From Sminthopsis crassicaudata (Eukaryota), in contig NC_133619.1 in NCBI RefSeq assembly GCF_048593235.1, positions 651,474,558-651,538,557 on the forward strand: a DNA stretch of 64,000 bases, read 5' to 3'. Made by a program: the position numbers and the translations under genes. How positions within the stretch are numbered: the stretch's first letter is position 1; every line of letters starts with the position of its first letter. Below, in pieces: positions 1-64,000 of this stretch. Under the pieces are notes generated by a model that ran no database searches, was not told the DNA's origin, and was given only the letters and a program-made list of their open reading frames with translations.

Positions 1-91
1 TCCCAGTGGGGGAGCGGAGGGAGGCGGACTGGGGCGAGAGAACTCCGACCCGCCCGGGATCCTCCGCAGAGAGGGCCGCCCCCCCCCCGAA

Positions 92-110
92 ACTACATTC
101 CCCATGAGGC
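92..110 (+). promoter_or_regulatory. ZNF143/THAP11-type (SBS) motif in a GC-box-rich CpG island, probably the promoter of the next gene to the left (BCAT2 in human)
   Basis: ACTACATTCCCCATGAGGC plus nearby GGGCGG-type boxes. The BCAT2 assignment is a synteny inference only. Confidence 0.55.
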
Positions 111-455
111 TCCGGGGTCCCCAGGCGGGGCGCAGCGCGAAGGTCCGCGGCGAGCTCCGAGGGGACATGCAGTCCCGCCTCTGGCCCGAGGGGGTGGGGG
201 CCAGGAAATAAAATCGAGGGAGAAACGGTGTTTCCAATTAGTCAGACTGAAAGGCCCGGGGGAAGGGAAGGGCGCAGGATCAGAGGGTCAAGGAGCTGGG
301 GGAGGGGAGGGGCTGTGGTGGGGAAGGGCTCCTGCCCCTCTTCCTGGGGGGGGTCTTGGGATCGCAGGAAAGGAAACTGAGGTCTGGGGCACCCGGGGGC
401 GGCCAAGGCCGGATTCCCGGGAGTGCGGCAGGTGCTGGGGGCGGAGCTCAACGGG

Positions 456-3400
456 TCACGTGACGGGCATCTTGCACCCGTAGCCCAGCTCGGCGCCCCC
501 GGTCAGGGGCAGGTCCACTCCGGTGCAGAAAGAAGCGTGGAAGGCCAGGAAGACCGCTGCAGCCCCCACTTCGTCCGGCCTGCCCATCCGTCCCAGAGGC
601 TGGGGGGGGAAGGGCAGAGGCTGAAGCCTGGGCGGGTCTCCGGGGACTGCCGACTCCCCCCCACTCCTGCCCTGCCCTGCCCTCCCCCGACTCCGCCCGG
701 AGCCTACCTGCGCCCGCGCCCCTTCTCTCACAGTGGCGGAGGGGTCGGGGGTCAGGGCGGCCAGCTCCTCCCACAGTGGCGTCCAGATGTTTCCCGGGGA
801 GATGCTGGGGAGGAGCAAGGTGGCCGCGAGAACCCTTAGCAAATGCTGATCGCCCCAGGCCCCCACGCCCCTGCCCGCGTGAGTGTCCTCAGCCAACCGC
901 CCTTCCAGCTCCCTGACCGACCTCGGTCTCCCCAAACCTCCAATGCGCAGTCTCCAAGGCCCCCAGGTCCTCCAGCCCCCTTAGCCCAAGGTCCCCAGTC
1001 CCAGCCTAAAGCCATCGGCCATCCAACAGCTTCCCTACGGCTCGCCAAAGTGTCCTGGCCAGCCCAGCCTGCGGTCGCCCCAGCTTCTTCGGTTTTTGCC
1101 CCCCTCAGCCTTCCCCTGCCCAGCAACCCGCAGCCCCCCAAGCCCCCTTTCTGCCCTTCTCTTGCCCTGCCTCGCTGGTTCCAACATTCAGGCCCCTTCT
1201 GCCCATCTCCCATCCCGGCAGCCCTGGTCCCAGTCTGAAGCCCACCTTCCCAGGCCCCTCTTTGCTCTCACCCCCACCCCTCCCCCTCAGCCACTCACCA
1301 GTTGACCCGGACCCCGTGTTGACTCTCATCCAGAGCTAGGGCCTTGGTCAGGGCGGTCACTGCGCCCTAGGGGAGGGAAGACAGAGTCCAGGCCTAGGAG
1401 AGGAGCCTTTGGTCCACTTAAGCCAAGAGGGACCCTGTGGGTGCGGCCACCTCCTCAGGCCCCGGGGGCCGTGGCCACTAGGCCCAGGCAGCGCCTTAGC
1501 CCCGGGACAGATTAGGACCCAGCTCCTTTGGTGCCTCATTGGCTGTGGCCGCCGGCCCGGCCCCTCCCACCCTGTACCTTGGTGGCCACATAGGCCGCAG
1601 CCTTCCGCTGCCCGATGGCGCCCACCAGGCTGGAGATGTTAATGATGCTGCCCCGGCTCTGGCGAAGGAAAGGAAGGGCCAGCTGTGGGGGGAGAAGCCA
1701 GTCAGTCCCGGCCCCCCCCCCCCCCAGGGCCTGCGCCTCCTGTGTCTGCCTGTCTATATGTGTGTGTGCTTGTCTGTCTGCAGGATCACAGAATGCCACA
1801 GCCAGTTTCCACAGATCACCCCCATTTCACAGATGAGAAACTAGCCCAGTCCTGTGGCAAGGCGCCCCCTCCCGCCCTCTGCCTTCCTCTTCCCAGAGGC
1901 TCCTCGCAGGCTCAGAGCGTGCCCTTTATCCCAGCTCTCTCTCACCTTTCCTGAAAACCGGGCAGGCGGCCAGCCAGCTGCCCTGGGCTCGGGCCTCGCC
2001 CAGATCCTCCCCCTGCAGCCGTTGGCTGCCCACATTTCCTCCTTCCTCAATGACCTTGGCATACAGCTCGGGAGCTTCCTGCCCTTCCCTGGGGACTTGA
2101 GCCACCTCCCAGTGGGACAGTCCCAGGCCCCAGGCCCATCTCCACCCCCTCCCTGCCAAAAACCAGAAGGAAAGAGATCCCCTTTCCTCACCCAGACCTG
2201 GAATCCCCGCCTGCTCCAGGACCCCCCTCTGGCCTGCCCCCGACCTTCCCAGCTGGGCCCTAGGCCCTGAATGCCGAGCCCAAGCCCAGGTCACTTCCCC
2301 TCCACCTCTGCCGGGGGAGTTCCTGCAGAACTGGGCCTGGTGCAGCCCTTAAGCTCTTCATTTCTGGCACAGTCCCTCGTCCTGCCCACAGCAGGCGTCC
2401 CAGCCGCCCCTTCCCTCACAGATCTCGGGGTGATTCTTCCCTCTGGGGGGGCTGGATCCCATTCCAGCAGTCTTCCTCAAACCTCCCCTCCATCTGTTTC
2501 CCTGACTCCGCCAGGCCCAGTTCTCCCCGCCCCTTCAGGAGCTGTTTTCCCGGCCTCCCCTCCCATGACCACCTGCAGCTCTCCTCTCCTCCTTTCACAG
2601 CTAAACTCCTGGAAAAACCTCACCTCTACTTCCTCACCTCCCACTCGCTTTCCAGCCCCCTGCAATCTGCCATCCACTCTCCCCTGCTGCCTGAAATCTC
2701 TCTCCAGGCAGAGCAAACCACCACCTGCTCCCTCAGGTCCCCCCCAACGTCCTCCTCGTCTTAAGCAGTGGGTCACGGGTCCCCCTGAGCCTTGCCCGTG
2801 ACGCACCAGGACGCTGTGGCCAGGTCGCCACAAGCTGATCGTACTTAACTGGCCTGGCCACTCTTTGGCGGTCCCTGGCTCCATGTTCCCACATGCGGCC
2901 CTGGACACCCTCCTCCCTGGGCCTGCTTTCTGGTCCAGAGACGGTCGTGACTCAGGGGCTCTCAGTGGGGAGTCGCGTCCGAGGCCCCCCAAGACCCCAG
3001 CCCCCTTCATCGGGCTGCAGAGGAGCAGCCCAGAATGCTCTGTGCTCCACCCCGTGGAGAGAGCCGAGAGCCCTTTCCTATGTCCTGTCTTTTCAGCCCC
3101 AAAACAGCCCAGGCTGGGAGCCTCTTTTCCACCCGGGAGCTTTGAAGCAACACTTCCCTTCTTGAGGGCAGCGGGCCAGCTTACAGTTCAAACCCCCCAC
3201 ATCCCCATTCAGATCCCTGGCTTAGGGGAGGTGAGTAAGCTGCAAAAGGAGGTGAAGAGTTGAGGGAGTCCCCTTCTGGATTTGGAAGTGCCCTCAGTTA
3301 AGGGAGGAGCTGGCCAGGAAAGGACCAGGCTCTTGGGGATTGGGAGTTAACCTGCAAAAGTTCTGCACACAGCCAGGATAAACGTGGATTAAGTGAGCTT

Positions 3401-6400
3401 CCCAGCAGGCAACGTTACCTAGAGACTGGGGTAAAGGAAGGGCCTGGAAGGGAAATCTGGGGCCTGCCGGGGCCAGCTGCAGGTGGGCCCCTCACACCTA
3501 GAAGCTTAATTCTTTTAAGCTCCCTGCCTGCTTTTATCTGCCTTGTGGGAACAGGAATTTCCCCCTTCTCCCAGAAGCTGGAGCCTATTTCCTCTTCTTC
3601 CTCGGCCTTCTAATGCAGTGCTCCTTAGTCCTTTGGCTCAAGGCCTTTCCCCTCTTGTATCGTGTTCCTCCTTACTCCCGAGGCCAGTCCTTAGCCCCCT
3701 CATTTCCCTAGTGCCTTTGTCCCCTTAACCTCATCCTTCCTGGTGACCTCACAGCCCTTTCCCATCTGAAACCCACCTCAGTTTTCTAGCTCTAGGCACC
3801 TGTCTCCAGAGTGCACCTCTTTTTTTCATGAGGCTGGAGTTAAGTGACTTGCCCAGGGTCACACAGCCAGAAGTGTTAAGTGTCTGAGACCAGATTTGAA
3901 CTCCTGAATTCAGGACTGGTGATCTATCCACTGCGCCACCTAGCTGCCCCTGGAGTGCATGTCTTCTGGCACAGCGAGGGGTCCCTGGCCCCCCTGGGCC
4001 CGGCACCCCCCAACCCGGCCTCGCACAACTCTCCCTGGTCCTGTCTCCCAGCCTCTTCAGCGCTAAATGTGCCATGTGGTAGGTTCTGGACTAGTTCCCC
4101 ACTCAAAGCCTCATGGCAGCCAGGTTTGTGGCCTGGAGGCCGGGGCCCTGTGGTGGCAGTAACTTGGGTAGCCCCAGTGTAGGGAAGGCTGAAAGAGGCT
4201 GGGCTCACCCACCCCCCTGCAGCCCTGGGTCATGCTCTTTCCCTCCTCCCCATAAACGTCTCTTCTCCAACCTGTTTCTCTCCCATGACCCCTTTTACCC
4301 CAGAGCCTCCGCCCTGCTCCACTCCATGTCAGCCTTTCTGAGGGAGATGGACCAAAGATGGAGAAGCACCTTGGAGCCCCTTGGGCTCTGCCTCCTCTTA
4401 CAGTGGGAAGCTAGAAGCCCAGGGAACAGCTGCAGGACTCCGGGGATAACTCCACTTGGAGGCTTCATCATAAACCCCTCAAGGCAGGAACTTCCTGTTA
4501 TTTGCCCAGGACTTAGCATAATGGCCCACACATCTCAGGCTCCAATAAATATTGATCAACTCCTCCCTCAAGGGAAAGCACATTTCCTCTGCCACAGCCT
4601 CCCCATCCCAGGGATTCAAAGCTCCCATCTTCCCGGTGCCCCACTGACCTTTCCCTAATCCCCTCCTCTTCCCCTCCACCGCGGTCCCTGGGTCCCTCCT
4701 TCCAGCTCCGGCCTGGGCCCACTGCTTCTGGTTGCTCCTCGACCATTTCTGCCTCACAATCCCCAGAGAGCCGCAGGAGCTGGCCATTTCCTCTCCAGCC
4801 CAGAACGGAGGCAAACGGTGCAGGGCCTGGCCTAGGGTCCCACGTGACAAAAACAAGGTCCTCCTCTCTCCCTGACTTCCACTTGCTTCCTGATTGTCCA
4901 CAAACAGCCCAGAAAGCCATCAGCGCACCCCACGGTCCCAGGACCACCTGGATCCCGAATCTCACTCCCCGAGGAGACCCCCAACCAGCGCCAGGGGGTC
5001 TGCCCTGTGTCCCCGCCTCGGCAGATGGCCTCCAGGCTCTCTCACCCAAGCTCCCGAGCTCCAGCCCCATGGGACCCTGGGTGTCTGGGACATCTCGGAT
5101 CCAGAGCTCCCTCCGAGTCTGAGCCGCCCTCTTCCAGGCTCCCCGTCACTGTGGAGAGCGCGCTCCGGGTCCCCAGGGGCGGGTCCCGCTCTCCCCCAGA
5201 CCCACAGCCATTCAGCCTCTGCTTTCTCATCCTAACGCTCCCCTCCCGGACTACTGCAGCAGCCGGGGGGTGACCCGGGGCCGCCTGGGACCCCCAGGGA
5301 CCGGACGCCACCTTCTCCGAGTTCAGAACTGGCTTCAGAGGCAGCTGGGGGCGCACTGGGTAGCACGGCCTGGAGTTAGTACCCCCCCCCAGCTGTGTGA
5401 GCATGGACGGCTCACTATTTACCTCAAGGCCCCAGCTGAGGAAAGTGGCAAATCTCTCCCTTATCTTTGCCAAGAACATCCCAGATACAGAACCAGAGTC
5501 TGCGTGACTGAGCAGCAGTCCGGCCCCAGGCGCTGATTCATCTTCCTGCCTCAAGTCTCTACCCACTACTGGCCATCAAATCACAGTCCTCCGCACCCCT
5601 CCTCCCCACTCCCATAAACCTTTGGGGTCAGACCTGGAGTCCTCCCTGAGGGAGCACTTTCACTGCCACTGCCCCCCCTGTCTGGCTCTCCTTCCCTCAC
5701 TTCTCCTGAGCCCCTCAAGGCTAGTGAGCCCCCAAAGTCACACCCCGACTCGTCGCCCCCATGCTCTCCAGCGCACCCAGTAATCTGCAAGCTCTTTCTA
5801 GTTCTCCCCCGTTTCTCTGTGTTCCCAGAGCTTAGCCAAGGCCCAGATGCTGGACTTGCTGACCGACTGCCTGGGGGAGGCAGGTGACTCACACACAGAT
5901 GGACTTAGACAGTTTGGGGAGATGGCCAATGCTGGGATTTTNNNNNNNNNNNNNNNNNNNNNNNNNNNNNNNNNNNNNNNNNNNNNNNNNNNNNNNNNNN
6001 NNNNNNNNNNNNNNNNNNNNNNNNNNNNNNNNNNNNNNNNNNNNNNNNNNNNNNNNNNNNNNNNNNNNNNNNNNNNNNNNNNNNNNNNNNNNNNNNNNNN
6101 NNNNNNNNNNNNNNNNNNNNNNNNNNNNNNNNNNNNNNNNNNNNNNNNNNNNNNNNNNNNNNNNNNNNNNNNNNNNNNNNNNNNNNNNNNNNNNNNNNNN
6201 NNNNNNNNNNNNNNNNNNNGGTTGTTTTTTTTTCTTTCTCTTTTCCCAAAGGGAGGTGGGAGAGAAGTTATATTTTTATCTGAAAAACAATCTAACTTTA
6301 AAAGAAAAACCCTTATTTTCCAACCTCAGAAAAGCCGGAATCTTTGGCCCCTCCGGGCTTGAGCCCAAGAAGGAAACAGGCTCAGAGACCGCTAGTAGCG

Positions 6401-8799
6401 CTGCCCCAGGGGGCGAGCTTGGGAAGGGGGGGCACTTCTCCCCTGTGGTTGTACAGAGGATCCCCAGCGGGCGGGGGCATGCCAGGGTGGGAGCGCTCAG
6501 CACACCCTCTCCCTCAGTCTAGGTCCTGGCCCTCCACAGACCCCACCCCAAGCTCCGGGGGCTTCCCATTCCTGCAGGCAGCAGGAGACAATCAAAGATA
6601 ACGGCCACAAATGGGAATAAATGCTATAAATGAACAGCGGGGGGCAAAAACCTGGCTGGGGGAGCCTGGACACTCAGAGGGCCAGCCAGGTCCCCGACAT
6701 GTCTTGTTTTACATTTATTTAAAGCTTTTTATTTTCAAACCAGATGCCCGGAGGTCCCCCCGATCCCCGAGCTCCACCACTGCACGGCAGAGCGCAAACC
6801 GGGTCAGAGTTTCCAAAGCCAAGTTCAAGGGCTTCTGAGGGACCTGGACAATCTGCGGGGGAAGATTTCTATCAGGACATTAGGGAAACCCCAGCAAACA
6901 TGGGAATTGCACACCCAGAATTAACTGCAATCCCATTAGTGCTGGAAGCCTGGGCCCTCTTTGGTCAATCACAGGCCGCCTGGAGCGGGAGGGGCTCCCT
7001 GGGGCGGGCCTGCCAATCACAGGCTGGATGCTGGTGCTCAGAGGGGGCAGTTGCGCTCATTCTCCGCGGTTTGTGGGACACGGGGAACCTTCTTTAGGTC
7101 ACTCAGCAAGAAATTCTGCTTTATTCTCCCCGCGTGAGCGAGTCCCCAGTCATGCAGCTAGTCAGCAGCCACCGGGCCCTCTGCCCAGCCCTGGTACTGC
7201 CCATGCCCAGTGGGCACGGGGCCCAAGAGCCCCTTCCAAGGCTGAGGCCCCGGCTTCTGGGAAAGGAAAGACCTGCCTGCTCCACGGGGGCCGGAGGGCT
7301 CCGACATTCCCAGGGGGCTCACCTTGGACACCGTGTACACGGCGAGGAGGTTCAGCTCCAGTAGCTCCCGGAAGGCCCCGGAGGACGTCTCTTCCAGCGT
7401 CTCCTCTGGGGGATCTGCGATAGGGGGGAGGGAGGAGGGTAAGAGGAGCAGAGCCGGGCCGGAAGGAGGCGGGGGCAGGGGGTCACTCACGGTGTCCGGC
7501 GTTGTTCACCACGCAGTCCAGGCGGCCAAACCGTCGCAGGGTCTCAAAGATCAGGGCCTGGAGGCCAGGAGACAAAGACTCAGAGCTCGGGAGACCCCGA
7601 GCCAGGCTCAGAGACGCGAGACAGAAACCTCCCAAGACTCAGAAATAAAGCGTGGGCAGAAGCCTCATTCTGGGGAGATCCAGCGAGGAGGCCGAGGGGG
7701 GGGAATCTGGGGAGACGAGACGGGCAGTGCTGGGGACCTGAGTGCCGCGACCCCCCATCCCGGCGGGCATCGGGGGCCAGAGCGAGACCTGAGGCCCCGG
7801 GCAGAGAGGGGCAGCGGCGCACCTGCACCTCTCCTTCTCTCCTCACGTTGCACTGGATGAAAACGGCCCCGGCAGGGGGCCGCGCCCACCGCAGTTCCTT
7901 TTCCAGAGCCCGGCCGCTTGTCTCTGGGGAGAAAGCAGGACTAGGAATGTCACCCGATGGGGGGAATGAGCTAGAGGAGGGGAGCTGGGTCCCTGAGGGG
8001 TGAGGGGGGGTGAGGGGGGGAGGGGTCCTTGAGGGGTGAGGGGGGGAGGGGTCCCTGAGGGGTGAGGGGGGGAGGGGTCCCTGAGGGGCGAGGGGGGGAG
8101 GGGTCCCTGAGGGGTGAGGGGGGGAGGAGTCCCTGAGGGGCGAGGGGGGGGAGGGGTCCCTGAGGGGCGAGGGGGGGAGGGGTCCCTGAGTTGGAGGAAG
8201 GGGCCAGGCTCAGGGTCACTCACCATCTCTGTCACAGATAACCACTATGGCGCCGTTCTCCACTAGGAGGGAAAGGGGTGCGGCTGGATTTGGAGCTCTC
8301 TGGGTGTGCTGGGAGACAGTTTGCCGAGGGGTGGCAGGGTTTCCGAGGCCTGGGTTGCCCCTCTTGGCAGCTGCTGGCGGGTGGCCCCCGACCTTCGCCC
8401 CCTGCCTCGTGATCAGTGTCTCATGGGAGCCAGGGCAAAGGGCAGGTTTGGCCTGGGGCACAACCCCCCACCCCGCGGGACCCTCGGTGGGTGGGCTCGC
8501 ACAACAGCCATCCGAGCGTCCGCTTCCCGAAGCCCAGCTTTGCCCACGCCCCGGCCTCAGTTTCTCCTCCAGCCTTTCGAGTCAATCAGAAGCTGCTTCT
8601 CCCCACCTGGGTCTACCCCTGGTGCCTAAGGCTCCTTGGGGGGAGCGGGTCCGCCGGCCCTTCCCCCGGACGTCCCCTCCAAAGGCCTCCCCCCAAGGCC
8701 AGGCTCACCGAAGGCGCGCACGATGCCGGCGCCAATACCCCGAGCCCCGCCGGTCACCACGACCACCCGCTTCTCCTCGCTGCAGGGACCCGAAGCCAT
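456..8799 (-). CDS. HSD17B14: 17-beta-hydroxysteroid dehydrogenase 14 (SDR family; also described as L-fucose dehydrogenase), 9 coding exons, about 267 aa
   Basis: Exons: 8709-8799, 8224-8262, 7823-7923, 7491-7557, 7323-7414, 1578-1682, 1299-1366, 708-804, 456-599. All GT-AG with consistent phase. Motifs [13 protein letters not shown], catalytic [20 protein letters not shown], and C-terminal [11 protein letters not shown] match HSD17B14. Confidence 0.96.
3820..3950 (-). mobile_element. tRNA-derived marsupial SINE, WSINE1-like
   Basis: Reverse complement GGGGCAGCTAGGTGGCGCAGTGGATAG...GAGTTCAAATCTGGTCTCAGACACTTAACACTT...GTGACCCTGGGCAAGTCACTTAAC, with an A-tail and GAGTGCA on both flanks. Confidence 0.85.
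5942..6219. other. Assembly gap (278 N)
   Basis: Run of N. Confidence 1.
7984..8190. repeat. About 27-bp G-rich minisatellite in HSD17B14 intron 2
   Basis: (GGGTCCCTGAGGGGYGAGGGGGGGAGG)n, about 7 copies. Confidence 0.9.
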
Positions 8800-9197
8800 T
8801 GAGATGTCCTCCCGTCGGAAGAGCGGCGCCCTCGGACGTCGGTCCCTCCGCAGCCGCCCGGTTTATAGCCCGAGTCCTCATTAGCATAGGCTATCACAGC
8901 AGTTCCCACCCCCTTTAGGGCCAAGGACCCTCAGCCCGTGCCCAAAGACGGCCCCCCTCATCCTTCCCCTAGCCCACCCCCTTGGGACCCCCTTCTAACC
9001 CCTCCTACTAGGACGGATAGGAACTTCCCCGGCCATGCCTCGAGAGAGCTAATAGTCTGCTACCACAGTCCCTGTGGGGGCTCCTAAAAGACCCCTCCAG
9101 AGCAACCCTCATCTGCAGATTAGATTCTCAAAAACCACAGCTCCCATGAGGCCTCACGCACAGAGGAGCAAGGCAGGCGGCTGAAAATGCCCCACAG

Positions 9198-9215
9198 CCT
9201 CCTGGGAGATGTAGT
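9198..9215 (-). promoter_or_regulatory. ZNF143/SBS motif in the HSD17B14 promoter
   Basis: Reverse complement reads ACTACATCTCCCAGGAGGC, about 400 bp upstream of the ATG. Confidence 0.6.
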
Positions 9216-9352
9216 TTTTCCTTCTAAGAGCCAGAGGGAGGCAGGTCAGAAAGCGACCCCCAGAGGAGCTGGGTCAGCTCGCTCAGGGTGGGAGACGGCG
9301 GGGCACCAGAAGGAAAGGCGGACGGAGCCAGGGCCTCAGTGATTACAACGAA

Positions 9353-9358
9353 TTTAAT
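9353..9358 (-). terminator. PLEKHA4 poly(A) signal (ATTAAA)
   Basis: tttaat on the + strand, about 120 nt after the stop. Confidence 0.55.
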
Positions 9359-9475
9359 CGAAACTGGCAAAGAAGGGAGGGATGGACTGACAGTCTTCTG
9401 AGGAACCTCAGGTCCCGCCCCCTGGAGCCTAGCCCCGCCCCTCCGCCTCTAATTGGATGCAGCTTTGCTGACGTG

Positions 9476-12400
9476 TCAGAAGCTGGACTGGAGCAGTGTA
9501 ACACGCAGAGGCCACGCCCCCTCATCTGGCGGAGCCGCCCCTCCCCAAGTGGGGGCCCAAGTGGAGGAGCCCCCTCGGCCCCGCCCCGAGGGAGGCGATC
9601 GAAGGGGCGGAGTCAGCCTAGAAGTGGGGTCGGGAGGGGCTTCAGGGCTTCGACCTGGAGGGAATCGGAGCAGATGGGTCAAAATCACCAGCTCCAGACC
9701 AGGACGCGCTGGATACCCAGCTCCCTCTCCCTCCCGGACCCGGGAGTCCTGGTTACTCAGCTCCCTCTCCCTCCTGGACCCGGGAGTCCGGGCTATTCAG
9801 CCCCTTCTTGTTCTCCAACCCAGGAATCCTGGCTCCCAGTCCCTCTTCTTCTGGGACCCAGTTACTCAGCCCCCCCCCCTTCCTGTACCCAGGAATCCTG
9901 GCTCCCAGTCCCTCTCCTTCTGGGACCCAGTTACTCAGCCCCCCCACCCACCCAGGAATCCTGGCTCCCAGTCCCTCTCCTTCTGGGGTCCAGGAGTCAG
10001 GAGCCATCTCTGGGTTTGAGTTTCCCTAACTAGTTCCCATGAGGTATCCCCTTTTCCCAGGCCCCTGACCTGTGATAAACTTATGCCAGTGTGAAGCCTC
10101 GGTCGCCAGAGCCTGGGACAGGCTGAGGACCCTTTCCCGATGTCCTTCAGGGGTCGGGATGTAGGGCCGAGGACTCCTGGAGCTGGGAAAGTGAGGAGGA
10201 ATCGGCGCTTAGTGGCCAGTCTGGCCGTAAGTGAGCCTCGCCATTTGACCCTCCACTCTACAGGGCCATTTAAAGTGGCACAGGGAAGGCCGCAAGCAAG
10301 GAGACTATTGATTTAGATGCCCAGACTCCTGCCAGGCTTCCAAGGAAAGCCTGCAATTTTTTATAACCGCCCAGTATGAACTGGGGGAATGGAGGGGGAG
10401 TGGGGAGGGAGAAGTGATCTACCCAGGGTGTTGACAAAGTTAAAATTTGAACCTAGACTCCAAATGCAGCCCTCCTCCCTTCCCCCCTCCCCGGGATCTC
10501 CCAGCATACTGCCAGCTTTATGGAAACAGGGCCTTTTTCACTCTTTTTTTCTATCCCCAACCTGGGAATACAGTAAGAGCTTACTACATGAGGCATTTTA
10601 CCAGTGTCCCGGGATGAAGTCAGCTGTACTGCCTTTCCCAGAAGAAGGGACTGTGGGAGAGTGGAGGCTAAAGCTTTTATAGAGAGGATAGGCTCTTATA
10701 AGTACAACTCTGCTTTTGCTGATGGGGAAACTGAGGCCCAGGGAAGGGGAACATCATACAGCAATTGCAAGAAGGTTGAGTCTCAAGGAGAAGACCTGGG
10801 TGCCAGGGGCCACCGAGATCTTCCTCTCAGCCCAAATTTCTTACCTGCTCCAGGACCCGGAGCTCCGGATCCACTGCTGAGGAGCCCCTGTGTGACCCAT
10901 AGAGTCCAGGAGAGGCTAAAAGAGAAGCCAGATAAAATCATGGGGTCTCAAGAGGCTAACTCACGGCCTAGGTTCCCCCGAGCTGTAGCTCCCTTAGCCT
11001 TTCCCCTGACCCTAGGCCACACTGTTCCAAGCAAACACCAAACTGTGGCTCACCCCATCTCTCTCTGATCCAGGCTCCAGCTGCCTGCGAACTGCTGGGG
11101 GGCGCGCTGTCTGCCCCCCAGGAGACAGAGGCCGGAGCTTTAGCCTCCCTGCCTCCTGGTGCCTCCGCATCCTCTCCAGCTGCTCCTGGGCACTCATCCG
11201 GACCCGTGAGGCCGCAGGCTGCTGGCAGGGGCAGGGAGGGACAGGAACCTCTCAGAATCCAGGAAAGCCGTCCCAGAACAGAAGGAACTTGCCGTTGGGG
11301 GCAATCGGCCCTTTGATGGGCCCAGAGATGGCCCTCCGACCACTCCCAGTGGCAGAGCCAGGACCCTCCTCCCCACCCCCTTACACCCAGATCCAGCAGC
11401 TCCACCACAGCCTTGGATCTTCCCTGGGCTCCTACCTTAGGCCCAGGTGGTGGTGGGGGGGATGGAGATGGGGCAGGGGATGGAGAGCACTGGCCATCTG
11501 GGCTCTGGGCCCGGGAAGAGCTGGGTGATCCGGGACCTGGAGGGAGTGCAGAGGAGCGCTGTAGGGGGCCTGATGAGGGCCGGGGATCCTTTCTAAAGGG
11601 CCTCTCTCACCTGGCGGCGCCACGGGCCCCTCTCCGTCTCCATCCCTCTGGGCACGGCCCCAGCTCGGATCCCCCAGGCCGGCCAATGTGTCCTCCACCA
11701 TCCATAGCTGCTGCTGGGCGGAGACCCTGGACTGAGGGAGGGGAGAGGAGAAGCTTAGGCAGGAGGGGCGAGGAGCAGGGGGACACAGGCAGGTGGGAGT
11801 CATGTGACAGTACCTGAGGAGACCCCAGGTGAAGCAGATCCTCCAGGGTCTCCCGCAGAGTCCCCAGCTCCTGCTCCAGGCCGCTGTACGTGTCCCAAAC
11901 CCGCTCTCTTTCCTGCACCGGGAGACAAGGGGTGAGCTCCAGCCCTGGGAAGTGCCAGCCTCCCCTCCTCCCATTTCCCAGGTTTGGCTCCTGAGGCCAG
12001 TTTTGCCAGAAGGCAGAGCCCTGGGGGGGAAGGGCAGAAAGGACTACATTTCCCATGAGGGTGGGGGAAGGGCTCGGACGGGGGAGGGGGGGCCCTCACC
12101 TGAGTCAGGTGGCAGAGGGCGGCTCTGACGCTCACCAGGCGGTCCTGCAGGAGCCGCAGGCGCGCCCAGGCTCTGCCTCCCGGCCCCGGCTCCCCCACAG
12201 CCCGGCGGGTGAGCTCCAGGGCCGCCTCCAGTCGTTCCTGCCGTCGAGGAAGGGAGGATGCTTGGAGGGCTGCGGGAAGCCTTCCTCCCGGCGCCCTCGA
12301 GCCCCCACCCCTCAAACTCCGCCTCCTCCCCCAGGCTGCTGCTGACCCCAGCTCCCCCTCTATCCCATCCTGGCCTGCGGCCCCCTCACCAAGTCCCCCC

Positions 12401-15400
12401 CGCCCTAGCTTAGCTCCCCACCCTCTCAGCGCCCCCCCACCTTCTCCTCCTGGCTCTTCGCCATCTCCTCCGTCAGCCTCCTCAAGAGCCTGTCCTGCCC
12501 GCAGAGCTTGGTCAGGAGCACCTGCGGGCCGAGAGAGAGAGCGCGCCCGGGCGCAAGTCGCCCCGTCTCCCCGGAACCCACCCGGGGGGGGGGGGAAGCA
12601 GCTCAGCCCGCCCCGCGAGCCGCCCCCTCCGCTGGCAAGCCCCCCCCCACTCACGTCGGTGTCCTCGCTGCGGTGCAGGGGGGGGTCCAGCAGGGGGCCC
12701 GGCGGCGGCTGAGACTGCTGCAAAGGGGGCCGGGTGAGCGTCCGCCTTCGGGGTCCCCTCCCCTTTTGGCGTCCCCTCCCCCTCTCCAGGTCCCCTCCCC
12801 TTTCGGGGTCTCCTCCCTCTTTTGGCGTCCCCTCCCCCTTTCGGGGTCCCGCGCTCCCAGGGGCCACACAACCTGGCTCCGCGGTGAGGGGGGGCGGGGA
12901 CACGTACCAACGAGGCGGCGGAGCCCCGGCTTCCTGAGGCCCTGGGGGACGGCTGCGGATAGCCCGACGCTGCCTGCGGAGACAGGAGCAAGCGCGGGGG
13001 CGGGCTCAGTGCCGCCTTCGGGTCAGCTGGGGAGGGCAGGGCGGCAGCGCCCGTCTAGCGGAACCGGCGCCTTCCCCGGGACCGGGCTGAGCACTTTGCG
13101 GGGCAAAGGGGGCTCACGGGGGCCTCCCTCCTTCCAGGGGTCAGAAGCGGATTCAGGGAGGGGCGTTGCTCGGGCTCATTGCTGGGGGAAGGAGGCGTCC
13201 GATGCGCTCGGGAAGGGAGCTTCGGTCTCTCCCGCTAGGGGGCGAACTGGCCGCCGTCCCGAGAACCTGCGGGAGCCCCGGGCCGTCGGGGGCTGGCGGG
13301 GCTCTCATCTGCAGACCTCTCCGAAGGGCCGGGCTCACAGGAGGCAGGCTTGCCCGGAGACCACGTCCCCTTTTGCTCCCGAAGCCCCGCTTAGTCCCGT
13401 AACCAGGGAGCCCCAGGCCTCCCGTTCTCCGCCCCTCGGTCCCTCACCTTGGCCCTGAGGTCAGCGGCCCAGTGCTGGGGGCTCCTGGGGGGTCTTGCTG
13501 CCCCTGTCTCCGATGGCGGTGCCCGGCGGGGCGTGGGGGGGCGGGACGAGGTTCTGGAGGCGGGGGCCCACTCGGGGAAGGGCCGGACGTCGATCCGGCT
13601 CAGGGGGGTGTGGGGCCGGGCTTCTCCCCCCGCCAGAACAGAGGGACGGTGGGCGGGGGCCGAGCGCGGCCGGGGGAGGCCCAGCGGGGAGGGGGGGCGG
13701 GAGAAGGGAGAGAACAGCCTAGGGGGAAAGGGGAAGGAGGCTTCCTGAGACTGGGAGCCCCCCCGCCCCTCCCCCGCACCCCCCCCCCCGCCCCTCCCCC
13801 CCACTCACTCCGGACTCCTTGCCCTGCGTCGGCTCCTCTGCTCCGGGAGCCCGGGGGGAGGGCTGGGGGTGAGCTCCCCGTGCCCGCCGGAGATCCTGGC
13901 CACCTCCAAGGACTCGGCGCTGCGGCCCTCGTCGCCGCTCCCCGCCTCGGGCGGCCCCCCGGGCCCACAGGGGCCTTCTCCAGCTGGGGGCCCGGCAGGT
14001 GGGGGCTGGGGGCCACTGCGCGGAGAGACACAGACGGAGGGGCTCGGCCCCGGCCCCAGGACCCCGCCGCTCCCCCGGCCACGCAGCTGCGGGCCACTGG
14101 CCCCTGCGGACAAAGGCGCGGGCCTGCCGGCCACGGCCACTGAGGTCCCGAGCCCCCCGTGGCTCCGCAGCTTCTGGGCAGACTCCTGCCCCCCAGGGCG
14201 GCGCGGGGGCCCGAGCCCGAGAGACCCTCCCGCTTCAGCCCCAGTTCTTGCCGGCCCGCCTCTCCCGCTGTGCCAGTCAAACCGACCACCAGGTGGCGCA
14301 GCGGAGAGAGCGCCCTGGAGGACTCCGGAGCACGGGCCTGTGGGCCTGGGCCAGGCAGTTTGCCCCTCCCTGCCTCAGTCTCCTTATCTGGGAAAGGGGG
14401 GTAATAACTACCCCCTGTGTTTTGAGGGTCTGCTTTGAGGATTTTAAAGTGCTCGCTCTCTCTAATTGCGCGCTGGTTAGCTTCACGATTGAGTCCATGG
14501 GGGGAGGGTGTGCCCGCCCTGTCCCCAGAGGAGGGAAGGCGGAGCTGCCAGGGGTATCAGGGAGGGCTTCCAGGAGGAGGCGGAGTGGAGCTGAGCCTTG
14601 GCGGGAGGAGGAGGGGCGCTCGAGCCGAGCAGAGGGAAGCGTCTACACCTGCCCAGTACCGCCGCTCCAGGGCGCTCACATGCGCACACGGGTCTATGCA
14701 CTGGGCACTGCCGCACACCCTCGCCGACACGGGAACACAACCCCCGCGTGTGCAGTCTCAGCTGCACCGGACAGCTCTCACACTTGCAGGCTTCCGTGCG
14801 AGCACGCGCGCTCACGCGCCCCGCACACACTCCCGCGCACGCTCTCACGCACACAGCCACATCTGCTCTCCTCCCTCCTCTGCCCTGGGGCTCCCCCCCC
14901 ACCGCAGTGAGTGCCCCCTCCCCCCGTCCGTACGCCGGGTTCCCCACTTGTGCACTCAGACGGAGGCTCGGTGTCAGAAGCGGGGCCCAGGTCTCCGAGC
15001 CTCCCAGAGGCCGCCGGGAGCTCGCTGCCTTTCTAACCTCCAGAACCTCAGTCTGCTCCTCTGTACAGTGAGACCGTGGGAGGAGCCTCTGGGGCATGGG
15101 ACCTGCAGGAGCCCCCTTTAAGTGGCTGTGTGACCCTAGGTCGCTCCCTTCCCTCTCTCTGCCTCAGTTTCCCCGTCTGACTCGGAGGAGCTTCGCATTG
15201 CACGGGCGGGGGAGGAAGGGGCCCCGCAGGGCAGAGCCCCCAGGAGCTGGGGTCCGGGCCATACTCCCGCCCCACTTACTAGTCATCGCCCTCAGCTCGG
15301 GTGGCCCGGCCCAGCGCCCGCAGCCAGCCTCGGAGGTCCTCCACGGTGTCGGCAGCCAGGACGTAGGTCCTCATGCCAGGGTGCTCTGCCTGGGGAGGGG

Positions 15401-16895
15401 GAGGACCGCCGTGGGCACCCAGGCGTCAGGAGGGGGCACGAGGCCGGTGGGGGAGGGGGGGCCAACTGGGCCGTTACATGGTGGGGGAGAGGGGCTCACG
15501 AACAAGTACTGAACCAACGGATTGCAGGGTGAACAAGAGGTGGGGGAGGGGCGGGGCCCAGGAGCTGGAGCAGTGGATATGGCTTCCAGAGGCTTTGGGG
15601 GGGACTCCAGAGCTCTAACTCACAGTGAAAGTGTATCGGCGCCCCCGGGGGGCCCCGGGGCCGTCCGGCCGGACACTGTAGCTGGGGAGAGGGACGCTGC
15701 CCAGGACGCTCTCCTCCCGGCTGTCTGCAGGGGGGTCAAGGGTCAGGGGTCACCGACAAAGGTCTCTCCACCTACCCCAACCCACCCCTGAGACACTGAC
15801 CCTTATAGTAGAAGAGGCAGTGGCCGGACAGGACAAACCAGCGCCGCTTCCAGAGCCGCAGGCCCGAGCTGTCCTGGGGGGAGAACGGGCACTGTGGGGG
15901 GGGGAGACGGGCAGGTAGGGACATGGGGATGGGGACAGAGGGACGATGGGGGACAGTGGGAGGAGGAGCTGTTTGGACAGATCTTCACAAGGGCTGAGCA
16001 GAAAGCAGGTGAGGGAGTGGAGATGAGGAGCCAGGGAGGAGGGGAAGTAGAGTCAGGGCCGGCAGAGCTGGGGGGGTGGAAGCCCAGGCTGGCCCTGCCA
16101 CGCCCCAGATAGAGGGGGGGAGCTTGGGGGGGAGGGGGCCGCAGGTGGCGCACCTGCTTATGCAGCCAGCCTCGGATGTGCACAGGCAGGTTGGGGTCCC
16201 TGCGCAGGGAGCTCCCCCTTTTCCCAAAGGCATGGACTCGGCTGACCGCCCGCGGGGGCTGCAGGAGACAGAGGCAGGGGCCGTCTGGGGGCCCTGAAAG
16301 GCTCCATTGTCGGGAAGCCCTTGGCCCCCCCCCACTGGGGCGGGGGCGGGGCAGCTCCCCAGAGGGGCTCTGCTCTTCCGGGGCCAGCCCAGGGTCGGGC
16401 CTTCGGGAGGCGCAGGTCCCCTTCATTCAGTCCCATCTGAGCCTATTAGAGGTGCTTCCTCTGGCCGGGCTCTGTGCTGGGGGCAGGGCCTCCCCCCCAG
16501 GACTCCGGGCCCCCCTCCCCCCTGCCCTCCAAGGGCCTCCATTCTCCTCAGGCTGGTCCCCGGGGGCAGATGCCCTGACCTACTGGGAGCTTTGGACTCC
16601 CCCTTGCAGAGGAAGAGCCAGAGGCAGGGTGGCTCAAAGGGTGGGGGGAAGACTATAGGAAGGAGAAGCTGCGGACTCCTGCCAGAGGAAGGTGCCCTCG
16701 GCGTCCAGACTGGGGGGGACGGGCACCCGGGGACCGCCTGGGCCGCTCCGGACCCTCTCCCCGCCCCCTGCCCCGGGGGAGGGGGGCTTCCCCGGCCGTC
16801 TGTCCCGGCATCACCTTGGCGCTGAGGCTGGCAGAGGACACGGTGGACACGCTGCTGGCCAGGCTGAGGCTGCTTCGAGGTCGGCCCTCCTCCAT
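9476..16895 (-). CDS. PLEKHA4: Pleckstrin homology domain-containing A4 (PEPP1), 18 coding exons, about 715 aa
   Basis: Exons: 16815-16895, 16154-16258, 15801-15873, 15624-15724, 15280-15389, 13809-14015, 13448-13718, 12908-12973, 12655-12717, 12441-12521, 12100-12237, 11814-11912, 11611-11731, 11436-11536, 11054-11221, 10845-10915, 10070-10182, 9476-9654. N-terminus MEEGRPRSSLSLASS, PH domain RGWLHKQDSSGLRLWKRRWFVL, C-terminus EGAWPLRVTLLQSSF. Phases are consistent. Confidence 0.95.
9695..10005. repeat. About 38-40-bp MSR1-like minisatellite in the last PLEKHA4 intron
   Basis: Units such as CAGCTCCCTCTCCCTCCYGGACCCGGGAGTCC and CCCAGGAATCCTGGCTCCCAGTCCCTC. Confidence 0.8.
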
Positions 16896-17439
16896 GCCGG
16901 GGCCACTGGGAGGAGGTTCCGAGGAGGGAGCCCAGGCAGGGTCGGTGACCCCGCGGAGGGGAGGCTGAGGAGAAAGGCCTCCTTGTGTGAGAGGGAGAGG
17001 CTGGGGGTGGCCGGGCCCCCTGCCACATTCCGAGGGGCAGTGCCAGGGGGTGGGCGGCTGCAGCAGCTGCTGGGGGGAGGCCAGAGAAAAGAGGCCTCTT
17101 TATGCCCGGCCCGCCCCCCGGGGCCAAGAATCTGCCCCTCCTTTTGTGCTTCGAGCTTGGGAGGCTTCCCACCCCTCTGCCGGCTGCTCTTGTAACCTGA
17201 GCCCCCCCAGTCCGATCAAACATACCAGCCCCCGGTCCATCTCTGCCCTTGCTGTCCCCAGGTCTAGGAACTTACCAGGGCCTCCGATGAAGGGGACGGG
17301 AGAGCCTGGCCCCGGGCACCTGCCCTCCCCACTGCGCTTCCTCAGCCTCTCTGCCTCCTGTTTCTGTCCCTCCCTGTTTGCCGGTTTCTCCTGCTCTGGG
17401 TTAGCTGTCTGTCCTGTTTTTCTGAATCATTTGTCTCTT

Positions 17440-17611
17440 TCCCTTGTTTCTGTACTCCTCATATCGGTGTCTCTTTCCTTGTTCCCTTCTTCCTCTTCTT
17501 GTTCTCTGTCTCTCTCTCCCCCCTCTCTGGCTCTCCCTCCCTCCTCTCTCTCTCTCCTTTCTCCTTCTGTCTCCCTCTCTTATCTGTCCCTCCCTCCTCC
17601 TCCTCCTCTCT

Positions 17612-17642
<31 letters not shown>

Positions 17643-17700
17643 CTTTCTCCTCTGTCTCCCTCTCTTATCTGTCCCTCCCTCCTCTTCCTCCTCTCTCTCC
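17440..17700. repeat. CT-rich polypyrimidine tract in PLEKHA4 intron 1
   Basis: Direct inspection; includes a (CT)n run at about 17625-17642. Confidence 0.85.
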
Positions 17701-18458
17701 ACGCCTCCGTCTGCGGCCGGTTCAGGCTCGTTCTCTCCTCCGTCCAGGCCGGGTTCCTGCCTCTGCGCCCCGTCTCCCTCCCTGGCGGTCTCTCCCCATC
17801 TGGCCCGACCTCTCCCGTCTCTGCACTAGGCCTGCGCCTCTGGGTTCCTCCAGTCCTCCACCCACGCTCTTCCCTCCCTCCGGCCGGCCCCTCCCCCTAG
17901 GCTGACCCCAAGCCTTGGCGGCCCCACAGCTGCCAGGACGAGCCTGCGGGGTCCCGGAGAGTAAAGGGGAGGGGAGCCCGCGCAGCCGGGGGGGGGGGGG
18001 GGTGCTGGAGGCCGGCTGCGGGTGCAGGACCAGGCTGGGCCACAAGGCCGCCCTGTGGCCCGGGGGTGTGACTGATGCCCGGTGACGGCTGAGGAGGTGA
18101 TGGGGCGCGAGGGTGCGCGCCGCGCCGGGCCTCCTGGGAGCCGAGGCCTCTGGGAGGGGGCTCCGCCCCCACCTCTACGTTTCTCAGGAGGAAACTGAGG
18201 CTCAAGCGGTCACGGAGGAGGCAGTGGGCAGCTCGGGCCCGCGCGGGAGGCGGGCTCCAGGGAAGGCCCCGGGCTCCGCACCGGCCCGAGCCATGCCGTT
18301 CCGGACGCGGACTTGGCCACTGGGCGGGACGGCAGACTCGTCACCTCTGGGTGACTCGGGCCGGGGACAGGGGCCGGGCGGGGCGGCTCCAGACCGCTCC
18401 CGGAGGTTCCAGAGCCCTGAATCACCTCCTGGGCGCGGGATCCCAAAGCACGGGACCG

Positions 18459-18660
18459 TGACGTCACCGAGCGGCCGGCTCGCCCCGCCCCCGGCGTGAC
18501 GCCAGCTCCGCAGCGCTCCGGGCCCTCGAGGATCCGAGCTGATTCAATCTATGGAAACTGAGCTGAGGAGGCGGTGACGTCAGCGTGTTTTTCCGCTTCC
18601 CCCCCCCCGCGCCGCCCCCTCCGGTAAACTCCGCTCCGTGACGTCAGCGCGTCCTATAAA
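18459..18660 (+). promoter_or_regulatory. PPP1R15A promoter: three CRE/ATF palindromes and a TATA box; divergent from PLEKHA4
   Basis: TGACGTCA at 18459-18466, 18575-18582 and 18639-18646; half-site at about 18497; TATAAA at 18655-18660. Confidence 0.85.
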
Positions 18661-18758
18661 AGAGGCGGCGCTCCGTACTCAGGCCTCAGCTAACCCGACC
18701 CGAGAGTGCAGACAGCGGAGATCCGAGCGTCGGCCGAGCCTTTGGGGTCCCGACCAAG

Positions 18759-18827
18759 ATGAGCCCGAACCCGAGCCCGCCCTGGACACTACCGTGCCCG
18801 TGGACGCCAGGCCTGCCCCCGGGATGA
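18759..18827 (+). CDS. PPP1R15A upstream ORF, 22 aa, [22 protein letters not shown]
   Basis: The only ATG in the leader between the TATA box (18655) and the main start. It ends Pro-Pro-Gly-stop like the known inhibitory mammalian GADD34 uORF. Confidence 0.85.
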   Translation: MSPNPSPPWTLPCPWTPGLPPG

Positions 18828-21262
18828 TGCGCAGCCCTGTCCCGGTGAGAACCGAGGGGGCGGGACGGGGAGACACGCGGAGGGGAGGATGGGGGGGGAA
18901 GGGAGGGGCCGGACGAGGAGGGGAGCCTGGGCTCTGGGGCTGGGGGACAAGGAAGGGGCTCCGGAACCCTCGGGAGAGCGGGCCGGGCCTGGGGGACGGG
19001 GCAGGTGGGGGCCCAGGGGGACCGAATGGGGAGGGCATGAATACCTCCAGGGGATAGCACAAGAAGGGGGCGGGGACTGCTGAGGGGCACAGGGAGCCCC
19101 GGAGCAGAGGCATGGGGGATTCCAGGACCTCTGGGACCTTAGGACCCAGGAGAGAGGGAAGGCTTAAGGCTGGGTCCCCTCCCAGGCTAAGTGTTTTCTG
19201 CCCTGTAAGAGCTAGTTTTATTTGAGGGTAAACAGGTCAGGTGACTTGGGCAGGGTCTCACGGCTGGCTGAGGCAGACTTGAGCTCAGAGCTTCCTGGCT
19301 CCAGGCTTGTTGTCTCCTTGGTGGCTGGAAGCCTGATGCCCTGGAGGGTGGCTGACTAAGAGTGATTGGGGCCTGGAGGAATGGGGCGAGGCCCCCGAGA
19401 AGGACCTGTTTGGGCTCTGGAGGGATTTGCCTAAGGCTGACTGGAACCTCATTCAGCCTGCTTATCCCCTCTTGCAGCACAGCCCTGCCCCCCTGGGGCG
19501 CTCCCTCAGGAACGGCCTTCTCTCTGGCCTGAAGTTCCTCCTGGCCTGGGCCTGGGCCCAGCTGGGGAGAGTGGAACTCCAGCCCAGGCCCAGCCGAGGA
19601 GCAAAGCTTGGGAACCCTGAAGCTAGAGCCGAGGCGGAGGAGGGCCCCGGGGTGCGGGCCCCCGTCGTGGGACTGCGGGCCCCCTGGCCTGGGAGCAGGC
19701 CAAAGAACAGTGAAGATGAAGGAGAAGAGGTGGGGGACCACGCCATTCCCGAGGCCCCGGGCTCACCTGAGCAGGGCCCCTCTACCTGGGCGGGTAGTGG
19801 CCCTCAGGGTCTCCGAGCCCTGGCCTGGCAGCTCAGGGAAGAGGCCGACAGATGGTTGGGGGAAGCTGAAGAAGGAGGACCAGGAAAACAGCCTCCCCCT
19901 GTGCTCTGCAGCCCCCTGCTCCGGGCCTGGGCCTATAGGCCTGGTGAGGATGAGGATGATGATGAGGAAGAGGAAGATGTGTCCAGTGGGGAAGAAGGAG
20001 ATGAGGATGAGGAAGATGGAAGACCAGGAAAACAGCCTCCCCCTGTGCTCTGCAGCCCCCTGCTCCAGGCCTGGGCCTATAGGCCTAGTGAGGATGAGGA
20101 AGAGGAAGATGTGTTCAGTGAGGAAGGGGATGAGGATGAGGAAGATGGAAGACCAGGAAAACAGCCTCCCCCTCTGCTCTGCAGCCCCCTGCTCCGGACC
20201 TGGGCCTATAGGCCTGGTGAGGATGAGGATGATGATGAGGAAGAGGAAGATGTGTCCAGTGGGGAAGAAGGAGATGAGGAAGACAGAGGACCAGGAAAAC
20301 AGCCTCCACCTATGCCCTGCAGCCCCCTGCTCCGGACCTGGGCCTCCAGACCCAATGAGGATGAGGAAGCAGAAGATGCCAAAGGAGGGCCTGTGGGCAG
20401 AGAGGACTCTGGGCCGCAGGACTTCCTCGTGTCCATCTTCGCTCCTGGCGCTGTGCGGCCCCGGCCCTGGCCCGCAGCCCGGCTCCCCCAGAGGTTGCGG
20501 AGACACCTGAGGCCCCGAGAGACCCCTGTGGAGCCAGAGCCTGCGCCCCCCCCTGGAAGGAAGGTGAGGAGAGGTCCCGGTATCAGCTCACCCTTGAGCA
20601 GGGAGCTGGGTGCCTTCTGAGCTAGCTTCATTGTCACTTTGGTTCAGTCCAGCCCCAGGCAGTCACCGAGGCCCAGGGAGGTTAAGGACTTGCCCCTGGT
20701 TCCTCACGCTGAGTGGGATTGGAACTCAGGACCTCCTGAGCTTTGGGCTATTCAGCCCTTCTTGTGAAATGAGCTCAGCAGAATAGTTTATGGGTGAGAT
20801 TCAGAGAGAGGGGCTCTGAAGCTAAGTATTTGTTTTACCTGCTACACAGGAGGTGCTTAATAAATGCTTATTCCTTCCTTCTGTGCTGCTGCAGAAGCCC
20901 ATGACCTCTCTAGGCCAGTTTCTTCCTACATAGAAGAGGGATCCTAAGTTCTCGGTTGGGAATGTGCTTTGGAACTGGAGAGGGGGATCAGGAGCCCCGC
21001 TTGTTAGTCTCACACCATCTTCTTATCTGCCTCCTTCCAGGTGCGGTTCTCCAGCACGGTCAGCCTTCACCTCCTGGTGGTGTGGGCAGGTCCCGCCCGT
21101 GCCGCCCGCAGGGGACTGTGGGAGCAGCTAGCCCGGGACCGTGGCCGCTTTGCCCGTCGCATCGCCCAGGCCGAGGAGCTGTTGGGACCTTGCCTTTCCC
21201 CCGCCGCCCGGACTCGAGCTTGGGCCCGGCTCCAGGGCCTGAGCAATTCTCCAGATCCATAG
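18824..21262 (+). CDS. PPP1R15A: GADD34, PP1 regulatory subunit 15A, about 442 aa
   Basis: Exons: 18824-18844 (MMRSPVP), 19478-20563, 21041-21262, all phase 0. Four acidic WAYRPGED repeats, a PP1-binding KVRF split by intron 2, and the eIF2alpha-binding [19 protein letters not shown] motif. Exon 2 has no in-frame ATG before 20311, so the start must lie in exon 1. Confidence 0.93.
19877..20376 (+). repeat. Four coding tandem repeats (129-144 bp) in PPP1R15A exon 2
   Basis: Units start at 19877, 20021, 20150 and 20288, each encoding PGKQPPPxxCSPLLxxWAxRPxEDE. Confidence 0.95.
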
Positions 21263-21556
21263 AAGTCCTCCTTCTACTGGCTGCAGCCCTGTCCTTCTCT
21301 TAGCGCTTCCTCCCCAGCCCGGAACCTGCCTTCTCCCAGAGCCCCCTGCTTCCAGCTGCCCAAACTTAGAACCCTAGAGAGAAGCAGGGGCCCCCCGACC
21401 TCTTAGCCCTCTCCCCTTCCCCGCCTGTTGCAGACAGGCGCCATAAACATGTGGAGCCTGTTTCTGGAGAAGGTCTTGTGGAAACTGGGGGGGAGGGGTA
21501 GTGGGGATTGTAAGCTCCTGGAGGGTGGTTTCCCCAGTGTCTCACATAGTAAATTT

Positions 21557-21580
21557 AATAAAAATTTAAAAATTTAATAA
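21557..21580 (+). terminator. PPP1R15A poly(A) signals within an AU-rich tract
   Basis: Two AATAAA with interspersed ATTTA. Confidence 0.55.
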
Positions 21581-21637
21581 AAATTTGTTGAACTTAGTTG
21601 AATTTTTTTATCTGTTTTTTTCTTTAAAAACCAGTGT

Positions 21638-21789
21638 GGGGGGCAGCGAGGTGGCGCAGTGGATAGAGCACCAGCCTTGAAATCAGGAGGACCCGAGTTC
21701 AAATCTAGTCTCAGACACTTAACACTTCCTAGCTGTGTGACCCTGGGCAAGTCACTTAGCCCCAGCCTCAGGGAAAAAAAAAAGAAAAA
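21638..21789 (+). mobile_element. tRNA-derived marsupial SINE, WSINE1-like, full length
   Basis: Box A TGGCGCAGTGG, box B GAGTTCAAAT, CORE-derived body, poly-A tail, and diverged TSD (aaaaaccagtgtgg / aaaaatcagtttgg). Confidence 0.9.
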
Positions 21790-22079
21790 TCAGTTTGGAC
21801 ACAAGGTTTTGCAAGGGTGAATATTGAAAATCAATGTGGAGGAGCTCTGATGGTAATCATTCTTCCCCTCTCCCCCAAGGCCAAAACCTCCAAGGGACCC
21901 CAAGTAGTGGGAAAGAAGGACTTTGCCAAAGGCAGGGGGCAGAGCTCGGGGTTCCCCAGAGACTGGACCTCCTGCCCAGACCGTGCCAGGACCCATCCTT
22001 CCCACCCTCCGGCATTTGTTTCATCCTCTGGGTTTGGGGGATGGAAGACTTGGGGCCACATTGTCCATGATGACTGGCC

Positions 22080-22656
22080 CAGTTAAGGTTGGGACTCTGA
22101 AGTGGCCAGCGGGGCTTGGGGGAGAGCGGTTATGGCCTCACAGTAGCCTTGGAAGAGACCAAGAAAATGGGCTTTTGGGGGTTCATCGGGCCTTAAACCA
22201 CTGATTCTCATTGATTGACCGCCAATGGGTCCCAGGCCAAGCCCCACTTAGTCAGTGTTTGAGTCTTGACTTAGATTGGACGTGAAAAGCACCGATTTCT
22301 GCTTTGGCCAGGAGCCCTGAGGGTCCTCCCCTCCTAGATTGATTTATTAGGGTTTTTTTTTTTTTTATTAGAAAAGGGAGATTCTTTGTCTCAACTGCTA
22401 CCTCGCCTTAATCACCAAATGGACTCGGCTTTGGTCAGACCGAGACCTGGCGAAGACCTTAGCTTAAAAAGGCCAAGTTCTCCCCTTGCATCCGGAGCCA
22501 TCTGCTGCCGTCCTGATGGGGATCTGGGCCTGGGCGGCTGTGGAGGAGAAATTGTGACTTTGCAAACCCTCCCTCCCTTCAGTCCAATTCACTGGCATGT
22601 CTGGGTTACTGCCTCCCTGACCTCGGGGTCCTCTTCCAGGGCAAAGGACAAACAAG
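22080..22656 (+). mobile_element. RTE-associated marsupial SINE (WALLSI-like), degenerate
   Basis: Recognisable motifs AAAAAGGCCAAG..CTCCC..TGCATCC and 3' end GGTCCTCTTC...AAGGACAAACAA. Family and 5' boundary are approximate. Confidence 0.55.
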
Positions 22657-23271
22657 GGGCCACAAACACTGGCAGAGCCAGGGTTTCCTCTCCCCCATCC
22701 TTGCCTTCATTGACGGGGAGAGGGACCTCTCCGGCCATTCGTTGCTCTTTGGGGCGTTGCCCAGATGCCCAGCCCACAGAGTCTCTGCAAAGCTCCCTGC
22801 CTCCCGCCCTCCCTCCTAAGCTTTCGGGGCCACAGCGATCCAGTCTCTTCCACAGGAAGCCCCCCACATGGTTCCCGGGGTTCTGGAGGCCTTTCGGGCC
22901 TGTTCTGGATCTCTATCTTAAAGCCATGGGACCTAAGGTTGAAGGCCCAGTGACCCCGGACCGGGACAAAGTGCAGAAAACTACGGGTTCGGGGGGCGGA
23001 GTCCTGGGCTTGCGTCAAACGTGGGGACTCCAAGGCAGCTGGGTACCTCGGGCCAGTAAAACCCAGGCCAGCGGACTGGGCAGCCCGGGAAGGGGGTCCC
23101 AGGACGCGTCCCAGCCACAGTCCCGGCCCCGAGGGATGCTCGGCCATCTTCCTCCTCCCTCCGCTAACCTGGAAGTCCCGGGGCTTGGAGGTGGGCGCAG
23201 GGACTCCCGACCACGAGATGTCCGAGAGTCCGGATCCATCAGTGGTTTCCCGGCGTTCGGCGAGGGCTGGG

Positions 23272-23353
23272 ACTACGGCTCCCAGGAGCGCCCCGGGCCG
23301 CTTTGGCCGAGAGGGCCCTTTCCTGGGCCTCGGAGGCTGCTGGGAGCTGTAGT
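23272..23353. promoter_or_regulatory. Orphan CpG-island promoter with two oppositely oriented ZNF143/SBS motifs
   Basis: ACTACGGCTCCCAGGAG at 23272 (+) and TGGGAGCTGTAGT at 23341-23353 (-). YY1-like AAGATGGC at about 23143-23150 (-). Confidence 0.6.
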
Positions 23354-23620
23354 CCGCTCTGGTGCTCGAGGAGAGGTACCCGCCACAGGTTGGGGGAAGA
23401 GGCTGCTGGCCACGCCCAAGTCGGCGCCGAAAGGGAGCCTGCGGGGCGGAGCTCCAGACCCGGGGTTTCTTTCCCTTTTCCCGTCTCCATGGCAAAGGCA
23501 TAAGCGGGAGCGGTGGCTGCTGGTGGCTGCGGTCAAGCTTTCCTCTCCCCCCTCCCGTTAGCCATCTGCCGCGCCCAACCCCCCTTTCCGCACGGCACCT
23601 GGCGGGGAGCCCGCTCCCTG

Positions 23621-23667
23621 NNNNNNNNNNNNNNNNNNNNNNNNNNNNNNNNNNNNNNNNNNNNNNN
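23621..23667. other. Assembly gap (47 N)
   Basis: Run of N. Confidence 1.
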
Positions 23668-23862
23668 GGCAGACGGCCTCCAGGAAAGCACGGACGCCGG
23701 GCTCCTCCGAGGCTTGCATCTAGGGATTTGGACCTCGATCTAGCCTGAGAACACAGCTCCGACTCGGGGGGTGCTTCTGAGCCGGGGTGGAGGGGTGCGG
23801 GTCTCAGATGCAGGGGGCACCTTCTGAGGAGGAGCTAGGACCGTAGACGCTGGGGGTCTGCT

Positions 23863-24544
23863 CTCAGGCTCCCGGGGTCCCCAGGCTCCCGGGGCCACAG
23901 GCTCCGGGGTCTCAGGCACCGGGGTCTCAGGCACCGGGGTCTCAGGCTCCCGGGGCCACAGGCTCCGGGGTCTCAGGCACCGGGGTCTCAGGCTCCGGGG
24001 TCTCAGGCTCCCTGGGTCTCAGGCAGCGGGGTCTCAGGCTCCCGGGGTCTCAGGCACCGGAATCTCAGGCTCCCGGGGCCACAGGCTCCGGGGTCTCAGG
24101 CACCGGGGTCTCAGGCTCCGGGGTCTCAGGCTCCCTGGGTCTCAGGCAGCGGGGGTCTCAGGCTCCCGGGGCCTCAGGCTCCCGGGGTCTCAGGCAGCGA
24201 GGTCTCAGGCAGCGGGGTCTCAGGCTCCCGGGGTCTCAGGCTCCCGGGGGTCTCAGGCACCGGGGTCTCAGGCTCCGGGGTCTCAGGCACGGGGTCTCAG
24301 GCTCCCGGGGCCTCAGGCTCCCGGGGTCTCAGGCAGCGAGGTCTCAGGCAGCGGGGTCTCAGGCTCCCGGGGTCTCAGGCACCGGGGTCTCAGGCTCCCG
24401 GGGTCTCAGGCTCCGGGGTCTCAGGCAGCGGGGTCTCAGGCTCCCGGGGTCTCAGGCACCGGGGTCTCAGGCTCCCGGGGTCTCAGGCAGCGGGGGTCTC
24501 AGGCACCGGGGTCTCAGGCACCGAGGTCTCAGGCTCCCGGGGGT
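23863..24544. repeat. 15-16-bp CpG-rich VNTR upstream of SLC17A7, about 40 copies
   Basis: (CTCAGGCACCGGGGT / CTCAGGCTCCCGGGGT / CTCAGGCAGCGGGGT)n. Confidence 0.95.
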
Positions 24545-25097
24545 CCTTGAGAGGGCTCAGAAGCTCGGGGCTCTCGGCTCGGTCGCGGGGCTCCCTCAGG
24601 GAGCTTTAGCAGCGAAGGTCCCCCAAACGCTCGGCATCGCTTCTCGGAATCTTGGGGGCTCCCCGTGGCAGGAGGAGTCTCTCGGAGGGCGGGGCGGGGG
24701 ACTTTCACTGGAGTCCTGGGCAAGGGGGGGGCGGCCGACTCAGAAGGAGGAGCAGGTCTCCGAGGACCGGACCCAGGGGGTCGGACCAGGGGGAGGGCAC
24801 CTCGGACTAGGGGCGTCTTCCACGGCGGCAGCGCCCACCTCCGGGGTCCCCTCACAGGGCGGGGCCCGGCCTCCGCTCACTCCGGGGACTGGTGGCAGCG
24901 CGGGCGGGCGGGGGAGGAGTCTCGGCAGCCCCGCCTCCCTCCCTCCCTGCCGCCGGGGCTCGGGCAGGGGGCGTCCACATCCCCCGGCAGCGGAGCGGAG
25001 CCGGAGCCGGAGCCCGAGCCGGAGCCGGGCGGGGGCAGCGGGGGGCCGGGCTGGGCCGGGCCGGGCCGGGCCGGGCCGAGCCAGCGGAGCCGGGGCC

Positions 25098-32546
<7,449 letters not shown>

Positions 32547-33653
32547 CGCCCAGCGCTGGCCACGGCCCGGGACTCCATTCCCAGTGGTTTCGAGTCTCCC
32601 AGTCACCCCAGATCCCACTTCGATGTTTCCGCAGGGCTGCGGACTGGCAGTTTCCAGACCCCTCCCCAAGGCCCCCGGGTCTCTAGGCCCCCCCTGCCCT
32701 TTGCCTTCGCGGCTTGTTGAGGCTCCCACCGTCCCAGTAATAAGCCCCGAGCACATCCTTCCCTCCTCAGCCTCCTGGTTCCCGCGGTCGGAGCGGCGGG
32801 CTCCAGGCCGGCCCCTTCAGGGCGCACTCGAAAGTGTCCCTCAGTTTCCCAGGCTTTCGAGGCCGTCCCGGTAAATGCCCCGGAGAGGGCACTCCCGGCC
32901 CCCCCCCTCTTCAGATTCCGGCCCGACCTTAGAAACCGCGGCCTTCCTCGTGAGTTTCAAAGTCCCTCCAGGAGATTCGGCCCGCCCCCTCCCCCGCTGC
33001 CCCGATGACTTTTTGCCAATCACAGGGGAGGGCCCCGCCCCCCGCCCCGCTCCCTCCGGGTCCCGGGATGGATTCTCACCAGCGTTTGCATCCGGGCGCA
33101 GCGGTCTCCAGCTCCGCCCGCCCAGCAGTGCCCCCCCGCCCCCGCTGTTTTCAGGGCCCTCTTCTGCTAAGCAGGCGCCAGTTTTCCAGCCCCCCTTTCA
33201 GTGGTAAGAGTTGAATCTGAAGCTACCCGCCCCCCCCCCCCCCCAGCGCCCGGCGGTGGCAGGCAAAGCCTCCGAGTTTCTCCACAAAACCCGAGCTGGG
33301 GATTCTCAGCTTTTAAAGGGCGGCCTCCAGCCCCCTGCAGTTGAGCCCCGAGTCTCCTTCCCTCCCCTGGCGCCACTAGTCAGCGAGTCTCGGGCTGCGG
33401 GGCCCCGGCGGCCCCAGAGACGGGCTGAGCTTCCCTTAGTTCTTGCACTTTATTCCTCCCCTGCCTCCAGCCTCCAGATCGGGGGTCTTCGAGGGGTCTC
33501 CCAAGCATATTTCCAAGGCCTCTGAGCAAGAGGGACTTCCAGCCGTGGCCCCTCCCTTGCTAGCCCAAGGCTGACGACGGTCCCGGAGGACCCGACTGGG
33601 GGCGGGTGCAGGGGCCAGTTTGTGAGTGTGTGAGTGTGTGCAGGTCCGGTCGA

Positions 33654-33659
33654 AATAAA
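33654..33659 (+). terminator. SLC17A7 poly(A) signal
   Basis: AATAAA about 1.1 kb after the stop. Confidence 0.7.
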
Positions 33660-33791
33660 ATACTGTCGTGTCAACGTAGCCCTGGGCACGGCTCCAGCCT
33701 CCTTCCCCGTCGGCCGTCCCTGCCCAGCACCCCCAGCGCTCCCCTCCGTCACCGAGGTGGGAAAGACCAGGCCGGGTCTGTTCTGGAGACT

Positions 33792-33797
33792 TTTAAT
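33792..33797 (-). terminator. GFY poly(A) signal (ATTAAA)
   Basis: tttaat on the + strand, about 145 nt after the GFY stop; convergent with the SLC17A7 end. Confidence 0.55.
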
Positions 33798-33940
33798 TCG
33801 GAGTCAGAGGCGTCTCCAGGAACGAAAGCCAAAGCACCTCAGACTCTCCCCCTTCCCTCCCCAACCTCCCCCCACCCAAGTCAGGACTACAAGCGCAAAG
33901 CATGCTGGGAAGGAGCCAGGGTTCCGGGCCCGGCTCGCGC

Positions 33941-36273
33941 TCACATGAAGTTGTTGGGCAGAGCGGCGGGGGAGAGGGGCTCCAGGCGCGGCGGCGAGGA
34001 GATCCTGCCCGGGGGCGGGGGCAGCTTGGGAGGCAGAGGGGGGGTGCCGGGCGGCTGCTTGGTGGCGATGTGGGAGGGAACCCAGGCGTCCGGAGCGTAA
34101 AAGTGGAGGTCATAAGGATCCTTCGGGGCGTCCAGGTGGAGAGCTTTGGGAGACATTGGGGGCAGGAGAGCTGAGCTCGCCTCCTTCCCCAGTGCGGTGG
34201 GGGAGGGGAGGTCGGAGAAGCTGCCTTTAGAACCCCCCCAGCCCCCTTCCAAGGCACTGCTGGGGAAACTGAGGCTTGGAGAGCGGAAGCCCCGGCATCT
34301 GCCCCCGGGAAAGGGAATGGCAGGAGGCCGGCCGCAGCCGTGGGACTGCTGACATCAAAGCCAGTTCCCGTCTCCGGACGTTATCCACACCCGGAACCAG
34401 CCAGGCAGAGCTGGGGAAGACTCGTGTGGCCCATTTCCCTGCTTTTTACACGGAAGGAAACAGGGCAGGAGAGGAAGCCGCAGCTCTCGAACCCAGGACC
34501 TGAAACTCCAAGCCCCACTCTGCACTCCCGGGGAATTCCTCGCTTCTGCGCGGCCGCCGCCCTTCTTTCGCAGGGCCCCCTCCCCCACCGATCCTATCCA
34601 GGCCCTTCTCCCTTCCCACGGATGGCCGGCGCGGCCTGGTTCCCTCTCCCCCAAAGGAAGAGGGAGGGAGGAAGCTGGGAGAGGACGCGAGCCCTTTTTA
34701 TGAAGGGAGGGGGGAGGAAGCCTCTCACCCCGAAATTCTTGGAGAGGGGCCTTGGACAGGAGGCGGGGCTTACCTGAGGGAAGGGAAGCTTTGAGAGGAG
34801 GCGGGGTCTACCTGGGTGGGGGAGGGACCTGGAGAGGAGGCGGGGTCTACCTGGGATGGGGGTGGGGCGGGGCTTTCGCTCACCCGGCTCATCGCTGTCA
34901 TTCGGCAGCCGGTGGTGACCGAAGGGTCTCGAACGTGCAGCCCGGCGGTACAGACACCAAAGCAGCAGGAAAACTCCGAGCAGGAGCCCGGCCCCGGCCA
35001 GGAAGAGGCACAGGGCCCGCCTCCCGCGCCCCGAGGCCTTCCCACCAGGGTCACACCTGCAGGGTCGGGAGAGAGGCTCCGGCTCCTGTCCCACGCCCCA
35101 GCCGCGCAATCCTCCCCTCTCCCAGCCCTGCCCCCCCTGGGCGTCTCAGCCCCAGCCCCCGCTCCTAAGCTGACCCAGGTAGTGGGCGCCGCAGGGTCCC
35201 TGTCCCTCAGCTCCTGGACCTAAGAGGCCCCGGAGGGTTCCGGTCCAGTCCCTCCCGGACCGAAGTGACCCAAGCATCTCTTCCAGGCGCAGCCCCGGCG
35301 GCCCCAGCCCCTCCAGGCCCTCACCAGTCTCCTGAACTCTCTCCACCACGATGATGGTGTTCACGGTGTCTCCATGGCGCCGCGGAAGCGCTCTGGCCCG
35401 AGCTGGAGGAGCAGGCGGAGGCGGGGGCTCCAGGAGCCGGGCGGCTGCGGGGACTGGGTTCTGAGGGCCTTCAGAGGCTTGGGGGCCCGGCTGACGGGAT
35501 TCTTGGCGCGGTGTCTCGGGGGTCCCAGAGTCGTTAGCCAGTTGTGGAGAGCTGGCCCCGGTGGGGGCCGCTGACTCCAAACGGAGCACTTCTGGAAGGG
35601 CAGGGCTGGGGATGGCCCGGGATTCTGGGGGAGGGGTTTCTGGGCCCTCAGAGGGAAGAACGACGGAGGAGTCTAGATGCGGCACCTCTGGGGGCTCAGG
35701 AGTTTCTGGGTGCATAGGTTCTGGGGGCTCGGAGCTGGGGGTCCCAGAAGCTGGACGGGGCATCCCCGAGGGCTCATGCTTCGGGGCACGGGGGGGCACT
35801 GGGGCGGAAGCTTTCAGAGGGGTGTCGGAGGCTTCTGGGGGTACAGAGGTGGGGGCCTCGGAGAGATCGGGATCGGGGCTCGAACGGGCCTCTGGGGGTT
35901 CGGCTGAGTCAGAAGTGGGAGCTCCTAGATGTAAAGTCTCAAGGGGGTCTTGGGACTCTGGCTGAGAAGGTCGTGGCGGGACAGGGTCCGAGACTGCCGG
36001 CAATTCTGGCTGTCCAAGCCCAGGAGTAGCAGGGCCCGGGCTTTCATAGGATTCTGCTGGGGAAGTTTCGGGGGGGATAGAAGGGGGGACTTCTGTCGAT
36101 TCTGACTGCTGGGGGGTCGGGGCGGGAGGCTCTGGAGGGGAGGTCGCTCCGAGGACCTCCGCGTGGTATGGCTTCGAGGGCTCCGGAGGCGGCGGAACTG
36201 AGGGGGCGGCCTCCGAACCTGGGGAGCTCAGATAGAGGAGGAGGAAGACGAAGAGGAGCCCCAGAGATCTCAT
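33941..36273 (-). CDS. GFY: Golgi-associated olfactory signaling regulator (Goofy); about 441 aa if a 1-nt frameshift in the TM exon is corrected
   Basis: Exons: 35325-36273 (signal peptide [13 protein letters not shown], Pro/Glu-rich, [14 protein letters not shown]), 34884-35056 ([27 protein letters not shown]), 33941-34143 ([31 protein letters not shown]). The middle exon is 173 nt where a multiple of 3 is required. Confidence 0.9.
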
Positions 36274-36450
36274 AGCGCACGATCGGAGCCTCACCTGTGC
36301 GGGCGAAATTGGGGCACTGCGGGATCTGGAGCCACACCCGGGGCTGTCCCCGCCCCAAATGGCTCCCATTGGTCCTCAGAATCCTCCACCTCCTTCGGTG
36401 CCCCTCAGCGGGGGACCAGCGGGTTATCCCGCAGGGAAGGGTGGGGTTGA

Positions 36451-36532
36451 ACTACAACTCCCAGGGGGCTCCCGGGCGCCAGAGCTCGCAACGCAGGGAG
36501 ACTGAAGGGCCGAGCATCATGGGAGTCGTAGT
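36451..36532. promoter_or_regulatory. Pair of oppositely oriented ZNF143/SBS motifs just upstream of the first GFY coding exon
   Basis: ACTACAACTCCCAGGGGG at 36451 (+); reverse complement ACTACGACTCCCATGATGC at 36514-36532 (-). Confidence 0.6.
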
Positions 36533-38129
36533 CGGCCCCCTTCCTTGAGTTGCATGTGTTCCCAGAGGGCGAGGTCTTGAGGGGCGAAAGGGATGGGGGG
36601 AGGGGGTAGTCTCCGCATTCCCCAGGCGTCGACCCTGAGCACGGCCTTCTCAGGTCCGGAGAGCCGAAGCGGGGAGCGGTGGGCAACGCCCTTCCCCCAT
36701 TCCCCGTACCCCGGGGGACAAAGCCGGCTTTCACTTGTTTACACTCGAAGTTGCTCGGAGACCCGCTAGGGAAGAAGACGCGGGGGTCCCCGAGGGGCGG
36801 AGGCTGGGGGGAGGGGAGGCCTGTGCACCAGAAATCGAGGACTGGGGGGTCCGAATGCCTCTGCGGAGGGGAGGGGTTCGGTTGGGAACCGGATGGAGGG
36901 AGCGGCGCTTGACCTCTGAGGAGCTGGGTCAACTGCTGCCTGGGCCACTGAGCTCCACTCGAGTGACCTTGGTCACTTCCACCTCTTCAAGGCGTCAGTG
37001 TCCTCGCGGGGGAGGACCCCTAAGGTCCCTTCGGGATCCCTTCACAGGAAGGGGACAAGGGCTGCATTTGTGGCTACTCCATTGGGGGCCCTCGCGTCCA
37101 GCCTGGGTCCCGGACGCCTCGCTTACCGGTGGGGATCACTGGATCCCTGAGCAGAGGGAGGGGGAGGGAAGAGAGCCAGACTCAGCGCGTCCCTGGGTTA
37201 TGGGGGGCAGAGCGCCTGGGCTCCTTACTGGGCCGGGCCGGGGGCGCGGGGTCCTTACCTGGGGCAGGCAGAAGGAGCAGCAGCAGCAGCAGGTGTACAC
37301 AGCTGGACACGGCAGGTGAGCTGTGGAGACAAGGAGACAGGCGGGGCCTTGGGGAGGGGGTGACGCACCTGACTGTCCTTCCCTAGAGAATCCCGGTGCC
37401 TGGCGACCGGCCCTGCTCTTAAAGGGACAGCGCGGGGAAGGGGCGAAGGAGCCAAAGCTCCTTCTGCTCGGACCCCGCGGGGGACGCGGGCGATTTCCCC
37501 CCCTCTCTCCCGGGGCATCCGAGTGTTGTCCGGCTTCCCCTCCCGGCCCCCTGCTCTTGGGAGCTCGCGGTGCCCTCCGGGGCCACTCGCCGGTCACGTT
37601 TCTAGTGGGGACGCATTTAGGCTCAGAGCTGGCCCACCTCACTCACTCGGGCCCTGACAAGTGGGGTGGGCTGGGTGGTTCAGAAGGTCAGGGGGCAGAG
37701 GCCAGCAACCACGCCCTCTCCCCTTTCCCGAGGCGGCTCGGGCGGCCCCGACGTGGCTCCCACGGCCTGGAGCCTGTCTGGGCTGGAGCGCCGCCTCGGC
37801 TCCCTTCCTCTCCGCCCCTCTGTCCGCCCGTCCTTTTCCACTCCCCTCCTTTTTTCTTTCTCGGTGGGACCCGGGTCTAGCTCTCGCTGCCTGACGGGCC
37901 TCCCTTCCTCCCTCCTCTGCGTCTCCGGCCCTCCGTGGGCCTCCCTCAGCTGCTCCGAGCCTCCCTCTCACGCGTCAGTCACTTAGCTAGGTCTCCCGGC
38001 CCCCCCATTCCCCATGCCTCCGCTTGCTTCCTCTGTCCACTCGGCTCCCTCCCTCCCGCCATCCCCCTCCCGGGCCCAATTAGGGCCGGCTCGGGCTCGG
38101 GCTGGCTCGGCCTCCCCCGCTCTCTGCTG

Positions 38130-38222
38130 CTCATTAGCGGCGGCACAGCCTAATGAGGCTGGGGGCGGCGTGACCCCGCAGCCCGGGCCGGCCGGGCCTG
38201 CGTCAGCCAAGGCCTTTATAAG
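38130..38222 (+). promoter_or_regulatory. PTH2 core promoter: inverted TAATGA homeodomain sites and TATA box
   Basis: CTCATTAG at 38130-38137, CTAATGAG at 38150-38157, TTTATAAG at 38215-38222. Confidence 0.6.
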
Positions 38223-38357
38223 GGCTTTGGGGGTGGCGGAGATCAGCTGCGCCTCGCTCGGGACTCCACAGGACGGTACGGCCGGGCCCGCCGAGCGCCT
38301 GGAGGGGAGTTGGGGGGGCGCCGGAGCCGCTGAACAGGACTTGTGTCCCCGCAGGTG

Positions 38358-38397
38358 ATGGGGAGCTCCGAGAGCCGGGGGCCCCGCCGGCGCGGGC

Positions 38398-38431
<34 letters not shown>

Positions 38432-39113
38432 GCCTGGGATCCCCGGCGCCCCCGGGGCTCTTCCGGCCCGGCCCGACAGCCCCAGGTGAGTATGGGGGTG
38501 CGGGCCCCAGGAGAGACCGCAGGAGGGGAGGAACTCTGCATGGCCTGAGAGACGGGAGGCGCGCCCGACCCTGAGAGACAGCGGCAGGGCCCCCGGGGCG
38601 GCTGGAGAGCCAGCCACAGAGCGGGGGGCTCTGGAGGAAACTGGGGGAGGGGCTCGCAGAGACGGGAAGGGACCGGGCTGGGGAGGCGGGAGCGGGCTAC
38701 TGACGGAGGCCACGGCGGGCTGGACTTCTCGGGCGGCGATCCCGGCTCTCTGTGACTGAAGGGGGCGGGGGTGCCGGGGCTGGGAGCGGGCGCCCATCTC
38801 CTCCCCTCCTTCCCCCCCTCTCTGCAGCTCGTGGTTCCCGTGGGTGCCGCCACCCGCGTCTCTGACCCTGCGGGACCGGAGCCTTCAGCTGACGGGGGAG
38901 GCGGGCCCCTCCCGGGCCCCCGGACGCCGGCCCCAGACCGAGCCCCGGCCCCAGGGCCCCTCCGCGAGCGCCGGCCCCCAAAGGCGCCTGGTGGTGGCGG
39001 ACGACGCGGCGTTCCGGGAGCGCGCTCGCCTGCTGGCCGCCCTGGAGCGGCGCCGCTGGCTCAACTCGTACATGCACAAGCTCCTGGTGGTCAGCGACGC
39101 GGCCGCCGACTGA
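38358..39113 (+). CDS. PTH2: Parathyroid hormone 2 / TIP39 precursor, 137 aa
   Basis: Exons: 38358-38485 (signal peptide with (CTG)10 poly-Leu) and 38828-39113 (ADDAAFRERARLLAALERRRWLNSYMHKLLV). A likely non-coding exon 1 ends at 38275. AATAAA at 39131. Confidence 0.96.
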
Positions 39114-39130
39114 GGCTCCCCGCCCCCCCC

Positions 39131-39136
39131 AATAAA
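39131..39136 (+). terminator. PTH2 poly(A) signal
   Basis: AATAAA 17 nt after the stop. Confidence 0.8.
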
Positions 39137-39973
39137 AGTTCCCTGCTTTTCTCAGCTTCGCTGTCGAGTCGTGATTGCTCTGGGGAGGGGAACGGAGCGG
39201 CGGGGCCGGGCTGCAGCCCGCTGCGCTCCTGGGCCCCGGTGTCCGGCTCTCCGCGGCGCGTCCCTTCGAGGCCCCGGCGGGGCGGCCGCTTTTCCCGGTC
39301 CCCGTGGCCGCCTCTTGCAAGGCTCGTGGGCAGCTCAGCCTCCCCAGCCCCAGTCTCTACCTCCCCGTTCTCAGCCTCTCTTCTTATCGGTTTTCTGGGC
39401 CTCTGGGACCCGTCCTTCTCTGGCCTCCCCTATCCACTCCGAATCGTCCCCTCCCCCACAGACTGACAAGCGGAGGGCTGCAGTGGGGGCGGGGCAGGGG
39501 GGCCCGGAGGGATGGAGAGGGCACCGAGAGCCTCCGGAGGGACAATGCCCTGATACTGCCGCCCCCAGGTGACTTCTCCCCCTCAACCCTAGGGTTTACC
39601 GTGCCTGGAAGGTTCCATCTTAGGCCTCCTGGTCTCAGTTTCCCCGGTTGTAGGAGCCTGAAAGTCCTTCCCAGCTGCGACATCCCAGGAGAGACCTGAG
39701 AGGTCGCCTAAGTTCAAACAGCCCCACTTTTACAATCTGGGGGGAAGCCGGAGCCCTAAGGGACAATTTGAACAAAGGCCCCTCGATTCCACATTGGCCA
39801 GTCCGGCCCCTGCAGGAGCCCTGAATGTGGGGGGGTGAATGGGGATCTCAAAGTTGTGATGACTCCCGTCCCTGATTCCAGGGTGCATGCAGCAGGTGCC
39901 ACACCCCAAGTGACTCACTCCAGCTGCCGCCCCTCCCCCCAAGAACAGTGCTGCCAATGGGGCATGGAGGGAG

Positions 39974-39979
39974 TTTATT
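39974..39979 (-). terminator. KASH5 poly(A) signal
   Basis: tttatt on the + strand, about 20 nt after the stop. Confidence 0.75.
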
Positions 39980-39998
39980 GGATCAGAAACTTCGGGGC

Positions 39999-42900
39999 TC
40001 ACACTGGTGGGCTCTGGAGGTAGTGCAGCTGGAGTTGGGGCCAGGCCAGAGGCCTGGAGGAGACCAGGACCAGGAAAGAGAGCAGCAGCAGCAGGAACAG
40101 GAGGCCCAGGATGGGAGGCTGGGCCCCTGAAAAGCTGGGAGTCCTGGGGAAAAAAAGGCACAGCCAGAAGAAATAGGCAGAGGGGGGGGGTTCCCTGCCT
40201 GCCCCGAAGCCAGGAGCCCAAAGGCAGCCTACCTGTGTCTCGGGGCAGCCAGGGGGAGAGGGTAGATCTGTCCCCAGCTTGTCGTCCTCTCAGCTGAAAC
40301 CAGTTGGCTCATTACAGGCTCCGGGGCCTGATGGACAGCTGGCTCACTGGGGCTGCTGGAAGCAAAGGAAGCCGCGGGCACCCTCAGCACCCACACGGGG
40401 AGCCGGCCCGCCGGTCCTTGGGTGGGCCGGGGAGAGACACAGAGAAGGGGAGAGAGGCGTGGCCAGACCCAGAGCCAGACCCAGAGGCCGGGGCTCAGCC
40501 CATCCTGCACTCTCCCCACATCCCTTCCGAGGGCCCGGCCTGCCCCCCAATGCTCGGCTTCCTCACCTGCCAGCATCAGGGCAGGTCCGGTCGTCAGGCT
40601 GTGGTCCCCAGAGGATGGTTGGGTGTGCAGCCTGAGGGAGCAAAGGGGCTGACCTGAGGTACAGCAGCTAAAGGGCCACTCAGATGAGTCACTCAGGAGC
40701 CCCAAAGTAACTGGGGCACAGTCACAGAGCTGTCATCTTCCACCAGAGCCCCTGGCTCCCACATCCAAAGCCTTGGACTTTCTCTTGCCTTCAATTCCCA
40801 GTTTTCAAGTCCTGAGGATTCCCCCTCTAAGTCTCCTGCCTCGATTTCTTTTTAATTTCACCTTCAAATGTCTGGCTTTCATGACCCTTCCCTCCCTGTT
40901 CCCATAGTTCCTTCCCTGGGACAGGAGGTGTAACCCCCAAAAGGCTCCTTAGCTCTGCTCTTTGCACTAGTAACTCGGAGATGGAGGGTGCCACAAACCT
41001 CAAAGCTACAATCCATCTCCCTCCTTTGACAAGGAAACAGGCCCGAGATCACATGAATGGGGACCGTTTGACGTGGGATGCAGCCAAGATGCACTGCCCC
41101 CAGACCCTCTTTCCCCTCAGCCACATGACCGGCCCCAGCTCTCAGAATCCTATTCACAGGCTGACCAAAGCCCTAATGCCCACCGAGTCACAGAGCTTGG
41201 CCCTCCTCCCATCCTGCGGGCTACGGGCCCTCAAAGCACTCTGGGTTGTGGGCTCCTCATTCTTTGGGCCATGGATTCCCAAGTCTCTGGGCCTTTGCTC
41301 ACACAGTCGCACTGTTCCCTGTGCTCAGAGTGCCTCCCTCTCCTCCCGGCCTGCCAAATGCCTTCCCATCAGGAGTTCTTACATATGGGGAAATGGAGGC
41401 ACTGACCGGGGAATGGGCTTGGCCTGCAGATGCAGGGCTCTGCTCTCTTTGCTCACACTGCTCTTTCCTTCAGGGCCCCATCTTGCTCTTCTGGTGGTCT
41501 TGTTGCCCCCCGTCCCTGCCTGTCCCTCCCCACTGGCTCTCTGATGCACATGCACTGTATGGAGGCCGGCCTGACCCCTCTACTGCCCGGGAGCTCCCCA
41601 AGGCAGGGATTGTGCCCATCTGGACTCCACTTCTCTCCCAGCAGCCCCACTACGTCTTCTGAAAGCTGAGCTGGGGCCTAGCCCCACGTCTGCCACCACA
41701 AGCTAGCCCTGGCCCTGTCACTGCCTTCCACAACAGGGGACCCTTCAATCATTTCATGTAACCTGGCTTTGCAGATGAGGAAACTGAGGCTCTCACGAGG
41801 GAAACCCGGCATTCCCCATGGAGCAGGAGGGCCAGGAGCTGGCCTTCTGCAGCCTGTGCTGCTGGACCCTTCCTCCGTGTGTCCAGTCCCGGGGAGCCCT
41901 GGGGCTGTCTGCCTGCCTTCCACAGTCTGACACGGCAGGACATATCCCAGGGTGCCTTGTGTGTGTGTGTGTGTGTGTCCGTGTGCTCCCCAGGGACCAG
42001 ATTCACCTCCCACAAGCCTTCAGGCTCATTAGAGGAATTGAGTGGCTTATTATCCAGCCCTCCGCAGGTCAGGAGTGGGGCATGTGAGTGTGTGAGTGTG
42101 AGTGTGCGTGTGAGTGTGTGCTTGTGTGTGAGCATGTGCGAGTGTGTGTGTGCGTGTGCTCGCACGCTCCCATGCACAAAAACCGAGTCCATCTGTGCAG
42201 TCATTGGCATGGGAAGGGCTGGGGCTTCTATACCGTGTCTTGGGGCTTCGTCCCCTTCTCGTCGCCTCTTTGACTTTGGCTCTTTTGACTCTCTTCGAGT
42301 GACCTGGGAGGAGGACTTAAGGTCAGCCCCTCATTCCCGGCTGTCCCCCAGCCTGACCCCCTTTTCCTTCTGGGGCTCCCCAGGTTCAGCAACCCCCTTT
42401 GCTGGCTATGGGCTCCAAGCCTCTGCGCCCCGGCCATGAAACCCTCCGAGGTCCCAGTTTCGAGGTCCCCCATTATCCCCAGGGCCCCAGGCCTATGGGC
42501 CACTGTGTTCAGACATTAGCGCCTGCTCCCTCAGGGAGCGCATGCCCAGTGCTGGGGGCAGGATCACCTCTCTGGGACCCTCCGAGCCCATCTCAGCTGG
42601 CAGACAAGTCCAATTAGGCGCCAAGACGGCAGCCTTATTAGGAGCAGCACAGGAAGGAAGCGAGCCAGCCGGGAGCATGAGGGAGGAGGGAAGCAGAAGG
42701 GATGTGGGTGAGGGAGGCCGGAGGCGGGCGGCCAGGCCAGGCTGGGAGCACAGGAAATTGGGTTCCCAAGGTGGGGGGGGTGATTCCTGCTCTCCGAGGG
42801 CTGGGCCCTGACAGGAGCTGCCAAGGGGTATAAGCTGGATCCTCAATAGGCTGGGACTGCTCGGAGGGGCGAGGGGGAGCAGGGTATGACCTGGGCCCCC

Positions 42901-45900
42901 AGATGGGTTGGGGCTGAGAGTGACTGCAGCCAGAGGGATTGTGCTGGCTGGGCTACGGCCTGGGAGGGAGAAGGGAAGCTGAGGCAGGCGATGAAAGGGG
43001 GGGGGGGCGCACCAGGAATTCTTCTCCTCCCAGCTGCTGTGTGGTTCATGTGACTTCTCTTGGCCTGTGTTCTGGGAAAGGAATGGGGCGGGCTGGGTGG
43101 CTCATCCTGCAGACCCCCTTCTGCTCGGACTGCTCCCCGGCTCCTCCCTGCCCCCACTTCCCAAAACCCTCTCCCCCCATTCTCTCTCTAGGGAAGGGCT
43201 CTGGGCTCCAGGAAGGCAGTTATTTTTAATTCTGATAATGATTGCAAGGGAATCATTTGGAGAAGGGACTCACGGGCTTTATCAGACAAAGGAGCCGTGA
43301 TATAGAAAAGTACTAAGACAACCCATTCTAGGGCACCCCAAAGGCCTAAGGCAGCACAGGAGATGCCGGCTGCAGGCGGGGGGCGCCTCAGTCAGAGACA
43401 CGGCCCTCAGCCAACCCAGGCCCAGAAGCCCTCACTCACCGGCTCCTCGGTGGGGGCCTCCGCTCCTCCGGGGCCCTCCAGGGGCTCTCCCCAAGGCTGG
43501 GAGCCACACAGAGGGTTGAGAAGGCTGGCCCCCAGCTCATGTCTCTGAGAGAGAAGGAGGGAGTGATCAGGACAGGTCGGATGGGGAGAGGGCCCGTCAC
43601 AGAGATGGGGGGCGAGGAACACGTGGGACTGTGGGCTGGGCCGGAGTGGAGCACGATGCAAAGGGATGAGGTGACGCTGGGTGGGAAGGCTGAGGAGGAG
43701 CTGGGGGAGGGGAAGAGATTTGGGGACTGGGGAGAGAATCAGGTTGGGGGAAGAGTCCAGCTGGGGGGACGGGATCGAGGCCCAGTCAGGGCTGGGGCCA
43801 GACCAGGGCAGGAGGCCCTGACAGGGGCGAGGCTCCTGAGAGGGGGCAGCAGCTGGCTTACTAGCCCCCTCTGGCCTCCAGGAAGCCCCCTGAGCCCCAA
43901 CCCCAGGGGAGGGAAGGGTGTATCCGCCCTTCTTTGGAGCCCATTGGGTCCTGTTTCTGAGGGCTTTCTAGAAGGGAAGGGGCCCCTTGTAGGTCAAGAG
44001 TCAGGCCCCCAATTCCACTCAGTCACAGAGCTTAGGCAAAGACCTGTGGCTGCCCATCTCCGGCCCTCACGGTCTCACCTGCCGAATCGCCTCGATCTCC
44101 AAGCACAGCGACTGCGGGTGCAGCTTCATCCATCCGCCCACTAGCTCATGGGGCCCTTCTTGAAACCTGGGCGGGCCATGGAGAAGTCTTTCCCCTGGTC
44201 TGCCCTGCAGCCCTCCCTCACTTCCCGCTGCCCGGGGTCACTCCCTGGGGGCTACAGGCGGCACAGCCCCCACCCAGCGGCCCCCTCCCTCACTCACCCC
44301 TCAGGCCCCTCCCGGCTCTGATTCAGCTGCTCCTCCAGGTGGGAGATTTTCTGCTTCAGCTCCTAGGGGCGAGGGAATATAAGCAGTGACCCCCCCAGCC
44401 GGCCCTCCCTTCTCCGGGCCAAGCACCCACCCACGTGTGCCCTCTCAGGGGCCCCTCCTCTGTGGCCCCCCCAAGGGTCCCTGAGCCACCCTTCAGAGGT
44501 ATAAAGACCGAGATGGGGAGAGGGCCCGTCCCAAGGGAAGCGGAGCGCGGCCCAGGGCCTGGCACCCACCTGGATTGTGGCCCTGTACTCCTCCAAGGCC
44601 TCGGTCAGATTTTCTGTCCGATTTGTCCGCTGGCAAACCCAGAAGCAGACCCAGAGTCAGTGAGGGGGACTGGGGGGCCGGGTCCCTGGGTCCCTGAGTT
44701 AACGGGCTGGGGGAGACTAAACGAGGGCTCCTGGGGCGAGTGGCGCCCCGGCCTCCGGCCGTGCTGGGTTAGCCCAGGGACGGCCCCTGTCCCCTGGTCC
44801 TCGCCCCTCAGGGTGAGGCTGAACGGGAGGAGGAGGGGAGGGGTGGCCCACCTGGCATGCTGACCCCCCCTTGTGTGTCCCCCCCCACTCACCTCAGAAA
44901 GGACATGGTCTCGATGACAAATGAGGCTCTCATACTCACACAGCTGACGCTGCAGGGAGGAGAGGGGCCAGTCCATCTGTTCATGCCTGAGCTGGACCTG
45001 GAGCTCCCAGGAGGTCAATTTGTTCTCCCCCCAAGCCCTAGCCCCGAGGACAGCCTTGCCTTCAAACTTCCCTAAGGTCCCCGCCCCCCTCCGGGATCTC
45101 AGCACCCTCAGTCCCTGGAGTGGAAACTTGGAGTCAGGAGACCCGGGTCCCAGGCTGAGCTGCCTCTCAGCAGCTGTGTGAGCTTGGGCAAGCCTGTTCC
45201 CTTCTCCTGGCCTCAGTTTCTCCATCCATCCAGGGAGCCCTGCCGATCACCAACATTCACTCCAAGATCTCTCCTAGACCAGGGGACCTGAGGAGGGGGG
45301 TGGCCCAGAGGCCCCCGGGGGGGCAGGGGCAGTACCCTCAAGGCCTCCTTCTCCACGACCAGCTCCTCGCTCCTCTTCTTCACACCGTCCCTCTCGGCCA
45401 GCAGCTTCCCATTCTGGAGGGACACAGGAGAGAGCAGGCGGGCTGCTCGGGCAGCGGCCCCGGAGCGGAGCGGGGCCCCTGGGACGAAGGCCTGGCCCGG
45501 GCATCCGGCCAGCTCCCCGCCAAGTCGCCTTCGTCAGCTGCCTCAGGCTGTCTGGTGAAGGGCAGGCAAGGCCATCGAGGCCCGGCCGCTGAGTCACGGC
45601 CTGCCCGGCTGCCAGGAGCAGGTGTGGGCCGGGAAGGCGCCCGGCTCTTCTTTCCCGCCCCGGTGTCATCTCCTCAGCCCTGCTCTGTCAGCCCAAAGGA
45701 GCCCGGAAGGCCCTCTGGGTCAGGCCGCAGGATCCTGCTCCCTCCCTGTGGCTCCATGGGAGCGCCATCCTGCCTGACCCTCGTGACCGCCAGGGACATA
45801 GAGGGGGACAGACCCTGAGCGGGAGGGCGACTGAGTTTCTGCTTTTCCCTTTCCTCCTGGCCCCATGGCCTGGCAGTGGTGGAGGCTTCCCGGGGACTCT

Positions 45901-48900
45901 GGGCTAACTCCTGAGGCAAAGATGACTCTGTTCAGTTAATGGCGCCTCTCTGGCCTTGGAGCCAGACAACCTGGGTCCCCGCCTGGCCCTGCTTCCCATT
46001 CCTCCTGGCAACTTGGACCCTAGACTCCCTTCTCTGGGCCAGAATGTGCTCCCTGGCAGGATTAGCCTGGAATACTGAAGTGCCCCTGACTTGATGTATG
46101 TCTGACCACTGGCATAAGTCTTTCCTTCCTTGGGCCTCAGTTTGTCTCCTGCTCTCTTGGCCCCTTTCAGCCTAATTCTGGGACCCAGTGACTCCACGAA
46201 TAGCTTCTCTCCTGCCCTGGGGCCCCCTCGACACTGAAGGGACCCGGTTTGGGCTGGGGTTGACGTCTGCGCCCTCGCAGATGATCTGGGCTCACCTGGC
46301 ACTGCCCCCTTAGCCCAAAAAGCCGGGGCAGTGCCAGAGCCATTCTGGCCAGCCCCTCAGAGCTGGGGCAATGACCAGGGTGAGCATTTACATCTCAGCA
46401 GGGAGCAAAGCCAGAAAGCGGCGCTTGGCTGTGTGGCCTTTGAAAGGGGATGGAGAATATTAATCATGCAGATGGAGGAGATGAGAGCTGCTCTCCCCCC
46501 GGAAGCTCCTGCTGCTCACTGTTAGCCCCCTGCCCACACCCTCTCTCACTTCCCAGGCCTACCTCCTCCTGCAGGGTCTCCACCTCAGCCACCAGCTGCT
46601 GCTGTTCTCTTTCCTGCCCAGGGATCACAAGGGAAAAGCGAAGCCATCAGTGGGGGCCTCCGGGGCCCGGCCCTCCCCTCCCGTGCTAGGCTGGAGGAGC
46701 CTCTGTGGCATCAGGCTCAGAGCCACAAGGAGCTGGGCCAGTCTGTGGCAGTGAGACCTGCCAGGACCTCCCCAAGAGCGCCGACGCCATGCCCTCCCAT
46801 GGTAGACTTGGTCCCGGGTCTCTGCTCCTGCTTTGTCCACTCATCCACCTGCCTTGGTGGGTGTCTCCAAAGGCTCTGTGCCAGCAGGTGAGGGTTGGGG
46901 TCAAGGGAAGAACAGACCAGGGCCTCCCTTCAGGACCTGGGGGCAAGGGCAGACTGGCCCGGGACCCCGCTCACCGTCTGCCGGGCCTGGGCCACAAGGC
47001 TGCGATTCTTCTCCTCTAGGCTTTTGGCCAAACTCTTCATGTCTTCTAGTTCCTCATCCACTGCCTTGGCAAACTGCAAAGCCTGCTGGGAACTGAGTCA
47101 GGAAAGAAGAGATAGGTGGAGGACTCTACTGGGTGCCAATGGGGAACACTGGGCTAGAGACCATGTGGGAAGGGGCTCCTGGGGGCCAGAGAGTTCACAT
47201 TCGAGGCACTGGGAGAGGTCAGAAGAGTTGGCTAGGGAAGGATATATCAAGGACCCCCAGGGGAAGTGTAGATGGAAGAAGCACAGGGGTGGGAGTGACC
47301 CCAGATTCGGGGGGCCTCAGAGGTTCCTGGGGAGAGGGTCCCAGAGGGATGGGAAGGTCCCGGATGCTGGGGGCTGACATGGGGCACCTGCGGAGCTGCT
47401 TTCGCAGGGAGGCCAGCTCCTCCCCGAGGCGGGCGGCCCCCTCATCGGCCGTCTCCACGCTCCTCTGCAGCTTGGCGTTCTCCCCCGCTAGCCGGCGGTT
47501 GCTGAGTTCCAGCTCCTCCAGGTTGCTGAGCAGCTCGGCTGTGGCTGGCCTGCGGGGCGAGGGAGCGTCAGCTCGGTGGCCGGGGCCAGTCTCCTCTCTG
47601 AGAGGGCTTGGTAGCCCCCGGCTCCCTCCGATTAAGGAGGCCACCCCTCTGCTTGTCTCCCTTCTTCTTCCTCCCGGATCTTTCCCTAAGAGCTGGTGCA
47701 GGTATGTGTACGCGGGCTGCATGTCCACACACACTGGCATGGTCCCCCCTGGCTTCCCGGAGCCCTGGGCTATTCTTGCCCAAGCCCAGGGCCTGGGCAC
47801 AGTAAGGGCTAAGGGTCCCCAGGCCCCCTCCAAGGCCTACTTACAGCTCGGGCCCCAGCTCCTCGTCTCCATAGCTCTCCAGCTGGGCTGGGATTCCTAC
47901 GTCAACACGGACACACAGATGGCCAGGAGGCCGTGAGCAGTGACGGAAGCGGTCCGTGAGACCCTCTGCCCCCCACGGCCAAGGAGCCAGGCCCTCCCCG
48001 GGGACAGCCTGAGGCCCCCCTCCCCCGTCACAGGATACGGGCAGGAAGGAACGTTAGGGGTCATCCAGCCTAAAAGCAGCCCACCAAAGAGGAAAGCAAA
48101 CGGGCGGAGAGAGGGAGAGATGGCTTGGCTCAGAGTGGGCAGCAGGCAAAGGGGCTGAAGGTTCTCACCCCATCGGGAAGGGCAAGGCTGGAGAAGGGAG
48201 CGCCTGGCAGGGCCCAGAAAGGATGGGGACGGCAGAGTGGACCGGCACTTTGGAGGGCATCCAATGTGATAGGGGGGAGGGCCCCGGACTCCCTGGGAAG
48301 TCCCCCCGCTGCCTGACCCTGGACTGGCCTGCTTCAGGCTATAAATAGGCCTTACCAGATGGCAGGACGCTGGGTTCCACGGCTGCCTCCTCCTCCAGCT
48401 CTAATCCCCTGCAGCAAAGGGAGGAAGCTCAGAAAGCCTGCAGGCCCAGCCCTCCTGGGCTAGCAGCGGGAGGAAAGCCCAGCCAGAGGAGGAGGCCCAG
48501 CAGGATGGAGCGCAGGCCAGATGGCCAGAGCCCACTCAGGCCCATTGGAAAGGACGAGAGGAGGCGGGGAGATAAGGAGGATGGATGGGCAGGGACCAGT
48601 GCCCCCTTCCCGCCTCCCACGCCCATGACAGACTCCCACCGGGCGTCTGGGGTCACACCCAGGGTTGGGGCCCAGGGACCAGAGAAGGAGAGGGGACACC
48701 CACGGCCCCAGCTGGCAGGTGGCGATCCAGTCCTGCATGATGCTGAAGAAGGTGGCTCGGTTTACAATGGCGGTGGGGCCCTCCCCACTGGGGTCCAGGG
48801 CCTGGGCCAAGCTGCACAGGTCACTGTCCTGGGGACTGCGCCCCGTCACTGCTTCTAGATAGGCCAGAACCTGCCCCACAGCTACCACACCTACAGACAG

Positions 48901-49402
48901 CAGGGAGGAGCTTGGGTAAGTCCAGGCTTGGCCCTCCTCCAGGTTCTCCCAGGCTCCTGTGGGCCAGTTCTAAGGATTCCCAGGGCATCCTCTTCCCTAA
49001 GACATCTGGGCCTTCACCTGCCCCCCCAGTGCTCCGTGCTCCTAGAGACCTCCAATTCACCCCGTTCCCTCATCCAGGTCCGTCCCTCAGCCGGATCAGT
49101 CCTTCGGCGGGGTCAGTCCCTCAGCCGGGTCCGTCCCTCAGCCGGGTCCGTCCCTCAGCCGGATCAGTCCCTTGGCTGGATCAGTCCCTCAGCCAGGTTG
49201 GCCACTATGCACCAGAGTTCCACCTTTGGCTCCCTTAGTCACAAGGTTCTCAGTGGAGGCCTCCTCCCCAGGATTTCCCAGTGGCCTCCCTCCTCACCTT
49301 TCTTTTCGGAATCACAAGCTTCAAAAGTAGAGTTGAGCACCTGCTCCTCCAGGCTGAGTGTGGCCCCAAGCCCCCAGTCCTCAGGCTGATCCCAAAGCAC
49401 AA
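39999..49402 (-). CDS. KASH5: KASH domain-containing 5 (CCDC155), meiotic LINC component; start exon not included in this span
   Basis: Exons: 49298-49402, 48704-48890, 48356-48408, 47845-47896, 47388-47549, 46975-47092, 46563-46613, 45336-45413, 44893-44949, 44570-44629, 44298-44362, 44079-44166, 43440-43544, 41457-41540 or 41554 (boundary uncertain), 40567-40631, 40233-40355, 39999-40143. Motifs SLEEQVLNSTFEACD, coiled coil LEELELSNRRLAGENAKLQRS, TM plus luminal KASH peptide WPQLQLHYLQSPPV*. Confidence 0.93.
49070..49200. repeat. About 19-bp minisatellite in a KASH5 intron
   Basis: (GTCCCTCAGCCGGRTCMG)n, about 6 copies. Confidence 0.85.
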
Positions 49403-49679
49403 CTAGGAAGAGAATAGAGATGGGAAGGGCAAAGGTGGGAAACTGGTTAGACCCCAATCCCCCAAGCCTTCTGCCTGCACCAGTCTTTCCCTCCCTCCCA
49501 TTTGCTCCAGCAGATCTTCCCTTTGCCTCTTCAATGTCTCCCAGCCCCTGGCTGCTTCCCTGCTGCCTCCAAACATACCCTTGTCTCCCTCAGCCCCAGA
49601 AACCTTCATTCAATCCCTGAGGAGTCCCATTCCACCCTGGCCCTCCTTTTGTGGTGAAACTCCTTGGGAAGGCCACTTA

Positions 49680-50897
49680 GGATCTGTCTCCGCTTCCTTC
49701 CCTTTCACTCTTTCAAATTCTCTTCAAGTTACTAAAATAATGGCCTTTTCTGGATGCTTTTGCCTCTTGACCTCTGCCGCCTTGGACACTGCTCATCATC
49801 CTCTCCTAGATTCTCTCTTCTTGGAGAGAAACCCCTTTCCTCTCTCCTGTGTCCCTCAGTCTCTGTCTCCCACCCCCTCGCCCCGTTCTCTTCCTCCCTC
49901 CCTGACTTCTCCTTCTCAGTCTCCTTTGCTCGATCCTCTAGCACATCTCCCCCTCTCACCACGGTGTCCCTCGGGGTCTGTCCTGGGCCCTCTTCCATCC
50001 TCACTTGTCATCTCCCCGGCTCCCAAGGATTTGACTACTGCTGATTCTCACAGGCTCGAACTTCTCTGCTGACTTCCAGACTTACATCTCCAGCTGCCTT
50101 CTGGACTCTCCAATGGGATGGCCCAGAAACCTCTTAGTGGACCGCCAAAAGTACTCGTTATATTTTCCCCAGAGCGCTGCCTTTTCCAACCTTACTCTCA
50201 AGGGCAACACCATCCAAAGTCCGCTCCAACACGCTGCTCTCTCACCTCACCCACAGCCAGTCCCTCACCAGATTTCACCCTCACATCATCACATCCTTTT
50301 CTCTCTTTGGTCATGGCCCTGTCTCTGATGTAAGCCCCATCACCTTATCCTGGACTATGGCACTAATATTCTGGTTGCTCTCCCTGCTTCAGATGTCTCC
50401 CCAGCCCAGGCAACCCTGTACTCAACTTCCAAATGGATCTTCCGAAGAAGAAGGACCGGGACCGTGTTCTCCCCCCAACAATAACTCCAGCTGCTCGCTC
50501 TCCAGGATCACAGTCCCTCCTAACCTGCCACTCCTGTCCTTCCTGTCTGAAAACTTTCCTCCTTTCCGTGTACTTTATGATCCAGCGACCCCTTTGCTGT
50601 TCCTCCCACAAGAGCCTCCAGCTCCTTCCTCCTGCTATTTCCCTTGGTGATCCTCCATGTCTGGAAGTCTCCCTCCTCCTCTCTGCCAGGCTCCCCTGAA
50701 GCCCAGCTCAATTCCAGGAAGCATTTCCCAATTCTCCATTCTAGGAGTCATTTGACTTTCTCCAAGATATCCAGTGCATCTCTCTCCCATTAGACTGTGA
50801 GTTCCTGAAAAAACGGACTAGTTTTCCATATTGTTTGGAAATTTAGCACATTGCCTGGCACCTAGTAGGCATTAAATAAATGTCTGTTGACTGACTG
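49680..50897 (+). mobile_element. LINE-2 remnant
   Basis: Pyrimidine-rich L2-like body and 3' end CCATTAGACTGTGAG...CCTGGCACCTAGTAGGCATTAAATAAATGTCTGTTGACTGACTG. Confidence 0.65.
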
Positions 50898-52699
50898 CGT
50901 GAGATCAGACCAACCTTTCAGACGCTAACGCTTAGGTTTCCCTGAAAATATGGGACAGTGGAGGACCAGAGTGGGGAGTAGTGATAAATTATTGTCCCTC
51001 GAGAAAGGGTTAGGGAAGAAAAGGAGAATAGAGGAGGGGGCTAATTGACAAGTTCTTTCAATATTCCAGTGCCCTCTCTCTCTTGCATAGCCAACAGGAC
51101 CCTTGAAGATCTCTATGATAGGCAGAGAGGTGGGCTGAGCAGGAGCACAGAATACTGGGAGGAGCCGGAGTCCCAAGTGGCAAGAACAATCCAATAACTG
51201 TCGGGAAGCTACATCGATCCCTGGCGGAACTGTCTCCGGCTGTCTGACCCCAGCCCCCGATGTGAACCTCTCCTTATCCCATCCAGCTGCTCTGCTCTGT
51301 ACAGACGTCATCAACTCAGAAATGAAAGCAGGCAGGCAGGGAGAGGGATCCTTGGAGTGGAGTCAAGGTCCTCCTATCTTTGGGCACATCTTCCCTGTTT
51401 CTGATAGGTCGATATTCACACCTTTGCCTATGTGTGTCCACATCTCCCACCTTGGAGTCTATCTCCTTCCTGTGTCTCTGTGCTTTATTCCTAAATTGTC
51501 CATCAGCTGTATATCTGGCCTTCAGAAGCCCACTTCCTCAGACAGTTTCCCTCTCCTTGCCATACCTCGCACCTTTCGGACACTCTGTCTCGGTCCACAC
51601 ATCTGCACCCATTTCCTTACCTTCCCAGTCTCTCCGTCTGTCTCACATGTCTCTGCCCTCATCTGCCATGTCTGAATCCCTTCTCTGTGCTCATCCTGGC
51701 CCCGTTGCACCCATCTCTGCATCTCCCCCAGCTCTCTCCTTCACCTGTCTTTCCCGTTTCTCTCCTATGAAACAACTTTTCCATCTTTGTCCCTCACTTA
51801 TAACTGTCTTTGCCCACCCCATCCTCATGTCTACCTCTGTGCACACTCAGGACCACAGAGAGTTACAATCGGAGATCACCGAGTTAGGCTGAGCAGAGGA
51901 CAAGGACATTTTTGTCCTTCTGTCCTTAGTAACCAGAACAGTGTCCACTACACCTCTAATGAGGGGGCACCCACTACTTCCACAGGTAGTCCACTCCATA
52001 TTTGGAGAACTCAAATCATTGGGAAATTTCCCCTAAGATTAAACCTAAGCCTGAGTCTCAGCAACTTCCATTTATTCTTACTAGTTTGGCCCTCTGTGGC
52101 CACGTACAAGGCAAATTATTCCTTTAATGGCAATTTGGTGCCCTTTAAGTCTTCTACAAGTTAAACATCCCCTGTGCCTTCACAAAATAGTTCTCTCTTA
52201 TACTAGCATTGTTCCTGAAATGTTGTCTTTGGAACAGAACAAGATGTTCCAGATGTGGTACAGCTGGGATGGGGGCCATGGGACCACCAATTCCCTAATC
52301 CCGGACACTGTGCTGTAGGGACCCTAAGATCCCATTCACTTTTGTGGCTGTCATCCCAGGGATTCTGGTTGAAACTAGGGCTTTCTCCAAGCCCCAGATC
52401 TTCTACAGGTGAACCGCTGTGGAGCTTCAAGTCTTCCAACTCACAAACTTGCTCACTTTCTGACCTTGACTGGACATTATCGCTGCATAATTTCTAGCTG
52501 GCATGACTTCTGGGATCTTGACACTTTGGATCACCCTTTCCTCAGTGGGCATCCAGAAAAGCCTCAAGGAGACTCTTCCAATTGGTCTGGTGATTCCTCA
52601 GCCCCCTTTTTGAGTGCTAAGTTGGAGGAGAAAACCTGGTCTCCAGTTCTCTGTGGCTTCTGTGTGGGCAAGCCTTGGTTGGGGGTGGGGGTGGATTAG

Positions 52700-53945
52700 G
52701 TAATCTGTAAAATATCTTCCAGCTTTAAATCAGTGACTGTTATTCGTGTCTGTCTTCACCACTGTACCCCAAAGCTCTTCTCCCACCCTAACCCTCTTCT
52801 CTTTTTTATGCTTTCTTACTTGGTGACATCATCTTTCATGCGTTTAATTTTAAGCAGATGACTCCCTGAGCTGTGTATGAGAACTGTCTCCAATTACTCG
52901 GCTTTGGCTGCACGGGGTGTCTGGTAGGCACTGAAGATTCAACACGTGCAAAACAGACCTCCTTCCCCCAAACCCAGCCCTCTTCCCAGCTGCCCTATTT
53001 TTACTGAAAGCATCACCATCCTTCCAGTCACCCAGGTTTCCAACCTTGGAGTCCCTCTCAGCTCTTCCCTCTCTCACTCCCACATAACCAATCAATTGGC
53101 AAATGTTTCTTCCATTTTCGCAGCATTTTCCCCATCTGTGTCTTCCCTCTACTCGCACAGCCCCCGCCCTCCTTCAGGCCCTTAGCCTCTCTTGCCAAGA
53201 CTCTCTCCTTAGTCTCCTAATTGATCTCTCCCACTTCAAGTCTCTCCCTCTTCAATCTATATTCTACATAGCAGCCAAAGAGATCTTCCTGCACTAAACA
53301 AATTCCGAAGGCTATTTATTGCCTTTAGGATCAAATATCACAGGGTCATGGAATTGGAGATTTGGAAGAGCCAGCTCAGCTCGGATGCCGGTGAGCGCAT
53401 GTAAACTCTTTGTTTTGCTTTTAAAGCCCTTCACCAGCCAGCTTCGGCCTACCTTTCCAATCCTGCTATATATTATTCATGTACAACAGGGAACTCTGAG
53501 GTCCAGAAAAACCAGGCTTCTTGGTGTTCCTCACATACAACCTTCCATTTCTAGTCTCAGTGCCTTTGAACTGGCCAGAATCCACATCTTCATTTCTCTC
53601 TCTCAAAATCCCATATTGGGAAGGTACAGTGAATAGAACACCACTTCTTGAAGGCAGGTAGACCTGAGTTCAAATCTAGCCTCACTTACTAGTTGCATGA
53701 CCTGAACAAGTCACTTACTCCCAATTTCCTCCAAAAAAATTTAAATCCTCTTCTCTTCAAAATTCAACCCAAGCCAATATCTTCTATGGGAAACTTCACT
53801 TCCCTGATCATTCTTCATCTGCTAATTTGTATATATTTATATGTGTACATGGTGTCTCTGCCTCCCCCAGACTAAGTTCCGTGAGGATGGTGACTTTTTT
53901 TATTTTTGTATCCAAAGCATTTAGCCATCGTGTCTGAAACAGCAA
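52700..53945 (+). mobile_element. LINE-2 remnant with inserted MIR/CORE-SINE fragments
   Basis: L2-like CATCACCATCCTTCCAGTCACCCAGG and tail motifs; SINE-like AGACCTGAGTTCAAATC at about 53660. Confidence 0.55.
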
Positions 53946-53984
53946 TAAAAAAAAAAAGCTTTTCGGTTTTCATCCACTGTGTTT

Positions 53985-54640
53985 GCGGCCTTTCCCAGCT
54001 TTGTTTCATCTGCAAATCTAATAGATAAAGACATGAGTCTTTAACCAAGTCATTAATACAAATATTCTCTAGAATAACTCATGCCTATTGTCTGGGAGTG
54101 TTCTGAAAACTTTTCTGTCGAGTACAGTCTAGTCCATATCTCTTCATGTAATCAGGTGCATGAAAGACTGTAATCTTGGTTAACTTCCTCGTTGTATTCC
54201 TCAAATTTACTCACAGGATAACTTTGTCAAAGAAGGAAATAAGAATAAGCCTGGCAGGGAATAGTCTTGGGGAAGCCATGAGGCTCTGTCACCACTGCTT
54301 CCTGTTCAGAACGTTTATTAACAAAGTCTTCAATAAGAGATAGAATCTGGATAGGAGTTAAAGTCAAGCTCACTGGCCATTTTCTTTCTGTGTTGGAAAT
54401 GGGGATGTTTGCCCTTCTCCGGTCCCCTCCATCCGGCCTGTTAGCCAGCATTCATGTTTATCATACAACATGTGGTTCTTGCGGCATTGTGGGATATTGT
54501 TCGTCTGCACAGTGACTTGGAACTCGTCAAAGGCTACTTGGCATTCTCACCATCTCCTCTCCTTATCTTGGATTTCAATAGCCTATTAGCCAATTTTACT
54601 CTATTCTTTGCAAGTCAAGATCATTCTCTTTCATGAGGCA
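53985..54640 (-). mobile_element. CR1/L3 LINE remnant (reverse transcriptase region)
   Basis: The minus strand retains degenerate RT motifs resembling IFINDL (about 54040-54065) and RFAD (about 54003-54020). Confidence 0.65.
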
Positions 54641-56079
54641 AATGGAACAAAAATTTTAAAAATGGAGTAACTTCCCCACACACAGCCCCAGCCCCTTCTT
54701 CATGCATTATCACTATTGTGATGAGCAGTGACCTCACTCCTTCCTCACTCCTCCTCTAGGTAGAAAGTCCTTCTCCTCTGTTTTAGCATTTATTGTTCCC
54801 TCTCTCAAACAATTTTATCCTCCTCTTTGGCGTTTCCTCTATCTTCCCCTTGCTTCTTCAGAATTTGCTCCTCTGGAGCCCGCTAGGCCACTTGTACAGT
54901 TTTATGCATAGAGACGACTCCTATTCTTTGAACCATTTTTGATCTGTCCTTTCCAATCCAGAGCACCAGCTTCTAGCTCGCTTTCTTGGCTATCACAAGT
55001 TCTGAGATGGCGCAGGGACTTGCCCAGCCCCCTCCCCAAGACTGCTGGGATTTCTGCTCCACTTTGGGAGGGTCGCTTCCAGGACAACCCTTCCTCTCTG
55101 CTCCTACTTTGCCACTTGGCAGAGAGGTTTCCTGGGCCATTCACTTCCTCCTCCGGGTCTGGATGTCCGGGAAGAAGTCGGAGGTTCCTGCACCGCCCAG
55201 AGCGCAGCCCAAGGTTTGGGGCCCCTGAGGGCCCAGGCTCGCTGACAGGAGGCTAATTCTCGGTCTGAGCGGCACCCTCCTGCTAGAGGCTGAGAGGGGT
55301 CACCCACGGACAGTCACCTCTCTTTCTCCATGAGGGAACACTGAGGCCGGACCCAGCCCGGGACAAACTCTTAAGCCGTCCCCGGCTAGATTTTGCCACT
55401 GAAACTTTCCGGGGTCCCCCTGCTCCTCGATCCTGCGGTCTCCCCACCAGCAATGTGACCTTCCACCTTGGAGCCCACCCTGCAGGATGCTGCCCTGACA
55501 CACACACCAGCTCTTGGCTGGCAGCTGAACCCCACAAAATCCCTTGCCTTGGCTCACTCCCCAGATTCATCCCTTAAGGACATCTTCCTGAGACTCATTA
55601 GAGGCCATTTCTTCTGAATTTACATGCCAGGCAACTGAGGCCAAGAGAAGGTAACCTCTCACCTAAGAGTAAAAACGTTTCATTTTTCTGGGAACGGAAT
55701 CGGGGTTCAATGGAACAAAGGTTTGGGCCCAAGGTGACACAATTCCAAAGTGGGGCCCCCAGGCTGGGGCCATTCCCCATGCCTTGCCAGGCTCTGCCCC
55801 GTGCCTTTGCCTCACCCATGCCCACTGTAGTGCCTGGCTCTTCTTTATCACCGGGCCTACCTTGCTTTGTCCTCCCTAGAAGGGTCCTCGCGGGGGGCAA
55901 GCACAGTAGGGGGCTGCTTTCTTCCCCCATTCTCCCTTTTTTTGCTGTCCAGGACCCAGTACTCCCCCCACAGTGAGCTGCCTTTCCCCACCAGTCAGGA
56001 CCCACCTATCCCCTGAACCCCAGGGCCTCTGAGGCCCTGCCCATGCCCCACCCAGCCCCCCACGGGAAGGTTTAGTTAC

Positions 56080-56150
56080 CCACTTTCTGGCGAAGGGCTG
56101 GCGGGTCTGGGGGTTTGGCTGTCTGCCCCCTGGCTCTGCCTGACGTCCAT
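56080..56150 (-). CDS. KASH5: Candidate KASH5 start exon (MDVRQSQGADSQTPRPASPSPES)
   Basis: Strong acceptor tcctctctctgcttacag at 56193, ATG with +4G at 56150, donor GG|gtaact. It ends in phase 2 while the next identified exon needs phase 1, so an intervening exon is required or the call is wrong. Confidence 0.35.
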
Positions 56151-56549
56151 GGAGGCCGAGGGGGGCCAGCTCAGGCGGTGGCTGCTGTTTCCCTGTAAGC
56201 AGAGAGAGGACTGAGACCTGAGCCAGCCCCGCCTGCCCCCCAACATTTTAATTACTGAGTCTAGATCATTATCCAGAGCCTGTTCCCCTTCTCCCCCGGC
56301 GCCTGGGGCCTGGGCTGGGCTCCCTCACGGGGGCCACAGAGGCCTTTCACCCACAGGATTGGCGGTTCAGCTCCCCAGGACCTCCTTGAAGGATCTGGGA
56401 GCTGAGGGGGGCAGCTCTAAGAGTCTTTGGGATGTTCAGCAACATTTTGGGCCATTTCTGACAAAGTTTGCCTTGGGGAGGGTCCTCTCTCTGACCAGCT
56501 CTGGTGCCTGACAAGACTGGGGGTCAAAACAGGCTGCAGGATTTCACCA

Positions 56550-57840
56550 ACACTATTGGGGTCCTTTCTAACATGGCTAGCAGCCTCTCTGACAAGCTTG
56601 GGAGGCACTTTCTTCCAGGGTTTGGGGGATTCTTTCTCACAAGGCTGGGGGTTTTTTCTCACAGGATTTGGGGGTCACTCTCTGACAGGCTTGGGAGTTC
56701 TGACAAGTTTGTGGGAGCCTCAGTGTTTGGGGAACCCTTTCTCAAAGGGTTCCTTTCTCACAGGGTTTGGGGGAATCCTTTCTCACAGGGTTTGGGAGCA
56801 CTTTCTCACAGGGTTTGGGGGATCCTTTCTCACAGGGTTTGGGGAGCACTTTCTCACAGGGTTTGGGGCTCACTCTCTGACAGGCTTGGGAGTTCTGGCC
56901 GGTTTGTGGGAGCCTTTCTCAGTGTTTGGGGAGTCCTTTCTCCCAGGGTTCCTTCTCCCAGGGTTTGGGGGCACTTTCTCACAGGGTTTGGGGGTTTCTT
57001 TCTCACAGGGTTTGGGGAGCACTTTCTCACATGGTTTGGGGGTTTATTTCTCATAGGGTTTGGGGGTTTCTTTCTCCCAGGGTTTGGGGGCACTTTCTCA
57101 CAAGGTTTAGGGAACACTTTCTCACAGAGTTTGGGGAGCACTTTCTCCCAGGGTTTGGGGAGCACTTTCTCACAGGGTTTGGGGGATCCTTTCTCACAGG
57201 GTTTGGGGAGCACTTTCTCACAGGGTTTGGGGCTCACTCTCTGACAGGCTTGGGAGTTCTGGCCGGTTTGTGGGAGCCTTTCTCAGTGTTTGGGGAGTCC
57301 TTTCTCCCAGGGTTCCTTCTCCCAGGGTTTGGGGGCACTTTCTCACAGGGTTTGGGGGTTTCTTTCTCACAGGGTTTGGGGAGCACTTTCTCACAAGGTT
57401 TGGGGAGCACTTTATCACAAGGTTTGGGGAACACTTCTCACAGGGCTGGGGAGCACTTTCTCACAGGGTTTGGGGAGCACTTTCTCACAGGGTTTGGGGG
57501 TTTATTTCTCACAGTGTTTGGGGGTTTCTTTCTCACAGGGTTTGGGGAGCACTTTCTCATAGCATTTGGGGAGCACTTTCTCACAGGGTTTGGGGAGCAC
57601 TTTCTCACAGGATTTGGGGAGCACTTTCTCACAAGGTTTGGGGAGCACTTTCTCACAGGGCTGGGGAGCACTTCTCACAGGGTTTGGGGAGCACTTTCTC
57701 ACAGGATTTGGGGCTCACTCTCTGACAGGCTTGGGAGTTCTGGCCGGTTTGTGGGAGCCTTTCTCAGTGTTTGGGGAGTCCTTTCTCCCAGGGTTCCTTC
57801 TCCCAGGGTTTGGGGGCACTTTCTCACAGGTTTGGGGCTC
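56550..57840. repeat. About 24-bp tandem array (about 50 units) with higher-order blocks
   Basis: (CAGGGTTTGGGGAGCACTTTCTCA)n. A variant block TCACTCTCTGACAGGCTTGGGAGTTCTG recurs at about 56675, 56870, 57234 and 57714. Confidence 0.95.
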
Positions 57841-57899
57841 CCTCTCTCCCGGGAGGTCTTAGGGTACCCGGCTCCCCTTCTCTCTGACAATCACGGTGA

Positions 57900-58860
57900 G
57901 GAGCTCGCCCCTTGAAATTTGGGCTTCGACAACTGGCGGGAAGCCGGGGGCCGGTGCGGGGCGCCGCGCCTTTTCCCGCCAGAATCAGCAGGCCTAGGGC
58001 GTAGAAGCGGCGGCTCTCGTGAGTACGCATGCGCCTTGCGTTCACTATGCCCCTGCCCCTCAGGCGCCCCGCCCTCGAGGCAGGGCGCAGGCGCACGAAT
58101 AGAACAACCGTTGCCAAGATATGCGCGTGCGTCGCGGCCAAAGTTTCACGCCTGCGCATAGACCCTTCTTCCCAGTCCTGCTCCAGGGAGGGCGACCCCT
58201 GAGCTGGGCGGTTTGGGGTCGGCCCTTTCTTCACCCCTCCCCCTCCTCCAGCCAGGGGCCGGGTCTTGGTGGGCCTAAGCCTTTCCAGGGATGCTTTGGA
58301 ACGCGTCTGGGAGAGGCAGGGGAGGCTGGAGCTTAGCCACCCCGAGGCAGGAGCGCCCCCTTCCCTCCAGCAGGGGGGCCCCCACTCTTGGTAGCCACGT
58401 TGCCCGGGGTCCTCCCTGGACTCCCAAGCGTTGAATAAAGTCTCGCCGTCACGCCCCTCTAGCTCCGGTGACTCCCGGTCCCCCGGACGTCGGCTTTCCG
58501 GGGACTTCCCGGCTTTTCGCGCCCCCGCCCGGCCACGCCCCTCGGCTGCTCCCAGTAAGGCCCGGGGGCAGCAGCTCCGCCCTCGGGCTACGCGCGCCAC
58601 GCGGCCCGACGAAGGGAGCTGGGGGCGCCCCCAGAACGGCCAGCGCCGGGGCTGCGGGCACGCCTGGGAAGCCGCGGGGTCCCCCTGCTCGGGGGCGCTC
58701 ATCCCCCTGCCCCCGCTGGAGAACTAGGCGGGAAGCCGTGCTGAACGCCCCGCGCTCACTGCGGAGCTTTACATGCTCCTTTAGCCGAGAGGCCGCGGGC
58801 TGAAGGGCTCATCCTCTAGGAAGGGGGATGGAGCCCGGCTGGCCCTGCGTCACGTGCGCG
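57900..58860. promoter_or_regulatory. CpG-island promoter with germline/meiotic motif set, probably the KASH5 promoter
   Basis: E2F-type GGCGGGAA/TTCCCGCC at 57935, 57973 and 58727; NRF1-like GCATGCGC at 58027 and GCGCAGGCGCA at 58085; MYB CAACTG at 57930 and CAACCG at 58105; RFX-like GTTGCCAAG at 58110; E-box GTCACGTG at about 58849. Confidence 0.65.
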
Positions 58861-59531
58861 GAACCGCCCGCGGGGCGCGCGGGAGGGGGAGGGCCCTTCT
58901 GACCACAAGTTGGGAGCTGGCTTTGAGCAGCACCTGGTGGCCAAGCCGGTTACGGCGCCCCGCAAGGCGGTGCCGGCCGCCTCCCCGCCCACCCCGGCAG
59001 GGTAAATGCCGGCGTTCTGCGGCCCGCTCTCCTAGAGCCGCGACGCTGCGGACGAGATCATCCCCGGGGTTCTGTGCCCACTGGGCTCACGCACGTGCAG
59101 AACGCTTTCCAGGTGGGACAAGGCACGTTTGGGAGAGACGCGCATGGTAAAGGCCGGAGTGAGTCAGGGTGAAAAAAATGACCTGCTCCTTCCGCTCCTT
59201 TAGGTTACAATTTTCTAACCCTGAATCTAGGACAACGAATTTCCCATCCACACCAGACGCATTAAAATCTCAGAAAGGGGCCTCCCGGCCTGGCTTTCTC
59301 TGGCTGTCCTTGCCCAGGGAGGCTGATTCTAAGCTCGCCCCGTTTGCATGGCACCTGTGCCAACGTGGAAACAATCAGGAAGGCATGGGGTGGGACGGGA
59401 AGCCTAGTCCAAGAGCTTCCCTTACTTGTCTGCAATGATGCCCTGGGAGAGAAGAGGCAGAGGAGAGCCTTGCAAAGACGGAGCCTGGCTGGAGACGACA
59501 GCCCCGATGCCATTTTCATTGAGGATAGAAC

Positions 59532-59541
59532 TTTATTTATT
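59532..59541 (-). terminator. DKKL1 poly(A) signal
   Basis: Overlapping tttatt motifs about 90 nt after the stop. Confidence 0.7.
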
Positions 59542-59628
59542 TCCAAGGGGACTGAGGGACTCATGCAAGCATCCTCACCTCTCATCTCTGCTACTGCCCT
59601 CAGCCTGCCTGTCTGCCAACCCCGGGCC

Positions 59629-61590
59629 CTACAGCTGCCGGGGGGGCCTTAGCAGGTAGAGGAAATGGGCCCGGCGAGGTGCCGGGCGAAGGCGCAAGGG
59701 GACTTCCTCGTGGGCTCCCTCCCGAAGCCCGTCCCGGATGGCCTGAAGCCGGTGCCGTTTCTCGCTGAGCCAGCGGCTCCCAGCCCTGCTCTCACCCCGG
59801 GCCAACTGATGGGGCAGCCTGACAATCCAGAAGGCCACTTTGGGCTGGGTATCGCCGTGGAAGCCGCTCAGTCCAGGGCTAGGGAGAGTCTGGGATGGTT
59901 CATTCTCTTCGTCCTCGGGCACCTGGAATCAGAACCACAAGGTCTCTGAGTTCAAAGGGACTTCTCTACCTGAGCAGGAATCCTCCGAGACATCATCTTG
60001 AAAAATGGACTTTGGTTGGAGACTTCCTGCCATGGTGAGCTCACTACTCCTTGTGGCTAACTCAACTTCCTCCTTCCCTCTCCTCTCCTCCTGTCACCCA
60101 CTGCTCCTGGCCCCCAGCTAGCACCGTGCATTCATGGCGAGAGGGCCCAAGTTTCTTGGAGGCCTGGCTCTTGGACTCGGTCTCGATTCACTCTTCCACA
60201 GGAAGAGGTCTCCTGAGCCTTTCCCTCCTGCCTCACTCCATTGCTTTCAGTCTCATCCCTGCTTACAGACGCATGAACAAAGGGGAAGAGCAGCAGGAAC
60301 TAGGTTCTTGGTCTTGCTCTCCTGTGCTCAAAGGCAGTGTTTCAGTCCCCCCTGCACCCCCTAAGCCCCAGTCCCTTTCCATCCTCTTTCCTTGGAAGGG
60401 TCCAACACTGAAGTACACTGGGCAACAGAAATGTGTCTGACCTTCCAGTCATCCTCCACATTCCCTTCTGAAGGCTCAATGGCAGCCACCACCTTCTCTG
60501 AAATCATTACGTCTCCGGTCCGATTATCAGTCACCTGTGTGGGTACGTGTATAGTGTTGGGGGGCAGCAGAACGAACCCCACTCCCTTCCCCGACGCCTC
60601 TCCTGCCCATCAGCGAGTTTCTTTCTCAGCTGTTCCGGGTATCGGGGCTGCGTCAAAGACAGAATGCGACAGATTTGGCTGACTAGAGGCAGGGACATGG
60701 AATTGGGAGCCGAGAGGGCCAAGGAGGCTGACCTTGTCTATCTGGTGGTGGCTGTAGAGAGTGCTGTTACCCAAGTGGCGTTGTTTCTGGTCCTCATTGT
60801 GGTAATTGGCTGGGAGGCTCCGAAAATCCACCGAAGGTGTCATGAGGCTGTCCACACCCCGAAGCAGATCCTCCTGGGAGAGCCCCGGCCAAGCGAGAGG
60901 AAGAGGGGAAGCCACGGGCGGGTGGAAGGGAGCCCAGAAAGGAATATGGGGAAGGGGTGTAAGCCACCCAATCCCCCATGAGTTCCTCCTCCCTCTTCCA
61001 AACTTCTGACCTTTCTGCAGCTTTCCTACCCAGTCCTTCCCGGCATCCCCCCCTCTCGGAGCCTCCGTCCCTCCCATCTTTATCTCCCTTTCCTAGCCCA
61101 CCCTGTTTCCTTTGTATCTCATCCTTTCTCTGGGATCAAGTCATTTTAGCTGTGTCCCCCTCTTCTGGCCTCCCACTTTTCCTCCTCCCTCGGCCCTGCC
61201 TCACAATTGGCCAGCCCCCCCCAGATCTATGCCTTTGTGCTCCTGCTCCCCCATCCCTCCCTTCCCTCGATGCCGGTCCCTCGGACCCTCTGGCAGAGCC
61301 GGGAAACATTTCAGCAGCGCTTGTTGCCCGCCGGCCGCCGGGCCAGGCTGTGCCCCCTGCCAGTGGCCTCCACAGCTCACCCGGAGCAGGAGGCGGTTGA
61401 GGCTGCGGAGGAGGCTGTGGATGCCCAGCAGGCCCATGGAACCCAGCTCCGGCCCCTCGGAAGTGTCGGGCCCCCCGGGGGCGTGGCCGTGCCCGTGGGC
61501 ACGCTCCGGGACGGAGACGGGCGCCGCTCGGTCCTCGGGGGTAGCTGCCAAGAGCAGGAGCAGCAGCGGCAGCAGGGGCTGCGGCCACAT
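59629..61590 (-). CDS. DKKL1: Dickkopf-like acrosomal protein 1 (Soggy), about 245 aa
   Basis: Exons: 61381-61590, 60733-60873, 60442-60534, 59629-59922, all phase 0. Signal peptide, DFRSLPANYHNE, VAFWIVRLP, WLSEKRHRLQAIRDGL, C-terminus YLLRPPRQL. An extra short upstream coding exon cannot be excluded. Confidence 0.94.
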
Positions 61591-62575
61591 GGCGGGGCGG
61601 GGCCTGGGCGGGGGAGAGGGGCGGCGGTCAGAAGCCCCGCCTCCGCAAGCAGGCCGCGCCCCTCCCCAGGCGAGCCCCCTTCTCTTTCCCAAGCCGCGGT
61701 GGCTCCCGGCCCGGCCCTCGGACCGTCAAGTGCGAGCCGCCCCACAGAGGCGGGCTGCCGACCGGAGAACTGCCGCGTCCCCCGCACAACGGCCCCGGCC
61801 CGAGCCCGGGCGCTCCCGAGAACTTGCTGGGGGGGACCCCGCGCGGCCCGCGAGCCGGGCCTCGCTCCTCCGCCAGGCTCGGCCCTGCGCGGTGTCGGGG
61901 GGGAGCGTCCTAAAATCCGGCGGGGCCCGAGCGGCCCGGCCCTTTAACGTGCAGTCCTCCGAGCGGTCCTCCTGAGTCCAGGGGCCGCCCACCGGCCTGC
62001 CGTCCAGAGCCTCCAAGACCCCCTCCCCCGTGCCGCCCCCCGCCCGTCCCGTCCCACCGGAGCCCAGTCTCTTTAGAGATCCAAGGAGCGTGTCCAGCGG
62101 TCCGGCCCCGCAGCCAGGCCCCCTGGGGAGAACACGGAGGCCCCCGTCCCTCCGGCCTCCATACCCTGTCACCGCCTCGCTCCGCTTTCTCAAGGACCCA
62201 GTCGGCCTGGCCCCCCAGGCCCTTGTCTCTCTCAGACCGGGTCTCCTTGCGCAGGTACCGAAGACGGCTGAGCGTGTGCTGAGGGGGCGCGAGGGAATGG
62301 GCGCAGCTCCCACCCCGACTGAACTGAGGTCACAAGAGGCCCGCGCCGTCACAGAGAAGGCTGGAGCGCCCCGTCCCTTCGTTCCTAAAAGAACCCCCTC
62401 CTCTCGCGGGAGCGGCTTACTCTTCTCCGATCCTCCAAGGATGCTGTGTCTGAGAGACAGCTTGCACAAATGGGTAAAGAGCCCGAGGCGGGAAGACCTC
62501 TATTCCCAAAGCTGACCCCGACACATCCGGACTGTGTGACCCTGAACAAGTCATTTACCTCTCAGTGCTCTAGAA

Positions 62576-62710
62576 CAGGGTTAAACTTTTTTTCCCCAAG
62601 TTTTTGCTGACTCCCGGTATGCAGGTATATAAAATAGGTATACACACCAAACTTTATTGATAATAAGATCCCGTGTGAGGTGCAGAATCACTCTTTAATA
62701 AGAAACTGGG
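62576..62710. mobile_element. hAT/Charlie-like MITE remnant
   Basis: Starts CAGGGTTAAACTTTTT after TCTAGAA and ends AAGAAACTGGG before CTCTAGA. Confidence 0.45.
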
Positions 62711-63030
62711 CTCTAGACGATTGTAGAACCTCACTTTAAGATGCTGGGATTTAGACAAGACTCTAGAACCTTATTTAAGATGCATTTGGGTAACTCTAGA
62801 ACCTCTAAGAAGCTGGTGTTTAGACAACTCTGGGACCTCACTTTAAGAAGCTGGGGGTCTAGATGGCTCTAGAACCTCATTTTAAGCTGGGCTCTAGATG
62901 ACTCTAGAACCTGGCTTCTCTAGCAAGCTGGTATCTAGAGGACTCTAGAATTCAACTTCTCTTAAGAAGCTGGGATTTAGACAACTGTGGGAGCTCACTT
63001 TAAGAAACCGGGATCTAGACAACTCTCCAA
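62706..63030. repeat. About 37-bp degenerate minisatellite
   Basis: (CTGGGNNCTAGAYRACTCTAGAACCTCACTTTAAGAAG)n, about 8 copies. Confidence 0.8.
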
Positions 63031-63354
63031 GACTCTCATTGCAGGGGAGGTTTTCGCCTGCATCCGTTGTTTTCTCACCTGAGGGTTCCCTATACCAATA
63101 AAACCACAGACTCAGGCCCTAGCCCTATTTGTCCAGAGTGCCTTGTAGACAGTAGGAACTTCCTGTTTACTGTGACTTGGCGGGTACTGAATGCTCCAAA
63201 GTAGGTACAATGTGACGTCCTTTGTCCCTCCCCCAAATTCCAGTTCTGGAAAGGACCTCAGGGGCTTTTAGATTGAACCTGGATTTGAAGTCGGATCTTT
63301 GCAACACACCTGACAACAGCTGACTTTGCAGCCTGGGCATCTTTCCCCCCCGCC

Positions 63355-64000
63355 TTTTCTCAATAGTTTTTTATTTTCCAAATACATATATAGTTTTCAA
63401 CATACATTTGAGACTCTGTGTTACAAGTTTTTCTCCCTCCATTGCTCTTCCCCTTCCCTATGACAGTAAGCAAACTGATATAGGTTTTAAATATGTGCAA
63501 TCCTTTAAATATATCTCTTTATTTGTCATGTTGTGCAAGACAAATCAGACCGAGGGGGGAGGGAAACACAAGGAAACAAACAAAAAGGGGAAAATACTAT
63601 GCCTCCATCCACATTCAGACTCCATATTTCTCTTTATATATTTATTTGATATTTCCCATCTCATCTATTGGAATCGCCTTGAATCACCACCTCATTGTTG
63701 AGAAGATCAAAGTCCATCACAACTGATCATCACATAATCTTATTATTGTGTACAACGATCTCCTGGTCCTGCTCACTTCACTCAGCATCAATTCAAGTAA
63801 GTCTCTCCAGGCCTTTCTGAAATCATCCTGCTGGTTGTTTCTTACAGAACAATAATATTCCATTACCTTCATATACCATAGCGAATTCAGCCATTCCCTG
63901 ACTGATGGGCAGCCACTCAAGTTTCCAGTTGCTCACCACTACAAAAAGGGCTTCCACAAACATTTTTTGCACACATGGGTCTTTTCCCCTCTTTTATGAT
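63355..64000 (-). mobile_element. LINE-1 3' end (ORF2 C-terminal remnant and 3' UTR), continuing beyond the window
   Basis: CPSVREWLNSLWYMKVMEYYCSVRNNQQDDFRKAWRDL at 63717-63920 matches the L1 ORF2 C-terminus. T-rich tail at about 63355-63380. Confidence 0.9.

Follow-up and report, generated by a model that had tools for sequence, protein, structure and literature searches.

The leader of the PPP1R15A (GADD34) gene of the fat-tailed dunnart holds a single upstream open reading frame (uORF) whose stop codon overlaps the start codons of the main ORF, at a site homologous to a GUGA in the human leader. This layout, the splice that carries it onto the GADD34 ORF and the homology of the site are established, and the leader is probably the bypass switch known from mouse and human GADD34 with its start placed differently. 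On sequence comparison, the dunnart and human layouts are one base apart, at the third position of the uORF Gly codon, where the change is silent.

The gene lies on the + strand of the analysed window (a 64-kb stretch) in three exons. Upstream are three unstranded TGACGTCA palindromes (18459, 18575 and 18639; span 18459–18646), presumably CRE/ATF-type motifs and the sole three copies within the window, followed by a TATA box recognised from sequence (18655–18661, + strand), from which the 5′ end of exon 1 (18685–18844, + strand) was placed. The exon-1 alignment of a high-depth contig from run X6 begins at 18698, and contigs from runs X8 and X9 reach further upstream. The coding part of exon 1 comprises seven codons, MMRSPVP (18824–18844), and ends in a phase-0 donor; intron 1 (18845–19477; 633 nt, GT..AG) is seen in the run contigs. 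Exon 2 (19478–20563) encodes acidic AW(A)YRP repeats and an N-terminal amphipathic-helix-like stretch. The coding part of exon 3 (21041–21262, to the stop) encodes the PP1-binding domain (PF10488), whose KVRF, an RVxF-type motif, straddles the exon 2/3 joint, and AATAAA follows at 21557 and 21576. All these segments are on the + strand; the boundaries of intron 2 come from the sequence and the match to protein P0001 and not from reads. Joining 18824–18844, 19478–20563 and 21041–21262 gives a 442-aa product with the exact sequence of P0001, the NCBI entry named PPP1R15A of the fat-tailed dunnart. This protein carries PF10488 plus acidic repeats and clusters with other marsupial proteins, outside the placental clade, in the protein tree. 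Methionine occurs in this protein at residues 1, 2 and 286 only. A truncated isoform starting at Met286 was rejected as a conserved second product, as residue 2 is the last Met of devil P0008 and the positions of internal Mets vary between species. Near the start of exon 2 (window 19478–19500), the dunnart lacks 7 codons relative to the other seven marsupial species.

The uORF (18759–18827, + strand) has 22 codons, a start context of −3 A and +4 A, and a Leu-Pro-Pro-Gly-stop end (18813–18827) with the same peptide as the end of human uORF2. Its ATG at 18759 is the sole ATG from 18600 to 18823, and further ATGs lie upstream of the leader at 18100 and 18293. The last uORF codons read CCC CCG GGA TGA, and in the −1 frame relative to the uORF these letters open two GADD34 AUGs, at 18824 and 18827. 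The first sits in an AUGA overlap (18824–18827), whose initial A also ends the Gly codon of the uORF, a position where the human leader has G; the second, Met2, sits in a UGAUG overlap (18825–18829) that among the species found is present in dunnart and devil only. Their contexts are −3 G/+4 A at 18824 and −3 A/+4 C at 18827. A GTG in the GADD34 frame (18794–18796, + strand) lies 10 codons upstream of the start, where the possum and tammar proteins have Met, and near-cognate codons in this frame are found at 18782, 18794, 18800 and 19493–19571. The first-pass annotation had described the sole leader uORF with its PPG* end and −3 A, the AUGs in the −1 frame and both overlaps, all of which the sequence bears out; its further claims, that this frame splices in phase 0 from 18844 to 19478 onto the GADD34 ORF and that this ORF has no other early ATG, agree with the joint in three of four runs, with the identity to P0001 and with residue 286 as the next Met.

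The overlap taken singly is unremarkable, because AUGA closes the uORF in 3.9–7.5% of simulated single-uAUG leaders, and a UGAUG/UAAUG-type overlap does so in 1.3–1.7% (4 settings, 40,000 leaders each); the simulation stood in for general counts of cellular AUGA overlaps, none of which was found in the literature. It is conservation, rather than one overlap, that lifts AUGA above chance. The uORF stop also lies 17 nt before the first junction and 1,103 nt before the second (20563). As a stop codon far upstream of a junction generally marks an mRNA for NMD, mRNAs translated in the uORF alone would be expected to be NMD substrates.

Four of the 22 public runs listed were aligned to the locus, as assembled contigs and not as raw reads; their type, ‘RNA’, is the tool’s guess, with no RNA label on the record. 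The GT..AG joint 18844|19478 is present in three of the four (X6, X8 and X9, from three studies with two organism labels), and the fourth, X5, has no contig across exon 1. Acceptor 19478 alone is used in the X6, X8 and X9 contigs, although contigs lose rare forms. No alternative letter occurs at 18813–18843 in these three runs, and the check for disagreement at 18821–18830 that had been proposed with the original reading thus turned up no variant in their contigs. Their alleles at 18790/18791 change uORF Leu11 to Pro, and an allele at 18812, in X9 only, is silent in the uORF; both frames stay intact in each case. X6, X8 and X9 depart from the assembly at 18730, 18748, 18790 and 18791, and X9 also at 18812; the assembly may carry a minor allele or errors at these positions. 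In X8 and X9, contigs continue without a break from exon 1 past 18400, upstream of the TATA box, and a transcript from upstream or on the opposite strand is possible in 18400–18700.

AUGA is general among the marsupials sampled, which number 8 species including the dunnart; the seven others are represented by annotated proteins only. At the homologous site, all eight have Met followed by a residue with an A-initial codon (MM in dunnart and devil, MI in Antechinus, MK in koala, and MT in wombat, Dromiciops, tammar and possum), which forces AUGA and hence a UGA in the uORF frame. Codon 2 varies among Thr, Lys, Ile and Met and its first A is always kept, whereas the second AUG, and with it UGAUG, is local to dunnart and devil. 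Judging from the proteins, the uORF would be open in the seven other marsupials. In tammar and possum the annotations place the GADD34-frame start 16 and 10 codons earlier, respectively, at upstream in-frame AUGs that are putative starts; by eye, these extensions share 7/16 and 7/10 residues with the dunnart −1 frame, and they are compatible with, but do not prove, PPG in the uORF frame. For the devil, P0008 was used, and P0003 and P0004 were left out for their different, apparently intron-derived N-terminus. No monotreme or opossum PPP1R15A was recognised among the best 120 of 191 and the best 150 of 411 protein matches, nor among 22 candidates of a further outgroup search, and a metagenome scan for other mammal DNA returned 5 distant loci at 32–41% identity, none of which was used.

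In most placentals seen, the same site carries a different codon. The human leader, read by eye from a row of supplementary Table S1 of PMC12212004, has a uORF2 of 26 codons with an LPPG* end, a GGG Gly codon and 26 nt to the main AUG. As given in that row, it matches window 18813–18844 without gaps at 25 of 32 bases, and its first 23 bases differ from the dunnart at two positions only, 18824 (A in dunnart, G in human) and 18828 (T in dunnart, C in human), the very bases that create the two dunnart AUGs. The human site in this row thus reads GUGA, with the GUG in frame 10 codons upstream of the annotated AUG. This GUG at the uORF2 stop has a −3 G and is a candidate near-cognate start of a longer GADD34. 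The same Val-Thr recurs in N-terminally extended annotations of three bears, several vesper bats and pig, at a distance of 10 codons upstream of the Met (9 or 10 in pig). The intron also agrees in position: variants that start in it show exon 2 beginning three codons before the Met in placentals, and the site is 7 codons before the phase-0 intron in the dunnart, as devil and placental protein variants likewise imply. One placental protein, P0260 (in the cluster of P0128), begins with Met-Thr at the site and reaches the usual Met exactly 10 codons later, so AUGA occurs among placentals too, beside the exon-2 AUG; it falls within the placental clade (96/94), with the bootstrap not settled. Because such extensions can be seen only with an open frame, they form a biased sample, human being the sole unbiased case. 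A MAFFT alignment of the proteins matched Met1 of marsupials to the exon-2 Met of placentals and not to Val; this pairing was overridden by the DNA identity and intron position. In vesper bats P0025, P0052 and P0059 the extension reads Ala-Pro-Glu-Val-Thr, which implies a uORF end of Pro-Pro-Arg/Lys-stop instead of PPG*, and an in-frame AUG lies within the uORF region. The pig cluster P0120/P0274 holds two transcript-derived forms, one of them a codon longer than the other at the exon 1/2 joint with the frame kept, as if from tandem acceptors.

Elsewhere in the dunnart genome, no retrocopy keeping an older leader was found by a search with the leader sequence, for which this locus is the sole match, or by a second search, which gave three matches among 13 candidates: this gene, its CReP paralog and one broken copy. 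The CReP gene (PPP1R15B; G000:C4, about 100260900–100261300, − strand; L010/L011) contains a uORF of 8 codons and another of 54; the latter stops 47 nt before the likely main AUG, with neither an overlap nor a PPG* end. The weak third match to the PP1-binding domain (L009, G000:C1:392637724–392637858) has an internal TGA and is possibly a decayed PPP1R15 copy.

In placentals, GADD34 is described as a bypass mRNA with a single inhibitory uORF and PPG* as a modular block to reinitiation (PMC9971878); mutation of human uORF2 is reported to raise basal output about 20-fold with loss of induction (PMC8729766), and a preprint argues that placing the inhibitory element in a uORF or in an overlapping ORF matters little (10.64898/2026.08.25.746704). 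On this model, most ribosomes in unstressed dunnart cells would initiate at the uORF, terminate at PPG* and leave, and while terminating there they would sit over both main AUGs and block them. With eIF2α phosphorylated, more 43S complexes would scan beyond the uORF start and initiate at one of the two main AUGs, 18824 or 18827; no dedicated machinery would be needed for the overlap. Whether the −1 frame reads AUG, as in marsupials, or GUG, as in most placentals seen, depends on the last base of the Gly codon, which is silent for the uORF, and those with GUG start at an AUG three codons into exon 2. In marsupials, the AUG would be held as the start and the UGA as the stop of PPG*, and AUGA would be kept because each is constrained; provided that reinitiation plays no part, nothing would stop the spacer from shrinking to zero. 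We infer the mechanistic steps for marsupials from placentals. The position of the first in-frame AUG relative to the site varies, at −16 and −10 codons in tammar, −10 in possum, −11 to −13 in the annotated extensions of pig, bear and bat, +10 in human, and exactly at the site in the remaining marsupials and P0260, a spread that fits bypass and that strict stop–start coupling is not expected to tolerate. Two observations count against bypass. The uORF AUG has −3 A in the dunnart and −3 G in human (both with +4 A), which may make the dunnart uAUG less leaky than its human counterpart, and the first main AUG is just 2 nt ahead of the codon in the P site at termination, leaving a restarting ribosome with hardly any distance to move.

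That geometry is the opening for coupled termination–reinitiation, in which ribosomes ending the uORF at PPG* would restart on the overlapping AUGs and supply a real share of GADD34, with a restart at the in-frame GUG perhaps on the placental side. We regard this as unlikely. AUGA and UGAUG/UAAUG are the layouts of viral termination–reinitiation, cellular candidates are described in SLAMF1, GAD and CASQ2 and near-cognate codons are reportedly tolerated in caliciviral restart, so that GUG would fit (PMC5972666); a 9-nt piece of CASQ2 is also reported to reproduce stop-dependent restart at a nearby AUG (PMC13341110), and the position and frame of the stop are conserved in the marsupials and placentals seen. 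However, the placental frame conservation is biased, since only open frames yield visible extensions, and UGGGA, the core of TURBS motif 1, does not occur in 18680–18844. The closest look-alike, UGGGG at 18743, lies 82 nt before the stop and upstream of the uORF, is mostly paired in one predicted fold of one species (unpaired probability 0.23, 0.05, 0.00, 0.29 and 0.64), and belongs to a pattern, UGGG(A/G), at chance level, in 31% of 5,771 GC-matched 55-mers from the window. Nor does the uORF peptide contain Asp, so it has no CASQ2-type Asp-rich run. PPG* is itself reported to hinder reinitiation (PMC9971878), a review considers that an overlap of as little as 1 nt is likely to preclude ordinary reinitiation after a short uORF and gives about 82-fold less downstream product for CASQ2 coupling (PMC5972666), and an eIF2-dependent restart would be expected to drop, not rise, under stress. 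The broader proposal that (A/G)UGA at the end of the GADD34 PPG* uORF is a therian-wide restart site without TURBS, with AUG in marsupials and GUG in human and other placentals, is quite improbable; if true, GUG restart would give humans and other placentals an unreported GADD34 form 10 residues longer.

It is also improbable that the overlap was selected for a tighter switch, in which a slowly terminating ribosome would cover both starts, lowering basal GADD34 and sharpening induction beyond that of the human 26-nt spacer. By the known size of a ribosome footprint and the sequence, both AUGs fall inside the footprint of the terminating ribosome, and AUGA is intact in 8/8 marsupial species though codon 2 varies (Thr, Lys, Ile, Met); interference models also exist for single uORFs (PMC6033536). 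The same conservation is nevertheless explained by keeping the start and the PPG* stop separately, the in-frame AUGs further upstream in tammar and possum would evade occlusion, and the codon-2 changes are few, which makes the statistics for selected occlusion weak. That the working start lies elsewhere (the in-frame GUG at 18794, exon-2 CUGs, another leader or acceptor) or that the overlap is an assembly error is very improbable: in-frame near-cognates exist at 18782, 18794, 18800 and 19493–19571, X8 and X9 contigs extend upstream beyond 18400 and a second AG is present 5 nt inside exon 2, but X6, X8 and X9 match the assembly at 18813–18843 and use acceptor 19478 alone in contigs that lose rare forms, Met stands at the site in 8/8 marsupial species and the next in-frame Met of the dunnart is residue 286.

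The proposal in the first-pass annotation that this marsupial uses a different stress-response switch is therefore not upheld: AUGA is present in all 8 marsupials and is one silent base from the human GUGA, and bypass is already published for placentals (PMC9971878). Of its two suggested forms, zero-spacer bypass is also the best reading here, whereas nothing favours coupled termination–reinitiation in a leader with no UGGGA core. Its statement that PPG* is conserved across therians stands for the LPPG* common to dunnart and human but needs a qualification, since vesper bat proteins imply PP(R/K)* and hence variation at the Gly among therians. The control element and cellular stop–start overlaps were already known; the marsupial zero-spacer layout and its one-base tie to the human GUG were not found in print. 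The search, from which subscription journals were mostly absent, found no literature on the marsupial GADD34 leader, which alignment figures in primary papers may show, or on a GUG-extended GADD34. GADD34 terminates the integrated stress response, and the means by which one uORF gives stress induction is still debated among bypass, interference and stall relief (10.64898/2026.08.25.746704, PMC6033536). Marsupials offer a natural experiment on this point, a zero-spacer version one uORF-silent base away from human; a one-base change, G>A in human or A>G in dunnart, could part reinitiation from bypass with the uORF peptide unchanged. The comparison also draws attention to the in-frame GUG that overlaps the human uORF2 stop.

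Among known systems, the closest is uORF2 of mouse and human GADD34, which is the orthologous gene and site. The uORFs have 22 codons in dunnart and 26 in human, both end in LPPG*, and in both, 17 nt separate the UGA from the end of the exon-1 segment. Compared with human GADD34, the dunnart has no upstream uORF1 in its TATA-proximal leader, a −3 A at the uAUG, AUG in place of GUG and no exon-2 AUG, and its spacer from uORF stop to main start is −4/−1 nt against +26 nt. ATF4 and ATF5 uORF2 and DCP2 likewise have a uORF that reaches or overruns the main AUG, where forward-scanning reinitiation is described as excluded and bypass as needed (PMC10275272, PMC9971878, 10.64898/2026.08.25.746704); unlike these, the dunnart overlap is minimal (4 and 1 nt) and no reinitiation-permissive uORF lies upstream. 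The TURBS systems of caliciviruses and influenza B share AUGA or pentanucleotide stop–start overlaps with the dunnart (PMC10275272, PMC5972666), and AUGA and UGAUG lie well inside the stop–start distance of about 14–20 nt given in these sources. Unlike those systems, the dunnart has a short upstream ORF, no UGGGA motif 1 at 40–90 nt before the stop, no motif 2/2* stem exposing motif 1 in the predicted fold of a single species, a peptide end reported to block reinitiation, and a start that lies 65 nt downstream of the uAUG, within reach of leaky scanning. Cellular UGAUG-type overlaps are described for SLAMF1 uORF4, embryonic GAD and CASQ2, of which the SLAMF1 uORF is similar in size (29 codons); according to the same review, SLAMF1 and GAD have TURBS-like motifs and CASQ2 needs an Asp-rich run (PMC5972666), and the dunnart uORF is without all of these.
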